This document shows positions 1-64,000 of a DNA stretch of 64,000 bases, one piece after another (the stretch's first letter is position 1; the number at the start of each line of letters is the position of its first letter). This DNA is from a virus. The notes below the pieces were generated by a model that was not told the origin of the DNA, ran no database searches, and was given only the letters and a program-made list of their open reading frames with translations. The DNA is taken from IMG/VR virus record IMGVR_UViG_3300011008_000009, positions 1 to 64,000 of that record. One strand, written 5' to 3'. A program made the position numbers and the translations under genes.

Positions 1-246
1 ACAAAATTTTCGCGCCGAAACTGTACATAATCACCACAAATGTAATCGTTATTATGTAATCGTTTACACCGGCGCCGAATTTTAATATACTAAAGCGCCG
101 AAGCGTTGGACCTGGATCTGCTTTATGCTTTAAACCATTAAAGTCCGACGTCGAACTTTCATACACTAAAGTGTTAAGGGGCCGATCCGGGAATTTATGC
201 ACCAAAACGTGAACAAAAAATTTTTTAAAAAATTTTTAAAAACCTA

Positions 247-275
247 TTGACAAATGACCCGAAATGTGCTATAAT
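247..275 (+). promoter_or_regulatory. sigma70/sigmaA-type promoter of paralog cassette A
   Basis: TTGACA 247-252, 17-nt spacer, TGcTATAAT (TATAAT 270-275). Phased A/T tracts at 215-246 upstream. AGGAGG at 292-297 precedes ATG 306. Confidence 0.8.
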
Positions 276-305
276 GTATATAGTAAAGGACAGGAGGACG
301 CGAAA

Positions 306-863
306 ATGAAAAAATGGAAATACGAAAACGAAATCAAGAACGCCACAGCAACACTCTTGAAAGCATATCTCGACACGATGCACAGCAAGACCATTGCAGT
401 AGTTTTCACAAATGAAAACGATGTTTACTACTATGACCTTACCGAAAATGATTTGACAGACCTTGCAAGAGTAAACAACGAAAAATTAATGACACAGTCA
501 CTCACGAAAAAAAGACTTGCAAAGTACCTTGAAAACGCTATCAAGTTCGCCACAATAAACGACATAGACGAAATCAAGAGAAACTTTCCGAGATACGCAA
601 ACAACAACGGATATATCGCGGAATTTGTTTACAGATACAAAAAGACAAATGAAACGATAGAAGAAATCAAAAAATCAAACAAATCAATCGCCTACGACCT
701 CGAAAGTGATACAAGAGATAACAAACAGATAAAAGAAATCACGAACGGCGCGACATTTACAACATTCGCCTACATATTGAAAGTAGCGAGAGAAAAGAAA
801 ATAGACTACTTAAACGAAATCGAAAACGCGGTAAATACACTCACAAAAATATACAGTGAGTAA
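306..863 (+). CDS. Hypothetical protein, left-end paralog A (185 aa)
   Basis: The track ORF 264-863 starts inside the -10 box. ATG 306 has a good SD. About 50% identical to the ORF at 2053-2601 (MKKWK..LL.AYL.TMHS, NNGYI.EF.YR, YD..SDT.DNKQIK, ATFTT). Own promoter and terminator. No family recognised. Confidence 0.8.
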   Translation: MKKWKYENEIKNATATLLKAYLDTMHSKTIAVVFTNENDVYYYDLTENDLTDLARVNNEKLMTQSLTKKRLAKYLENAIKFATINDIDEIKRNFPRYANNNGYIAEFVYRYKKTNETIEEIKKSNKSIAYDLESDTRDNKQIKEITNGATFTTFAYILKVAREKKIDYLNEIENAVNTLTKIYSE

Positions 864-867
864 AGGA

Positions 868-895
868 GTGTGGAACAGAAATGTTCCACATTTTC
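868..895 (+). terminator. Intrinsic terminator of cassette A
   Basis: Stem TGTGGAACA (869-877) / TGTTCCACA (882-890) followed by TTTT. Same hairpin sequence as the one after paralog B. Confidence 0.75.
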
Positions 896-1107
896 GCGCT
901 GATCTGTTTTGTGCTTTAATGTGTGAAAGTTCGACGTCGAATTATAACGCTTTAAACCACTAAAGCGCCGGACCTAGATCCGCCTCGACATTTTAAAGCA
1001 CTAAAGCGCCGGACATTGACATAGCGCACAGCCCGACTATTGCCGACCAGAGCGCTGTATTTTATTTAGTTTTGTTAATTACTCTTCATAGTTCGGGTCT
1101 GTGATAT

Positions 1108-1317
1108 TCAGCACAAACCGTCGTCAAATTCCAGTTTGCCATAGCCGTAGCTTAAATCAGCTTTCACAGCGTACTTTCTCAGCATATCCACGATGGTGCA
1201 TTCGTCTTCGGTGTAGTAGTTCATCGAGATAGTGTAGGTGTCCTCGCTCTCGTTGAGTTCGCCCGTGATGTCCGCGAGTTCGAGCATTCTTACGATAAGT
1301 CTTGCATTTGTAGTCAT
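1108..1317 (-). CDS. Small acidic hypothetical protein (69 aa)
   Basis: ORF with about 14 D/E versus 6 K/R. Driven by a near-consensus promoter at 1371-1399. The SD is weak. G+C and codon style are richer than the surrounding spacer. Confidence 0.55.
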   Translation of the reverse strand: MTTNARLIVRMLELADITGELNESEDTYTISMNYYTEDECTIVDMLRKYAVKADLSYGYGKLEFDDGLC

Positions 1318-1344
1318 ATTTTTGTACTCACTGATATATATTTT

Positions 1345-1363
1345 GTGAACTCTCTCTGTTCAC
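1345..1363 (-). promoter_or_regulatory. Inverted repeat in the 5' leader of the acidic ORF (operator or RNA hairpin)
   Basis: GTGAAC-TCTCTCT-GTTCAC lies between the -10 box and the start codon. Confidence 0.45.
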
Positions 1364-1370
1364 TGATAAC

Positions 1371-1399
1371 AGTATAACACATATCCAAACAGAAGTCAA
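1371..1399 (-). promoter_or_regulatory. sigma70/sigmaA-type promoter (leftward)
   Basis: On the minus strand: TTGACT (1399-1394), 17 nt, TATACT (1376-1371). Confidence 0.7.
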
Positions 1400-1582
1400 T
1401 AGATTTTGAAAAGTTTTTTTAATTCGTATAATATGCACAAATGCATAGATATATATGTGATTTTATTGTACATTATGCATATAAAAACGTTACAATTCGA
1501 TTGTTTTGATGTTTTGAAAATGTTTTAGATTGTTAAAAGTTTAACAGATTTGAGTTAGTCTATGCTAACTGAAACGATAAAA

Positions 1583-1910
1583 TGTAATCGATTACATATA
1601 TATTTGTCAAATATGCATAGTGATGTTTAGTAATAATGCACAATAAAACGTGTAATCGATTACATTATCAACGTGTAAACGATTACATTGTGAAATTTTT
1701 AACACTCACGATCTTGACTTGTTAAAATTTTAATGATCCTGCGCTTTAAATGATTAAAGCAAATAATTAGTTTGACAAACTAATTAAATCGTTAAACTTT
1801 TAACAAATGAATTTATTGATTAGTTTGTCAAACTAATTAAATTGTTAAAAGTTTAACAAATACGTCTGTAATTAGTTTGACAAACTAATCAAAACGTGTA
1901 AACGATTACA
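1583..1910. repeat. 14-bp palindrome family TGTAA(T/A)CGATTACA (operator-like)
   Basis: Perfect TGTAATCGATTACA at 1583-1596 and 1651-1664. TGTAAACGATTACA at 1674-1687 and 1897-1910, both inside the shared string AACGTGTAAACGATTACATTG. The inverted form TGTAATCGTTTACA is at 55-68 and a half-site at 41-48. Confidence 0.8.
1766..1889. repeat. Three 19-bp palindromes ATTAGTTTG(A/T)CAAACTAAT in about 52-53-bp tandem units
   Basis: Copies at 1766-1784, 1819-1837 and 1871-1889. The intervening sequence is also repeated: GTTAAACTTTTAAC at 1791-1804, and its inverse GTTAAAAGTTTAAC at 1844-1857 and 1532-1545. A degenerate copy is at 2723-2741. Confidence 0.85.
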
Positions 1911-1993
1911 TTGTTAAAGTTTTCACAAGCAGATCCATTTTGTACAATATGCACAAATTTTCTGAAAATATGCACAAATGTGAAAAAAACCTA

Positions 1994-2022
1994 TTGATTT
2001 TTCTCTTTTTTAGGTGTATAAT
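1994..2022 (+). promoter_or_regulatory. sigma70/sigmaA-type promoter of paralog cassette B
   Basis: TTGATT 1994-1999, 17 nt, TATAAT 2017-2022. Shares the AAAAACCTATTGA context with the promoter at 247. ATATGCACAAAT repeats lie just upstream (1946-1977). Confidence 0.75.
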
Positions 2023-2052
2023 AAAGAAAAACAAGGAAGGAAGTACCGAAAA

Positions 2053-2601
2053 ATGAAAAAATGGAAATTTGAAAAGGAAATAACCGAAAGCACAAAAACA
2101 CTCTTGACTGCATACCTTGCAACTATGCATAGTGTTGCTATCACTGCAATATTCACCTACAATGATAATGTTTATGCTTACGACTTAACCGAAAGCGATA
2201 CAAACGAATTGGCAACAGTGACCGCCGAAAAAATACAGATTAATTCATTAGGAAAAAAGAGAATTGAAAAAATTCTCAATAAGTCGGAAAAATTCGCAAC
2301 AGTTGAACAACTTGAAAAAATCCGTGAATACTTCCCTAAATACAACAACGGTTATATTTCAGAATTTGCATACAGAATAATTAAAAACGGCGAAAGCATA
2401 GAAAATATTAAACACTCAAACAATTCAAAAGGTTACGACATTTCAAGCGATACAAAAGACAACAAACAGATTAAAAACCTTGATAATAAAGCGACTTTCA
2501 CAACATACGATTATTTAATAAAAGCCTGCAACAGAAAAGGTTATAAAGATATTGAAAAGGTAATAAATGCAATAGCAACGCTAAAAGAAATATACAACTA
2601 A
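2053..2601 (+). CDS. Hypothetical protein, left-end paralog B (182 aa)
   Basis: Paralog of 306-863. The track ORF 2014 begins in the promoter. ATG 2053 gives the conserved MKKWK N-terminus. Confidence 0.8.
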   Translation: MKKWKFEKEITESTKTLLTAYLATMHSVAITAIFTYNDNVYAYDLTESDTNELATVTAEKIQINSLGKKRIEKILNKSEKFATVEQLEKIREYFPKYNNGYISEFAYRIIKNGESIENIKHSNNSKGYDISSDTKDNKQIKNLDNKATFTTYDYLIKACNRKGYKDIEKVINAIATLKEIYN

Positions 2602-2609
2602 ACGAAAAG

Positions 2610-2643
2610 GTGTGGAACAGAAAATGTTCCACACTTCTTTTTT
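2610..2643 (+). terminator. Intrinsic terminator of cassette B
   Basis: Stem GTGTGGAACA (2610-2619) / TGTTCCACAC (2625-2634) followed by TTCTTTTTT. Confidence 0.85.
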
Positions 2644-2984
2644 AAATTAATTAATTATAAATACTAACTAAATCAACACGCCAAAATATACTATTTGTAT
2701 ATTAAACTTTTTTGTTAAGTGTATTAGTTAGACAAACTAACTATCAAATCCGAGCTGACAAAATTTTAACAATCCTGGGACTAGCTGACTTGTTAAAACT
2801 TTCACAAACCGCGGCATCATAATAATTAATTAGGGGCGCTAAATTCGCAGGACTCAGGCCCAGGCTTAGCTAATACCTAGCGTGGGGGTAGGTTTTAGGA
2901 ATTTTTCACTTTAATGCGCTAAAGTGGGGCGGGCCTGCAACATACCACGACCGAAATTAAAATCCATCCTCTACCCTCCAATAT

Positions 2985-3013
2985 TTGACATTTTCCCAAT
3001 TTTATGCTATACT
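2985..3013 (+). promoter_or_regulatory. sigma70/sigmaA-type promoter ahead of the rightward gene block
   Basis: TTGACA 2985-2990, 17 nt, TGcTATACT (TATACT 3008-3013). Confidence 0.7.
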
Positions 3014-3052
3014 ATAATTAGATTAAAATTTTGGAGGTTAAATTATCTAACT

Positions 3053-4246
3053 ATGATCAAACTCGATTTCAGTCTACAATCTGAACAACAAAGATTAGAC
3101 TATATAAATCAATACGACCTCTCAAAACTTTCCCAATCTCAAATAGAACTCTGTGCAAATTACATACTTTATGGAAAAGATAAAACCGGTAAATCCGAAG
3201 TCGATAAAAAACACATTTATATAAATACGAAATATGATAGTTATAAAACCAAACGTCCAGAGTCACTAGATGCATTGATTGATACTGGAAGTTTTGACGA
3301 GGTAATAATACCTAAGTATGACCAGCACTATAAGACCGTTAAACCTACTATAGATAGGGTGAAGGACGCTGATATTCCCACGATGAAAGAAGTGTGGGAG
3401 GGAATAGATTACTTGCAACATATATTGGATGTGAATTTAGGGAAGGCGGAGCCGGACCCCGGTGAGAACGTTCCAAAATTAACTCCCACCGAATTATATA
3501 AGTGGCAACATATGGTGATAGACGTTAGGCGCAATCAGTACTACCTCAAAGATATATTCAAGCCAACTATAAATAAGTATTTCAATAAACTCAACTACAT
3601 CCCCTACCACGATGCCAACGAAGCCGACTGGAACGACCCTAATTCAGACTACGGATTCGCGCCCTTAGGTCTAATCAATGATTTTGGGGTGGGTAAGCTG
3701 GTATTTAGCGGCGCCACCAATTATGAGGTAAGAACGCCGTTGTATAATGAAAATGCGCGTCATATAGTGGACTTCCGCAATCCTAAACATGTATATAGTT
3801 TAATGGACTATTATGAAGAGTTAGCTACCGCCGCCCTAGATAACCCAACTAGCCTTATGGGGCTGATAGTGAGGACGTTAGACTATTATATTGATAGAGC
3901 GAATTTGAAGGATCAGCATTATACTATTATTGAAATGAAGAAGTTACATAAAAAGAATAAGGAGATTAATGAAAAATTAACCGAATTATATGGATTACAT
4001 CATACCGAAAATTACATTAGTACGATATGGACACATAAGGTGTGTACCGAAATTGCCGCAGCCGCACAATTACACTATGATGAGTTTTTAAGACGAAACG
4101 ATGAAAGTGCTTGGAAGGTTTGCTGTACGTGCGGGCGCCGTTTACTAAGAGACAGCAGAATGTTTGTGAAGAAGAATAAGGCGAAGGACGGATTGAGTGG
4201 TAGATGCAAGATGTGCGATAGAGTAGAGAGAATGCGCAGGAGATGA
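3053..4246 (+). CDS. Hypothetical protein with C-terminal zinc ribbon (397 aa)
   Basis: The track ORF 2924 runs through the promoter. The first ATG after it is 3053, but GGAGG lies 15 nt upstream, so the start is uncertain. C-terminus: CCTCG..F..K..DG....CKMC. No family recognised. Confidence 0.6.
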   Translation: MIKLDFSLQSEQQRLDYINQYDLSKLSQSQIELCANYILYGKDKTGKSEVDKKHIYINTKYDSYKTKRPESLDALIDTGSFDEVIIPKYDQHYKTVKPTIDRVKDADIPTMKEVWEGIDYLQHILDVNLGKAEPDPGENVPKLTPTELYKWQHMVIDVRRNQYYLKDIFKPTINKYFNKLNYIPYHDANEADWNDPNSDYGFAPLGLINDFGVGKLVFSGATNYEVRTPLYNENARHIVDFRNPKHVYSLMDYYEELATAALDNPTSLMGLIVRTLDYYIDRANLKDQHYTIIEMKKLHKKNKEINEKLTELYGLHHTENYISTIWTHKVCTEIAAAAQLHYDEFLRRNDESAWKVCCTCGRRLLRDSRMFVKKNKAKDGLSGRCKMCDRVERMRRR

Positions 4247-4253
4247 GTAGTGA

Positions 4254-5195
4254 ATGGCGAGTTATTTTAAGAAGTGTACTTCGTGTAATAGAGAGCAACC
4301 CATTACAAGTTTTAGTAAGGTAAGAAGTAAGTTCTTTAGTGATGGTATGCTGACGATATGCAATGATTGCTTAGATTTGATGGTAAAGGCGGGCAAACCA
4401 AACGAAGAATGGGATAGAGTGAATAAGATATGCCAATGGGCGGACGTACCATTCTTACCTGATGAATGGCAGAAGATACGTCAGGGCGCCGATAGCAATT
4501 GGTTCAGTAGGTACACTAAGATTTTTAGTGCTAAGGGATTTGAAGATATTAGTTGGCGCGATTACAACGAGTTGTATATGAAGTTGCATCAATCGGGAGA
4601 ATTGGTGGAGGAAGTACCGGGGTATAGTGAAGCTAAGTATGAGAACTTAGTGAAGAAGTGGGGTAGTTCATATGACCACGAAGAGTTGGATAGGCTGGAA
4701 GACTTATTTAATGAGACTATTGCGACCCAGAACGTTACTACTGGTAACCAAATAGACCAGGTGAAAAAGATTTGCAAGACTTCTTTGATGATAGACCAGA
4801 GAATTGAGGAAGGTAATCCATATAAGGATTTGATGGATAGCTATGAGAAGTTGATAAAAGTTGCAGACTTAACGCCGAAGAATACTAAAAACTCAAATGA
4901 CTTTGATAGCGTGGGCGAGGTTTACGCATACCTAGAAGGACGCGGTTGGGTGAATAAGTACTATGACGGCGCCCGTAGGGATGAAGTAGATGAAACGATG
5001 AAGAATATACAGAATTGGACTAGAAAGCTGTGTCTAGGAGAGTCTACTTTAACAGAAGAGATACTGCAGAAGATAAATAATTTAACTGGCTATAATGAGG
5101 GAGATGAAACAGATTATGACTCTTTTGATTATGACCAGTATGAGAAAGAAGCTATGGACCAAGCGCAAAACCAAGAGGTGGAAGTTGAAGTATAA
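4254..5195 (+). CDS. Hypothetical protein with N-terminal zinc ribbon; positional candidate for the small terminase subunit
   Basis: CTSC..F....F.DG....CNDC at the N-terminus and an acidic C-terminus. Stop overlaps the TerL start (TAATG). The TerS call rests on gene order only. Confidence 0.35.
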   Translation: MASYFKKCTSCNREQPITSFSKVRSKFFSDGMLTICNDCLDLMVKAGKPNEEWDRVNKICQWADVPFLPDEWQKIRQGADSNWFSRYTKIFSAKGFEDISWRDYNELYMKLHQSGELVEEVPGYSEAKYENLVKKWGSSYDHEELDRLEDLFNETIATQNVTTGNQIDQVKKICKTSLMIDQRIEEGNPYKDLMDSYEKLIKVADLTPKNTKNSNDFDSVGEVYAYLEGRGWVNKYYDGARRDEVDETMKNIQNWTRKLCLGESTLTEEILQKINNLTGYNEGDETDYDSFDYDQYEKEAMDQAQNQEVEVEV

Positions 5196-7003
5196 TGGAT
5201 GAAGAGAATGTTTTAACGCCCGAAAAGTTAAGAGAAAGACTTATGGCACTGAAAGCTAAGACAGAGACCAATACTCACAAAAGTACATCGTATAATAGAA
5301 TGGTCAAAGATGGAATAGTAGTACAGAAAGGTTCAACACTAAGTAAGCATAGAATAGATAGTCACTTAGCTTTATATCAAATATATTGTACTTTTTTCAG
5401 TGCCTACCCTGATTTATTTCTAGATTTAATTAAGCCAGAAAATAGTGGATTTCAGTTCTTTTTCTATCAGAGAATATTTTTAAGAGCCTGTTTAAGATAT
5501 AGGCTAGTTTACACCACGGCGCCGAGAGCTTTCAGTAAGTCTTTCATTTCGATATTAGCTATACTACTAATTTGTATTTTCAGACCTGGAATGAAGGAGT
5601 TCATTTGCGCGCCTGGTAAGGAACAGTCCGCAAAGATAGCGAAGGAGAAGTTGGTTGAAATCTTTGGTATCTGGCCGCTCCTAGAAAAGGAATTGGAAAA
5701 GCAAAATTACGGCAAAGATTATGTAGAGTTATTCTTTAAGAATGGCAGTAAGTTCGACGTTGTCGGCGCCCTAGACAGCCAACGTGGTGGACGTAGACAC
5801 GGCGGACTGGTAGATGAGATACGTGATCATGATGGTGATACTATAAATGAAGTAGTACTGCCGCTGATGAATGTATCTAGACGTACTACCAAAGGTATAT
5901 TAAATCCTTATGAGCCTCACCAATGTCAATTCTTTATGACTTCTGCTGGCTCTAAGGCATCATACGCATATGAGAAGCTGATAGAAGTATTACAGACGGA
6001 AGTAATCAATCCTAAACAGGCTTTTGTCTGGGGATGTGATTATAGAGTTCCTATGAAATGCGGATTACTGCCTAAGGACTACTTACAGGAAATTAAGAGT
6101 TCCAGTACCTATAAGGAAGAGACCTTTGCGAGAGAGTATTTGGGTCTTTGGACGGGCAGTAGCGAAGAGTCCTGGTTTGATTATGAGAAAATTAGTCGGC
6201 GCCGGACCCTACTCAATCCCGAAACGCACCAAAAAATTGTACGAGGTAGTAAGGCTTTTTACTTACTCTCAGTGGATGTGGGACGTTTGAGTTGTCAAAC
6301 AGTTTGTTGCGTCTTTAAGGTTATGAATAAGAAAGATGTACTGCACGCGAATCTAGTGAATTTATACGTTATAGGTAAGAATGAAAAGAATAGGCACTTT
6401 GAACAACAAGCATTGGAATTAAAGAAAATTATAGCGGCTTTCGACCCTAGAGAGATTGTTATAGATGGTAACGGTCTGGGCGTCGGATTGTTAGACTTTA
6501 TGATTCGTCCAACTATTGACGGAGAAACTGGTATAACTTATCCGCCTTACGGTAGCTGCAATAATGAAGATTATATTAAAATTCAACCTAAAGATTGTCA
6601 GAGAATAATTTATGTAATTAAGGCTAACAATACTTTAGACGGAAAAATCCACGGAAATTGTTACTCTCGATTAACTAGTGGTTTGGTACAATTTTTAGTT
6701 AATGAAAGAGTTGCGAAAAATAAATTAATGGAACAAAAATCATATAATAATTTATCTCTTGAAAAGAAAGTTAAACGACTAATGCCCCATGAGATGACCT
6801 CTGATTTGTTTGAAGAAATGAGCAATTTGCGCTTGAAGAGCAATGCTGGTCTAGACATCAAATTGGAGCAGATACGTACACATAAAACAAAGGATAAATT
6901 TAGTGCTTTTGAGTATGGTCTTTGGAGAATAAAAGAGTTAGAAGACCAAATAATTAAAAAGAATAGAAAAGGCAAAATACGTGATTTAGTTTTCATTGGA
7001 TAA
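5195..7003 (+). CDS. terL: Terminase large subunit
   Basis: 602 aa. Walker-A-like APRAFSKSF, Walker-B GGLVDE, MTSAGSK, FAREYLGLW, and C-terminal nuclease-like LSVDVG / VIDGNGLGVG. Sits immediately upstream of the portal. Confidence 0.8.
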   Translation: MDEENVLTPEKLRERLMALKAKTETNTHKSTSYNRMVKDGIVVQKGSTLSKHRIDSHLALYQIYCTFFSAYPDLFLDLIKPENSGFQFFFYQRIFLRACLRYRLVYTTAPRAFSKSFISILAILLICIFRPGMKEFICAPGKEQSAKIAKEKLVEIFGIWPLLEKELEKQNYGKDYVELFFKNGSKFDVVGALDSQRGGRRHGGLVDEIRDHDGDTINEVVLPLMNVSRRTTKGILNPYEPHQCQFFMTSAGSKASYAYEKLIEVLQTEVINPKQAFVWGCDYRVPMKCGLLPKDYLQEIKSSSTYKEETFAREYLGLWTGSSEESWFDYEKISRRRTLLNPETHQKIVRGSKAFYLLSVDVGRLSCQTVCCVFKVMNKKDVLHANLVNLYVIGKNEKNRHFEQQALELKKIIAAFDPREIVIDGNGLGVGLLDFMIRPTIDGETGITYPPYGSCNNEDYIKIQPKDCQRIIYVIKANNTLDGKIHGNCYSRLTSGLVQFLVNERVAKNKLMEQKSYNNLSLEKKVKRLMPHEMTSDLFEEMSNLRLKSNAGLDIKLEQIRTHKTKDKFSAFEYGLWRIKELEDQIIKKNRKGKIRDLVFIG

Positions 7004-7015
7004 GGAGTTGATATA

Positions 7016-8542
7016 TTGGCACTTGGTTTAAAAGGAAAAGAAATTTCTCTGACAGAGTTTAAGAGAAATTTAGGAGAATTGATAGCTGCCGATGATACTG
7101 CTTACATAAGAAGTTCTAATAGAGATATTGTTAACAACAGAAATCTTGAGCGTGATTACTATTCGGAAGAAGATGTTAAGAACATCTTAGCTTCTGGCTC
7201 AACGCAAGAAAAGAAGAACTTATCTTCCTATTTCTTTAAGCATAACAGTATGTACAAGAAGATTATTCTACACTACGCATCATTCTTGACTTATCAGTAT
7301 CTTTTGGTGCCACATACTCCAATTGAGGATGGCTTTAGCGATCCTAGCATAATGCTAAGTTATGATGATGCGGTAGACTTCTTGTATGCTTTTGATGTAG
7401 AAAATAAATGCTCTTATTTCACTTACAAGATTCTAGTAGAGGGCGCGTATTATGGGCTAATTAAAGAAGTTAATAAGAAACCAGTATTAATGGATTTACC
7501 CATAGAATATTGTCGTAGCAGATTTAAAAGTGACGACGATATAGATGTAGTAGAATTTGATTTAAGTTTCTTTGATAGCATCCGTGATGCAGACTTAAAA
7601 AAGCAAGTATTAACAACTTACCCTAAATACATACAGAAAGAGTATAAAAAGTATTTAAAGAATAAACAGAAATACAGATGGATGTTTCTAAATCCTAGCG
7701 ATGGGGTTCACTTCAATTTCTATGCTGAATACCCATTCTTCTTAGATATCATACCTTTACTACAAGGATATGATGAACTATCTGAGATTAATAAAACCAA
7801 AAGAAACCAAGAAATACAAAAAATACTAATCAACGAAATGCCCATTACTTCTCAAGGTGAATTAGTTTTTGAGCCAGTAGAAGCTATGGAAATGCATCAA
7901 GGCTACAAACGAATGTTAAAGAATAACATAGATGTTACTCCTTTAACTACTTACGCAAAAGCTCACGTTGAGTCTTTACAAGATACTTCTGCGGCAGAAC
8001 AAAATTATCTAGAGCAGGCAAGAGAAGAAATTTTTGGCGTAACTGGTACAAGTACACAGGTTTTCGCGCCGACTACTGCGGGAGCCATCCCTTACTACTT
8101 ACAAAATACTTTATCTCTTATGAGAGCCTTCTCTCGGCAATATCAACAGTTCTTTACTATATTGATTAATAGATACTATGCTACTAAAGATATTAGATTT
8201 AATATCATAGTTCCACCTATTAGTAACTATAATACTAAGGAATTTATCGCTGATGCATTTAAACTTGCTTCGTCTGGATATAGTTTCTTTATGCCTTGTC
8301 TTGCTTTAGGTGTTGGACAGAGAGACTTAAGAGACTTGAAGTTGTTAGAAGGTACATTAAGACTTAGAGATATTCTTGAGCCGCTACATTCTTCTTATAC
8401 AGAAAGTTCTAAATCTCAATCAGAAGAGCAAAACGAAACGGCGGCGGAAACTAAGGAAAACTCCAATGTCGATAACACTGGCGGCGCGCCCACCAAGGAT
8501 AATCCGTCAGAAAAAACTATTCAAAATAGAGAAAGTTTATAA
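7016..8542 (+). CDS. Portal protein (by position and size)
   Basis: 508 aa following TerL. TTG start with AAGGAG 8 nt upstream. Acidic/polar C-terminal tail. No motif-level proof. Confidence 0.6.
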   Translation: MALGLKGKEISLTEFKRNLGELIAADDTAYIRSSNRDIVNNRNLERDYYSEEDVKNILASGSTQEKKNLSSYFFKHNSMYKKIILHYASFLTYQYLLVPHTPIEDGFSDPSIMLSYDDAVDFLYAFDVENKCSYFTYKILVEGAYYGLIKEVNKKPVLMDLPIEYCRSRFKSDDDIDVVEFDLSFFDSIRDADLKKQVLTTYPKYIQKEYKKYLKNKQKYRWMFLNPSDGVHFNFYAEYPFFLDIIPLLQGYDELSEINKTKRNQEIQKILINEMPITSQGELVFEPVEAMEMHQGYKRMLKNNIDVTPLTTYAKAHVESLQDTSAAEQNYLEQAREEIFGVTGTSTQVFAPTTAGAIPYYLQNTLSLMRAFSRQYQQFFTILINRYYATKDIRFNIIVPPISNYNTKEFIADAFKLASSGYSFFMPCLALGVGQRDLRDLKLLEGTLRLRDILEPLHSSYTESSKSQSEEQNETAAETKENSNVDNTGGAPTKDNPSEKTIQNRESL

Positions 8543-8556
8543 ATGGAGGATTTAAA

Positions 8557-9897
8557 ATGCCAGAAAAAAAGATACCTACTTCCTTTGAGGTTCAATTATA
8601 TGGCGATTTAGTACCTTACTCTTCTACCATTTCTAAGGCTCGTGTACGAATTTTTTATAGGGGACTTAATAGAAATGGCTCTTATATATCGGAAGAGTTC
8701 GCTGAAAAATTAATAAAGACACTACCATATGCGCCTGTTAAGGGCATTTATGATGAAGAGGGCAAGGATTACACCGACCACGGCAATGGTATTAAAAGTC
8801 TCGGAAAGGCTTACGGTGTAGTTCCCGAAAACAATAACGGTAGTTGGGAACTTCATATGGACAATGATGGAGTCGAAAGACTTTACTACTGTAGTGATGT
8901 TCTTTTATGGACTTCCTTATATGAAGTTGCAAAAAGTATACCGGGCAAAGCTCAAAGCATGGAACTAGATTATGATAGTGTCAAAGGCGAATGGACTGAT
9001 TTCGGAGATTTTATAGCTTATAAATTTACCGATGGCTGTTTCTTAGGATTACAGGTATTAGGTACAATTAATGGAGAGGAAGTGGAGCCTTGCTTCGAAG
9101 GTAGTGCATTCTACACTAAGCAAGCAGACTTAAATTACCAATTCTCGGAAATCATAAAAATTGCCAAAAATTATAATTCACAAAAGGAGGATATAAAAAT
9201 GCCGGAAGAAAAACAGAATGTAACTCCTGAGTTAGAAAATTCGGTGGCTGATACATCCGCTAATGGCGCGAATACAGACACTTCGTTTGAAACTAACGAA
9301 GGCGCTGGTACAGATGCTGGAGCAGATGTTGGAACAGATACTGGTGCAGATGCAGGTACTGACGCTGGAACAGGCGCTGACACCAATACTGGTGATACTG
9401 GCGCGGACGCAGGTACTGCTGATACTAGTACTATTGATGCTAGTACAGGTGCTACAGTAGACATTAGTGGCGGCGCAGATAACAATGCTAACACAGGTAC
9501 AGACTATCAGCTTAAGTTTAACGAATTAACTGCTTCTTATAATGAGTTAAATGAAAAGTTTACCAAACTTTCGGATGAATTTTCTGTATTAACAGATAAA
9601 TTTAACCACTTACAAGCAGAAAGAGATAGTTTAGCTGAATACAAAGTAAATGCTGAAAATGAAGAGAAGAATCAAGTACTCGACAAATACTCCAATATTT
9701 TAAAGGCAGAAGTAATTCAGTCTTACAAAGAAAAAATAAATGATTTTTCTGTGATTGAACTTGAAAAAGAGCTATGTTTTGAGGCGCATAAGGATGATAC
9801 CTTTGAACCAGATACAGCAAACTTCTCTTACAAAAACAATGGTACGGTTGAGATGACACCTTTAATGAGTTGTCTTAATGATTACAGAACTGAATAA
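8557..9897 (+). CDS. Head scaffolding-type protein: N-terminal globular domain, T/D/G/A repeats and a coiled coil
   Basis: 446 aa between the portal and the capsid gene. Low-complexity GTDAGAD repeats and a heptad-rich C-terminus (LNEKFTKLSDEFSVLTDKFNHLQAERDSL). Confidence 0.55.
   Translation: MPEKKIPTSFEVQLYGDLVPYSSTISKARVRIFYRGLNRNGSYISEEFAEKLIKTLPYAPVKGIYDEEGKDYTDHGNGIKSLGKAYGVVPENNNGSWELHMDNDGVERLYYCSDVLLWTSLYEVAKSIPGKAQSMELDYDSVKGEWTDFGDFIAYKFTDGCFLGLQVLGTINGEEVEPCFEGSAFYTKQADLNYQFSEIIKIAKNYNSQKEDIKMPEEKQNVTPELENSVADTSANGANTDTSFETNEGAGTDAGADVGTDTGADAGTDAGTGADTNTGDTGADAGTADTSTIDASTGATVDISGGADNNANTGTDYQLKFNELTASYNELNEKFTKLSDEFSVLTDKFNHLQAERDSLAEYKVNAENEEKNQVLDKYSNILKAEVIQSYKEKINDFSVIELEKELCFEAHKDDTFEPDTANFSYKNNGTVEMTPLMSCLNDYRTE
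9199..9897 (+). CDS. Possible nested in-frame scaffold product (232 aa)
   Basis: In-frame ATG 9199 preceded by AAAGGAGG (9183-9190) at canonical spacing. It begins exactly where the repeat and coiled-coil part starts. Confidence 0.4.
   Translation: MPEEKQNVTPELENSVADTSANGANTDTSFETNEGAGTDAGADVGTDTGADAGTDAGTGADTNTGDTGADAGTADTSTIDASTGATVDISGGADNNANTGTDYQLKFNELTASYNELNEKFTKLSDEFSVLTDKFNHLQAERDSLAEYKVNAENEEKNQVLDKYSNILKAEVIQSYKEKINDFSVIELEKELCFEAHKDDTFEPDTANFSYKNNGTVEMTPLMSCLNDYRTE
9301..9500 (+). repeat. Imperfect tandem coding repeats (G-T-D-A-G-A-D units)
   Basis: Reiterated ggtaca/gatgct/ggagca/gatact units. They also generate spurious ORFs on both strands (9171-9494, 9263-9460). Confidence 0.8.
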
Positions 9898-9906
9898 TGG
9901 AGGATA

Positions 9907-10605
9907 ATGAATATGGCTATTCAAAGATATGGTATTGATGGCTATGGCGTACTTGAACTTAACCAGGTAGCGTTCCCTACAACTGGTACAGTTGAAGCGC
10001 AGTGCAAGCTAGACTATACAAATGATTTTAAAGAGCTGTCTACTGAAAATAGCGCGAAGACTATTTGCGAAGTAGGTATGCTTCTAGCCGTTGATAAGGC
10101 TAATGACGTTGTTAAACTTCCTACTGTAGACGGTACTGACGTAGATGGATCGACAACAGACGACGAAATACTTCCTATTGGTATTAACTACACATCTGAG
10201 TTCGAGTACAATCAGTATGTTAAGGGTCTAAACAAGTTTGCTATGACTAAAGACCTTTCTGTTGGTGGTATTGACCTTTATGGTGTAGTACATGGTGACC
10301 TTCTTCCTAGAATTGGTTACCTCACAGTAGGCGACAAATTTACTTCTAACTGCTTAGCTTATGACCCCGATGAATTTGATGGTACATACGGCGGACAGGC
10401 TCTTACTGACGACGCTGCTCTTGAGGCTGCTTTAGACGCTAGTGCTACAACTCCTGTATATGGTACTTATGGCACAAATGGCGCAATTCTTCTTACAAAG
10501 ACTGCTCCCAAGGCTAAGATAGTTCTTAAGGTAGTTAAGGGTAAGGATTGGAAACTTCCTGACGGTATTCATCGTGGCGTAATGCTTCAGGTTATTAAGG
10601 CATAA
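9907..10605 (+). CDS. Head-module hypothetical protein (decoration or auxiliary capsid protein candidate)
   Basis: 232 aa with a good SD, directly upstream of the capsid gene. Codon style resembles highly expressed genes. Confidence 0.4.
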   Translation: MNMAIQRYGIDGYGVLELNQVAFPTTGTVEAQCKLDYTNDFKELSTENSAKTICEVGMLLAVDKANDVVKLPTVDGTDVDGSTTDDEILPIGINYTSEFEYNQYVKGLNKFAMTKDLSVGGIDLYGVVHGDLLPRIGYLTVGDKFTSNCLAYDPDEFDGTYGGQALTDDAALEAALDASATTPVYGTYGTNGAILLTKTAPKAKIVLKVVKGKDWKLPDGIHRGVMLQVIKA

Positions 10606-10619
10606 GGAGGGATAAGGAA

Positions 10620-11681
10620 ATGGCTAAATTATTAAGTATTGAAGACATTAAGGAACTTGCCCACTATGCTATAACTCGCAAGGTACCGGCTAAGTTCTCC
10701 AAAGATGGCGAAAAGTATGATATAGACCTCGCTCTTAGAGATCAGTTAAACCTGTTAGCAGGTGACATATATGCGTTCCAGAAGAACAAGTGGGATATCT
10801 ATCAGATAATCCAGGAAAACGCAGATGAATTCCTTCCCAAGGAAATCAGAACTATCATGGGTCAGTTCGCTGAAATCAAGACAGTTCCCCTTGGCTCAAA
10901 GGCTCAGTTCTTAGTTAAGCGCGGTAGAACAAGAGCTAAGCGTTTCATCACACAGGTAGGACCTGCTGGTCTGTACGAATCGTTCAGAATGGACGAAGGT
11001 ACATTTGACCTTGGTGGTTACACAGTAGGTGGAGCTGCTCGTATCGACTTCGAGCGTCTTGTTCGTGGTGATGAAAACTTCAGCGAGTATATGGATATTG
11101 TACTTGATGGACTTGTATTTGCAGTATATGGCATCGTTCAGAAGGCTCTTCGTGGCGCGATTGCTAATATGCCCGCAGGTTCTAATACAAATACAGTAAC
11201 TTCCACTTGGGATCCCGATGCTATGGCTAAGATTATAAGCACAATGAAGGCTTATGGTGATGGCGCGGTAATCTTCGCTCCGCCCGAGTTCATCGCTGCT
11301 ATGGGTCCGGACGCTATTGGTGCGGCAGGTAACTTCCCCACATATTCTACTAAGGATATTGACGATATCCATGACACAGGTAGAATCCACACCTTCAGAG
11401 GAACACCTATCATCGAGCTTCCTCAGAGCTTCTTAGATGAGACCAACACTACTACACAGATCGATCCTCAGATTGCTTATGTATTCCCAACTGGTGGAGA
11501 AAAGGTAGTTAAGATCGTATTTGAAGGTCCTACACAGATTGATGATTACAAGTGTAAAGATCGCTCTCTTGAAATGAACGTTTACAAGAGAATTGGCGCG
11601 GCTATACTTACATATCACAACTGGGGCGCTTACAAGAACACAAGCATTCCTCAGACTTACACAGACGATTCGTTAATATAA
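10620..11681 (+). CDS. Major capsid protein (candidate)
   Basis: 353 aa with a strong SD (AAGGAGG). Codon usage is biased to ggt/cgt/ttc/atc. Position is after the scaffold, and a strong stem-loop follows. Confidence 0.65.
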   Translation: MAKLLSIEDIKELAHYAITRKVPAKFSKDGEKYDIDLALRDQLNLLAGDIYAFQKNKWDIYQIIQENADEFLPKEIRTIMGQFAEIKTVPLGSKAQFLVKRGRTRAKRFITQVGPAGLYESFRMDEGTFDLGGYTVGGAARIDFERLVRGDENFSEYMDIVLDGLVFAVYGIVQKALRGAIANMPAGSNTNTVTSTWDPDAMAKIISTMKAYGDGAVIFAPPEFIAAMGPDAIGAAGNFPTYSTKDIDDIHDTGRIHTFRGTPIIELPQSFLDETNTTTQIDPQIAYVFPTGGEKVVKIVFEGPTQIDDYKCKDRSLEMNVYKRIGAAILTYHNWGAYKNTSIPQTYTDDSLI

Positions 11682-11693
11682 GCAATTAATGTT

Positions 11694-11722
11694 GTGGGTG
11701 GGTAGAACTTCTATCCACCCAT
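11694..11722 (+). terminator. Stem-loop after the capsid gene (attenuating terminator or mRNA stabiliser)
   Basis: GGGTGGGTAG (11696-11705) / CTATCCACCC (11711-11720). No U-tract follows it, only an A-rich run. Confidence 0.4.
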
Positions 11723-11750
11723 AATAAAAAAGGAGTTAAAGGAGAATATT

Positions 11751-12248
11751 ATGGACGACAATACTAGAGTACAGATAAAGAGTATGATTAATAGTCATGT
11801 AGTAGTTAAAGATAATAACCTACATATTAGACGTGAATGGAATCGAAAGGGGCAGGTTCAGACACTACCGTTAGGTATAATTAGAGATTTATACTATGAT
11901 ATCGGTTTCCAAGCTATGCTTGAAGAGGGCATATTGACTATTGAAGATAAAGACGTAAGAATAGAACTAGGAATGGAAGCTCCTGGAGAAGAACCTTCTT
12001 TCAAGTTTTACACCGAGAACCAGATGCTTGCGGCGCTTGTTGGCACTGCAGCTGAGGTTAAAAAAGCTATGAATGAAATGCCAAAGGCTCAGCTAAATGA
12101 TTTCGTTAATTTGGCTGTTCAGAAAGAAATTACTGATATGGCTAAAGTTGATGTCATTAAGGCTAAAACTGGTAAAGATGTAATAAAAATGGTACAGACA
12201 GAACGTCAAGCCAAGGAACCGGTTAAGACAGACGTGACAGATGATTAA
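11751..12248 (+). CDS. Hypothetical head/connector-module protein
   Basis: 165 aa with a good SD. No recognisable motif. Confidence 0.5.
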   Translation: MDDNTRVQIKSMINSHVVVKDNNLHIRREWNRKGQVQTLPLGIIRDLYYDIGFQAMLEEGILTIEDKDVRIELGMEAPGEEPSFKFYTENQMLAALVGTAAEVKKAMNEMPKAQLNDFVNLAVQKEITDMAKVDVIKAKTGKDVIKMVQTERQAKEPVKTDVTDD

Positions 12249-12260
12249 TGGAGGTATGAT

Positions 12261-12704
12261 ATGACCTCTTTAGATGTTATATACAAGGCTTTTTTAAATA
12301 AAGTAAAAGATGATGATTGGGACGATGCGTCCCAATTAGTCTCTTATGAAAAGACCTGGAAAGAATACCTTCTTTCTGCTATAAATCTTTTTAAATTTCC
12401 AAGAGTAGATTTGACATACAATGAGCAAGGAGAATATCTAGAAGGAGATTTATCCAACAATGAAATTCAAATACTTGCAGAGTATATGAGAGCAGAATGG
12501 CTTCAAGGCAATATTTCAACTTGGGAAAATATTAAAGAGCAGTATCACGAAGCCGACTTTTCTCAGGCTAATTTTCTTGATAAATTAGATAAAACTTATA
12601 AGACTGCTTTAGCGGCTGCTAGACGCAGAGAAAGTAATTATTATCGCTCGATAGGTGGACAGCCTTTCAATTATTCTGATTTGGCGGGTGATGATAATGG
12701 CTAA
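12261..12704 (+). CDS. Hypothetical head-tail joining module protein
   Basis: 147 aa with SD GGAGG. Assigned by position only. Confidence 0.45.
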   Translation: MTSLDVIYKAFLNKVKDDDWDDASQLVSYEKTWKEYLLSAINLFKFPRVDLTYNEQGEYLEGDLSNNEIQILAEYMRAEWLQGNISTWENIKEQYHEADFSQANFLDKLDKTYKTALAAARRRESNYYRSIGGQPFNYSDLAGDDNG

Positions 12705-12954
12705 AAGCTGGAATAAGGATTATTTAAAAAGACTTCGTAATAGACTTTATGGCGTCCTTTGTGAAAGGGAAAAAGGCGGAGAATGGGAACAGTTTCTAGA
12801 TGGTATAATAATAGAACTGCTAGGGGTAGAAGAGGATAGGAAAAGCGTTTACTATTATGCTTTAATGCATAAATTATCTTCTTGCCGTTTTTTGGAATAT
12901 AAGTATTTTAGAAATACAATATTAGAATGCATGGGAATTTTTGATAAGTTGTGA
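12697..12954 (+). CDS. Hypothetical protein (85 aa)
   Basis: Start moved to ATG 12697 (MAKSW), which overlaps the upstream stop (ATGGCTAA). Confidence 0.45.
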   Translation: MAKSWNKDYLKRLRNRLYGVLCEREKGGEWEQFLDGIIIELLGVEEDRKSVYYYALMHKLSSCRFLEYKYFRNTILECMGIFDKL

Positions 12955-12964
12955 GGTGTTAAAA

Positions 12965-13636
12965 ATGGAATACTTCTCAGATTATCTTGAAAGACTAAAC
13001 ATAGATGGCGATGATTTTCCTTCTAGAGTACAGGGTCGGCGTGAAAAGCGTTTCCGTGCATTTCTTAAACGTACTGTATACTCTTCGGACCAAATTACTG
13101 ACGAAGCGGGTAATAAGTATATAGGTTCCATACATCCGACTAAAGATTCTGAAAAAACGTGTATATATACTTTTATGTCATTAAAGAAAGATGTTTTCAA
13201 TCCAGGACAATTGATAACTAATGATGGCAATACTTGGTTAATTACTCACAAAACATTAGATGATACTTTAGGCTATAATAAATATCTTCTTATGTACTTA
13301 CCCACTATTTTAACCATTACTGATGGAGATGAAAAATTCTCCTTTCCGGCGCGAATTACTAACGATAGCGCAGAAGCAATAGAAGATTTCTTCTCGACTT
13401 TATCTTCTACTAATAGAAGTTATAGAGAACCTGATAGAAATATAAAGGTTATTTGTAAAAACTACGACTATTTTAAGAAAGACCAAAAAACTATGATTGA
13501 AGGGGATACTTTTAAGATAGAGGGTATTAATAAAACTGCGGTTCCAGGGTGTATATACTTAACCCTAGGTCAGTGTTTAACAGATGCGGCATTAAGTATT
13601 GAAGCAGACGATACTGACGATAGTTTTTGGGGGTGA
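12965..13636 (+). CDS. Hypothetical head-tail module protein
   Basis: Start moved to ATG 12965 (MEYFS) behind GAGGTG. Confidence 0.45.
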   Translation: MEYFSDYLERLNIDGDDFPSRVQGRREKRFRAFLKRTVYSSDQITDEAGNKYIGSIHPTKDSEKTCIYTFMSLKKDVFNPGQLITNDGNTWLITHKTLDDTLGYNKYLLMYLPTILTITDGDEKFSFPARITNDSAEAIEDFFSTLSSTNRSYREPDRNIKVICKNYDYFKKDQKTMIEGDTFKIEGINKTAVPGCIYLTLGQCLTDAALSIEADDTDDSFWG

Positions 13637-13640
13637 GTAA

Positions 13641-14123
13641 ATGGCAGTTAGAAATTTTAACGAAATGGGTGAGAATTTACTTGAAATAGTTAAAAGATTA
13701 TTAGCAAATCAAAATCTTTGTAAACTATTAGAATACGCAGATAAGAACCCACTTAAGCACCCAGACTTTGAAAACACTAAAGATTTATTACATAAAAGAA
13801 TAAGAATAATTCCTAAAGTAGACCCGCAAGAGGATACTCGTAGTACAATAGTGTTACTGTTAAACGAAGGAAGCGTTCTTGATGTTAACCCAGAATTTAA
13901 AACGTTGAATTTACTCGTATATGTTTATGTACCCTTTGAAGAATGGAGAATTAATGACACTCAACTAAGACCTTTTAGTATAATGTCTGAAATACAAAAA
14001 AGCCTAAATGATAAACAAATTAAAGGACTAGGGCTTCTAAGATTAGAAAGTTTTAATCTTGATTTAATTACCGATGAAATGGGAGCCTATGTCATGAACT
14101 TTACCTTGGATGTATTTAACTAA
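13641..14123 (+). CDS. Hypothetical tail-completion module protein
   Basis: 160 aa, tightly packed with its neighbours. Confidence 0.45.
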   Translation: MAVRNFNEMGENLLEIVKRLLANQNLCKLLEYADKNPLKHPDFENTKDLLHKRIRIIPKVDPQEDTRSTIVLLLNEGSVLDVNPEFKTLNLLVYVYVPFEEWRINDTQLRPFSIMSEIQKSLNDKQIKGLGLLRLESFNLDLITDEMGAYVMNFTLDVFN

Positions 14124-14881
14124 TGCAGTCAGAGCTAATTACCGAAATTCAATCTAAGGCTTTTTTCAATTATCCATATGCTTTTTCTTCAATTTGCTTA
14201 GTATATCCCTTAACTATTGGTCAAATAATGGGTTCGGTCGGTATGTTAAATTATTCCTCTTATTTGTCTATACTTACTATGGATGAATTTGATATTGCTG
14301 AAAACGCAAAAAGAAAAGGAATAACGATTGACCCTTCCACCATTAATACTTTTCATTTTATAATAGATAGCGCGAAACAAAATTATTCTTTTTTATTAGA
14401 GGTCAAAAACGCCTTTCGCACCTTTGTGGGAGAGGAAATAACAATACTCTTCGATGAATACATAATCGTCATTGGCGATCTTGAAGAGAAAAGATTTATT
14501 ACTTCAGAAAATTTTGGAGATTTCCAAAATATAGTCAGAGTACAAAATAAAAAAACAGTAAAGGAAGACCCTCCGCCAGATGAAAGTCCTATAAGACGCA
14601 AATTCCGAATGAAAGCGGAGTATAGAGATGCAGTAAAGCGAAACCAAAAAAGTAATGACCCTAACGCTCCCGATTTTTTGGCACTAATGTCATCTTTTTG
14701 CTGTTACAAAGATGGAATAACTCCAGAGGAGTTAAAAAACTATTCTTTCTTTGCTTTTAAAGAGGAATTTGAGCGCCATCAATTAAGAGAAAAGTACTCA
14801 ATTGATGTAAAATCAATACTTGCGGGAGCCGATCCTAAAAAGGTTAAGCCAGAACCTTGGATTAAAAAAATAAGCAATTAA
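14123..14881 (+). CDS. Hypothetical protein
   Basis: 252 aa. TAATG overlap with the upstream gene. Confidence 0.45.
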   Translation: MQSELITEIQSKAFFNYPYAFSSICLVYPLTIGQIMGSVGMLNYSSYLSILTMDEFDIAENAKRKGITIDPSTINTFHFIIDSAKQNYSFLLEVKNAFRTFVGEEITILFDEYIIVIGDLEEKRFITSENFGDFQNIVRVQNKKTVKEDPPPDESPIRRKFRMKAEYRDAVKRNQKSNDPNAPDFLALMSSFCCYKDGITPEELKNYSFFAFKEEFERHQLREKYSIDVKSILAGADPKKVKPEPWIKKISN

Positions 14882-14902
14882 TTTATAAGGAGGAAACTTC
14901 AA

Positions 14903-15922
14903 ATGGCTAATAATATTTTTGAGAAATATGGCATTAAGGAAGTTGCTGACGTAACATTCTACGATACAGAAACTAACAAGCCTGTACTGTTTCTCGATAC
15001 GCTAAAGGTATCTACCATTGAACAGACAGCTGAACAGACATCTGCTCGTGGTGGTAAAGGTAACCCTGAGCTTATTGTTTGGGACTACGGTAAGGAAATT
15101 ACTCTAAACCTTGAAGATGCACTTTTCTCGCCTCAGTCTATGAACCTAATGCTTGGTGGTATTGAAGGTAAGAAACTTAAGAACGACCTTACTAGCGACG
15201 CTACTGACATAACTACTTTAACTAGAATGACTAAGTATGAAGCTCCGGATTCTAGTAAGTATATTTCAGAAATCAAGGCTGATGAACAGTGGTACGATCC
15301 TTCTACTATGGCAGCACTTACAAGTGTAGAAGCAGTAAATACTGCTCTTGGCACTTACAAGTATGCTTACTGCGAAAAGACTTACACTAAGACAGGTAGC
15401 TCAGTAGGTACAGTAAGTGGTAAGAAAATTGAAATCAGCGCAGCTAACTTCCCTGGTACATATCGTATCGTTGGCGAAACATTCGCTCGTTCGTCTAATA
15501 CAGGTAAGGATGAGTACTTCCAGTTTGAAATTCCTAAGGCTAAGATGGGCGCTGAAAACACTATCACACTTGAAGCTGAAGGTGATCCTTCTGTATTCAA
15601 CATGACGATGAAGGTTCTTCGTCCTGAGTCTGGTCCTATGATTATACTTAGACAGTATGACCTTGAGGATGCTACTCCTACTCCTACAACTAACTATACC
15701 GTAACTTTTGACGTTACTACAAATGCTAGTGACTTAACAGTTACAACTGCTCCTGCCGCTCAGACAGTAGCTGAGGGTGGTAAGGCAACAGCTCCTACCG
15801 GCGTAACAGCTAAGACAGAGGGTTATACAGTAGTTTGGAAGAACGGTTCAGACGATTGGGACTTCACCACTGACACTGTAACTGGTGACGTCACTCTTGT
15901 TGCTACAGCGGTTACAGAATAA
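14903..15922 (+). CDS. Major tail (tube) protein with a C-terminal Listeria-Bacteroides-repeat-like display domain
   Basis: Strong SD and highly-expressed codon style, followed by a terminator. The last ~75 aa (YTVTFDV...APAAQTVAEGGKATAPTGVTAKTEGYTVVWKNG..WDFTTDTVTGDVTLVA) fit the Y.V.F...G...Q.V..G..A..P....GY.F.GW pattern. Confidence 0.6.
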   Translation: MANNIFEKYGIKEVADVTFYDTETNKPVLFLDTLKVSTIEQTAEQTSARGGKGNPELIVWDYGKEITLNLEDALFSPQSMNLMLGGIEGKKLKNDLTSDATDITTLTRMTKYEAPDSSKYISEIKADEQWYDPSTMAALTSVEAVNTALGTYKYAYCEKTYTKTGSSVGTVSGKKIEISAANFPGTYRIVGETFARSSNTGKDEYFQFEIPKAKMGAENTITLEAEGDPSVFNMTMKVLRPESGPMIILRQYDLEDATPTPTTNYTVTFDVTTNASDLTVTTAPAAQTVAEGGKATAPTGVTAKTEGYTVVWKNGSDDWDFTTDTVTGDVTLVATAVTE

Positions 15923-15944
15923 TCTATAAGTAAATACCTAAAGG

Positions 15945-15975
15945 TGGAGTGGCGGCAACGTCACTCCATTTTATT
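15945..15975 (+). terminator. Intrinsic terminator after the major tail gene
   Basis: TGGAGTG (15945-15951) / CACTCCA (15962-15968) followed by TTTTATT. Confidence 0.55.
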
Positions 15976-15988
15976 ATAAGGAGAAATT

Positions 15989-16774
15989 ATGGAAGATATT
16001 TTTGGTACGAAAGAATTGTATGATATTAGCTTAAAATCTACTTTTCCTATGAAGATAGGAGAACGTGAGATTGAAGCGGGCGAGTCTATCTTACATTTTG
16101 ATAAAATAGATATTTCCATGCTAGACGCAGTAAATTCTCGTGTAGCCGCGGTTGGTGGATTTGATAATAGACCACAAGTAATATGGGAGCAAACTAAACA
16201 GATAAATTTCTCACTTAAAAGAGGAGTTATGTCTAAAACAAGCTGGGCGCTTATAACGAACTCTAAAATGGTACATAGTCAAAAAGGTACTAAAGTAAAA
16301 ATAAGTTATACTGAAAAAGTAGAAAGCGATGAGTTTAATAAAGTGACCTTAAAATATGCTCCTTGTAAATTATTTTTATATAATTTAGAAAACGGACAGA
16401 AGATTACTGATTATACAATAGATGAAAAAGTAATAACGGTGTCGGCGCCCTATATGGAATTACTTGCCGACTATGAGTTTGAGTATGATAACGACAGTTA
16501 TGAAACTTTAGTTATAGGAAATAGATTGCTTCAGGGCTATTTAAGACTTGAAGGCAAAATAGAGTTTAAGGACGATAAGGACGGATTAGAAAAGACCGGT
16601 ATATTAGTTATACCTAAATTAACTTTGGTGACAGACTTATCTATTAGACTAGGAAAGAGTGCCGAGCCAGTAGTTGGTACTATTGAAGCTATCGGTTTCC
16701 CAGTTGGGTCAAGAGGAAATTCTTCGGTATGTAGTATTACATTTCTGGAAGAGAATTTGCGAAGTGACATTTAA
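15989..16774 (+). CDS. Second tube-like tail protein (distant paralog of 14903-15922)
   Basis: By eye, SRVAAVGGFDNRPQVIWEQTKQINFSLKRGV aligns with TSARGGKGNPELIVWDYGKEITLNLEDAL of the preceding gene. Confidence 0.45.
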   Translation: MEDIFGTKELYDISLKSTFPMKIGEREIEAGESILHFDKIDISMLDAVNSRVAAVGGFDNRPQVIWEQTKQINFSLKRGVMSKTSWALITNSKMVHSQKGTKVKISYTEKVESDEFNKVTLKYAPCKLFLYNLENGQKITDYTIDEKVITVSAPYMELLADYEFEYDNDSYETLVIGNRLLQGYLRLEGKIEFKDDKDGLEKTGILVIPKLTLVTDLSIRLGKSAEPVVGTIEAIGFPVGSRGNSSVCSITFLEENLRSDI

Positions 16775-16778
16775 CGAC

Positions 16779-16810
16779 CGGGCGCCAATAGGCGTCCGAG
16801 TTTGTTTATA
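16779..16810 (+). terminator. Intrinsic terminator
   Basis: CGGGCGCC (16779-16786) / GGCGTCCG (16791-16798), 8 bp with one G-U pair and an AATA loop, followed by AGTTTGTTTAT. Confidence 0.65.
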
Positions 16811-16820
16811 GGGTGATAAA

Positions 16821-18425
16821 ATGGGAAATATATTTAATAATGAATTGCTGCAATCTTCTTTTAATATTGCTTATAAAGAAAATTGGTTACAATCAAATTA
16901 TTTTGTACATAAATTAAAAAGTCCCTATGATACCAACAATATTGTTCAAAATGATAAAAAAGAATTGTTTGAAAAAATAAATAGTAATATTGATAAATTA
17001 AAAGCTGAAAATAATGCTCAAGAATGGAAGGTTAGAAAAATTAAACAAGAAGCCTTGATGCGAGCAATATTAAATAATAATACTTTATCTGGAATAGATT
17101 TAATTAGACAATTTAATCAGGCTTATTTAAATTATTTGAAAGAAAGTACAGTTTTATTTGATGAAAATGGTTATTACAATATATATGTTCAAGAAGTTTT
17201 AAGAAAAGAATTGGTTCTGTTTTATAAAAGTATTGATGACAATTATAAAAGTTATCAGTTTACTCAACAGGTTTCAGGTTCTTTAATTGAATTTTTTGAA
17301 AAAGAAAAATTAAAAAAAACGTCAATAGACTATTTTACAAATAGAATCGCTACTTTAAAGAAAAATATTAAAAATCTTGAAGAGAAAGAAAAATTATTAA
17401 AATATGAACGAATGGATTATTATGATAATCTTTCTCGATTAGAGGCTTGTCAAAGATTTAGTAATATTTTGTCACATAATGAAAAGTTTATTATAGAAAA
17501 TATTTTTATAGATGCTGGGAGAAAGCATAAAAACAAATTAAGTGGACAAGAAGCGGGTAGAGAATCCGAAAAATTATTCGAAGAGTTTGCTGGTGATTTT
17601 ATTCAGAAACAATTGGGTAATATTACTATTAAACAAACAGGTGCTGGACAAATGAGAATTGAAGCTTCAGAAAGTTTAAGTCAACAGTCTGAAGTTTATA
17701 CAATAAAAACAGATGTAGAATTAGAATTAGATTCTAGTATAATAAATAAAACTTTAAATCAGGTTGAGATAGATATCATTAATAAAATTAAAGAAGATAA
17801 TTCTTTTAAAAAAGATAAAATAAAATTTAATTTTAGCTTAAAAAATTATAAAACTGATACTAATTTTGATATCAGTGCTCAATCTAATAATAATATTACA
17901 AGTTTTTTGAATATCTTAATTAAAAACACAAAAAATAGAAATACCTTATCTTTTTTAAAAGATAAACATAATATAGAAAATTTACAATATTTTATTTTAA
18001 ATGATTTAGTAGACCACAGAAGTCAAAAAACAATAGAAGAATTTAAGAATCAATGTAAAGAGATAGGAATTAATGTATTATTAGCTTTAGATTCCGAAAG
18101 CGATGAAGTAGATTTTTTGGTTTTTAACCAAAGATTAATTCCTTCTTATTATTTATTAGAAAGCATAGAAAAAGAAAGGAAAAGATTAGAAAACTCAGCT
18201 TATAATCTTTTCTCAATACATATGAAAAAAGTACAACCTGTTGCTGTTATAGATAAAAAAAGAAGTGATAAAACTAATTTTTTAAAAGGATATTATTCTA
18301 AAAATTATTTAGAAAGTCATAAAGAGTATGGAGAAAAAATATATAACAGTATTTATATTAATACTAAAATAGATAAAAAATTTATTTTAAATATAATAAA
18401 AGAAATTACAGAAAAAGTAAATTAA
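16821..18425 (+). CDS. Asn/Lys-rich hypothetical protein in a low-G+C island (534 aa)
   Basis: By eye roughly low-20s % G+C against high-30s for both flanks. Sits between a terminator and the tape-measure gene. Possible nuclease-like G..SE ... TDVELEL ... FSLK spacing, which is weak. Confidence 0.7.
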   Translation: MGNIFNNELLQSSFNIAYKENWLQSNYFVHKLKSPYDTNNIVQNDKKELFEKINSNIDKLKAENNAQEWKVRKIKQEALMRAILNNNTLSGIDLIRQFNQAYLNYLKESTVLFDENGYYNIYVQEVLRKELVLFYKSIDDNYKSYQFTQQVSGSLIEFFEKEKLKKTSIDYFTNRIATLKKNIKNLEEKEKLLKYERMDYYDNLSRLEACQRFSNILSHNEKFIIENIFIDAGRKHKNKLSGQEAGRESEKLFEEFAGDFIQKQLGNITIKQTGAGQMRIEASESLSQQSEVYTIKTDVELELDSSIINKTLNQVEIDIINKIKEDNSFKKDKIKFNFSLKNYKTDTNFDISAQSNNNITSFLNILIKNTKNRNTLSFLKDKHNIENLQYFILNDLVDHRSQKTIEEFKNQCKEIGINVLLALDSESDEVDFLVFNQRLIPSYYLLESIEKERKRLENSAYNLFSIHMKKVQPVAVIDKKRSDKTNFLKGYYSKNYLESHKEYGEKIYNSIYINTKIDKKFILNIIKEITEKVN

Positions 18426-18436
18426 GGAGGTAAGTA

Positions 18437-21400
18437 ATGGCTAAAGAACGTGTAATACGCATAAGCACAGAACTTGACACATCAGGTATGCTTTCGGGCA
18501 TTAACCAAATGCGTCAGATGCTTGGTAATATAAATGTTGATTCTAATTTATTTAAAGATGTCAATAAAGATTTAGACAAAATCACTAAAGACATCCTAGA
18601 AGTCAAAAACTCTTTAAAAAATGGTATTCCCGAAAAAGGAGTTACTTCTTTTTTAAATAAAATAGAAAACATTAATAAAGTTTATAGCGCTCTACCCGAT
18701 AAAATAAAGCAGGTACAAATTAATACCCAAAACATTCGTTTTTCTAATCAAACTATTCAGCAATTAGAAACTTTAGACCAACAAATAATTAAATTAGGCG
18801 AAGATGCGAAAAAAGCTATAGGTGAAGATTTAAAAACTTCTTTAAGAAACGCTGTACCTAAAAATATAATTTCCGATGCGACATTAAAAACTTTAACAGA
18901 AGCTACTGATAAAACAAAGGCTTTTTCCGATTATTTTGACCAGATGGCAGATAATGCAGAAGCCGCGAAAGCTAAAGTAGCTAGTTCAATTAAAGATATT
19001 GCTAATACCATTGTAAAGAATACCGATGCAAACGCGACTCAAAAGCGCGCTGCTTTCTCGCAATTTGGTACTGCAGCTATGAATGCTTTACAAGGCGGCG
19101 CGATGGTAAATGTTGACGCCAAAGCTATGGCTCAAAATGCAGCAAATATTGGTGCGACAAAAAAGCAGTATGAGGCTTTAAAAAAGGCTATAATAGATTA
19201 TCAAGATGCTTTACAAAGCTCTAACAACGTATTAGCTCAAAGACAAGCTATACTTGATATTATAAGTAAAGCTGAGTCTGATGCAACCCAAATGGCTACC
19301 CAGGCGGCTAATTTAACCGTTCAAAGAGAGCAAACTGTTACTAATGCTATTAAGAACGAACAACAAGCTCAACAGCAAGCGGGTCAGGCGGCAGAAGCGA
19401 ATGGAAAAAAGACAGCCAATGCGTTAAATCAAGTTAGTGATAGCGCGCAAAAGGCTACTGCACATTTACAGAGACAAGACTCTCTTCTTAAGCAATTGGC
19501 TACTAGAGCCGCTTCTTTAATAGGTATTGGTGCTGTATTCAATTATATCACTCGTGGAATACGTGATGCTTGGAATAGTATTAAGGAGTTAGATAAGGAA
19601 TTTACTGCTATTGCAGTTGTTACTGATAAGACCACTTCTCAACTTTGGCAATCTTTTAATACCTATGCACAAATGGCTCAAGGTCTTGGTGTTGCCACTA
19701 AAGATGCAGTTGCAACTTCTGCTCTTTACTATCAACAGGGTCTAAAAACGGCAGATGTCATGACTCTTACTGCTGAGACCATTAAAATGGCGCAGATTGC
19801 TGGAATGGACTTCAAAACGGCAACTGACCAAATGACAGCAGCTCTTCGTGGTTATAATCTCGAAATGAGTCAGGCTAATATGGTTAATGATATATTCTCG
19901 ACATTAGCCGCTAACGCCGCAGTAGATACTAAGGAACTCTCTTATGCATTAACAAAAACTGCATCTATCGCAGAAAGCGCAGGTATGAGTATTGATACAA
20001 CCTCTGCTTTCTTAGCCAAGATGATTGAAACCACTCGTGAAGCGCCTGAGAATATCGGTACTGCGATGAAATCAATCGTTGCAAGATTTGAGGAATTAAA
20101 GAAAAATCCTTTAGCATTAAGTGTTGATGTAGAGGGCGAAGAGGTCGTAGCAAACAAGGTTGAAGCTGCGATTGCACTTGCCGGAGTTAAACTTCGTGAT
20201 GAAACTACTGGACAGTTTCGTAATTTGGACGATGTATTCCTGGAGCTTGCTAAATCTTGGGATAACCTAGATAGAAATACACAAAGATATATTGCTACTA
20301 TTGCAGCCGGTTCTAGACAACAGTCTCGTTTTATCGCCTTAATGGACGGATATGACAGAACGTTAGAATTAGTTGAGTTAGCTCAAGATAGTGAAGGACA
20401 AAGCGCCGCGCAATTCTTAAAGACATTAGATAGCTTAGATGGTAAGATAAATAAAATTACTAACTCTCTTGAAAGTTTGTATCAGAAATTCGTCAATTCT
20501 GATTTCTTTGGTGGATTACTTGATGGATTGAACGGTTTGCTGCAAGACTTCGGAGATTGGGATGCCGGTACATTAGCAGCCTTTGCTACCGCTGGAGTGG
20601 TGCTGGGTAATAACTTAATAAATGGTATTAGAACAAGTATTAAACAAACGCCTGATTTGTTTAATCAGTTAGTTGACGCTAAGAAATTGCGAGCATTAGG
20701 TGTGCAACGCACAGCAGAGAATAATAAATATAACACAGAATTACAAAAGTACAATGAAGCTACTACTAATTATTCTGCTGCGACAGCGAGAGAACAGCTT
20801 GCTAGAAAAGATTATGAACAATACTTAAGTCAAGGAAAAGGTAAAAAATATAATATACAAACAGTAGACAGTATTATAGAGTTAAAAAAGGTAAAAAAAG
20901 AAATTATAGAATTAGAAAATAGAATTAAAGACCCAGATAAGTATAATATAGATATTACTCAAGCCACTTCTAACTTAAATACTTTACAAGCACAAGCCGA
21001 TGCTCTTGAAAACGAAATTAAAAGTAAAATTCCAAGTCCTGCTATTTTAAATAGTGTTACTGGTAGTTCGCGTTTTCAGGATTATGAACAAGCTAAAGAA
21101 AATACTCAAAATGCTCAAGATGCAATGAAAGCAGCACAAGATGCATTGGTTGAAGCTGAAAAAGCTAAAGATGAAATTAATTCTACCTATGACGAAATGG
21201 AAGGCGAGGTAAATAAAAAAGCAGAAGAGCTTAAAGTTACTGCAGGCCAGGCTTTCCAAAATGCCGGCATGGCTTTGGTTAGTTCTTTAACTATAGGCAT
21301 CTCTATGGCTTTAGAGCAAGATAATCCTTGGGCAGCAATAGCTACTAGCACTTCTACTTTTCTTTTACAAATGTTACCTACCTTAATTCAGCAGGGTACT

Positions 21401-24400
21401 GCCGTAGCAGCCGCGGGAGCTAAGAGTTTTAAGGAGATAGTTACTGCTGCAGGCGGCTGGGTGACTTTGACAATAGAACTTGTTGCATTAGCTATATCAT
21501 TTTTTGGTCCACTTATTGCCAATTTAGTTAAGAACATAAAGAGCGAGTCAGAGAAGTTACAAGATGAACTTGACAAACTTCAAGATGCGCAAAAGCAATT
21601 ACAGGAAAATTCTGAAAGATTAACAGCAGAAGCGGCGGTAGAAAAGACTAAATATAAAAACATTCAAAAACTAACAAAAAATTACGATGAATTAATTAAT
21701 AAAACAGGTCGTACAACTGAAGAAAATGAAAAACTTAATAAAACAATAGAAGAATTAGCTACTGATTTCCCAGATTTAGTTGATTATTATGATGAAGCTG
21801 GTAATGCCGTATTAAAACAACGTAAAGAATGGGAAACTATAATTGATTTACAGAAGCAAAGCGCCCAAGAAGCAGCCCAATCAGCATTAGGAGCTAAAAT
21901 AGCTACTGATTTAAACCAAATACAGATTAGCAAACTCAATACTCAATTAACTGGAGCAAGAGCACAAGAGAAGATATCTCAAAATTATACTTGGCAAAAG
22001 TCTGGTGTAAATAGTGACGACTATCTTAAGGCATTTAGCCAATATGGTCCAGTATTTGGTGGAATGGCTCTACAAGGTACAGCAATGTACAACGGCATAA
22101 GATATCTGTCTGATGCCTGGGTTAATCTTCAGAAAACTTCACAAATACAAGATATATCAAATATAGATTTTAATAATCAGGATGAAGTTAAAAAACTTAG
22201 ACAACGATTAGCAAATATTGAAGCTGAGAATATTGGTTATCTTACTGATAGCGATTCTTACAAAGAATTATTAGCGTTACCTAGTACTCAATTATTAAAA
22301 ACTACCGAAGATTTAAAGAAATGGGCAAACTCTTTAAGTTCTGATAATACCCTTAAAGCTCAGCTACTAGAAGATATCGAAAAGAACCCTCAAACTGTTT
22401 TAACTTATTATCAAAATATTTTTAAGCAGATAGATGATCAAGTAAATGCCTTAAATACCGACTATATTAGTGAAGAAACCAAAAAAGCTATTGAACAAAC
22501 TAAAAAAGATTTACAAAATTATTTTATTAGTTATATTCAAACATTTAAACCAGAAGAAACCGAAGGATATACCGAAAAAGGTTTGCAGTTCTTTGGACAA
22601 GTTTATGGTAGTCAGCAGTCAAAAAATGTTAATCAAACTTTTGGCAGCTATATGGCAAGTAAAAAGGGAAATATTATAGGTCATGACAATACTGCCTCTA
22701 GAATTATTGAAGAGTTATACCTAGAACAAACTGGAAAAGTAGCTCTAGATAAAGAATTAAAAGATGTCATAGACACACTTCCTACTACTTTCGATTGGAC
22801 AAATTTTGATCAACGAAAAGATTTTACTTTACCTCAGATAAATGCAATGGCTCAAATTCTAGGAGAATTGCAATCTATTGATCAGCAGAAAAATGCCGAA
22901 GATTTTGCAGAAATGCTACCTCAAATTAAAGACCTTGCCGATAAAGGGGTATTAGATCAGCAAATACTAGATGTTATAAACTCCGGTGATTGGGGAGCTT
23001 ATGGTACAACCATACTTCAATCATTAGCTCAGGGATTCCGCGAAGCAATGGGAGAAGAAGGTTCGGGTTTTGCTAATACTTTTGATGAAATGGTATCAAA
23101 ACAAATTGATCAATTAAAGCAGATGCAACCCGCTTTTGCCGAAATAGGTAGACAGTATGGTACTGATTTTGCACAAGCATTAATAGATGCAGGAGCTTCG
23201 CCTGAACAAGCGGGTAAATTAGTTAATTCGCTTAAAAATAATCTAGATGTCTCTCAAATGTCTAGTATATTCTCAATGGTTACTGCTGATAGTTTTGATT
23301 GGGGTAGTATTGATCAATTGAAAAAATTAGGCGTGCAGTTCATGGATATGGGAATGAGCGCAGAAGAAGCAACTGATACAGTTTGGGAATTAAGAAACGC
23401 GTTAACCGATCCTATTAACTTAACCATAAATGCTGATAAAGCTATTGAAGATGTAACTAAGGTAGCTAATAGTTTGACAGATTTAAAGAAAGGTTTAAAA
23501 GATTTAAATGCAGCAGTTCAAGAATATAATGAAAACGGTAGATTAAGTGGTGAAACAATATTAGATTTAGTAGCTAATGGACAATTAATGTATCTTAGTT
23601 ATGATGAACAAACTAAAGCTATTACCATTAATAAAAATGCAATGGTTGATTATTACAATGCTCAAGTTGCTCAAGCTAAATTAGAAATACAACTTAAAAA
23701 ACAAGAAGCTGAACGTTCTGTTGCTGCTTTAAAGGTTAGACAAAAAAGTTTAGAACTCCAAAGAAATTTATTAAAGACTGCTTTAGAGAATGAAGGAAAA
23801 TTAACTGAGGAACAATATAAAGCATTAACAACCTTAAACAACACTTATGATGAAGTAACTTTAACAGATACTAGTAACTTTTTAGGTGATTTAATTGATA
23901 GCTACGCAGAGGCTTTAAAAGAAATGCGCGACCTTGCGGCTCAAGGTGGAGTAGCAATTCATGATGCTTTTATGAGTGGCATAACGGGTGGTTCAGAGAA
24001 TGTTACCATTCCTTCCATAGACTCTAACAAAGCTGCATTAAATGACATATTAAATAATGCTAAGAAAAGATATTTACCTTCTAATGTTCCTGATAGTAAA
24101 TACGTATATCAATTAGATCCAAAAGCTGCTGCTGCGCAGCTCGAATTAGTAGAAAAAGAACTTGCTGGTTCGGAGAAGATAATTGCTGAGCAAGAAAAAC
24201 TTGTTGGTTTATATTCCGAAGGCGAAAATATACTCGATAACATTACTGGCAGTGGACTTGATAGCTTCATGAATGATACCGCTAAAGCTGCAAGCGAAGC
24301 TAATAAAGAACTTAAAGAATATGTTTCTACTCTTGAAAAGTATTATAACTTATTAAAAGATACCGAACATGCAGAAGAAGACTATGAACGTGCTAAAAAA

Positions 24401-26995
24401 GAATATGAAAGAAATCCTACTACTGAAAATTACCAAAAAATGCAGCAAACTAGAGTAGATTATGGTAAACAGTTGTTAACACAAAAGGCAACCTTTGAAA
24501 AAGAAAGAGACGAAGATGTACAGCGTGGCGAGCAGAGCTTTATTAAGTTTGGATTAACACCGCAAGATGCTAAACAAATAGCTGAATTAACTTCTCGAAA
24601 AGATGTTAACCAAGATGAGTTACGCAACTGGTTAAAAGATCAAGGATATGATCAAGACACCGCAGAAAAATTTGAAAAATTATGGGAAGATTATAAGAAA
24701 GAAATAGAAACTGACAATAGCAATATTAAAGCAGCTGATGATAAACTTTATGAAATTCAAGTAGACCAAGAAAATGATTTAAAGAAAATAGAAGAAGATT
24801 TAAGAAACTTTGATAGATTAAAGAATATAGAACAGGCTTTAAGTCGTCTTGATAAGTTAATGCAAGATGCTGAAAGAGACTTCCAAGACTATTACGAAAG
24901 CGGCGGAAAAGAAGGAATGGATTTACAACAATACCTTCATACTCAGGGCGCCGGAATACAAGAGTTAAATCTAGCCGCAAGTGAAATTTCTAAGGTTAAA
25001 TCAGATATAGTTGCTGAAAACAAACAGTTATTAGATAACTATGCTATTGAAGTGGATGGAGAATGGTATTTAAATCCAGACACAGTCGGTGACTTAGATC
25101 CCAATGGAGAAACTTATAAAGCATTAGAAGGAGTCTTTAATCAGTTAAATAAAATTAAAGATAAAGAAGACGAAATCACAGATAAACAAAGAGATTATGC
25201 AAAAGCTGCTAAGGAAGCATTAAGAGCGGCAAGAAAGTCATATAGCGATTTAGTTATGAAAGCAGCCGATGCTTTGGCTCAACTTGACCAAAAAGCAATA
25301 GACGAAGTAAAGAAAAAGTATGCAATGATACAAGAAGAAGATGAAAAGTATCTGAACTCTTTACAAAAATCCATTGATAAACAGCGTCAGCTCCGTGACC
25401 AAGCTAATTCTTACGACGATTTAGAAAAACAAGAAAAACGTTTAGCTTTACTTGAAAGAGATACTTCTGGCGCCAATGCGGCAGAGATAGCGGCATTAAA
25501 AGAGCAAATTAAAGATGCTCGCCAAAGTCTTGTAGATACTGAACAAGATAATATTGTGAATAATATTTCTGAAGCCAACGACTTAAGAAAGGAAAAAATG
25601 GACGAAGAAACCACTTTCTTACAGAACGTAATGGATGAAAGAACATATGATATGCAATATTATATCGAACGTGCGCAAGATATAGTAAATGCTGCGATAG
25701 ATGGTGATGAAGGAGCTTATAAGCGCTTATTAGAAATTCTTCAAGAAACTGATGAAGCCTATTACAAAGGTACCAAGCAGATGCAGGAAGAGTGGATGGA
25801 GACTACACAAACCAACATAACTACTGCTACTGGTTATGTAACTGCTTTGAAAGATGGTACTGTAAAAATATTAGGCCAAACAACCGAAGAAATAATAAAA
25901 TCTTTATCCACTTTTGCTGGACAGAACATTGGAAAAGTATCAGAAGTGGAAACGAAGGTCAATGAACTAGCTGAAGTTACTAAAAAAATTGACATGACCA
26001 AATGTTTTGAAGACATGAAAACCGCCGTTGAAGAAGCACGCAAAGAATTGAGTGATTTAATTACAACCTTTGATGGTAGTAAAGTTCACACCCAAGTCGA
26101 AATAGAATATAAAGCTACTGGCGATATACCAGGCGAAAATCTTTATCCGGGTGGTACAGATCCTAATGAAGGAAAAAAATGGGTAACTTTTGAGAGCGCA
26201 ACGGGTAAGATTACTGGTATTTATGATTCGGAAGACCAAATGAAGACCAATAAAGCCATAGACTCAGGTGGTTCCGGAATTAGTGGAACAGCAAGAACAG
26301 CGTCTCAAATATCTCAACTGGGAGATAATTTTAAAGTTGGTGGATACTTGTTTGACGGTTCTTTAAAAGATATGAGTAAGAAAGAACCACCTTCTCAACA
26401 AGCACCTTCTTCAACCTCTGTTCAACAAGAATCAAATCTGTCAGAAGTAAGTTTTAATAAATGGTGGGATTGGTGGAATAGTGAAGGTAAAGCAAGTAGA
26501 ATTGCTATTGGTAAAGATGGTAATGTAGAAGGACAAGTAAAAGTTTTGGGTCCTACTGATGCAGACCCTGAAGGAAATTATCATATATTAAATGCTAATT
26601 CTTTAAAAGACGCTATTATGTATTGGGATAACGATAAACTTAAAAAATTAATAAAGTCTGATGGAACACAAGTCTTTAAAAACGGTGGCTTAGTCAAGTA
26701 CACCGGTCCCGCGTGGGTAGACGGTACTCCCTCCACTCCCGAAGCCTTCTTATCTGCCGACGATACTCGTAACTTCCAGGAACTTGCAAAAATACTTCAA
26801 AATGTTCTTAACTTTGACAAAGCTCCAGTCGCTACAACCGAAAAGGATAAGATACAGATAAAATCTGGAGATACCAATATAGAAATCCACATAGAAGTGG
26901 ACAAGATTGATAGCGAAGAGTCCATGGAAGAACTTTGTGAAATGATGGCAGACAAAATACAGCAATCTTATTCTGGTGGTATTAGTCAGCCATGA
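18437..26995 (+). CDS. Tail tape measure protein (2852 aa)
   Basis: TP901-type TMP core (ATKDAVATSALYYQQGLKTADVMTLTAETIKMAQIAGMDFKTATDQMTAALRGYNL...). Hydrophobic segments and extensive coiled coil. Located upstream of Dit and Tal. Confidence 0.9.
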   Translation: MAKERVIRISTELDTSGMLSGINQMRQMLGNINVDSNLFKDVNKDLDKITKDILEVKNSLKNGIPEKGVTSFLNKIENINKVYSALPDKIKQVQINTQNIRFSNQTIQQLETLDQQIIKLGEDAKKAIGEDLKTSLRNAVPKNIISDATLKTLTEATDKTKAFSDYFDQMADNAEAAKAKVASSIKDIANTIVKNTDANATQKRAAFSQFGTAAMNALQGGAMVNVDAKAMAQNAANIGATKKQYEALKKAIIDYQDALQSSNNVLAQRQAILDIISKAESDATQMATQAANLTVQREQTVTNAIKNEQQAQQQAGQAAEANGKKTANALNQVSDSAQKATAHLQRQDSLLKQLATRAASLIGIGAVFNYITRGIRDAWNSIKELDKEFTAIAVVTDKTTSQLWQSFNTYAQMAQGLGVATKDAVATSALYYQQGLKTADVMTLTAETIKMAQIAGMDFKTATDQMTAALRGYNLEMSQANMVNDIFSTLAANAAVDTKELSYALTKTASIAESAGMSIDTTSAFLAKMIETTREAPENIGTAMKSIVARFEELKKNPLALSVDVEGEEVVANKVEAAIALAGVKLRDETTGQFRNLDDVFLELAKSWDNLDRNTQRYIATIAAGSRQQSRFIALMDGYDRTLELVELAQDSEGQSAAQFLKTLDSLDGKINKITNSLESLYQKFVNSDFFGGLLDGLNGLLQDFGDWDAGTLAAFATAGVVLGNNLINGIRTSIKQTPDLFNQLVDAKKLRALGVQRTAENNKYNTELQKYNEATTNYSAATAREQLARKDYEQYLSQGKGKKYNIQTVDSIIELKKVKKEIIELENRIKDPDKYNIDITQATSNLNTLQAQADALENEIKSKIPSPAILNSVTGSSRFQDYEQAKENTQNAQDAMKAAQDALVEAEKAKDEINSTYDEMEGEVNKKAEELKVTAGQAFQNAGMALVSSLTIGISMALEQDNPWAAIATSTSTFLLQMLPTLIQQGTAVAAAGAKSFKEIVTAAGGWVTLTIELVALAISFFGPLIANLVKNIKSESEKLQDELDKLQDAQKQLQENSERLTAEAAVEKTKYKNIQKLTKNYDELINKTGRTTEENEKLNKTIEELATDFPDLVDYYDEAGNAVLKQRKEWETIIDLQKQSAQEAAQSALGAKIATDLNQIQISKLNTQLTGARAQEKISQNYTWQKSGVNSDDYLKAFSQYGPVFGGMALQGTAMYNGIRYLSDAWVNLQKTSQIQDISNIDFNNQDEVKKLRQRLANIEAENIGYLTDSDSYKELLALPSTQLLKTTEDLKKWANSLSSDNTLKAQLLEDIEKNPQTVLTYYQNIFKQIDDQVNALNTDYISEETKKAIEQTKKDLQNYFISYIQTFKPEETEGYTEKGLQFFGQVYGSQQSKNVNQTFGSYMASKKGNIIGHDNTASRIIEELYLEQTGKVALDKELKDVIDTLPTTFDWTNFDQRKDFTLPQINAMAQILGELQSIDQQKNAEDFAEMLPQIKDLADKGVLDQQILDVINSGDWGAYGTTILQSLAQGFREAMGEEGSGFANTFDEMVSKQIDQLKQMQPAFAEIGRQYGTDFAQALIDAGASPEQAGKLVNSLKNNLDVSQMSSIFSMVTADSFDWGSIDQLKKLGVQFMDMGMSAEEATDTVWELRNALTDPINLTINADKAIEDVTKVANSLTDLKKGLKDLNAAVQEYNENGRLSGETILDLVANGQLMYLSYDEQTKAITINKNAMVDYYNAQVAQAKLEIQLKKQEAERSVAALKVRQKSLELQRNLLKTALENEGKLTEEQYKALTTLNNTYDEVTLTDTSNFLGDLIDSYAEALKEMRDLAAQGGVAIHDAFMSGITGGSENVTIPSIDSNKAALNDILNNAKKRYLPSNVPDSKYVYQLDPKAAAAQLELVEKELAGSEKIIAEQEKLVGLYSEGENILDNITGSGLDSFMNDTAKAASEANKELKEYVSTLEKYYNLLKDTEHAEEDYERAKKEYERNPTTENYQKMQQTRVDYGKQLLTQKATFEKERDEDVQRGEQSFIKFGLTPQDAKQIAELTSRKDVNQDELRNWLKDQGYDQDTAEKFEKLWEDYKKEIETDNSNIKAADDKLYEIQVDQENDLKKIEEDLRNFDRLKNIEQALSRLDKLMQDAERDFQDYYESGGKEGMDLQQYLHTQGAGIQELNLAASEISKVKSDIVAENKQLLDNYAIEVDGEWYLNPDTVGDLDPNGETYKALEGVFNQLNKIKDKEDEITDKQRDYAKAAKEALRAARKSYSDLVMKAADALAQLDQKAIDEVKKKYAMIQEEDEKYLNSLQKSIDKQRQLRDQANSYDDLEKQEKRLALLERDTSGANAAEIAALKEQIKDARQSLVDTEQDNIVNNISEANDLRKEKMDEETTFLQNVMDERTYDMQYYIERAQDIVNAAIDGDEGAYKRLLEILQETDEAYYKGTKQMQEEWMETTQTNITTATGYVTALKDGTVKILGQTTEEIIKSLSTFAGQNIGKVSEVETKVNELAEVTKKIDMTKCFEDMKTAVEEARKELSDLITTFDGSKVHTQVEIEYKATGDIPGENLYPGGTDPNEGKKWVTFESATGKITGIYDSEDQMKTNKAIDSGGSGISGTARTASQISQLGDNFKVGGYLFDGSLKDMSKKEPPSQQAPSSTSVQQESNLSEVSFNKWWDWWNSEGKASRIAIGKDGNVEGQVKVLGPTDADPEGNYHILNANSLKDAIMYWDNDKLKKLIKSDGTQVFKNGGLVKYTGPAWVDGTPSTPEAFLSADDTRNFQELAKILQNVLNFDKAPVATTEKDKIQIKSGDTNIEIHIEVDKIDSEESMEELCEMMADKIQQSYSGGISQP

Positions 26996-27016
26996 CCGAG
27001 TTAAAGGAGGAACATT

Positions 27017-28033
27017 ATGGGTATAGCTTTAGATGAAGTTAGAGAAAAAATACCGGTTAATATTGATTATGTGGGCTTTACTTTTAATGGCATTCATTCC
27101 TCTCAATTAAATATTTTAAGTGTTAGTAATGGTAGCAGGTACACTATGAACCTGCTACCTACTATTGAAGATTATTCTATTGATATTGTGGGTGGAATTG
27201 GTTCTAATTATTTTGGAGGAACTTTTAAGAAGAAAGAGTTCTCACTAAATATTGCCTTCGATAACGTAGAAGAACTTCAATTGCGCGCGATGCAAGAATT
27301 ATTTTCTGAGCGAGAGGTACATGAATTATATTTTGATGAAGCTCCTTATAAAGTATATAATGCTGTAATATCTAAAACACCTACAATTACCTACATAGCT
27401 TTTGGTGATGTGGGTACTAGAGTTTATAAGGGTGAGGGTACTATTGTATTTACTTGTTACGATCCAATAGCTTATAGCAAAAATGGAAATTATTTAGATG
27501 ATTACGATAACGAAAATATAGAAGAATGGTCAGTAGCGAGTGGAATGTTAGATAATAAGTATAAGGTTGTTAATGGAGTTAGAACATTATATTACGATAC
27601 TCCTATTTCTATTACTGACGGATTTACTATTCGCGCATACAATGCTGGATTAATAGAAGTGCCATTTAGAATGTACTTACACTGGAGTACCGGCGCCGAC
27701 ACCTTAACTTTAGTGAATGGTTCTACACAAAAGGCGCTTGTATTAAAAAGAACAGCTACAACCGATTATCCTATACTTATTGATACAGAACGTAGTTTAG
27801 TTATTGAATTAAAACAAATCAATACAGGTACAGAAGCAGAACCGGATTATGAATGGTCACACACAAGAGAAGAGACGAATGTATTAAATCAACTAGTATC
27901 TGACGGTAGATTTTTTACATTACAGCCTGGAGAGAATACTTTGGTAGTAACTGGCGCGACACTACAGCCAGGTTCAGAGTTGTTAGTTCCAACAACCGAC
28001 AACGGTATGATTTATTACCATAGGTATTTATAA
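27017..28033 (+). CDS. Distal tail protein (Dit-like)
   Basis: 338 aa immediately after the TMP and before the Tal-like gene. Call rests on position and size. Confidence 0.6.
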   Translation: MGIALDEVREKIPVNIDYVGFTFNGIHSSQLNILSVSNGSRYTMNLLPTIEDYSIDIVGGIGSNYFGGTFKKKEFSLNIAFDNVEELQLRAMQELFSEREVHELYFDEAPYKVYNAVISKTPTITYIAFGDVGTRVYKGEGTIVFTCYDPIAYSKNGNYLDDYDNENIEEWSVASGMLDNKYKVVNGVRTLYYDTPISITDGFTIRAYNAGLIEVPFRMYLHWSTGADTLTLVNGSTQKALVLKRTATTDYPILIDTERSLVIELKQINTGTEAEPDYEWSHTREETNVLNQLVSDGRFFTLQPGENTLVVTGATLQPGSELLVPTTDNGMIYYHRYL

Positions 28034-28044
28034 GAGGTGAGATA

Positions 28045-31000
28045 ATGGATTTAATCAAACACGAATATGAGTTAAGTATTTGGAAGGATGTCTGGGCGCA
28101 ACCTACTTTACTTGACGACTATGGTAATGTTGTAACGACCTTAACCAGTGTAGATGATAAACCAATTCTAGATGAAGAGAAGAGTGGAGTATTATCAACT
28201 GATACTATGACCTTCCCTGGTAAGGCTACTAATATTATTTTTAAAACTAAATTAAATGGTACTCATGAGCTTACTTTTGATTTGCCAGGAAAATATGTAG
28301 ACACCACTACGGGAAAGAAGGTAAAGAATTATCTACGAGATTTAATAGATAACGAAACGAAAGTTAAGTTATATTATAAAGAAAAATGGTATAGTTTTTA
28401 CGTTAAAAAAGTAACCGAAAAGCGCGAGAAGAATTATATGGTTTATAGTTATTCTTGCGAAGATAGCTTTATTACAGAACTATCTAAAAACGGTTATAAA
28501 ATTACTTTTAACGAATATACTGAACACTATATAGAACAAATCCACACATTCGCGCAAGATATACTTGAAGGCTCGGAATGGGATTATAGCATAGAAAAAA
28601 CCGAAGCCTTATGTGATTTAACAGAATATCAAGAAGAAAAGTTAGTTAAGTATGTAACAAATACGACATTAACTGGTATGCGCCCATTAATTGGTACTCT
28701 AAATCATACGATTTATTCTACAGACCAATCAGCTACTCCAATTACTATTCCTAGTGGTACAGTAGTTTATGGATTTTATTCTGAATATAAGAAATCTATT
28801 GTTAATCCACGAGATAATACAGAAGTAAAGCAATTCATTTATATTCCGGAAGATGAAGAAGTTTTAATTAGCGGCAACACGATAGTTAATAAGCGCGTGA
28901 ACTATATCTGTAACGCTGAATATCTTACTGAACCAGACCCGGCAAATATCTTCCACGAAGATTATCGTTATGGCAATAAAATAGTTTATAGTCCTTATAC
29001 TGAATACATTAAGGAATTAGACCGTTTCGCTAAGAAATATTATAAAAACCCTAGCCTTCCTGGTGATGTATTTTATAGCTATACTAAAACCAGAATTATG
29101 GTTCCGGAGATAGCTACTAACTATGCTGCTAATGGTAAAGATATGGTGGACACTACTGGCTGGGCGCCGGAAGTGGCAACTGACAAGTTAGCTGTAGATA
29201 AGCTAAGTAGCGGTTTATTTGAAACTGATAGCTCTGGTTATCCGACTTTAGTATATGACGATAATGGTAATTTTAGTCCTAATACTTATGGTATAGTTGC
29301 TAGCCAATTGACTACAAAAGCTACTGGCGGCAGAACGGTTCGTATTATTAACAGCGGTCCGTATAGTAGAAAACTTACTATTGACACACCTACTTCTTTT
29401 GCTATTAAATTACAATATAAATGGACAGACCCCAACGACCATACTACCGACCGTCTAGGTAGTCCTAGTCAATACCTGGGTGGCGCCGTTAGTGGTAATG
29501 CTCCTAATGTATGTATTTATCAACCTGTAGTTTCTGGTATAAAGGACTCTTATTACTCTGAAATAGTTACTGAGTCTTCTGCTTTGGACGATGACGGCAA
29601 CTATGTATTTGCAGCTACTCCGTTAGTTAAAGTAAATTCAATAGTAAATAATCAGTACGCAATTGTTAATTTTACTAATGATATGTTAGCTGACGGTCCT
29701 CTTACGGATTTATTCATAGTCATAGAAATAGATGCACAAACAAACCAAACTCTTGATTTTTGTATTCAAAGTTTAGAGTTCTTTGAAGCGTTTGACTATA
29801 ATGGTGGACATACAGTTCCGGCGGCAGATGGATATTTAAGAAGTCAAGAATGCATAGCTCCTTCTTGGGCTAGTTATGCTAATCCAGTAACTCAAGACCA
29901 ATATTATCAATGGATGCATGGATATATTAGATATCTGCATACAGGAGAAGTTCCTCCAGGTGGCGAAATACCAACTGCTTCACAGGCTTATACTGAAATG
30001 CAAAGTAGCTTACAGACTTGGGAAGATAAAATCATTAGCAACTATGGAGAAGATGGTTTTAAATATACTCTTGTAACTAGTGATAGTATAGTAAGTGGAA
30101 AGAGTTTTGACGAAGAGATTTACTTTAAGTTAGATGATAATAATAGAAGTTTTTCGGGTAAGCGAACAGTTGTTTATATAAATCCTAAAGAGGGCAGCGA
30201 GTATTATAATATGCTTCAATGGTATGATAACTTTAAATATCGTACCTTAAAGCAAGAAAAAAGTAATAGATTTAATTTAACCCAAGAATTGTCTAAGCTA
30301 TTCCAAGTTTATCCTTGTTATGATATTGATTACTATGCAAATGGTAAAGTAAAGAAAAAACTATATGATGAAGATAATAATGAAATTACGATAGATAATT
30401 ATACATCACAGGCTGTACAATATAGCAAACGAGTTAAAACTTTATATTATTCTGATAGAGCCGAAAACGAAAATAAATATGGCTTCAAATATGGTCACAA
30501 CTTAAATTCTATTAGTCGAGTTATAGATTCAGCAAATGTTATTTCTAAAATGTTTGTAACTGATAACTTAAGCCAGTATGCTAAAGACGGAATTTGTACC
30601 ATAGCTCGCGCCGCGGATAACATTGGTAAAGACACTTATATATTTAATTTTGACTATTTTGTTGATAGACAGCTAGTTAAAAAAGACCAAATTACTCAAG
30701 ACCTTTATAGTGCTGATACGGTTAAAGATAGTCAAGGAAATCCTTATGTTTATACTTGGACTGATTACAGAAACGGACATATAGATGATGTACCTAATTC
30801 CGAGGCTTATTCATTTGATAATGTAAACGTCTACAAAGGCTTTTTAAGAACTATCGGAGAGATAAACTCTCGTTATGATTATCTAACCGAAGAGAAAACT
30901 ACTCTTGAAAAGTATCAGTTAGTAATACTAGAAGCGTCCGTTCAAACTTATACATCAGCAGTTAAATCTTTAAGAGAACAGTTGGCTAAACAGAAAAATT

Positions 31001-33117
31001 TACTAGAAGCCTATCAAAAAGAGCAAGTAAATAAAAAGCAGGCTGAATACGCTGCTTCGTGTGAGCGCATAGAAAGTAAAATAGCTACTTATGAGATTTA
31101 TCTAGAAGGCGCGCAAAGCCTATATGAAACTTATGCTGACTTATATAATAGATATAATTGCGAACAGAAATTCTTACTTGACGCTAAAAAGCAGGAAGAA
31201 GATAAATTCAATAGCAGATACGAAAGTCTTATCAAAGAAGGCGTATGGCAAGATAGTAAATATCTAAATGATGAAGCATATTATTTGGACGCAGAAAAAG
31301 TTTCTAATGACTCAAAAGGTCCGAAAATAACCTACACTATTAATGTAACAGACCTATCTGTATTACAGAAGTATAAATTTACTGACTTTAATGTTGGTGA
31401 TGTTACTTATGTAGAAGATTATGAGTTCTTTGGAGACGACCCAGACGGTACTGCAAAATTCTATAATGAAAAGACTATCGTTGCTGCAATAACTTGTAAT
31501 TTAGATAACCCTTCCAAAAATTCCATTTCTTTACAGAACTATACTACTAAATTTGATGATTTGTTCTCTCGTATTACTGCAAGCGTTCAGAGTTTAACAT
31601 TTAACGAAAACATCTATCAGAGAGCCGCTAACTTCACTACGACTGGCGCCCTTAACGGCGATAGTATGCAAGATAGTTTATCCAATAATGATTTGACATT
31701 AGTGGGTAATCAGGATGTCCAAATTGACGGAAATGGTATATTAGTTACCGACCTTAGAATACCAAGTAATAAAGTAAAGGTAGTTGGTTCGGGTGTTTTC
31801 TTAACAGCAGACGGTGGTAATAGCTGGTATGGCGCTTTTGAGAACGGCGGTATTAACGCAAGTTTGTTAACGGTCGGCGCTATAAATACTAAATCAATTA
31901 GTATATTTAATGAGAATTATAGTAACTTTGTATGGGATAAAGATGGACTTACTGCTTATGCTACTGCATCTGCTTTTGAGGACGGAAGTTCTTCAGTTAC
32001 TAATAAATCTATAAGTCACTCATATGTAAGATTTAATCATTATGGATTATACTTTGTGAAAGATAGTGACCAATTTGACCAAGACTTGTTAACAAAGACA
32101 AGTGGCTCTGGTGGAAAAATTACAGCAGACGCACTTAATTTCATTATGAATAACGCAGACGTGGCTGTTACTTATAATGGTTTTGCTATTAATGGTCTTT
32201 CGGGAAAGGTTAGATTTACTTCTGCTGACGGTATTGTAATGAAAGACGATTCTGATGAAGAGGTTATTAGATTAGGTCATATTACAAATACTGAATTAGA
32301 CGATGATATCAAGGACTTCTGGGGCTTATATGCGCGTGGAGCGTATATAGAAGGTAAAATATATACCAATAAGGTAATCCAAAGAACTGTTGATTTAGGA
32401 GTAACAGGTAGAGTTAAAGTCGATGATATAAGTCGTAGTATGCTAAACGGTGGTAGACTAGAAATATCTAAGACTGTAGTTGAGTCCGGATCGGTTGACG
32501 TAAGCAATAGAGAGCTAAAGAAGATTACCTCTTTTGGCGCCGCCCTGTATAATATGGGAACGACCGATGATGATTTATCAGTAAATGACCAATTAAGTAA
32601 TTTAGGTAGTACAGTCTATGTCCATAAAGACGGATGCTTCTGGAGTGTAAGTAGTTATAATGATACTGCGAACACATATAATGCTAAATTATTATATGTT
32701 CGTAAACAAATGGGCGAGTATGATGAAGATACTTTTGTAATAAAGTGTAATCATTTCAGAAATGACGCTCAAGCAGTAACCAATGCTGTGGCTCCGCAAA
32801 CTCAATCCGATATTAAAATTAAGAAGAATATTGCTACTATTTCCGATAATTATTTAGACTTCATAGATAAACTGCAAGTAAAAACTTACAACCTTAAAAC
32901 TCAAGACGACTCGGCGCCGAAACACATCGGACTAATCGCTCAAGAGGTTCAACAGGCTTTAGCTGATTGTGGCTTAACTGATAATGGCTTAGTATCACAA
33001 ATGCCCGATGATACCCTTACAATTAATTATACCGAACTTCTTACTCTCGCAATAGCAAAAATTCAGCAATTAGAAAAGCGTATAACAGAATTAGAAAATA
33101 AAAAGCCCGGAGTTTAA
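28045..33117 (+). CDS. Tail-associated / minor structural protein (Tal-like) with fibre region and C-terminal S74-type intramolecular chaperone domain
   Basis: 1690 aa. N-terminus MDLIKHEYELSIWKD resembles phage minor structural protein N-termini. Central coiled coil. C-terminus: DSAPKHIGLIAQEVQQALADCGL...LTINYTELLTLAIAKIQQLEKRITELE. Confidence 0.75.
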   Translation: MDLIKHEYELSIWKDVWAQPTLLDDYGNVVTTLTSVDDKPILDEEKSGVLSTDTMTFPGKATNIIFKTKLNGTHELTFDLPGKYVDTTTGKKVKNYLRDLIDNETKVKLYYKEKWYSFYVKKVTEKREKNYMVYSYSCEDSFITELSKNGYKITFNEYTEHYIEQIHTFAQDILEGSEWDYSIEKTEALCDLTEYQEEKLVKYVTNTTLTGMRPLIGTLNHTIYSTDQSATPITIPSGTVVYGFYSEYKKSIVNPRDNTEVKQFIYIPEDEEVLISGNTIVNKRVNYICNAEYLTEPDPANIFHEDYRYGNKIVYSPYTEYIKELDRFAKKYYKNPSLPGDVFYSYTKTRIMVPEIATNYAANGKDMVDTTGWAPEVATDKLAVDKLSSGLFETDSSGYPTLVYDDNGNFSPNTYGIVASQLTTKATGGRTVRIINSGPYSRKLTIDTPTSFAIKLQYKWTDPNDHTTDRLGSPSQYLGGAVSGNAPNVCIYQPVVSGIKDSYYSEIVTESSALDDDGNYVFAATPLVKVNSIVNNQYAIVNFTNDMLADGPLTDLFIVIEIDAQTNQTLDFCIQSLEFFEAFDYNGGHTVPAADGYLRSQECIAPSWASYANPVTQDQYYQWMHGYIRYLHTGEVPPGGEIPTASQAYTEMQSSLQTWEDKIISNYGEDGFKYTLVTSDSIVSGKSFDEEIYFKLDDNNRSFSGKRTVVYINPKEGSEYYNMLQWYDNFKYRTLKQEKSNRFNLTQELSKLFQVYPCYDIDYYANGKVKKKLYDEDNNEITIDNYTSQAVQYSKRVKTLYYSDRAENENKYGFKYGHNLNSISRVIDSANVISKMFVTDNLSQYAKDGICTIARAADNIGKDTYIFNFDYFVDRQLVKKDQITQDLYSADTVKDSQGNPYVYTWTDYRNGHIDDVPNSEAYSFDNVNVYKGFLRTIGEINSRYDYLTEEKTTLEKYQLVILEASVQTYTSAVKSLREQLAKQKNLLEAYQKEQVNKKQAEYAASCERIESKIATYEIYLEGAQSLYETYADLYNRYNCEQKFLLDAKKQEEDKFNSRYESLIKEGVWQDSKYLNDEAYYLDAEKVSNDSKGPKITYTINVTDLSVLQKYKFTDFNVGDVTYVEDYEFFGDDPDGTAKFYNEKTIVAAITCNLDNPSKNSISLQNYTTKFDDLFSRITASVQSLTFNENIYQRAANFTTTGALNGDSMQDSLSNNDLTLVGNQDVQIDGNGILVTDLRIPSNKVKVVGSGVFLTADGGNSWYGAFENGGINASLLTVGAINTKSISIFNENYSNFVWDKDGLTAYATASAFEDGSSSVTNKSISHSYVRFNHYGLYFVKDSDQFDQDLLTKTSGSGGKITADALNFIMNNADVAVTYNGFAINGLSGKVRFTSADGIVMKDDSDEEVIRLGHITNTELDDDIKDFWGLYARGAYIEGKIYTNKVIQRTVDLGVTGRVKVDDISRSMLNGGRLEISKTVVESGSVDVSNRELKKITSFGAALYNMGTTDDDLSVNDQLSNLGSTVYVHKDGCFWSVSSYNDTANTYNAKLLYVRKQMGEYDEDTFVIKCNHFRNDAQAVTNAVAPQTQSDIKIKKNIATISDNYLDFIDKLQVKTYNLKTQDDSAPKHIGLIAQEVQQALADCGLTDNGLVSQMPDDTLTINYTELLTLAIAKIQQLEKRITELENKKPGV

Positions 33118-33132
33118 TCACTCCGGGTTTCT
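33101..33132. terminator. Bidirectional terminator at the convergence of the two gene blocks
   Basis: AAAAAG-CCCGGAGT (33106-33113) / ACTCCGGG (33120-33127)-TTT. Both converging ORFs end in or next to the hairpin. Confidence 0.75.
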
Positions 33133-33497
33133 GTTATTTTCATTAAGGTTTGCGCCTGTTTTGGAGTTATCTTTAACTGCTCCAATTCATCTTGCATTAT
33201 TATAGTTGAAATCGCAAAATTAGTTTTTTCCAACTCATCAATACGCTCGTGCCATAAAGATACCTTATCTGGTATTAGAGCTAAGGTTCCGTCTTCAGCT
33301 ATGTCAACTGGGGTTCCGTCTTCTTTCTTTTCTACACATTCTTTTATAAGTTTATTTACTATATCAGTATAAATCTGTATATTGGAGTCAACTTCTTTAG
33401 CAAGTTTGGCTAATTTTATACTCAATTCACTAGGAAATATTGTATCACCATTTGTGTCCAACACATCTTTTAAATCTTTTAGTTCTCTTGGTACCAT
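33114..33497 (-). CDS. Acidic hypothetical protein (127 aa)
   Basis: ORF with an SD. No motif recognised. Confidence 0.5.
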   Translation of the reverse strand: MVPRELKDLKDVLDTNGDTIFPSELSIKLAKLAKEVDSNIQIYTDIVNKLIKECVEKKEDGTPVDIAEDGTLALIPDKVSLWHERIDELEKTNFAISTIIMQDELEQLKITPKQAQTLMKITETRSD

Positions 33498-33500
33498 ATA

Positions 33501-34274
33501 TTACTCCCAAACAATAACTCTTAGTGCTAATTTTTTTGAATAGTATCTACCTATACAAATTGCGTCTGCGGCATCATCACTAGTAACATCTAAGTCATAC
33601 CACTGTTTAACTAAAAGCTGTGCGCTCTTTTTGCGGTCCGCTCTATACTTTCCTTTAACTCCACACCCTTTTCTCCAAACAGACGGATAAACGGTTTCAA
33701 AAGGAATTTTTAATTCAAAGGCAGTATTTTGTAATACTCCTTGTAGATGCGCCAAAACCTTATATGTGGTAACATTCTCTATGGCATCTCCATTAGCTCC
33801 TTTTTCATTTTGAAGCTGTATATCTTCTATGATTAAGCTATCGGGGCGCCAAATAGAAATCATATTAATCATCCACTGTTTAATAGCTTCTATACGTTCT
33901 ACTTCAGTAGATTGATTAACGGAGAATGTTCCAAATTTGATTAACTTACTATCATCAAATATTGCCCAACCAGTACTATATGTTGCATCATCTAAAGCAA
34001 GTATTCTTTTTTTAACACCTGTTTTAGGCATAACTCTGTTTTCAACGGGAGTGTAAGTTGTCGCATCACAGATTGGACAAGAATGGTTTTCGCGCCATAA
34101 TCGGTAAGTAAGAGTTACTTCGTGTCCTTGTGGACATTTATATTGAAGTTCAGTATCTAAATTTGTATAGGTATCACTAAGAAGCGTCCAATTTATCATA
34201 GACGCTTCTTTTTTCAAATCTTCTATATGAAATTTACTCATTGACGGTACTGGTTCCGCTAGAGCCGAAACCAT
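33501..34274 (-). CDS. RuvC-like Holliday junction resolvase with N-terminal zinc ribbon
   Basis: ILALDDATYSTGWAIFDD, IIEDIQLQ and DAADAICIG acidic motifs. CPQGH...CPIC at the N-terminus. Start uncertain (34274 or ATG 34241). Confidence 0.7.
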   Translation of the reverse strand: MVSALAEPVPSMSKFHIEDLKKEASMINWTLLSDTYTNLDTELQYKCPQGHEVTLTYRLWRENHSCPICDATTYTPVENRVMPKTGVKKRILALDDATYSTGWAIFDDSKLIKFGTFSVNQSTEVERIEAIKQWMINMISIWRPDSLIIEDIQLQNEKGANGDAIENVTTYKVLAHLQGVLQNTAFELKIPFETVYPSVWRKGCGVKGKYRADRKKSAQLLVKQWYDLDVTSDDAADAICIGRYYSKKLALRVIVWE

Positions 34275-35070
34275 TTTCTCCTCTAGTATTATCTGCTTCG
34301 GCGCTTACATCGCCTTCTTCAAAAATACCAATAGGCACTTCATTAAACACCATCTGAGCTATTCTATCTCCCTTAGCAATTACATAAGGTGCATCTCCAT
34401 AGTTATCAATAAGCACCTTAATTTCACCGCGATAGTTACTATCTATTGTTCCAGGAGCATTTGCTACTCTAAGTTTTGTTTTTGCACTCATTCCACTTCT
34501 CGGACGTATTTGTGCTTCATAACCCTTGGGTATCTTTAGCACAATACCAGTACCGACAGCTACTGTTTCATTAGGATTTACTGTACACGCTTCAACAGCA
34601 TAGATATCGGCGCCTGCATCACCAGCGTGAGCATAGGTAGGAACAATAGCATCTTCCGAGAGCTTCTTATACGCTACATTTATTCGTTTAGAGGGGTCTT
34701 CCTGATAGTCTAGAATGCCCTTATATGAAAGCTGCATTAATTTAAGAAGGAACTCTTTCTTTTGGTCTGAAATTTCGAAGCTATTAATAACTTCTATCAT
34801 TCCATCGTAGCCCTTTTTCTCTCTTTCGTAGTCTATGTCAGAATAAGAAGCTAAATGCTGACTTACTGTATTATGGTAAGCTGTGGAATTGAAAACTTGA
34901 TCCATAGAACCATATAGACCACTAGCAAGGTCATTAAACTCATTATCGTCCAGAGCGATTATTGCTGAAACTATACCACCAAGGTCTCCATCATTTAAAG
35001 CCTTTAACAGGTCCTGCTTAGGATCTGGAACACCATTTTTCTCAGCCATTTTAATTTTATTATTTGTCAT
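34234..35070 (-). CDS. dut: dUTPase with an N-terminal extension of about 125 aa
   Basis: AGDAGADIYA, RPRSGMS, GTIDSNYRGEI, GDRIAQMV and RGENGFGSSG match the five trimeric dUTPase motifs. The N-terminal third is unrelated. Confidence 0.85.
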   Translation of the reverse strand: MTNNKIKMAEKNGVPDPKQDLLKALNDGDLGGIVSAIIALDDNEFNDLASGLYGSMDQVFNSTAYHNTVSQHLASYSDIDYEREKKGYDGMIEVINSFEISDQKKEFLLKLMQLSYKGILDYQEDPSKRINVAYKKLSEDAIVPTYAHAGDAGADIYAVEACTVNPNETVAVGTGIVLKIPKGYEAQIRPRSGMSAKTKLRVANAPGTIDSNYRGEIKVLIDNYGDAPYVIAKGDRIAQMVFNEVPIGIFEEGDVSAEADNTRGENGFGSSGTSTVNE

Positions 35071-35085
35071 ATTTTATCTCCTTGA

Positions 35086-35274
35086 TTAGAAAGTTTTAGT
35101 AAGTTTAACAACAAACCAACTGTCTACTACTTCACCCTTAAGTTTCTTTTCCTTTTTATCACAACTATACTTAGCTAATGTGAAGGTGCTATCTGCCTTG
35201 GCTTTCTCTATAAGCCCCTCAGCCTGTTCTAGAGTATCTACCTGCCACTCTTCCGTTACTTTAGTCATTTCCAT
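35086..35274 (-). CDS. Small hypothetical protein (62 aa)
   Basis: ORF with SD (AGGGAG). Confidence 0.45.
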   Translation of the reverse strand: MEMTKVTEEWQVDTLEQAEGLIEKAKADSTFTLAKYSCDKKEKKLKGEVVDSWFVVKLTKTF

Positions 35275-35278
35275 ATTT

Positions 35279-35959
35279 TTAATCTCCCTTTAACTCATAA
35301 ATTGATGGACTGTAACCACAACCCTTTGATTCTTCACAAAGAGGTATTACGTGCTGTCTGCACTTAGGAACTAGCCAATAGTTCCCAAAAAATTCGGCTT
35401 CTTCATCAGTCATTGTGGAAAGAACTTCTAGCTTCATTAATTTAGCCAACTGCCGAATTTCCCACTGGGCGCGAGTACACAACCTTTCGCCCATAAAGTT
35501 ACCTAGCGCTCTTAAATTCATAGTTACTATCATTGTGGTCTTACAAGCATTAGGAAGTGTCATTCGAGCATCTTCCTTAGGAACGCCCGCCGCTACCAAA
35601 TAGTCATAAGTGGAATAAGCATCTTTCATACATTCCTTATATCGGTCATAGGTTTCTGATGTAACTGTAGAAGGTACGATAAAATTCGGTTCGTCTCCTT
35701 CTGCAAAAGGTTCTTCACAATATCTCTGACTACGCACACTATAACTTGCAATTCTATGACGGGTAATCTGTGCTAGCAGCGCTCTGCTAACTCCTTCGAT
35801 TTTAAAAGTATAGTTTGCGTGTTCAAGCACTGAAGTATGTCCACTTCTAACGCACGCCTTAAGTATGGTAAACGAGGGTTTACTATTATAACAAATTGAA
35901 GCACTTTCTTCACACGTTTTTATAGGGTTAGATGTACAATCAATTAAACTAACTTTCAT
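35279..35959 (-). CDS. thyX: Flavin-dependent thymidylate synthase ThyX
   Basis: ThyX signature RHRIASYSVRSQRY, plus SVLEH. Confidence 0.9.
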   Translation of the reverse strand: MKVSLIDCTSNPIKTCEESASICYNSKPSFTILKACVRSGHTSVLEHANYTFKIEGVSRALLAQITRHRIASYSVRSQRYCEEPFAEGDEPNFIVPSTVTSETYDRYKECMKDAYSTYDYLVAAGVPKEDARMTLPNACKTTMIVTMNLRALGNFMGERLCTRAQWEIRQLAKLMKLEVLSTMTDEEAEFFGNYWLVPKCRQHVIPLCEESKGCGYSPSIYELKGD

Positions 35960-35988
35960 TTTATTACCTCTCCGTTTTTACTATATAT

Positions 35989-36017
35989 ATTATATCATAA
36001 TATTTAGAAAAAGTCAA
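35989..36017 (-). promoter_or_regulatory. sigmaA-type promoter (TTGACT-17-TGaTATAAT)
   Basis: Minus strand: TTGACT 36017-36012, 17 nt, TATAAT 35994-35989 with TGa. Confidence 0.75.
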
Positions 36018-36020
36018 ATT

Positions 36021-37034
36021 TTAGCCTTTTATATTGTAACCATATCCTTGTCCTTCATAAAACTCGATCCAGTATTTTTCCTTTGCGGTTAGATCCTTTT
36101 TGTCACATTCCTCAACTACTTGCCAAGTAAAGCTATAAGGACCGTCCTCTTTCATAGCTGGATATAGTTTATTAGATGTCATAGGTTCGGCGCCGACAGC
36201 TCGTTTAAGGTGTTGCCGCCAACGCTCTGCTATATCTACTGCTTGACCTATATACACTTTTTCATTCAAAGTGTTTGTCAGCTTGTAGATACCAGTAATT
36301 TGTTTGGTTCCTATTACTCGACCTACCAAATCTGTATACGGCTTTTCGTAATAGGTTTTATAAATTAATTTGTCTAATATCTCTGGGTGATGAAGCAGAT
36401 GCTTTATACTTTGTAAAGCCTGTATATCGGATATGTCGTTTTCTGTTATATTTAACTGATAAAATTTAGCCTTTTCTCGTATCTCTTCTTGCTCTTTGTT
36501 TATCTTTATTATACTTTCTTGTTTATCACGATATTCTTTCAGTATATGTTCAAAATTAGCTTTTTCTTTTTCATACTCTTCGGTCATTTGCCGTTTCAGT
36601 CTTTCACACTGTTGTTTATAACTTTCTACTTCTTTATTGGCATTATCATACATTTGGTTCTTAAATTCTTGCGTTTCGGCGCCGATACTATCTTTCTTAT
36701 CTTTTAGTTGAGATTGATAAATCTCTTCTAAAGACTTTAGAGCTTCTTCTTTCTCTTTTACGCCATTAGATAATATCTCATAAGAACCAGTTAAATTATT
36801 AATTTTGTTTTCTAATGAAAAACTTTTGGATTGCTGCTCTCTTAGGTCTGCATAAACTTTATCTCTATTTGCAGATAAATTTTCATATTGTTCGTTTAAT
36901 TCTTTTATCTCGTTTTCTTTAGATTCGATACTTTCTTTTAATTCTTGAAGACGACGTTTGGCTTCTCTACTTAAATACCAGTAGAGAAGCGCAAGTAGAC
37001 AACTAAGAATTATAACAATTGCAATAATTATCAT
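36021..37034 (-). CDS. Membrane-anchored coiled-coil protein with C-terminal GIY-YIG nuclease domain
   Basis: N-terminal hydrophobic helix (IIIAIVIILSCLLALLYWYL). About 200 aa of heptad-rich E/K sequence. C-terminus: GIYKLTN..KVYIGQAVDIAERWRQH...KEKYWIEFY..GYGYN. Start moved to ATG 37034 behind GAGGTG. Confidence 0.75.
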   Translation of the reverse strand: MIIIAIVIILSCLLALLYWYLSREAKRRLQELKESIESKENEIKELNEQYENLSANRDKVYADLREQQSKSFSLENKINNLTGSYEILSNGVKEKEEALKSLEEIYQSQLKDKKDSIGAETQEFKNQMYDNANKEVESYKQQCERLKRQMTEEYEKEKANFEHILKEYRDKQESIIKINKEQEEIREKAKFYQLNITENDISDIQALQSIKHLLHHPEILDKLIYKTYYEKPYTDLVGRVIGTKQITGIYKLTNTLNEKVYIGQAVDIAERWRQHLKRAVGAEPMTSNKLYPAMKEDGPYSFTWQVVEECDKKDLTAKEKYWIEFYEGQGYGYNIKG

Positions 37035-37047
37035 AACGCCGAACACC

Positions 37048-37689
37048 TCAGCAAATAGTGTTTATTATTTCATCTATAAAGCCTAATTCAAGCGCCTGCT
37101 GAGCTGTGAACCAGTTATCATCTTTACTCATTTTGTCATAATCTTCTTCCGTTATGTTAGAGTTTTTAATGATATGGTCTTTGAGCTGTTGAAGTTGAGT
37201 ATTATAGAACTCAGCGTATTTCTTAAACTTATGTGCATCTTGCATACCACTACCAATAGAACCTTCGTGTAGTAGGAATGAAGTATGTTCATAAGCCATT
37301 CGCTTATCACCAGCAAGAGCAATAAAGAGTCCACTACTATATGCGGCGCCGGTAACAATAGTATAAACAGGAATTTTGGATGCTTTAATCGCATCTATAA
37401 CTTCAAAAGCGTCTATTATCGAGCCACCATAAGAGTCGATATAAATTTTAATAGGTTCTTTTTCAACCTTGCCAGCATCTAAGATATTCCATATTAGAAT
37501 ATTCTGATAAATCTGTGAACCAGTGTAGTTATTCTTGACATCATTTAATATAATTGTACGATTTTTAAAAGTTACAACATCTATTAAATCTTGAACTGCA
37601 CTGTCCTCATCCGGCGTTAGTGCGTTTTCAAGCACTTCCTCAAGAAAATCATCGAGGTCTTCTCCAGTCTTTAATTTGTCCTTATTCAT
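37048..37689 (-). CDS. ClpP-family serine protease
   Basis: IDSYGGSI, GAAYSSGLFIALAG, LLHEGS and C-terminal ELGFIDEI match the ClpP Ser-His-Asp context. Start moved to ATG 37689 (GGAGG upstream). Confidence 0.8.
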   Translation of the reverse strand: MNKDKLKTGEDLDDFLEEVLENALTPDEDSAVQDLIDVVTFKNRTIILNDVKNNYTGSQIYQNILIWNILDAGKVEKEPIKIYIDSYGGSIIDAFEVIDAIKASKIPVYTIVTGAAYSSGLFIALAGDKRMAYEHTSFLLHEGSIGSGMQDAHKFKKYAEFYNTQLQQLKDHIIKNSNITEEDYDKMSKDDNWFTAQQALELGFIDEIINTIC

Positions 37690-37921
37690 TGTTATCGCCT
37701 CCAATATTCTTTTTATGACAATAAATACATTCGTTATTTTCGTATTTATGTGGACATAATTGTCGTAGCTGAGTAATCTCTGCTTGCAAATTTTGCATTT
37801 CTGGATTAAGTACAAAAGTGTTACAAGACCAATTTGAAGTTTTGCAATTTTCAAATCTTAATTTAAGGTCTGCATACTCTTTTTCAATCCACTCTGTTGT
37901 AATGTTTTCTGGCTTGTTCAT
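37682..37921 (-). CDS. Small Cys-rich hypothetical protein (79 aa)
   Basis: CKTS..SC ... CPHK....CIYCH. Overlaps the ClpP start by 8 nt. Confidence 0.5.
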   Translation of the reverse strand: MNKPENITTEWIEKEYADLKLRFENCKTSNWSCNTFVLNPEMQNLQAEITQLRQLCPHKYENNECIYCHKKNIGGDNNE

Positions 37922-38915
37922 CTTGGTACCTCACTGATAATGTGTAAGTTAATAACTGATAAAGCTCCGGGTCTTTAGCCTTTATTTTTACCATTAATTC
38001 ATATTTGTGTTTGTTATTAAAGTATGTATGAAATATGTCGGCATCTTCCTTTAGTGTATAATTGCTGCCGTACCACTTCTTACCACAATCAAAAAGAAAT
38101 TTATAAGTTACATTATTTATCGGAGCGACTTTTAAGTTAGGCTTCGGGTTCATAAATTTTCCCTTTTGCGCCATTCTCAAAAATTTCTTTAGCTCTAAAT
38201 TGTAGTTTTCTACCGAGCATTCTCCAAAAATAAAAGAAAATTTTTGTCTTTGTGCGGCAGGAAAATCCAATATTTTACTTATATCTTTTTCAATACAGTT
38301 TTTAACTATAAAGTTGATATTACCTATCGCACGACTATAAACCTTAGCATCAACCCAGCGTTTGGCTTGGGTGTAACTGTGAATAGTAACAGGATAATAA
38401 AAGGATATTTTTTTATTTAGCTTAATTATTTCTTCATAATCGCTATCTGTGATATCTGTATCGTAAAAAGTAATTTCTTGGTTAGCCGAGCTAATAAAGC
38501 GCTTGTTGCTGCTTTCGTGTAGGCGAATGAAATCAGACTTAATTAATTTATTTCTTAAGTAGCTATATCTACTGTCGGATAATAGTTTCCTTACTATCGG
38601 CGCATCATAGATAGTTGTATCAGGATAGATTGCTCGAATTTCTTTTGGAACGGCGCAATACTTATTATAAAAATAACTACCTATCAAAGTTACTTTTTCG
38701 CTCTTAATTAAGTGATCTATATAAATTTGCTTTTCGCCATTATAGATTACATATAGCATACTATACCATTCGATATCTTCTTTTTTCTCTGAGGGACAAA
38801 GTTTAACTTTATCCCCCATTTGTTTATGATATCCAGAGATTTGCATAACATCTAAATTAGCTTCGTAGCTTTGCGGTGTATATAACAAATCTAAGTCTAT
38901 AATTCCAACTACCAT
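37884..38915 (-). CDS. Hypothetical protein (343 aa)
   Basis: TAATG overlap with the polymerase stop. No motif recognised. Confidence 0.55.
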   Translation of the reverse strand: MVVGIIDLDLLYTPQSYEANLDVMQISGYHKQMGDKVKLCPSEKKEDIEWYSMLYVIYNGEKQIYIDHLIKSEKVTLIGSYFYNKYCAVPKEIRAIYPDTTIYDAPIVRKLLSDSRYSYLRNKLIKSDFIRLHESSNKRFISSANQEITFYDTDITDSDYEEIIKLNKKISFYYPVTIHSYTQAKRWVDAKVYSRAIGNINFIVKNCIEKDISKILDFPAAQRQKFSFIFGECSVENYNLELKKFLRMAQKGKFMNPKPNLKVAPINNVTYKFLFDCGKKWYGSNYTLKEDADIFHTYFNNKHKYELMVKIKAKDPELYQLLTYTLSVRYQDEQARKHYNRVD

Positions 38916-40428
38916 TAGGCTTCTGCACGCTCCGTTACTGTAGTTAATAAACCTTTATCATCTATATTTGTTATCAATTCAACTAGATGATAAGGAGTAC
39001 TTTTATATTTCTTAGGTATGAAGTTATTCTCTCTTCTAATACCCGTGAATATAATTTTATTTCCTCGACTAAACCAAGACTTTTCAATAACCTTTTTATG
39101 CCCGTCCGTACTCATAACGCTAATCTGCTTATCAAAGATACTAAACTGATTAGCATATATCTTAACATCTACAACTCCTGTAGTTGTTAAAATAGTGACT
39201 GTGTTCTTATTTTTATTCTTATCAATTACAGTTCCTGCTATTCTTGTAATTCGATAAATCGGAATATCTCTTCCCTTTATGGGTATGGTGTTTACTACTT
39301 CAGCGGTCTCCGGCATAGATTTGAAATCTTCCAGTTCATAAATTATCTTAGGTACTTTCTTAAGTTCGTGATCGTGGAAGTAGAAGTTTACACTATCCAT
39401 TTCCCATTTACTAATATTGCCCAAAGCATATTTGTTCCAGAAGTCGTCAAACAGCTCCTTATTGAGACCAATTAACAAATCATTCAAATGACTTTTAATA
39501 TAATCACTCAAAGGCTGCATTAACTTTTTATACATCTTATCCCACATAGCGCTAGGAATATATCCTATGGGTTCATCATTTTCATACTCTATGCTAACAT
39601 TTTCAGTATCAAAATTACTTTCGTAAAAACTAAAGCAATATAGGTCAAGATAATATTTATCTGTTAATCCCTTATCCTTGCTTATCTTTTTGATAAACTT
39701 GTTAAAGTTAAATACTTTTACATTAAAAGAAAGTTCTTCGGGGAACAATTTCTTTTCTATAAGTTTCTGCGCATTTCTCATATTGAGAGTAGTTTTCGCG
39801 CCACATATGGAAAGAATATAATCTTTCATTATTTCCGTTCTTTCGCCAAAGCTATCAAAAGCTCCACTTTTAATTAAGTTTACCATTTGCGGCTTATTGA
39901 CTTTTACCTTACACAAAAAGTCATTAATAGAGTTATAAGGTCTATTTCTTATGATATCTTTTGCAAGGTCTTTGCCTATCTTTAATATTCCTTTAATTCC
40001 ATAGTATATCTTATTTTCTGATTCTACTGGAGTAAAGGTAAAACTAGACTTATTAATATCTGGTAAAGCTATTGTTATTCCAGCGGACTGCATACTTCCG
40101 ATTGCTGTAGCAATCTTTCCGTAGTCAATTTTATTCGGTTTCTTTTTCTTGACCACGGTGCCATTCTCTTGTGGATTATCTTCTTCAGTATCCAGGAGTT
40201 CGTCCTCCTCTTCCTGTAGTTCTTCAGAGCAAAATACAGATTCAGTTGAACTCTCTGATTCGTTGTCTTGAGAATCATTTTCTTCATTTTCTTCTTCTCC
40301 GTCCGCAGCGCCACTATTAACTATTAAGTTTGCTGTGTTCCAATAAATTACTGGATACTTACAAGCAAGTTCCATTTCTTGAAGTCCGACAATTGAGTAG
40401 GCAAGGGTATGTGACTGATTGAAGCCAT
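38915..40428 (-). CDS. dnaE: DNA polymerase III alpha (DnaE-type), exon 3 of 3
   Basis: The frame is open upstream of the track ATG and reads (Y)GFNQSHTLAYSIVGLQEMELACKYP, equivalent to the YGFNKSH..AY motif. The C-terminal part looks OB-fold-like. Confidence 0.8.
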
Positions 40429-41652
40429 CAAGGTAGATGTTATTTTCATAACTGACTACTACCTTAGACTATATCTTCATCGTTTTTAGAGTCAAATAGC
40501 GGCTCTACCAACCGATATTTTCGACTAAGACAGATTTTACAATCTTTATACAAAATGTTAGCTAAACATTTTGCAGTTTTTTGTTTTGTAGTTTGACAAA
40601 CATATCCATTATTTTTCTTATCTTTTACATTTATTTTATTAGTAAACGAGGCTTCTATAGGAAGAAAAGAATTGCAAAAAGTTTTAAAATCCTCACAAGT
40701 GGATTGATAATTTGAAACAAAACCTATGTGATAATAATTATTTTTATCTATAGAAATCCAGCCGTCTCCATCTATCAAACCTCTTATAAAATGAGGTCGC
40801 ACAGCTAACGATAACTCTGGTAAATGTTTTGTTTTATGTGTTTTATCTGGCACTATACCATATTTAGCCAAACTATTACATAAATGTTCGCTTATCATTC
40901 GGATAGAACAAACTTCTGTATTACCTCTATTTCGATAAGAAATTTTACTATTAAGATTTAATTCCTTTTTAAATCTCTCTAATAATTCTCTGTCTTTAGC
41001 TTGTATTTCTATAGTTAATTGATGGTTATAAACGTTTCCATCTGCAAAAACAAATCCTAAAAAATAAGCCTTTTCTTCTGTATCAATATTATCAAAAAAT
41101 TCATCATTCTGTTCTTTATTGAGCTTAGGTTTATTAATTATTTTTATATTATTTTTAACTAAAACCTTATGGATTGTTTCGGTACAACAATTATATTTTC
41201 GAGCTATTTCGTTTTGAAACAAATCTGTAGTTGTATATAATTTAATTATTTCTTCTTCATCTTTTTTATTTAATATTCTAGGACTTTTTTTACTACGAAT
41301 TTCAATATTATTATCTTTTAATATTTTACTTATAGAATTTGCTCTGCAATGTAAAATTTGTGTAGCTATATATGAAATTGAAAATTCATCTTCGGTATAT
41401 AATTTTATGATATTTTTAATATCATTTTCTGTCCATTCTCTTCTTTTCGGCATTTTATCACCTCCTTTTAATTTAATGGTAGATAAACGATGCGTGGCAC
41501 TTGGGATTTCTCCTACTCTATACTAGATAGTCGTTGAACCTTCCGTTAGCTAAACGGCTTGGCTGCTGATAAGCATATCATATAGACTTAGCTTTCCAGC
41601 AATTCACCACGTTATTCAAATAATCTTACGATTATAGGGAGCAATTTTATTT
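40429..41652 (-). mobile_element. Intron (group I-like) carrying a LAGLIDADG endonuclease gene
   Basis: Interrupts the GYGFNxSH codons. The exon ends in U (GGGT|) and the intron ends in G (CCTTG|). Has the CGACTATC..AGTAGG core and a GTCAG+23 nt 3' tail like the other three introns. P1 pairing is weak, so the class and exact ends are less certain. Confidence 0.6.
40464..41453 (-). CDS. LAGLIDADG homing endonuclease
   Basis: Two motifs, YFLGFVFADGNV and FIRGLIDGDGWI. N-terminal HTH-like repeats. Strong SD (AAAGGAGGTG). Confidence 0.85.
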   Translation of the reverse strand: MPKRREWTENDIKNIIKLYTEDEFSISYIATQILHCRANSISKILKDNNIEIRSKKSPRILNKKDEEEIIKLYTTTDLFQNEIARKYNCCTETIHKVLVKNNIKIINKPKLNKEQNDEFFDNIDTEEKAYFLGFVFADGNVYNHQLTIEIQAKDRELLERFKKELNLNSKISYRNRGNTEVCSIRMISEHLCNSLAKYGIVPDKTHKTKHLPELSLAVRPHFIRGLIDGDGWISIDKNNYYHIGFVSNYQSTCEDFKTFCNSFLPIEASFTNKINVKDKKNNGYVCQTTKQKTAKCLANILYKDCKICLSRKYRLVEPLFDSKNDEDIV

Positions 41653-42319
41653 ACCCACGGCTCATAGCTATCAGCACGTTCCAAACGTACTTACACAATT
41701 TCTCATTACAATTCTTTTGCTTGGTTACTTCAAAAAATTCTTTAGTTAATGCATCATATTCTTTAGGATTTTTCTTGGCAATAGACTTTCTTAACTTATC
41801 TGCCCAGCTTAACGAAAAGCCGCCGAGTTCGGGTAACTGAACCAACTGCATAAATTGTTCCTGCGCAATACACAATCCATAAGATATTCCAACTATAGGT
41901 TTAAGGATTTCTTTCTCCTTCTCTCCTAAGCCGTATTGCTTCAATTCTTTATCCCATTCCATTTCATTAACTTTAAATCTCGCTAGCTTATTTAATGGCA
42001 TTTCCGCGCCCTTTTCGGGAGCCATAAGTCTTAATGCAGAGTTAAGAATTGCCAAGTCATCGACTGAGGTCGGCTTCATTAAGGCGATACCCTTAATTCC
42101 ACTATCTTTTTCCATTTGAAAGAAAGACCATATTTCGTGGTTCCAAAGTCTTTGCCAACTATTTATATTATCTCTTTCTATTTTATAAACGCCGACTATA
42201 CTTTCATATGTTTCTCTAAGAGAACCTTTATTTTCTACTCTGCCCGCTTCAAGAAGCAAATCAATACAAACTCTCATTTTATCAAGAGCTTCGATTGAGA
42301 GTAGATCCCACTTGATCAG
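41653..42319 (-). CDS. dnaE: DNA polymerase III alpha (DnaE-type), exon 2 of 3
   Basis: The open frame upstream of the track ATG reads LIKWDLLSIEALDK, equivalent to GLLKxDxLGL..L. It ends ...LIAMSRG plus the T of a split Tyr codon. Confidence 0.75.
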
Positions 42320-43547
42320 CGGTTTGTCATATATTTCTATATGTCCTGACTATCTTTTACCTTATAGGAACTCCGTTTCGAACTACGTATCAATAGTAGC
42401 CCTACTCCCAGTCTCACCCGGGATAGTCGATACACACATATTTTAGAGTAAATTTTTCCAAGTTGTGCCATTTATGACAGCCCTTATAGAAGTGGGTGTC
42501 ACTTGAGGGTAGGCTTTATAAATTTCAGAATTAGAAATGCCTTCTTTGTGCATTTCTCTTATTTTTAATACATCTTGAGTAGTTAATTTCGCTCGACCGT
42601 TATATTGTCCAGCTCTACGAAGACTAGAATGAATTTTTCTGTTTTCTTCTGTAAAAACTTCTGGCATTACTAGTTTATATCTATTACCATAATAAACATT
42701 CCAAAATGTCATTTCGTCTTTGTATGCCCATTTATAATCTTCGTAAACATCCTTCCAATACTCACCTTTTGCATATCTTTCTCTTAATTTTACCACGTCA
42801 TCATATTCGAGAGGACCGTTAGTGAATTGACCAGCAAACTCTCTATTAAAAGGATATTCTTCAGTGGTAGTTGTGAGATTTTTGTAAGTTATATGATGAT
42901 ATATTTTTCTAAAAGTTTCATATTTAATTTTTTCAGAAAATTGTTCATATAACAAGCAAATAGGAATATTTCGATGGTCTAAGATGTATTGTGCTTCTTC
43001 TTCTGTTAGATTAGCATTATTATTATCAGCTCCAGCTTTACCTTTATAAGTAGGAAAATATTTTCCACCAGGGTCAACATTATATCCATTAGGGACTAAG
43101 CTGTTAAACTCTTTAATATATTGTTCTTCTAGCACAATTGCTTCTTCAATTGAAAGGTTTCTATGTAGCACCTTAAATTCAAAGTTATCCTTTCCATATT
43201 TATGGATAGCTTCTTGAATTACTTGTCGATGTTTAAGGTCTTTAGGATAACTTTTTTCGTTTCCCCATTTTTTTTCTACATTGTTAGTAATACCAATGTA
43301 TATTTTTTGATTAATTAAATTTGTTATTTTATATACATACATATTAACACCTCGCACTTTATTACCCTCATAATAAAGTGGGATTTATGTAACGTCTACT
43401 CTAAAATTTTGGCGCGGGATTACCATATCACTGGGATTATGACTTAGGCTTCCCCGCCGCTATATAGGTACTGTTTACTTACGCTTTCGCTGCCTATATA
43501 ACGCTGCCGATAAGCAGTTAGAAGTTTACGAGCCTAACATTTCGTCA
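42320..43547 (-). mobile_element. Group I intron carrying a GIY-YIG endonuclease gene
   Basis: Exon ends AGT|. Guide-like GCTCGT can pair with GTGAGT. P2-like CTGCTTATCGGCAG. 3' core TATCGACTATCCCGGG...ATTGATACG..GAAACGG is homologous to the two topoisomerase introns. The intron ends in G. Confidence 0.75.
42443..43342 (-). CDS. GIY-YIG homing endonuclease
   Basis: MYVYKITNLINQKIYIGITNN...E..YI..F....PNGYN. C-terminal repeated (T/S)xE(D/E)(V/A)..IR helices. Start moved to ATG 43342 behind GAGGTG. Confidence 0.85.
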   Translation of the reverse strand: MYVYKITNLINQKIYIGITNNVEKKWGNEKSYPKDLKHRQVIQEAIHKYGKDNFEFKVLHRNLSIEEAIVLEEQYIKEFNSLVPNGYNVDPGGKYFPTYKGKAGADNNNANLTEEEAQYILDHRNIPICLLYEQFSEKIKYETFRKIYHHITYKNLTTTTEEYPFNREFAGQFTNGPLEYDDVVKLRERYAKGEYWKDVYEDYKWAYKDEMTFWNVYYGNRYKLVMPEVFTEENRKIHSSLRRAGQYNGRAKLTTQDVLKIREMHKEGISNSEIYKAYPQVTPTSIRAVINGTTWKNLL

Positions 43548-45482
43548 ACTCACATCTTCGCACTGGTGTAGATCGAACTGAGTAATAATATCTCCACTTC
43601 TTGTTCTCATAAGTGCAGAATACTCACTAAACGGCTCTTCTACCAATATTACTCCACCTGCATGAGAGCCTACTCCATTAACTAATCCTTCAATTCGCTG
43701 AGCAACTTCCCATACTTTAGGATAATCTTCTGTCATAAGTTTAACAAAAGTTCTGTCGGGTTCTATACCATTTTCTTCATCACCATAAAAGGTCTGACTA
43801 AGAGTTCTGGCAATACCACGTTCAGCTTTTATAAAAGAAGCCAAGTAACTAGCTTCATCTATATCAATTCCTAATCCTCTGCAAGCTGTAAGTATTGCAC
43901 TCTTACTAGCCTCGGTTTTAAGAGTTTGAACTTTACTAATACGGATATCGTTCCAATCCTCTGTATCGTCAGAACTTTTGCGAGAAGCATTATACTTTTC
44001 GCCTAATGCCTTCAACACCGACTGGCGCTTATTTCCTTGAATATCTATATCAATATCCAATACAGATGCACGCTCAGGGTTCAAAAATCTCCAGGGGAAT
44101 GTTGATGTTCTTTCTCTTAACGGGTTAATCTGCGTGATGTCAAGCAAGTAAAGAAGAACAAAACCTACACCAGAACCTCTTCCCGCGCCAACCAGTGTGT
44201 CACCCTCATTCCAAGCTATTTTTACTAATTCACTCGTCTGAAGAAGATAACCTGACCACCGAGTGTTCATCTTTTCCGAAGATACCCACAACGAATTAAG
44301 ACATACATCAATTGCTTTATACATCTCTTCGTTCGCGCGCTCAATCGGGTCTTTCTCAATTGCTTCAACTATTCTACGAGCAAGGTGTCTATCACTATCG
44401 TACTGCGATGTGGCAAACTGCTTTAATAGCTTTATATCGCTGTACTTATCTATAAGTTCCATATCAGGCTCTCTCGTGTCTGACGGAACATAAGGTATGT
44501 GCAAAGGCTTTGTTAAATCATAGTTTTCACACATATCATATATAATTTTTGTGTTTGCAAGTCCACGACTTACCGCTTCGGCGCCGATATTGCTATCCAT
44601 ATATTCGTGAATTTCTTCTGTACTCATAAGATAAGTACTCGCGTAGAAATCCATTACTTCTCTTTCGCCGTCTTGCGATTTGAGAAATGCTTCGTGTATG
44701 GGGCGCTCTTCCTTTTTAAGATAATGTGAGTCGGTAGTTATTATATAAGGTATATACATCTTAAATGTACCTAAGTGTACTAACACCTTATTAACAAACT
44801 GCTGTTCTTCACTTGTCTTTGACGGTTGAAGCTCTAAAAAGAAATTTTCCTTTCCGAATATGGACTGAATATTTTCTATCCAAGAATACAATTCATTCCA
44901 AAATTCACCGCTCCACTCTGGGTCATTTGTTATTTCTGCTCTATGTTTTAATATCCAGCCGTCTATCCACGAGCCAAGACAAGCACTCGAAGCGATTACG
45001 TGACCAGGGTTCGCACCGATTATTTCTTTTAAGTCACTATAATAAGTTGGAACTCTTGTCATTCGTGCCGTTTCAAAACTATTGTTCCAAGCACGAGTTG
45101 ATAACTGACGCAACTGCTTATTTCCTATTTCATCTTTAGCTAATAGAATAAAGTGATAATACTTATCTTCGCCCTTGATGAAGTTCTCTTTACATAGTCC
45201 GTTACGACATAAATAAATTTCGTTTCCAAGTATCAGCTTAAAATTCTTAATACGTTCTTTTTCTTCACCTGTCGCGGCGTTCTTTAGTCTTTTCTGATAA
45301 TGTTTCTGCGCCATTAGGAAACCGCCAATAGTCTCGTGGTCTGTAATGGCTACTCCGTTATGTCCAAGTTCAATTGCATAATCTATAAGATTATCAACCT
45401 TATTAATACAATCCCTTAGACGATAATTACTGTGCTCGGTATGATTATGACAATCTACGAAAAATTCGGGTGTCAATATCAT
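43548..45482 (-). CDS. dnaE: DNA polymerase III alpha (DnaE-type), exon 1 of 3 (PHP and palm)
   Basis: PHP motif DCHNHTEHSNYRLRDC, ITDHETIGG, and DIDIDI in the palm. Ends ...ITQFDLHQCEDVS immediately before an in-frame TGA. Confidence 0.85.
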
Positions 45483-45506
45483 CGCCTCCTTTTTCCTTAT
45501 ATTAAT

Positions 45507-45535
45507 ATTATATCATATTTTTTAAAAAAAGTCAA
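45507..45535 (-). promoter_or_regulatory. sigmaA-type promoter of the polymerase gene
   Basis: TTGACT 45535-45530, 17 nt, TGaTATAAT (45512-45507). AAGGAGG precedes ATG 45482. Confidence 0.8.
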
Positions 45536-45557
45536 GAGTAGACTTATAGCCTACTCT
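45535..45557 (-). terminator. Hairpin after the recJ-like gene, overlapping the next promoter
   Basis: AGAGTAG / CTACTCT stem directly after the stop. T-run a few nt downstream. Confidence 0.5.
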
Positions 45558-47320
45558 TAGAAATCAAATATTGTACCACCAATTTCGTAGTCTTTTATTA
45601 TAACTTGTGGACTTGTTGTTCCATTCCATTCGTTAATTGCTCCTTCCCCTATGATAGTAATAATAAACTCGTCTCCTGCTTGTCTTAGCTTTTCAATGTC
45701 TTGAGATGCAAAGAACTTAATATAAGTAATACCATTTACTTTAAAACGGAGTGTATCTGAACGGGCGCCGCACACTTGAATATCACTTTGGTTGAGAGAT
45801 AGACCAGTGACGGCTATTAAAGGTGCGTCATTTTTCTGACCCCAAATTCGGTCATCTTTATATACATCAAATATAAAATCACTAATAGTTTCATCTGTAC
45901 TAGGAGCAGCATATTCTACCTCATAGAAATTATCTGAAAAATTAACATCTTTTAGTTTTTCATTTGCATAGTTAAGGAACTTACCAACATTTTTATCGGG
46001 AATACTTACGCCAAAAGCATTTTCGTGACCTTGTGCATATTCAAAGTAGCCACTTTCAATTAAGAAAGAACGTAAATTTTTAAATTCTCCCTTTCCGTCA
46101 TTGCGCGCACTACCACGAAGAAAGCCTTCGTCGTTCTTTCTAACTATCAGCACTGGCTTTTTGTACTTATCAGCCAGCTTCATAGCAACTAAGCCGTTTA
46201 AGGTAGTGGGAAAACTAAAAGTATCATCTAATATTGCAATAATTACAGTATTATCTATTTCTCCCGTACCTTGCAAAAACATATCAATACTATCCATAGC
46301 TCTGGTAACGGAAGTATCTTGTCTATTTTTCGCGTTAGTTCCTTCACGCGCCATTTGATCTGCTAAACGTTCTGTTTCACCTTTTGCTCCACGCTTGGTG
46401 CTAGGAACTACTTTATCGCCGTCTATAAAGGCTCCAAACATTCTCTCTTTTTCATTTGGAGTTCCAACTCTAACGATAGAGTTTATTAATGGAGCAATAA
46501 AGAAACTTACTCCAGTGGGAGAGATGTTATTAGAACGTTTTAGGGAAAAGGATTGTTTACTAACGATAGCTTTTAGAAAGGCATTGTAGATAATATGCAA
46601 TCCATAATAAGAGAAAGCTCTATTCTCAATCTCTCTCATATCCATACAGTCGCCTATAATACCGACCGCCGCCAAATCCATAAGTGTATTGACTATGGGT
46701 GGATTGAAGTCTTCAGATGCCCAATCTGTAATCATTTCCTCATAATACTTACAGAACTGCCAGGTAACCCCTGCTCCAGAAAGAGCCTTATTGGTATAAT
46801 TCTTAGACAACTGATTATTAATGATAACAGTATGCTCGTTATTGAAATAGTAATCTTCATCTATATCATCAACCAAGTGGTGGTCGAGTATTAATATATC
46901 GGCGCCGGCATCGTTGAGAGCCTTTTGCTGCTCAAAATCATTGCTACCAGCATCGGGTACGATAATCAATCCATAATTTTTATTTATTAAGTTATCTATT
47001 TGATCCTCTAAGCCGTGTTGCTTGCCTTCGTGAATATAATAATCTATATCAATTTCATAATAGCTTTTTAAAAAATTATATATAATGGCGGCGCTAGTAT
47101 AGCCATCGCAGTCACAATCTACAATAAGAGCAATCTTAGAATGATTATGAATGTGTTTTTCTAATAGCTTATATCCTCTCTCAATATTATCTAAATTAAG
47201 AGGTGGCTCGATGTCGCTCATTAAAGGGTTGGCATATCTTTCGGGGTCTTCAATTCCCCTTTCTTTTAGTATTGTATTTAAATAATCTTGCTTAATTAAC
47301 GATTTGACCTTATATTGCAT
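45557..47320 (-). CDS. DHH-family phosphoesterase, RecJ-like ssDNA exonuclease
   Basis: VDCDCDGYTSAAI, IVPDAGSND and ILILDHH (DHH). DHHA1-like GHENAFG. Confidence 0.75.
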   Translation of the reverse strand: MQYKVKSLIKQDYLNTILKERGIEDPERYANPLMSDIEPPLNLDNIERGYKLLEKHIHNHSKIALIVDCDCDGYTSAAIIYNFLKSYYEIDIDYYIHEGKQHGLEDQIDNLINKNYGLIIVPDAGSNDFEQQKALNDAGADILILDHHLVDDIDEDYYFNNEHTVIINNQLSKNYTNKALSGAGVTWQFCKYYEEMITDWASEDFNPPIVNTLMDLAAVGIIGDCMDMREIENRAFSYYGLHIIYNAFLKAIVSKQSFSLKRSNNISPTGVSFFIAPLINSIVRVGTPNEKERMFGAFIDGDKVVPSTKRGAKGETERLADQMAREGTNAKNRQDTSVTRAMDSIDMFLQGTGEIDNTVIIAILDDTFSFPTTLNGLVAMKLADKYKKPVLIVRKNDEGFLRGSARNDGKGEFKNLRSFLIESGYFEYAQGHENAFGVSIPDKNVGKFLNYANEKLKDVNFSDNFYEVEYAAPSTDETISDFIFDVYKDDRIWGQKNDAPLIAVTGLSLNQSDIQVCGARSDTLRFKVNGITYIKFFASQDIEKLRQAGDEFIITIIGEGAINEWNGTTSPQVIIKDYEIGGTIFDF

Positions 47321-47337
47321 TTAATCTCTCCTATAAT

Positions 47338-48423
47338 TTATATTCTAACTCTCTTTGAAAGTAAGTATTCAAAAACGTCTTGACCTTTATCTATTGGAGA
47401 GTCTTTGTCTGATAATAACCCTTCTCTATCAAAGATAAAACTAAAATTACAATAGTGCTTATACTTATCACACATATTGTATAGTTTATTAAAATACAAC
47501 TCATTATCTTTAGTGGTTATATTTTCCTTATCATAAGCTATTATTATTTCTGATACATTTTTATTTAATAGTAACTTTAATTGTGCCTTATGAAAATTAC
47601 TTCCACAAGATGCTACTGCTATATTTTGTGGATAATATTTATCCATTAACAACACACTTTTTTCTCCCTCAAAGACAATGGCGCAATGTCTTTTATTAAT
47701 ATTGTTTTTATTAATATTAAGTCCATATAGATTGAGGGATAGTGGATGTGCATAAGTAATTCCTTGAATAGTTACTGGACGATACTTGCCTTTTTCTATA
47801 TCCTCTGGATTTAGGGCGCGACCTCTAATTCCTATTAATTCATTGTTTTCATCATAATGAGGAATGATAATTTTATTTTGAGAAATGGAATATAAAATAT
47901 TAAATTTATCCATACTTTCTGGCGTGATACCTTCGTTCAACCATTCGTATGTGTAATATTTAATAAATGGAGAAAGAGCAGCGTCAGGGAAGGTTTTCAG
48001 TTTTAAAGGTTCTTTCTTCTTAAACTTTTCTGATAAAGGAACATATCCCAGTTCATCAAAACTACTTCCTTTTATTAAAGGCTTTTTAGCTAACAGAGTT
48101 TTAATAGTTTCTTTATACTGTTGCTGAGACATCTGTCTTGTATCACAATATCTTTTTATCAGTCCAAATATATCAAAACTCTCGCCGCAGTCTGTATAAC
48201 AATGAAATAGTTTATTTGATTTGTAGTAGTATAATTTTAAGCTAGCCGTTTCAACATCTGCATTATGACAAATGGTCGGGAAAATTAAATAGTCATTTTT
48301 GTTTTCATAGTTATTGACGCCAAGTGTTTGTAAGAAACTTATTACATCTTCTTCCGTTAAACTATTCTTAAAGTTTTCAAAGAAAATACGTCTTTCTTCA
48401 TTAATCAAAATAACACACTCCAA
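47338..48423 (-). CDS. dnaG: DNA primase (CHC2 zinc finger plus Toprim)
   Basis: CHNADVETASLKLY....LFHCYTDCGESFDIF and Toprim AIVFEGEKS. Non-ATG start, TTG at 48423 or 48408. Confidence 0.75.
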   Translation of the reverse strand: MECVILINEERRIFFENFKNSLTEEDVISFLQTLGVNNYENKNDYLIFPTICHNADVETASLKLYYYKSNKLFHCYTDCGESFDIFGLIKRYCDTRQMSQQQYKETIKTLLAKKPLIKGSSFDELGYVPLSEKFKKKEPLKLKTFPDAALSPFIKYYTYEWLNEGITPESMDKFNILYSISQNKIIIPHYDENNELIGIRGRALNPEDIEKGKYRPVTIQGITYAHPLSLNLYGLNINKNNINKRHCAIVFEGEKSVLLMDKYYPQNIAVASCGSNFHKAQLKLLLNKNVSEIIIAYDKENITTKDNELYFNKLYNMCDKYKHYCNFSFIFDREGLLSDKDSPIDKGQDVFEYLLSKRVRI

Positions 48424-50054
48424 TCTATACTTTGCGGTTCAATAACTTCTCCGTCGTCTGTCAACTTAACATTATTAGTCTGTTCTAGAAGTTTCTTGGT
48501 ATACATTCTAGCTTCTGGCTCATATTGAGCTGCATTATTATATTCAAACTTATAGTTTATGACAGTGAAGTCGGGAACTTCTTCATATCGAGCATTGGTT
48601 ATAAACAAATCCCTTTTCTTTAAGGTTCCCAAATCGACGTAACTCCAAATTCTAACCTTAACATATTTACTACCACGATTCTTACATACATCCAATACTT
48701 GGTTCGGAGTAATCTTATATTTCTCTATTAAAGGAGCCAGAATTTCTAATTCATCTTGTGATATGGTCGCGCCTATTGCTCCGACATCAGCTTTATCCAG
48801 AATTGCTTTAGAACCTCTAATTAAAGACTGATCCTTAATCTCCTTTTTTCTACCTGCTTCAGAACTAACATCATTTAACTGAGTAGCTGTCATAACAAAA
48901 ATTTTGAGTTCAACGGCAAGGTTCTTCAAAGCCGTTGATAAGATATTTAAAATAACATCTTCTCTTATTTTCAAATCTCTGTACTCATTCAAAAGTCCAG
49001 GACCAGAAAAGATATAGTCATAAAAAAGATTTTCAATACCATCTTTAAAATAATGATATTTTACTTTAGCTCTAATCTGTTCTATTGTAGGGTCGGGCAT
49101 ATGAACTACTATAAGATTATCCTTATATTTTTTTATAACCTCTGCCGCAATTTTCAGTCTAGTCTTTATTTCATCACTATAATTTCCTTGAAGTATAATG
49201 TCTTCGTCCAAATCTGCTACATAAGCCAAAACCATAGTCTGAATTTCTTCCAGTTCCTGCTCTGTTGCAAAGTACAGACACTTTTCACTCATACCGGTGA
49301 CTTCCCACTCACCCTTAGCGCAATTGTAGACATAAGGGAAAGATAAATAGCAAACATCACCTATCATATTTCTTGTCTTACCAACGCCAGTTCCCATTGA
49401 ACGAACGTAGTATTTACTCTTACGGGCGCCACGAACAACTGTATTAAAGATATTTCCTTGTAATGGACTACCGACATCAGGGGTTGTGTTTAGGTTTTCA
49501 ATTAAATCACTAATTCCATCTGCAATAGAATAAGATTTGCTTTCTTGGCTAACCTTATACTTTTCTTCTAATACAGAAAGTTTTCCTGTAAAGTGATCTA
49601 TTATATCTTTAATACTTAATTCTTCGAACTTTTCGTTAATGGCTTGCGCACTATCCAATAACATATTCTCACAATAAATAGTGTTAGTTGGATATCCCAT
49701 TAACTTTAAATCTTGTATGAGTTTTAACTTCTTAAACTTATTATAGTAATAATCAAAGTTATCGACTTGAGCTAAATCCAAAGCGTCTTGCAAAAACGCT
49801 ATGCCTTTTTCTTTTTCAAAAATAGCATAACAGTTAGGTTTGTCGCTTAAGTAAGCATCTATATCTTGAGGAGATATGGTTTCGGCGCCGTTTATATATA
49901 GATTATAGATTGAAGCAAATATATACTTTTCAAAACTAGTACCAAAGTCTTCTGGCACTATATTATATTTATCGGTTTGAGCCATTAATGTCGGGTTTAG
50001 CATTAGGCTCCCAAATAATTGAATAATAATCTTTTTATCAATTAAAGAGTTCAA
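48405..50054 (-). CDS. dnaB: DnaB-type replicative helicase
   Basis: DnaB-like N-terminal domain. Walker A MGTGVGKT. RecA-like C-terminal domain. Confidence 0.8.
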   Translation of the reverse strand: MNSLIDKKIIIQLFGSLMLNPTLMAQTDKYNIVPEDFGTSFEKYIFASIYNLYINGAETISPQDIDAYLSDKPNCYAIFEKEKGIAFLQDALDLAQVDNFDYYYNKFKKLKLIQDLKLMGYPTNTIYCENMLLDSAQAINEKFEELSIKDIIDHFTGKLSVLEEKYKVSQESKSYSIADGISDLIENLNTTPDVGSPLQGNIFNTVVRGARKSKYYVRSMGTGVGKTRNMIGDVCYLSFPYVYNCAKGEWEVTGMSEKCLYFATEQELEEIQTMVLAYVADLDEDIILQGNYSDEIKTRLKIAAEVIKKYKDNLIVVHMPDPTIEQIRAKVKYHYFKDGIENLFYDYIFSGPGLLNEYRDLKIREDVILNILSTALKNLAVELKIFVMTATQLNDVSSEAGRKKEIKDQSLIRGSKAILDKADVGAIGATISQDELEILAPLIEKYKITPNQVLDVCKNRGSKYVKVRIWSYVDLGTLKKRDLFITNARYEEVPDFTVINYKFEYNNAAQYEPEARMYTKKLLEQTNNVKLTDDGEVIEPQSIDWSVLF

Positions 50055-50653
50055 ACCAAATCCTCCAAATTAATGTCTTTTTTCCGTCTACTCGGCGCCT
50101 TTTTGATAACAACTACCTTTTCTTCTTGACTTAATTGCTTTTCAATATTAACTAATACTCTATTCTGTACATTAGTTAAATTTGAGTAGTAGTTCTTTGC
50201 ATCATCATAAATGTAAGGAAGAATACCTATTCTATTTTGAGATTTTTCTACAGAACCTTTTTTGACCTCAAAATAATATTTGAGAGCATAATACATACTT
50301 TTATAAGAATAACCATTCTCTTCGTGAAAACGCTTAATCATTGCCGAGTTTGTAGGTCCGGGCGCCTTAAGGTGAAATATTTCGCAAATATAATCATTTA
50401 ATTCTTTTTTATCCAAATCTTCGGAGCTAATACAACTCTTGTGAATATATCCGTTAGATTTCTTAATATATTCATCTGTTAGCTTATTGATACCTTTTCT
50501 ACAAATCTGACAAATAACAGTATTCTTTTTGATTTGAAAATTATCTTCACATTGTTTATGAGCATAGCCATTACTAAGTTTGACGTAATCATCAACGCGT
50601 TTATCTACTTGCTGACCGCATCTACGACACTTTACTATATCCATAAAATTCAC
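50051..50653 (-). CDS. Hypothetical protein with a duplicated zinc-ribbon motif; candidate replication accessory or loader
   Basis: Two copies of C..C......D.Y.K.SNGY.HK.C. Stop and start overlap with dnaB (ATGA). The function is guessed from position only. Confidence 0.4.
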   Translation of the reverse strand: MNFMDIVKCRRCGQQVDKRVDDYVKLSNGYAHKQCEDNFQIKKNTVICQICRKGINKLTDEYIKKSNGYIHKSCISSEDLDKKELNDYICEIFHLKAPGPTNSAMIKRFHEENGYSYKSMYYALKYYFEVKKGSVEKSQNRIGILPYIYDDAKNYYSNLTNVQNRVLVNIEKQLSQEEKVVVIKKAPSRRKKDINLEDLV

Positions 50654-50669
50654 CCCAATTCTATAATAT

Positions 50670-50698
50670 AGTATATCATAACTTTAATAAAAAGTCAA
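50670..50698 (-). promoter_or_regulatory. sigmaA-type promoter
   Basis: TTGACT 50698-50693, 17 nt, TGaTATACT (50675-50670). Confidence 0.7.
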
Positions 50699-50699
50699 G

Positions 50700-51944
50700 T
50701 TATTCTATTTCGTCAAGGTAAGCAGAAGCCTGTGCCGTTAAACTTCTTTCTATATTGTTTAATCTTACCATACCAAAGATAGGCGAGAACTTATCACTAA
50801 AGCGCAGTTTAGTTAAAAGTCTTAATCCGCTTCTATCTCTAAAAGTATCGCTATCAGCTTGCTTAATATCTCCGTCAAAGAAGATACGAGTGCCTTCGCC
50901 GCAGCGCCCTATAAGTAGTTTAATATGTTTATCGGTTAGATTTTGAGCTTCGTTGACTATAATAATAGATCTATCAAAACTACGACCTCTAGCTATTGAA
51001 ATCGGTACTAACTCAATTTTTGATTCATCAACATAAGACTTAAGTCTATCGTATCCTATCAAATCTATCCAGCTACCTAAATGAATTAACTCTTTATCAA
51101 ACAGCTCACCAGGAAGGGCGCCGATATCACGAGTATCTTCATTGAAGCTATTGTTTGGCACATAAACAATTTTATTAATCTTACCCTTCTCTAACATTTC
51201 AAGGGCATAGTTCTTTAAGCAAAAAGTCTTTCCGGTGCCAAAAGGACCAGTAGCTAAAAGTATGGATATCTTTTCATCACGCAGTAGATTAAACAGCGCA
51301 ATCTGCTCGGGATTTCTTGGCTTAATACTATCATAAGGATTTTTAATTTGCTGTTGAGTTAGGCTAAGTGGAACTAAGCGATTGTTATTAAAACGATAAA
51401 TACTATGCAATCTCTCTAAATCTCGAATACTATTGTCCTTTTCTTTTAGGTCGTATTGCTTTCGGTATACGATTAAAAACTCATTCTCATACATTTCTTC
51501 TTCGGTCCAATCTGTTTTCTGAAGAAGATTATCTAATCCTACGTTGTAATCGTTCTCGTCAAAATCTAGGGTTATGGTTCTTACTCCACTGTAGTCGGTA
51601 GCAACTGTCTGATATTTCTGAATTTTTACTTGATAATAATCTGCGATAGCCCAGAACACTACATTGTTAGTAATTATAATTAAGTTTTCTCTTTCAGAAG
51701 TGCTACCTAAACTTTGTATATATTCGTCTATATCTTTCTTAGGAGAGAAAAATATATTTTTGTACACTTCTGTTACAACTCGTATAGCTCTTTCCGCCTT
51801 TATCTTGTTGATATTATCTCTATACCTATCATTTGCTAAGGCATAAACCCTATCCATATCTCTTGTTAAAATAGTGATATCGGTTAATTCCTTTAATATA
51901 GAGGGTTGATTCATCAATAAATCTAAAGTTACTAGATAATTCAT
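50700..51944 (-). CDS. phoH: PhoH-like ATPase
   Basis: Walker A GPFGTGKT, IIVNEAQN, FFDGDIKQAD. Confidence 0.8.
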   Translation of the reverse strand: MNYLVTLDLLMNQPSILKELTDITILTRDMDRVYALANDRYRDNINKIKAERAIRVVTEVYKNIFFSPKKDIDEYIQSLGSTSERENLIIITNNVVFWAIADYYQVKIQKYQTVATDYSGVRTITLDFDENDYNVGLDNLLQKTDWTEEEMYENEFLIVYRKQYDLKEKDNSIRDLERLHSIYRFNNNRLVPLSLTQQQIKNPYDSIKPRNPEQIALFNLLRDEKISILLATGPFGTGKTFCLKNYALEMLEKGKINKIVYVPNNSFNEDTRDIGALPGELFDKELIHLGSWIDLIGYDRLKSYVDESKIELVPISIARGRSFDRSIIIVNEAQNLTDKHIKLLIGRCGEGTRIFFDGDIKQADSDTFRDRSGLRLLTKLRFSDKFSPIFGMVRLNNIERSLTAQASAYLDEIE

Positions 51945-51961
51945 ACGAACTCCTTATTATA

Positions 51962-51990
51962 CAAGAATAAGGGGAGGCTTAGCTCCCCTT
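51962..51990 (-). terminator. Hairpin terminator spanning the stop of the ATPase gene
   Basis: GGGGAG / CTCCCC stem (51971-51988) followed by TTATTCTT on the minus strand. Confidence 0.5.
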
Positions 51991-52974
51991 GCTCATATTC
52001 TTCATAAAGTCTACAACCTGTTGAAGAATTTCAATTTTATCTTCTGATATTGCTGAGATTTTAGTATGGGCGCCGGGAGTTCCCATTAGTTCGTCCACTT
52101 TATCTAATATCTTTTGAGCGTTTTCTCCATTGGCATTGGTAAGGTCAAGCCAATCTTGTTTAGCTTCATCCATAAGGCTGCTGTAGCTAACCTTGAAATA
52201 TGGATTGTATTCATCAGAAGTTTGGTTCTCTATTGAACCACCAGTAGTAGCCGATATCTCCTTATCAATCGCGGAGTATATCGCATTTGCAACACTTTCG
52301 TAAGAGAAATCTACAACTGGCTCAATATATTTGAACCTCGATCCTGCCCAGAATCTATCATTACCTCTTAAATAAATCTTAACGTTTCTTTCGTCGGGAT
52401 TAACTGGAGGCAATTCTCGGATATAGCCTATAATATCCACCAACTTATTAACTATATCATAAGCTCTATTGGGCATCGCGGGAGCAAGTTGAAGAAACTC
52501 TTCTCCCTTTTCATTAGTAAGTTTCTTTTCGGTTGAATGGCTAGTAAATGCTAAGCCATATCCCATAAACGCAAGTTCGTTTAAGGCGCCCGAAAATTCT
52601 TTCTTTGCTAAATCATATCCCTGTCCATAAGGAATATCTCCAAGCTGACTAACGCCATTATTGGAGCAAATCTGCTTAATGCATAGTTCATAAGCCATAT
52701 CAGCAGTATCTATACCTATAACATCAAACTTCTCTTTTAGTGCGGGAAGTCGAAGCTGACTGATAGCGGCTTTAAAATCACTCCAAGTCTGAATAGGAAC
52801 TGCATATACATTGTTTAATGCGTTCGTGCCGGGTTCAAAACTTAATATGAGCGACTTGGGCATTTTACTTAGAAATTCAGTTTTTCCTACTTTGGGTAAG
52901 CCATACAATAGTATGAACTTACCCTTTAAATTCTTACTTATGCGAGTCGGCTCAAGATGTAATAAATCTATCAT
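51979..52974 (-). CDS. AAA_24 / Sak4-like RecA-fold ATPase
   Basis: Walker A YGLPKVGKT, Walker B VIGIDTAD. Size and context are typical of phage Sak4-like proteins. Confidence 0.6.
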   Translation of the reverse strand: MIDLLHLEPTRISKNLKGKFILLYGLPKVGKTEFLSKMPKSLILSFEPGTNALNNVYAVPIQTWSDFKAAISQLRLPALKEKFDVIGIDTADMAYELCIKQICSNNGVSQLGDIPYGQGYDLAKKEFSGALNELAFMGYGLAFTSHSTEKKLTNEKGEEFLQLAPAMPNRAYDIVNKLVDIIGYIRELPPVNPDERNVKIYLRGNDRFWAGSRFKYIEPVVDFSYESVANAIYSAIDKEISATTGGSIENQTSDEYNPYFKVSYSSLMDEAKQDWLDLTNANGENAQKILDKVDELMGTPGAHTKISAISEDKIEILQQVVDFMKNMSKGS

Positions 52975-52992
52975 TTAACCACCTCGCTGTTA

Positions 52993-53907
52993 TTAGAAAC
53001 CATAAGGATTGCTAGATTTTGTTGTAGTTGTAGTAGACTTCTTAGTCTTAGCCTTAGACTTGGCGCTCTCGATGATTTCATTTCTGAGCTTAAGACCCTT
53101 TTCTATCTCTTCCTTAGTGAACTTCTGCTCTTCGGGAAGGTCTTCTGTCTGAGAACCTATAATAAGCTCTCTGCAGTTAATGGTCTTAGTCTTTACAATC
53201 GGATCTCCAAAAGCAGTAGGTACTTCTATCTGTTCTGTCTTTACAGTAAATCTTACCTTACCACTTACCTGTACTGTATCACCGAGCTTCCAGTAAGTAC
53301 GAATGTAATCGATAGCGTTCTTGTTTTCCACAAAGAAGTCTATGGTATCCATTGTACCATTGTATCTACATATCATACCCTTAATCTTAAGGCGACCAGT
53401 AGAAATATTTTCCTTATCTACCTCATCTTCAATATTACCTACTACCATATCCACGAGGAACGTTGCTTCGGGAGTATAGTTGCCAGGGTTAGTGATGGAG
53501 TTAATAAAGTTTGCCTGAATACGCGGCGTGCAGAACACTCTTTCGCCGTCCATACTGTAAATGTTTTCAGTGATGTTAGCGGAGTTAATCATAACCTTTG
53601 TAGCCTTGCTTTCATCATCGCAAACAGCAAGACTAATATAGCTATCCATAGCTCTCTTCATAGACTCATAAGCCGGATTAGCCGCGCCTGTAGAAGTTGT
53701 TTCGGGAACCCAAGTGCTTACTGGGATTTCTTCAATTTCGTCCTTTCCACTAACGTTCTGAGGAACTCTAACCGTAAGAGTACCAGAAATGTAGTTAGTA
53801 TCTATTCCGTCCTTGTTCTTGTAAATACCTGACTTAAGGCTGTTCTCAACGAGTAGACCTATAATTTTAAGATTATTCTTAGACTGTTTTACATTATTAC
53901 TTGCCAT
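52993..53907 (-). CDS. Putative ssDNA-binding protein
   Basis: Sits next to the Sak4-like ATPase. Ser/Thr/Lys-rich tail ending in the aromatic NPYGF. No clear OB motif can be seen by eye. Confidence 0.3.
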   Translation of the reverse strand: MASNNVKQSKNNLKIIGLLVENSLKSGIYKNKDGIDTNYISGTLTVRVPQNVSGKDEIEEIPVSTWVPETTSTGAANPAYESMKRAMDSYISLAVCDDESKATKVMINSANITENIYSMDGERVFCTPRIQANFINSITNPGNYTPEATFLVDMVVGNIEDEVDKENISTGRLKIKGMICRYNGTMDTIDFFVENKNAIDYIRTYWKLGDTVQVSGKVRFTVKTEQIEVPTAFGDPIVKTKTINCRELIIGSQTEDLPEEQKFTKEEIEKGLKLRNEIIESAKSKAKTKKSTTTTTKSSNPYGF

Positions 53908-53953
53908 TTAATTTTCTCCTTTACATTAAATAAATAATTGAGCAGCCGATTAT

Positions 53954-53983
53954 AAAGGAGTTGATAAGACTACCAACTCCTTT
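53954..53983 (-). terminator. Bidirectional-looking hairpin after the wHTH gene
   Basis: AAAGGAGTTG / CAACTCCTTT, with A- and T-runs forming part of the stem. Confidence 0.5.
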
Positions 53984-54002
53984 TATTATCAACGTAATAA
54001 GA

Positions 54003-54263
54003 TTACTTCTCTTCCGTCTCTGCGTCAGGATCGAATGCCTTGCCATCATTTGTAAGAGAGATGTACTTAACGATCTTGCCCTTGCCGTCTTCGCCTACTG
54101 TAGTTTCCTCTCTACGAATAGCTCTGCCTTTCTTAACAAGCGCGTTTACAGAACCTGTTACTGCGTTTACAGATACGCCTAGAGCAGCGGAAATCTGCTG
54201 AGCTGTAAACTCCTTGTCGTTTTCCTTAAGGAAATCAAATATCTTTCTCGAATTTTCTGTCAT
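54003..54263 (-). CDS. Small winged-helix DNA-binding protein (86 aa)
   Basis: FTAQQISAALGVSVNAVTGSVNALVKKG is a helix-turn-helix followed by a wing. A palindromic site lies in its own leader. Confidence 0.65.
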   Translation of the reverse strand: MTENSRKIFDFLKENDKEFTAQQISAALGVSVNAVTGSVNALVKKGRAIRREETTVGEDGKGKIVKYISLTNDGKAFDPDAETEEK

Positions 54264-54311
54264 GGTGTTTTTCTCCTTGTTTTATAAAAATTTTAAAATA
54301 ATATATTTATA

Positions 54312-54327
54312 AATAGCGTTCGCTATT
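54312..54327. promoter_or_regulatory. 16-bp palindrome AATAGCGTTCGCTATT (candidate operator)
   Basis: A perfect palindrome between the -10 box (54348-54353) and the start codon of the wHTH gene. Confidence 0.55.
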
Positions 54328-54347
54328 CATATCTTGATTGTATTATA

Positions 54348-54376
54348 ATTATAACATAACTTTTGATTTTTGTCAA
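54348..54376 (-). promoter_or_regulatory. sigmaA-type promoter of the wHTH gene
   Basis: TTGACA 54376-54371, 17 nt, TGtTATAAT (54353-54348). Confidence 0.75.
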
Positions 54377-54387
54377 ATGTTTGCAAG

Positions 54388-54726
54388 TCAATTTTCTGAC
54401 TGAATGTTAGCTATAATTATTTTTCCTCTTTCTGCCGCCGCTTTGTATGCTTCTGAAAGATAATCCATAAGCACTACTGATGTGGCAAGTGCGCCAACAG
54501 CAACACTTTGGCTTTCTTTATCTAGCTCTTTTTTAGACTTTAGCATAATTAGAGCTTCATTAAGACGAAAAATATTGTCACAGATTTCTTTGTATTTCTG
54601 CCCATCAATTATTTTGCCTTTATTAGCTTCTAAATCCATTAAATCTCTGGAATTGCTGAGCATATCAATGGTTGCATTTATGGCAGATATAAATTCCTGT
54701 TTGTGTCGCGTAAACATCTCGTCCAT
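54388..54726 (-). CDS. Hypothetical protein (112 aa)
   Basis: Start moved from GTG 54735 to ATG 54726 behind AAGGTGA. Confidence 0.5.
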   Translation of the reverse strand: MDEMFTRHKQEFISAINATIDMLSNSRDLMDLEANKGKIIDGQKYKEICDNIFRLNEALIMLKSKKELDKESQSVAVGALATSVVLMDYLSEAYKAAAERGKIIIANIQSEN

Positions 54727-54731
54727 TGGTA

Positions 54732-54845
54732 TCACCTTATCCTTGTAACCTTTATGGGGTAGTAGAAAATACTCTTACTTGTTATCCTAACTACGACTGT
54801 TTTCTTCAAAACTTCCTTTGCAGTTGCGGTATAAATTATTCTCAT
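54732..54845 (-). CDS. Possible 37-aa leader ORF
   Basis: ATG 54845 lies behind GAAAGGGGA and directly after the promoter. TGA 54732 lies 6 nt before the next start. Below the ORF-track size cutoff. Confidence 0.25.
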   Translation of the reverse strand: MRIIYTATAKEVLKKTVVVRITSKSIFYYPIKVTRIR

Positions 54846-54875
54846 AATCATTTCCCCTTTCGATTTACTATAATA

Positions 54876-54904
54876 ATTATACCACAACTTTCAATGAAAG
54901 TCAA
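54876..54904 (-). promoter_or_regulatory. sigmaA-type promoter
   Basis: TTGACT 54904-54899, 17 nt, TGgTATAAT (54881-54876). Confidence 0.75.
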
Positions 54905-54915
54905 ATGTTTAGTAG

Positions 54916-57276
54916 TTATTCTATGCTACGAATTAATTTTCGTATCTTGTCGGTTTCGTCTATCTTCATACTATGCGTACCCTTTGTTGTTCGTGAAGAT
55001 AGCTGAATTTCATTGGTAGAAAATTTAATAATATTTCTACTTGAAAGAACCAAAATATCCTTATCACTACCAAGAGGAAGTACCGCCGCCAAATAATCAT
55101 CATCAGATATCTTTTGTACTGCCGATCCCTTAGTATAACGATTACATAACGGATACTCTTCTATATTAGTCTTTTTGATATAGCCCTGCTCGGTTACTGT
55201 TGCGAGATATTGAGCATCTGATGCTATTTTCGCGCCAGAAATTACATAATCATCTTTATTGAGTTTAATACCAATTACGCCTTGAGTTACTCTACCAGTG
55301 GCAGGAATGTCGGTAGTATTTATTGTTATACCCAAACCTTCGTGTGTAGCGATTACATAATTCTCGTCGTTTATGAAACTAATATCTACTATTTCATCAT
55401 TATCTTTGAGTTTGATACCCTGAATGCCAGTAGACCTTTTAGTTTTATATTCTGATATTAAAGTTTTCTTTATCATCCCCAGCTTAGTAAGGAAGAAGAT
55501 GTACTTAAAGCTATCAGTTTTGTTATATGCCATCGCGCCGACTAGATGCTCGTCAATGGGAATATCAAATGTTCCGTATATATTAGTAGTTTCTCCTATT
55601 GTGAGATCTGATAAATTAATATTGTAAACCTTGCCCTTATCAGAAACCAGTAACATAGAGCCTAAGTTTGTATCGTTGATTGTTGCAATTACATACTCAT
55701 CGGCGCCGAGTTTTAGCTTATTACCCTTTCCGCCCCTGCGCTGACTAAGTAGAGTAGTAGACTCACTTGTATAGATGTTACCTTTGTTAGTAACGTGAGC
55801 AATAAGAGTTACTTCTTCGATTATTTCATCTTCATTGTCTGACGAAAGATTTAATACCTGAGTCCTTCTTGCGTCGCCATACTTATCTCTTACAGTGATT
55901 AAATCCTTTTCTATTTCTTTCTTTAAAAGAGTTTCGTTAGAAAGAATTTTTTCAATCTCTGCTATTTGAGAAAGAAGTTTAACTTTCTCCTGCTTATACT
56001 TTTCAACTTCCATATGAGTAAGTCTAGCAAGTTTTATTTCAAGTATCGCAGTAGCTTGTGTTTCAGTAAGTAAAAAATTCTTCTGTAACTCAATATTTGC
56101 TATTGTCGCGCTAGTTGAAGACTTTATAGTATTAACTACTTCGTCAATATGAGCCAAAGCAATTATAATACCTTCAACTATATGGAGTCGCGCCTTGAGC
56201 TTATTGAGTTCAAAATTAAATACGTTAGTATAGACATTAATTTGGTGAGTTAGATAAGCCTGAAGTGCTTCTTTCCAAGTGAATGTTCGAGGATATCTAC
56301 CGTCTTCAAGCATAGTAAAATTAATGCCATAATATGATTGAAGAGAAGTATTCTTGTAAAGATACTTAATTACCTTATCGGGATTACCTCTACGATTAAG
56401 ATAAATCTTTATCAACGGATTTTCACCAGTAAGGTCATTATATCTTTCTATACCACAATCTGGCTCTTCATCGAGTATCTTATCAAGTTCTCCACATATA
56501 GTATTAGTGTAAACGCCATAAGGTATTTCTGTCACTACAAGCGTGCGCTCTTTTTCATCATACGATACAACCGAACGCAATTTACAAGCCTTGCCAGTAC
56601 CATTTTTAAGACTTTCTTTTACTTCACTTTCGTTTAGAAGTAAACCACCAGTCGCAAAATCGGGGCAACAATAAATATCTTCAAAAGGTATATCGGAGTT
56701 CCACAGTAATTTAATCAATGCATTGTTTACATCGGTTAGATTGAACTGAGGTATAGAACTTGCGGCGCCGACACCTATACCCATTGTGCCATTAACGATA
56801 TTGTAGTATCCTTTAGTCGGTAATACGGCAGGATACTGCTTTTCATTACTATAGTTGTCGCGCCATTCTGTAATAGCCTGTTTGTTTATATCTTTAAACA
56901 ATAAGCCCGAAATTTCAGAAAGTTTACTCTCGGTATAACGCGAAGCCGCCCAGTTACCACTTGCTATTAATGTACCACAGTTACCTTTTATGGCAACCAA
57001 AGGATATCTCATAGCAAAATGCTGCCCTGCTCTCATTATTACGCCTTCGCAAGATGCATCACCGTGAATGTAATAATCTGCCATAGCTAAACCGACAGCA
57101 TTCGCAGTTTTCTTAAACTTATTGTCATAAGTAAGTTTATTTTGCAACATTGAATAAAATATTTGTCTAGCCGATGGCTTAATACAATCACGAACATCTA
57201 CGAGCGCACGGCTTTGCAGCACAGCTCCAGCGTATTGACTAAACGACTGTTCTATTATTGTTTTAAGTTCGCTCAT
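54916..57276 (-). CDS. Type IIA DNA topoisomerase subunit A (GyrA/ParC-like)
   Basis: 786 aa. Catalytic-tyrosine context NWAASRYTESKL. HGDASCEGVIMRAGQHFAMRYPL. C-terminal beta-pinwheel-like repeats. Confidence 0.9.
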   Translation of the reverse strand: MSELKTIIEQSFSQYAGAVLQSRALVDVRDCIKPSARQIFYSMLQNKLTYDNKFKKTANAVGLAMADYYIHGDASCEGVIMRAGQHFAMRYPLVAIKGNCGTLIASGNWAASRYTESKLSEISGLLFKDINKQAITEWRDNYSNEKQYPAVLPTKGYYNIVNGTMGIGVGAASSIPQFNLTDVNNALIKLLWNSDIPFEDIYCCPDFATGGLLLNESEVKESLKNGTGKACKLRSVVSYDEKERTLVVTEIPYGVYTNTICGELDKILDEEPDCGIERYNDLTGENPLIKIYLNRRGNPDKVIKYLYKNTSLQSYYGINFTMLEDGRYPRTFTWKEALQAYLTHQINVYTNVFNFELNKLKARLHIVEGIIIALAHIDEVVNTIKSSTSATIANIELQKNFLLTETQATAILEIKLARLTHMEVEKYKQEKVKLLSQIAEIEKILSNETLLKKEIEKDLITVRDKYGDARRTQVLNLSSDNEDEIIEEVTLIAHVTNKGNIYTSESTTLLSQRRGGKGNKLKLGADEYVIATINDTNLGSMLLVSDKGKVYNINLSDLTIGETTNIYGTFDIPIDEHLVGAMAYNKTDSFKYIFFLTKLGMIKKTLISEYKTKRSTGIQGIKLKDNDEIVDISFINDENYVIATHEGLGITINTTDIPATGRVTQGVIGIKLNKDDYVISGAKIASDAQYLATVTEQGYIKKTNIEEYPLCNRYTKGSAVQKISDDDYLAAVLPLGSDKDILVLSSRNIIKFSTNEIQLSSRTTKGTHSMKIDETDKIRKLIRSIE

Positions 57277-57301
57277 TTATTCACATCCTTTCTATAATAG
57301 T

Positions 57302-57330
57302 ATTATATCATAATTTTAGGTAAAAGTCAA
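57302..57330 (-). promoter_or_regulatory. sigmaA-type promoter of the topoisomerase A gene
   Basis: TTGACT 57330-57325, 17 nt, TGaTATAAT (57307-57302). Confidence 0.8.
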
Positions 57331-57629
57331 TCATTTACGGGTTCAAAATATTTTTCTATTTCATTTCTATAAAATGGTACAAAAGCACCGCCTACTAATA
57401 GATACCAGCTATGTCGAGAAGGAATATCATAATTTATTTTTGTGATAGTACCAGCTGGAATATAGTTATTAGCCCAGGTTCCACCTACTTTGGCTCTTAC
57501 TAGTCGAACATTAAGAGACTTGGGCGGACTAGCAACGCCACCTATGCAGCGTGCTATCACTTCTCCCTCGGCATCGAAAAGAACTCCGCTTTCAATGCGA
57601 TATTGTCCATTTTCTTCAAATGCATTCAT
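57327..57629 (-). CDS. Hypothetical protein (100 aa)
   Basis: ORF with SD (TAGGAG). Confidence 0.5.
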   Translation of the reverse strand: MNAFEENGQYRIESGVLFDAEGEVIARCIGGVASPPKSLNVRLVRAKVGGTWANNYIPAGTITKINYDIPSRHSWYLLVGGAFVPFYRNEIEKYFEPVND

Positions 57630-57639
57630 TATATTACTC

Positions 57640-57870
57640 CTAATCTAGAGGTGTTTCGTCTTTAGGCTCAATTTGTTCAAAAATTATATAACTTGAATAT
57701 GGATATTTTGAAACCATTCCATTAATTCTCGTAATAATTATTTCATAATTCTCTACATTGTTCCTAGGACTAGCAAAAGGTAAAGATACTTCTTTTACCT
57801 CATATTTCAGAGCGTGGTTTATAATCTCATAGCTGTGACTATGAACATTCATTACTAAATAGGTTTTCAT
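57640..57870 (-). CDS. Hypothetical protein (76 aa)
   Basis: ORF with SD (GAGG). Confidence 0.45.
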   Translation of the reverse strand: MKTYLVMNVHSHSYEIINHALKYEVKEVSLPFASPRNNVENYEIIITRINGMVSKYPYSSYIIFEQIEPKDETPLD

Positions 57871-57877
57871 AATTACC

Positions 57878-58069
57878 TCATAAGGTTTTTAATACTACTA
57901 CTTGATGTTTACAAATCGGACATTTAATATAATATAAAGTACTCGGAAAAGAGGACATTGAACTTTCAGTGTCTCTCTTCTTTACATCTTCTTTCCAATT
58001 ATAAGAAAGTAAACTTTTACAAATTTTACATTCAACAAACCTGTCAGGTTCTTTAGTTACTATAATCAT
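57878..58069 (-). CDS. Small zinc-ribbon protein (63 aa)
   Basis: CKICKS ... CPICKH. The start lies 2 nt after the topoisomerase exon 3 stop. Confidence 0.45.
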   Translation of the reverse strand: MIIVTKEPDRFVECKICKSLLSYNWKEDVKKRDTESSMSSFPSTLYYIKCPICKHQVVVLKTL

Positions 58070-58071
58070 AA

Positions 58072-58253
58072 TTATTCCTTTATTTCTGAAAAGTCAATAT
58101 TATTAAACACGTATTCAGTTCTCGGTTCTACTCTACTGCCCATTAGCTGTTCAAGCATTTCAATACCTTCTTCCGAATACTCAATACGTTCAAGACGCTG
58201 ATATTCAGGACTAAACATTGATTTTCGCGCCGTTGCGGCAGGCAATTCACCTA
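58072..58253 (-). CDS. Type IIA topoisomerase subunit B (GyrB/ParE-like), exon 3 of 3
   Basis: Not in the ORF track because it has no ATG. Reads (L)GELPAATARKSMFSPEYQRLERIEYSEEGIEMLEQLMGSRVEPRTEYVFNNIDFSEIKE*, equivalent to the KGLGEM ... LMG..V..R motif. Confidence 0.8.
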
Positions 58254-59212
58254 CGTATTACTCAATTATTACTAATTGTACTGACCATTTCTTCACATAT
58301 AGTGCATACCGTTTCCAATTGCGTATCAATAGCAATCGTACTCTCCAACAACGGAGATGGTCGATACAGGTTAATTATTCTTTTCTAAGTTCTTAATCCT
58401 TTTAAGATTAGTAGCTTTAAAGCTGTCGTAACTGGAATATATATTTTTAAAGTCTTCGTAAATGGTTCTTAAACTTTCACCATTTGCATATCTTAATCTA
58501 ATGCTTTCAAACTGTTGGTCACTAATTTTTGCTTTTGGGTTCTTTTCTCCTGGGTTGCTATAACTTTTAGAATTATTTCTATGCCACTCTCTATTTTCTT
58601 GTGTATTTAATTCGGGTAAAATATTTTTCCAAGTTTGCCAAGTATATACTTTTTTAAAACCGGTTTTTTCTATTTTATCCTGATATTCATAATACATTTC
58701 TCTTGTAGAGATAGTCTTGGATGCCCACAATAATCTTATTTCTATAACATCTTTTTCTGTTAATTTGTGCTTAGGATGTTTTTCGCCGTGAGTATCAACT
58801 AAATCTCCACCCGGAGTAGCATTATATCCTTTTTTAAAAGTATTGTAATAATTTATCCAATAAATTTCTTTTTCTTTTAGCTCTTCTGGTTTACATTCTT
58901 CTAAAACTTCCCATTTGAAATTTTCTAAACCATATTTTCTGAACGCTTGATACAATACTTTATCATACTCTTTATTATCACTATCAAAAGCTCTTTCTCT
59001 ATGAGATTTCCAGCGATTTTCAATATTTATAGATAACCCAATATAAGCATTATTATTAATTAAATTTGTAATTTTGTATATACCAGTCATACATTTCCTC
59101 CAAGAATAATTCTTCCCACGAGATTATCCAACTTGGGACTACCCTCGTTAGCAGTCAATGAAGACTACCCCGCCGATAAGCGGAAAAGTATGTAAGGACC
59201 AGACTACCTCTT
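58254..59212 (-). mobile_element. Group I intron carrying a GIY-YIG endonuclease gene
   Basis: Exon ends GGAT|. Guide GTCCTT pairs with AAGGAT, with a G-U pair at the splice site. P2-like CCGCTTATCGGCGG. Conserved 3' core TATCGACCATCTCC...ATTGATACG..GGAAACGG. The intron ends ...AATACG|. Confidence 0.8.
58371..59090 (-). CDS. GIY-YIG homing endonuclease
   Basis: MTGIYKITNLINNNAYIGLSINIENRWKSH...KEIYWINYY..GYNATPGG. Repeated T/S.xD/Q....IR helices. Confidence 0.85.
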   Translation of the reverse strand: MTGIYKITNLINNNAYIGLSINIENRWKSHRERAFDSDNKEYDKVLYQAFRKYGLENFKWEVLEECKPEELKEKEIYWINYYNTFKKGYNATPGGDLVDTHGEKHPKHKLTEKDVIEIRLLWASKTISTREMYYEYQDKIEKTGFKKVYTWQTWKNILPELNTQENREWHRNNSKSYSNPGEKNPKAKISDQQFESIRLRYANGESLRTIYEDFKNIYSSYDSFKATNLKRIKNLEKNN

Positions 59213-59411
59213 ATCCTTTTGCTCTCGTTACCTCTCCCTTTACTGTTGAACGAACCTTATTAAACTCCTCATCAGTAAAGTAGTAACTTTCTACTCCTTT
59301 ATTTTCTACTATATAAAGAGGAGATTTAAGCCAATACAGTCTACCTTCTTTTATAAAGTCTGGCGCAAGATACCATAAGTTTGCCATAATTAACAATCCT
59401 ATGTGACTTCC
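59213..59411 (-). CDS. Type IIA topoisomerase subunit B, exon 2 of 3
   Basis: Reads GSHIGLLIMANLWYLAPDFIKEGRLYWLKSPLYIV...TRAKG plus the T of a split Leu codon. Equivalent to the DG-SHI..LLL.FF......G.VY...PPLY motif. Confidence 0.8.
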
Positions 59412-60446
59412 CACGTTACCCATTATTTCTAATGGCGCTGACTATCTGTTACTCGTTAAAATGAGAATACTCTTTCCAATCACGTACCAATAGTGACTGT
59501 ACTTCCCTTCCGGGGAATAGTCGATACAGGCTTCATTTATTAACCCAAACCTTTTGTTTTTTCTTGTATATTGGCAGGTCTTTATAGGTGCGACCCCACA
59601 ATATTTGTTGTAATGTATTGTAACTGCATCTATCTTTAAAATCATTATAGATACTTCTTGCATCTTCATTAACGTACCGTTCTCGCATTTTTAAGACTTC
59701 TTCACTTGTAAATTTTGCGCTATCTGAATTAGAGCCATCTGTTGCGTGATATTTATAGAAATTTTTATTTTCCTCGGTATAAACTTCCATTTTAATATCT
59801 TTCCAAGTGGTTCCGTCCCAAATGGATGCGAAGCTGCTAAAACTTATTCTGTCTTGAAATTGTTTATATACTTCACGGCGTCGCATATGGTTGCCATAAC
59901 ACTCTCTAATATAAGCCACATCTTCATTAGTGAGTTTCGTTCTTCCATTATTTTCACCACGACTATTTCCGCCGCCTTCATTGCAATTATAACCAAATCC
60001 TTTATAAGTATTATAATATGCAATCCAGTATTTTTCTCGTTCATCTAATTGTTCTAATGAACATTCTTCTATAATTTCAAAATCAAAAGCATCAACGCCA
60101 TATTTCTTAATGGCTATTTCAATCGGTATATCAATTTTGTTTTTATGTTCGGAAAATCTTCTCTCTATATCATTACTTTGACCAATATATGATTTTCCAT
60201 TTTCTTTCTTAGTTATTTTGTATATGCCTATCATTGCGGCACCTCCACAATTATTAGGCTTGGGTCAATTCTGATTCCCACGGGATCTGCATGCCCACGA
60301 GGGGTTTAGCTTCTCTTATCACCATAACCTTTCGGTTTAGTTGCCCGTTAGCCTTCTATAATAATGTAGGGAATATGTAAACCCTCTCTACATTTTTCAG
60401 AAGACCCCGCTGGTTAGCGGTAAAGTATTTACGGACAGAGTTACTT
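59412..60446 (-). mobile_element. Group I intron carrying a GIY-YIG endonuclease gene
   Basis: Exon ends TCGGAT|. Guide GTCCG pairs with CGGAT, with a G-U pair at the splice site. P2-like CCGCTAACCAGCGG. Conserved 3' core TGTATCGACTATTCCCCGG...ATTGGTACG..GGAAAG. The intron ends ...AACGTG|. Confidence 0.8.
59533..60234 (-). CDS. GIY-YIG homing endonuclease
   Basis: MIGIYKITKKENGKSYIGQSNDIERRFSEH...REKYWIAYY..GFGYNCNEGG. Confidence 0.85.
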   Translation of the reverse strand: MIGIYKITKKENGKSYIGQSNDIERRFSEHKNKIDIPIEIAIKKYGVDAFDFEIIEECSLEQLDEREKYWIAYYNTYKGFGYNCNEGGGNSRGENNGRTKLTNEDVAYIRECYGNHMRRREVYKQFQDRISFSSFASIWDGTTWKDIKMEVYTEENKNFYKYHATDGSNSDSAKFTSEEVLKMRERYVNEDARSIYNDFKDRCSYNTLQQILWGRTYKDLPIYKKKQKVWVNK

Positions 60447-61925
60447 ATCCGAATCTGCGTCAGTTGCTATGGCAATTTTACCATAATGAAGTTTTTTGCT
60501 ATCATACTTTCCAGGCAGTATGTTCATGGCGCTTAACAGTAACTTTATCTCTTCGTTCTTAAATATTTTTTCTTCATCATTGGACAACGAATTAATCATC
60601 TTACCACGAATTGCCATAAGACCATACTTAGTTATATCTCTTGCCCGCGACAGTCCGCCTAACGCCGAGTCTCCCTCACAGATAAGTAAGGTACTGTCCT
60701 GTCCAAGAAACTCTGCGTCTTTCAGCTTATCGCTAGCAAACACTTTTTTCTTCTGATTTTTCTCGATATCCTTTGTAGCATCAAGCACAGCCTGTCTTGC
60801 CTTTTCAGCCGCCTTTTCAGCTTTCTGAATCTTATTCATCATTTCGATGATACTATTAAATTCACCACTATGTTTAAGCGCAAATTCATCAAGTCCAGAC
60901 TTAAAAGCCGTACTAGCTAAAGTTCTAAGATTAGGATTATTTATTTTAGACTTGGTCTGATTAGCAAAAGAGGGGTTAACTACTTTGCAGTTTATCGCAT
61001 AAACCAGACCCTTACGAATGATTTCGGGATCGAACTCCTTCTTGGACAAACGCTTCATAGAGGTTGTAAAAGTAGTTTTCGCGCCTGTAATGGGAGAGCC
61101 ACCCTCGCTGCAAAAAAGTCCGTTGACAAATACATAGCTGGCACCCGGACCATCTGTCCACATAAAAGCTACTTCTACTTCATCAGTATCATCTTTTGCT
61201 GTTGTAATGATTGGCGCAGACATCAATGGTTTTTTGACATTGTCCTTAATAAAATCGCCTATACCATTTTCGGAATAAAACTCTACTGTTTTTCCAGTAT
61301 TAACCAAACCAACTTTAAAATGTACACCTTTATTAAGATAAGAAATATTTCTTATTTCATTACATATTCTATCATAAGAAAAGCCGTCAGTCATTAATTT
61401 AAATACTTCGGGGTCTGGAATAAACTCTACCTTTGTGCCAGTATGGGCGCTTGTATTGGGTATTTCTTCATAATTTACGAGTATTCCTTTTTCAAAGGTA
61501 GCAGTAGCCTGCTTCTTTTCTCGATAGGAAGTAACGACAAAATTTTTAGAAGACATACATACCGCGGTTCCGCCTATACCATTCAATCCAGAAGAATTTT
61601 TGTATGCATTTTTGTCAAATTTTCCTCCAGTATGACTTTCGGTATAAATAGACACCAGAATATTTCTTCCGTCTTTAATACCAAAAGGTACTCCTCGTCC
61701 GTCGTCTATAATTGTAATTTTATTGTTTTGTTCATCAACAGCTATGGTTATTAAATTACCATATCCTGCCAATGCTTCATCTGTAGAATTGTTGACTATT
61801 TCTTTAAATGCTTGATAAATACCATCGGTATCATCAGAACCGAGATACATCTGTATCCTTGAACGCATAGCTTCACGCGTTTCTAAGTGTCTTATGCTAT
61901 CTATACCATAATTATCCATTCGCAT
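60447..61925 (-). CDS. Type IIA topoisomerase subunit B, exon 1 of 3 (GHKL ATPase, transducer, start of Toprim)
   Basis: EIVNNSTDEA, DDGRGVP and GLNGIGGTAV (ATPase). LLICEGDSALGG (Toprim Glu). Ends ...IATDADSD before AAGTAA. Start moved to ATG 61925 behind AAAGGAG. Confidence 0.85.
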
Positions 61926-61948
61926 TCTCCTTTTCACTTTATAATAAT

Positions 61949-61977
61949 ATTATACCATAATATAACGAAAAAGTCAA
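61949..61977 (-). promoter_or_regulatory. sigmaA-type promoter of the topoisomerase B gene
   Basis: TTGACT 61977-61972, 17 nt, TGgTATAAT (61954-61949). Confidence 0.8.
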
Positions 61978-61996
61978 GGGATTTGACCCTTGACTT
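61968..61996 (-). terminator. Intrinsic terminator whose 3' arm forms the next -35 box
   Basis: GTCAAGGG (61973-61980) / CCCTTGAC (61987-61994). On the minus strand it is followed by TTTTT. Confidence 0.65.
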
Positions 61997-62003
61997 AATC
62001 GGT

Positions 62004-62345
62004 TTAAAGTATATTCAGATACTTAAGTAAGTTTCTATACTCTCTGTCTAAAAGCAGCGAATCATCTTCGGTATCATCTTTCTTGAAAGTTCCTTTTACG
62101 CTATATTTTATAATAGGAATTTCACCGTACTTTTCAAAATACTTTTCGGAAAGATTTGCTGCCTTATCTATGAGTTCCTGTATCTCTTTCTGCTTACTTT
62201 CTTTCTCTGCCTTCAGCGCTGCCTTTCTCTTGTCTTCCGCCGCCTTTTCAGCATTGGCTATACAATCGCGTTCGCACTGGTTTCTTTCAGCTACGGTGTT
62301 GTATCTCTTACCACATATTCCACAAGTATAAATCTGTTCTCTCAT
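62004..62345 (-). CDS. Zinc-ribbon / coiled-coil hypothetical protein (113 aa)
   Basis: CGICGKRY......CERDC followed by KAAEDKRKAALKAEKESKQKEIQE. ATGA overlap with the MFS gene stop. Confidence 0.5.
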   Translation of the reverse strand: MREQIYTCGICGKRYNTVAERNQCERDCIANAEKAAEDKRKAALKAEKESKQKEIQELIDKAANLSEKYFEKYGEIPIIKYSVKGTFKKDDTEDDSLLLDREYRNLLKYLNIL

Positions 62346-63517
62346 TTTTTAATACCTCTCTTTAATAATATTATTGTAGTGAAACCTATTGTATATAATC
62401 CAAGTAATACCCAAAGTACCGGCATATATGCTCCCGTAACACCAAATACAATAGAACTAATATTGTTACCTACTAATCCTGCTATTCCCCAAGCAGTTAA
62501 TGACAGTCCGTGTATTGCACTAAGTCTGTTCATTCCATAGATATCAGATAACAATGTTGGCATATTACTAAAGCCAGCGCCATAAGTGCTAGAAATAATG
62601 CATAGACCAATAATAGTAACTATAATATTCTGTGTTAATAGCATAAGTACCATTGTGGCTACGGATATTAGAAAAATTACTAAGTAGATGTTCACTCTAC
62701 TATTAAGTTTATCAGAAATTGCGGAAAAAGTCAAACGTCCGAGTCCATTGCAAATTCCCATAATAGCAACTGCTGTTGCCGCGAGTCCAGGACCACAATT
62801 AATTGATACTAGTAAAGGAGATGCAATAGATATTAACGCTAGACCACACGCAATATTTAAAAAGAACATTAACCAAATTTTTCTAAATTTGCTGTCCTTA
62901 AACATAGTTAAAACTTTAAAATCATCTTTTGTAGTTTGTTCTACATAATTAGGCGGTCGCTTAATTAGTATAGAAGCTAATATTAAAGGTATTACTGATA
63001 TGGCGGCAAAACCTAAAAATGTAACAGTTAGATTAGTTGTTTCAAGTAAAAAGGTAAGTATAGGAGTAGCTATTGTACTTGCAAAACCAAAGCCCATAAT
63101 TGCTATTCCAGTTGCCACACCTTTGTGTTCAGTAAACCATAGCATTAGGTTTTTAATAGGTGTTAAATATCCTATGCCAAGTCCACATCCCATAAGAACA
63201 CCATATCCTAAGTATATAAGCCATATGGATTGCAACCAAGAGCCGAGCGCCGTAACGAGCAGACCGCCGCAGAAGAACAGCACACATAATCGAGAGCTTA
63301 GCTTAATATTGTGTTCAACTAATTTACCCAAGAACGCTGCCGACATTCCAAGAAAGAATATAGCTAAACTAAATGCGAACTGTACCCAAGCCACTGACAT
63401 TCCGACAGCCGCCGTTACGGGGTTTACGAGTAAACTCCAGGCATATACCGAGCCTATTGTACAGTGGATACATAAAGCTGGAATGGCGCCATGTATCCAT
63501 TTTCCTAATTTTCCCAT
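62342..63517 (-). CDS. MFS transporter, oxalate/formate antiporter (OFA)-like
   Basis: About 12 hydrophobic helices. N-terminal G..Y.WS pattern (GSVYAWSLL), LGKLVEH, GYGVLMGCGLGIGY. Start moved to ATG 63517 (AGGAG upstream). Confidence 0.8.
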   Translation of the reverse strand: MGKLGKWIHGAIPALCIHCTIGSVYAWSLLVNPVTAAVGMSVAWVQFAFSLAIFFLGMSAAFLGKLVEHNIKLSSRLCVLFFCGGLLVTALGSWLQSIWLIYLGYGVLMGCGLGIGYLTPIKNLMLWFTEHKGVATGIAIMGFGFASTIATPILTFLLETTNLTVTFLGFAAISVIPLILASILIKRPPNYVEQTTKDDFKVLTMFKDSKFRKIWLMFFLNIACGLALISIASPLLVSINCGPGLAATAVAIMGICNGLGRLTFSAISDKLNSRVNIYLVIFLISVATMVLMLLTQNIIVTIIGLCIISSTYGAGFSNMPTLLSDIYGMNRLSAIHGLSLTAWGIAGLVGNNISSIVFGVTGAYMPVLWVLLGLYTIGFTTIILLKRGIKK

Positions 63518-63999
63518 AAAACAACTTCTCCTTTTAATAGTGATTCTTGCACATCTATAATGCATTGATTGCTTGAACCTCTAAATTTTAGTGTAATATC
63601 TCGCTTATCTATCTCAAAAGGTCCGTCAACCAAAACGTCTATATATTGTAGTATTCTTAAATTTTTAGATAGTTGTTCAAAAGTAAAACCAGTATAGCAC
63701 CAAATAGTTTTGTCTTTATACTCATTCTTTATATCCTGTAAAAAAGATAATAATGTTTCATTACTACTATGATATATAGGGTCGCCGCCGGTTAGTGTTA
63801 AACCTTTAATGTAAGGATTTTTTAATAACTGTTTAATATTATTAATTTCAGCTTCTCCAAAAGGCTTTCCTGCATTAAAGTCCCAACTTTCTGGATTATG
63901 ACAACCTTTACAATGGTGGTCACAGCCAGAGAGCCAGAGGGTTACTCTGACTCCTGGACCATTAGCTACATCAAATTCATCTATTGCTAAATAATTCAT
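63505..63999 (-). CDS. nrdG: Anaerobic ribonucleotide reductase activating protein NrdG
   Basis: 164 aa. GPGVRVTLWLSGCDHHCKGCHNPESW (radical-SAM cluster site of NrdG type). GLTLTGGDP. Confidence 0.85.
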   Translation of the reverse strand: MNYLAIDEFDVANGPGVRVTLWLSGCDHHCKGCHNPESWDFNAGKPFGEAEINNIKQLLKNPYIKGLTLTGGDPIYHSSNETLLSFLQDIKNEYKDKTIWCYTGFTFEQLSKNLRILQYIDVLVDGPFEIDKRDITLKFRGSSNQCIIDVQESLLKGEVVLWEN

Positions 64000-64000
64000 A

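Follow-up and report, generated by a model that had tools for sequence, protein, structure and literature searches.

The only replicative polymerase gene in this uncultured phage is very probably a YorL/DnaE-type Pol III alpha gene that is interrupted by two splicing group I introns carrying homing-endonuclease genes. In the window, that is, the whole stretch of 64,000 nucleotides that was analysed (positions 1 to 64,000 of IMG/VR record IMGVR_UViG_3300011008_000009), three pieces of the minus strand, 45482-43548, 42319-41653 and 40428-38915, are, as read from their sequence, one 1371-aa YorL/DnaE-type polymerase. Scripted joining of the pieces gave a 4116-nt frame of 1371 codons whose one stop lies at its end, reproducing the length predicted in an earlier note on this DNA, and the spliced product aligned with SPbeta YorL over its full length in one collinear HSP (38.4% identity). 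Together with the Pfam domains, this collinear match upheld the three-exon gene and all the coordinates that the note had proposed. The order of domains seen by Pfam and in the alignments (PHP, palm with three catalytic Asp, fingers, HhH) was that of a YorL-type DnaE/Pol III alpha. Such a polymerase had been called uncommon in phages; it is indeed a minority type, but not a rare one, as a homologue was present in 1,330 of 50,697 phage records. One polymerase of 1371 aa would thereby replace an annotation as three fragments and two stray nucleases.

Exon 1 (43548..45482, minus strand; 645 codons) encodes the PHP domain, the palm with the DIDID aspartates, and QFD. Its ATG is preceded by the Shine-Dalgarno (SD) sequence AAAGGAGG, Pfam detected PHP and DNA_pol3_alpha, and the exon matched YorL residues 1-620 with 39% identity (tblastn); in an alignment with Taq Pol III alpha, DIDID fell on D463/D465. 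The exon ends ...ITQFDLHQCEDVS with the codon AGT, followed by TGA. Exon 2 (41653..42319, minus strand; 222 codons plus 1 nt), which reads LIKWDLLSIEALDK...AMSRG plus T, holds the LIKWD aspartate and the fingers domain (Pfam DNA_pol3_finger) and matched YorL residues 625-836. By extension of the Taq alignment, the LIKWD aspartate corresponds to residue 618, which we take to be the third catalytic Asp. Exon 3 (38915..40428, minus strand; 2 nt, 503 codons and the stop) opens AT-GGC-TTC-AAT-CAG-TCA-CAT and contains the (Y)GFNQSH motif, the HhH (Pfam HHH_6) and the C-terminal domains, matching YorL residues 846-1304. Exons 1 and 2 each read directly into an in-frame stop, and junction 2 divides a Tyr codon as T|AT. 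An SD with an ATG was present only at exon 1 and at the two endonuclease genes; none was found before the first in-frame ATG of exon 2 (42277) or of exon 3 (40375), and the conserved first 14 codons of exon 2 and 18 codons of exon 3 precede any ATG.

The spliced junctions read ...CEDVS|LIKWD... and ...SRG-Y-GFNQSH..., and the corresponding sequences of intron-less relatives are ...CEDVS|LIKID... and ...AMSKGYGFNQSH.... Comparison with intron-less homologues, a check suggested in the earlier note, confirmed both junctions. Among the 80 closest viral-contig relatives, exons 1 and 2 were contiguous (gap of 0 nt) in 79, and in 72 of the 74 that could be scored at junction 2 the gap was exactly 3 nt, with the split Tyr codon alone between exons 2 and 3. 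The agreement at both junctions is far beyond chance, and the predicted junctions 43548/42319 and 41653/40428, the latter restoring GYGFNQSH, proved exact to the nucleotide. At both insertions the last base of the exon is U and that of the intron G, as had been pointed out before, and the introns are patchily distributed among dnaE relatives. The note had also placed the junctions inside catalytic motifs; the position of junction 1 stood, while its precise site had to be corrected to between QFD and the LIKWD aspartate, with intron 1 inserted 4 codons ahead of that aspartate.

Intron 2 (40429..41652, minus strand; 1224 nt) is of the classical group I type, has P7.1/P7.2 and carries a LAGLIDADG gene in the P8 loop. 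When its ORF-free 5' part was scanned alone, Rfam RF00028 matched 41662-41440 over model positions 1-210 of 253 with 57.1 bits (gathering 50; E 2.7e-14). Scans of the whole window at the gathering threshold and of 40200-43700 at E up to 10 returned no group I match, and intron 2 was missed in the whole-window scan because of the 1-kb ORF in L8. In the Rfam alignment the guide GCUCC (41642-41638) pairs with exon GGGU, placing the U.G wobble exactly at T41653; the P1 of this intron, described as weak on the basis of a wrongly chosen guide, is not weak. Its ends, which had been regarded as less secure, are correct, and three other contigs have the same intron at the same site. These orthologues (L104, L202 and L203) provided 10 compensatory pairs, and covariation with L104 and L203 was seen in P3, P8 and P9. 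The 5' part holds the P, Q and R elements, R being GUUCAACGACUAU (41539-41527), and the 3' end holds the S element AAGAUAUAGUC (40477-40467), P7', P9 and the terminal G 40429. The U.G wobble in P1, the terminal G and P7/P7' (R with S) of group I introns are all present, and the strands follow the canonical order. Folding with the ORF deleted recovered P2, P3, P4-P6 and P8, the last formed by CAUCGUU (41492-41486) and AACGAUG (40484-40478) and enclosing the ORF. P10 is weak.

Intron 1 (42320..43547, minus strand; 1228 nt) is a group I intron with a GIY-YIG gene in the P6a loop. Its internal guide sequence UUAG-GCUCGU (43528..43537, minus strand, as is every intron 1 element given here) was read from the sequence; its P1 portion is complementary to GUGAGU of the 5' exon, with a U.G wobble at T43548, and its P10 portion to CUGA of the 3' exon, so that the guide runs without a break over the 10 bp of P1 and P10. 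The P3 5' strand AACUUC (43521..43526) comes directly after P1 and pairs with GGAGUU (42374-42369). Two hairpins, H1 (43517-43504) and H2 (43502-43459), together spanning 43459..43517, lie between this strand and J3/4-P4, followed by P4-P5-P4' (GCGGG...CCCGC, 43414..43457), where a weak Rfam local match was obtained, and by the P6a stem (43407-43399 with 42448-42440), which closes the loop holding the GIY-YIG gene. The 3' core (42320..42433) comprises J6/7, P7 (GACUAUC with GAUAGUC), P7.1, P7.2, P3', P8, P9 and the terminal G 42320, and shares ~80% identity with non-coding DNA that follows a GIY-YIG gene in Enterococcus phages VRE9_3, EF1 and EF5.

The fold was examined in five orthologues that share one dnaE insertion site (the window and contigs L033, L090, L105 and L116), in which 96.9% of the cells of 77 pairs were paired and 20 of the 77 pairs showed compensatory changes. 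P1 co-varies among them (exon GAGU with guide GCUC versus exon UAGU with guide GCUA), two compensatory pairs were found in P3 and four in P6a, both H1 and H2 show compensatory changes, the 3' core co-varies, and P4-P5-P4' shows G:C to U:A compensation, with G:C to A:U in the wider family. For ten ORF-less members of this family, the RNAalifold consensus had compensatory changes in 22 of 38 pairs. Family P3 was represented by 33 distinct complementary helices, and a stretch of at least six pairs occurred in 67% of self and 16% of non-self combinations, in a window-anchored partner search with a non-self control whose anchors are still imperfect. This version replaced an unconstrained search, which was noisy; the MAFFT alignment (A1) mis-registers the P3 columns, and P3 was not counted by column on it. 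Covariation thus accompanies the group I features of intron 1, namely the P1 U.G, P10, the P3-P8 and P4-P6 domains, P7 and the terminal G. An alternative P3 between the H2 3' strand and the P8 region was rejected, as neither the paralogues nor the family conserve it, and so was the first hairpin as P4-P5, the GCGGG...CCCGC helix fitting instead a td-type P4 and the weak Rfam match.

The covariance-model scan for group I introns, another check proposed in the note, recognized intron 2 and not intron 1, for which the best RF00028 match (10.6 bits, E 2.3) covered the P4-P6 region alone and was not significant. The 3' part of intron 1 gave no match, and in eight loci with ORF-less members of its family Rfam matched only other, classical introns in one of them (L075). 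The canonical IA2 strand order, P1-P2-P3-J3/4-P4, which is also that of the Rfam consensus, was not found in intron 1 and its family, where the order is P1-P3(5')-hairpin-hairpin-J3/4-P4, without P2. Because this order departs from the canonical layout, our inference that intron 1 is catalytically competent rests on conservation rather than on a match to a model. The 3' core pattern of intron 1 recurs in at least 114 viral stretches, which make up its family, and two paralogues of intron 1 reside in the gyrB-like gene of the same phage. We tentatively suggest, as a possibility that we favour less than its opposite, that intron 1 belongs to a large phage group I family for which we found no published description, which would combine a 3' core presumably of td/Twort type with the rearranged layout (no P2, P3 5' strand after P1, two hairpins before J3/4-P4), be missed by the standard Rfam model even without an ORF, and have spread to many sites in YorL-type dnaE, in the gyrB-like gene of this phage and in further genes of viral contigs of gut and rumen type. 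Should the unusual order of helices hold up, the family would offer a natural test of the tolerance of the group I scaffold to rearrangement.

The endonuclease families named earlier for the two introns were also those of the Pfam and PDB matches. The GIY-YIG gene (42443..43342, minus strand; 299 aa) starts at ATG 43342 behind the SD GAGGUG (43353-43348); its product scored 38.7 bits against Pfam GIY-YIG (threshold 22.6) and matched the I-TevI catalytic domain (PDB 1MK0, E 5e-7). Of the conserved Tyr, Tyr, Arg, Glu and Asn residues of the GIY-YIG domain, the Arg is affected: a Lys is aligned to I-TevI Arg27 in this protein (EKKW, versus EKRW or NRW in the four orthologues and two paralogues), so intron 1 may no longer be mobile. 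The LAGLIDADG gene (40464..41453, minus strand; 329 aa), with the SD AAGGAGGUG at 41467-41459, encodes an N-terminal helix-turn-helix region and, in one chain, the two motifs FVFADGNV and LIDGDGWI with their acidic residues, and its last codons double as P8' and the S/P7' element. Pfam LAGLIDADG_3 matched in two stretches (38.6 bits versus a threshold of 22.5), Hom_end matched with 31.4 bits, and PDB 2DCH with E 5.6e-6.

On the basis of these features, dnaE would be transcribed as one precursor with two group I introns, each of which would fold into a ribozyme and take up free guanosine. Cleavage would occur after the U of the P1 U.G wobble, that is, after T43548 and after T41653, and the exons would be joined after the terminal G of each intron (42320 and 40429), yielding an mRNA for the 1371-aa polymerase with continuous ...QFDLHQCEDVS-LIKWDLL... 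and ...SRG-Y-GFNQSH.... Both endonuclease genes would be translated from their own ribosome-binding sites, and in a co-infection the enzymes would cleave the conserved motif in the intron-less dnaE of a relative, into which repair would then copy the intron (homing). The complete 138,578-bp genome, which has terminal repeats, contains one PF07733 match, and no PolA/PolB or other polymerase was found in it; splicing of dnaE is therefore probably essential for the phage. With dnaE as the only detectable polymerase, two ribozymes would gate its replication.

The same insertions could be explained without splicing if free-standing homing-endonuclease genes had cut dnaE into three and the separate chains assembled, as in Aeh1 nrdA/mobE. 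Both endonuclease genes do have their own SD and ATG, as such an origin would suggest, but complete group I cores with covariation lie in both insertions, junction 2 falls within a Tyr codon, exons 1 and 2 run straight into stops, and exons 2 and 3 start without an SD or ATG, so that their 14 and 18 conserved codons would be lost, making a split gene highly improbable. Removal at the protein level, with the insertions as inteins, has a vanishingly small probability: it is refuted by the in-frame stops after both exon ends, although the length of intron 2 is divisible by three and the 41453-40464 ORF matches Pfam LAGLIDADG_3 and Hom_end, families that also occur in intein endonucleases. Moreover, each endonuclease ORF begins ~200 nt into its insertion at an ATG with its own SD, the frame of the LAGLIDADG ORF is not that of exon 2 or exon 3, and no Hint/intein splicing domain was found by Pfam.

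Decay of the introns, which would leave a dead or partly spliced polymerase gene and a phage using the host polymerase, would agree with the failure of Rfam to detect intron 1 and with the Arg-to-Lys change at a conserved catalytic position of the GIY-YIG protein. We consider it very unlikely, however, because the exons are open throughout and conserved (38% identity to YorL along the entire protein), the window copy has itself kept the helices of both introns intact, and no other polymerase was found in a genome that is complete with terminal repeats.

As two group I introns in one polymerase gene, the dnaE insertions can be compared with known systems; mobile introns of this sort that encode a DNA-cutting enzyme are familiar selfish elements. 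The T4 td intron with I-TevI is reportedly of group IA2, with the GIY-YIG gene in the P6 loop; in intron 1, similarly, the P6a loop holds an I-TevI-like GIY-YIG gene, and the intron interrupts an essential gene of DNA metabolism at a conserved motif. We take its 3' core to be IA2-like, as in T4 td and Twort, and the close resemblance to the td and Twort orf142 introns presumably extends over J3/4-P4 (UAACGGGG type in the family), P7 GACUAU, P7.1, P7.2, the GAAA-P3' segment, P8, AUAGUC and the P9 GAAA hairpin. Unlike td and Twort, intron 1 lacks P2, has the P3 5' strand right after P1 and carries two hairpins before J3/4-P4; unlike td, it was not detected by RF00028 and its host gene is dnaE.

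The endonucleases of group I introns in family A phage polymerase genes are mostly HNH or GIY-YIG enzymes, whereas intron 2 encodes a LAGLIDADG protein. Such introns have been described in SPO1/SP82, Bastille (I-BasI), Twort-like phage K, Felix O1-like phages and cyanophage Pf-WMP3 (PMC3428280, PMC11878797; references in PMC2504315). The dnaE introns share with them an intron plus homing-endonuclease gene in a conserved polymerase motif but differ in that the host gene is of the C-family (DnaE/Pol III alpha, YorL-type). Felix O1-like phages have, within their DNA polymerase genes, sequences with 75-84% identity to nucleotides 40-127 of intron 2, and a further match of intron 2 lay at the recombinase gene of Staphylococcus phages. 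The literature searched contained no description of a phage dnaE, yorL or Pol III alpha gene with a group I intron, and the group I habit of occupying catalytic-motif sites in phage replication genes would now extend to C-family (DnaE) polymerases.

SPbeta-type phages are known refuges of group I introns. A RecJ-like gene lies directly upstream of dnaE, as yorK precedes yorL in SPbeta, where yorL is uninterrupted, in contrast to the dnaE described here; introns have been reported in bnrdE and bnrdF of SPbeta (Lazarevic et al., as cited in PMC2504315). In the cultured Staphylococcus phage SPbeta-like NC_029119, the YorL-type dnaE is interrupted by ~460 nt and annotated as two genes, dnaE_2/dnaE_1, rather than as an intron-containing gene. 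The insertion contains R- and S-like elements (CAACGACUAUCCC ... GGAGAUAUAGUC) and a remnant of a GIY-YIG ORF, and an Rfam scan of it gave no match; it differs from the present case in being a single intron, located inside the DIDID catalytic motif, without an intact endonuclease gene. Since RF00028 misses intron 2 in whole-window scans and the intron 1 family entirely, split genes of this kind, the dnaE_1/dnaE_2 pair among them, are likely to be mis-annotated. Many viral contigs carry introns in YorL-type dnaE, and in viral contig data the gene is heavily colonised at several sites.

On the minus strand, the Pol III alpha domains are collinear across three open frames, with PHP and DNA_pol3_alpha in the first (45482-43545), DNA_pol3_finger in the second (42277-41651) and HHH_6 in the third (40375-38915; all assigned by Pfam), and two endonuclease ORFs lie in between. 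The nearest cultured relative of the polymerase is the DnaE-like YorL of Bacillus phage SPbeta, which tblastn aligned in three collinear segments (YorL 1-620, 625-836 and 846-1304; 36-39% identity) with only 4 and 9 YorL residues unaligned at the breaks. When the exons 45482-43548, 42319-41653 and 40428-38915 were joined computationally, they formed a frame of 4116 nt with one terminal stop, and its product, with an estimated mass of ~160 kDa, gave a single BLASTP alignment with YorL (8-1370 to 1-1304, 38.4% identity), bearing out the spliced ORF of 1371 codons that an earlier note had proposed. Exon 3 contains an acidic low-complexity stretch of ~40-45 residues (40166-40303), which appeared as a gap against SPbeta YorL in tblastn. 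A RecJ-like gene lies directly upstream of dnaE, just as yorK precedes yorL in SPbeta. The source record is 138,578 bp long, bears direct terminal repeats and is rated 100% complete; PF07733 matched it once, and polymerases of family A or B were not found in it. DnaE-type polymerases are present in 1,330 of 50,697 phage records.

Exon 1 ends in GAU GUG AGU, followed by UGA, and the frame resumes at 42319 with CUG AUC AAG UGG GAU; exon 2 ends in CGU GGG U, followed by AAAUAA, and exon 3 begins at 40428 with AU GGC UUC AAU CAG UCA CAU. The predicted ligated exons read GAUGUGAGU|CUGAUCAAG at the intron 1 site and AGCCGUGGGU|AUGGCUUCA at the intron 2 site. We compared these junctions with the 80 closest exon 2 relatives from viral contigs (59-73% identity). 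The gap between exons 1 and 2 was exactly 0 nt in 79 of the 80, and that between exons 2 and 3 was exactly 3 nt in 72 of the 74 scorable relatives, corresponding to the Tyr codon split by intron 2. Relatives without introns read ITQFDLHDCEDVS|LIKIDML at the first junction and VLIAMSKGYGFNQSHTLAYS at the second. Given these gap counts and readings, the splice junctions placed in the earlier note are right to the nucleotide. In an alignment with Taq Pol III alpha (3E0D), DIDID corresponds to Taq D463/D465 and QFD to Taq 603-605; by extension, the LIKWD aspartate, the fifth residue of exon 2, falls at Taq 618, the third catalytic Asp, so that intron 1 lies four codons before it.

Whole-window Rfam scans gave no match to intron 2 (41652-40429, 1224 nt). 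A covariance-model scan, suggested in the earlier note, of its ORF-free 5' part alone matched the group I intron model RF00028 at 57.1 bits (gathering score 50; E 2.7e-14; model positions 1-210). In this alignment, P1 is formed by exon GGGU and the guide GCUCC (41642-41638), and its U.G wobble falls at T41653, exactly where the protein sequence had placed the junction; the weak P1 previously ascribed to this intron resulted from choosing the wrong guide. The 5' part also holds the P, Q and R elements, P7.1 and P7.2 come after P7, and P8 (CAUCGUU, 41492-41486, with AACGAUG, 40484-40478) encloses the LAGLIDADG gene (41453-40464, minus strand; Pfam). The S element AAGAUAUAGUC, with P7' inside it, is made up of the last codons of this gene; the P9 hairpin and the terminal G (40429) come next. 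Folding of the ORF-deleted RNA recovered P2, P3, P4-P6 and P8. The same intron occurs at the same G|Y position in three other viral contigs (L104, L202 and L203), and comparison with L104 and L203 revealed compensatory changes in 10 of 52 pairs. Its nucleotides 40-127 resemble sequence within the DNA polymerase genes of Felix O1-like phages, as well as a Staphylococcus phage site at the recombinase gene. The encoded protein has two LAGLIDADG motifs and an N-terminal helix-turn-helix region.

Rfam gave no significant match for intron 1 (43547-42320, 1228 nt), and the argument for it was therefore built on its structural features and on comparative data. In the ligated exons, GUGAGU|CUGA pairs without a break with the guide UUAG-GCUCGU (43537-43528); this pairing comprises P1, with a U.G wobble at the splice site, and P10. 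The 3' part consists, in order, of GUAUC, GACUAUC (P7), the P7.1 and P7.2 hairpins, GAAAC, GGAGUU (P3'), the P8 hairpin, GAUAGUC (P7'), a P9 hairpin capped by a GAAA loop, and AAACCG, which ends in the terminal G; it closely resembles the T4 td and Twort cores. P4 is formed by GCGGG and CCCGC. The GIY-YIG gene (43357/43342-42443, minus strand; Pfam) lies in a loop closed by 9 bp (43407-43399 with 42448-42440) and hence in P6a, the position of I-TevI in T4 td. Orthologues occupy the same dnaE site in four contigs (L033, L090, L105 and L116). Among the five copies, including that of the window, 96.9% of cells were paired over 77 pairs, and compensatory changes affected 20 of these pairs, some of them in P1, P3, P4, P6a, P7.1, P7.2, P8 and P9. 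The GIY-YIG protein matched the I-TevI catalytic domain (1MK0) with an E value of 5e-7. At the position of I-TevI Arg27 it has Lys (codons EKK at 43264-43272, within NNVEKKWGNE), whereas four orthologues and two paralogues of this genome have Arg; judging by this substitution, the enzyme may be weakened.

A 3'-core pattern search found at least 114 stretches of the intron 1 family in viral contigs. For ten ORF-less members, RNAalifold predicted P4, P5, P7, P7.1, P7.2 and P9, and 22 of the 38 consensus pairs showed compensatory changes. The partner of P3' (42374-42369) is AACUUC (43526-43521), the six nucleotides directly after P1. P3 co-varies within the family (33 distinct helices), and a stretch of at least 6 pairs was obtained in 67% of self combinations versus 16% of non-self combinations. 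The strand order is thus P1, the P3 5' strand, two local hairpins, J3/4 and P4, with no P2, and departs from the Rfam consensus order P1-P2-P3-J3/4-P4. RF00028 did not detect the family even in ORF-less members such as the viral locus L075:55-309, which this non-canonical order may explain. Two further members interrupt the gyrB/parE-like topoisomerase gene of the same genome (57327-61937, minus strand) within 58257-60446, at DADSD|GSHI and RAKG|LGEL, with a GIY-YIG gene in each (60234-59533 and 59090-58371). The same 3' core was also observed directly behind a GIY-YIG gene in the cultured Enterococcus phages EF1 (L003:3001-3107), EF5 and VRE9_3, where it lies between two unannotated ORFs and adjoins a RecJ-like gene.

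In an alternative reading, dnaE would be truly split by free-standing endonuclease genes, without splicing. Shine-Dalgarno sequences precede the ATGs of exon 1 and of both endonuclease genes, but there is none ahead of the earliest in-frame ATG of exon 2 or of exon 3, and these two ATGs fall 14 and 18 conserved codons into their exons. The missing start signals, the complete ribozyme cores in both insertions and the Tyr codon split at junction 2 argue against this reading. Inteins are excluded by the in-frame stops and by the lack of a Hint domain in Pfam searches. The interruption of dnaE by two introns is real and well supported. Group I introns carrying endonuclease genes are a known kind of element, to which the dnaE case adds a member. 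Our literature search turned up no publication describing a group I intron in a phage dnaE; a review (PMC7824862) mentions, for Bacillus phage G, a polymerase gene with self-splicing introns.

Both dnaE insertions are sporadic among the relatives compared, as expected of mobile introns. Of the loci retrieved by the intron 1 pattern, about 40 encode a YorL-like dnaE, in which insertions occupy several positions. Introns in YorL-type dnaE have a hot spot at the GYGFNxSH motif, which is struck among relatives by three different introns at three positions: G|Y, as in this window, F|N in the contigs L158 and L160, and, in many contigs, a position close to N(K)|(A/S)H. The intron after GYGF is classical and ORF-less (L158:6667-7009; the same sequence in L160), and many relatives have an intron 1-type element without P9 a few codons downstream (L012, L018, L022, L036, L067, L083, L088 and others). 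In a Staphylococcus phage SPbeta-like (NC_029119; L002:6426-6887), the annotated dnaE_2 and dnaE_1 are ~460 nt apart, and the insertion lies inside the catalytic DIDID motif. This insertion, for which Rfam was negative, has R- and S-like elements of group I type along with a decayed GIY-YIG start, and is probably an unannotated intron. Two further viral contigs, L109 and L094, apparently have four or more insertions in a YorL-type dnaE, located around exon 1 residues 456, 599 and 644 and at the exon 2/3 junction.
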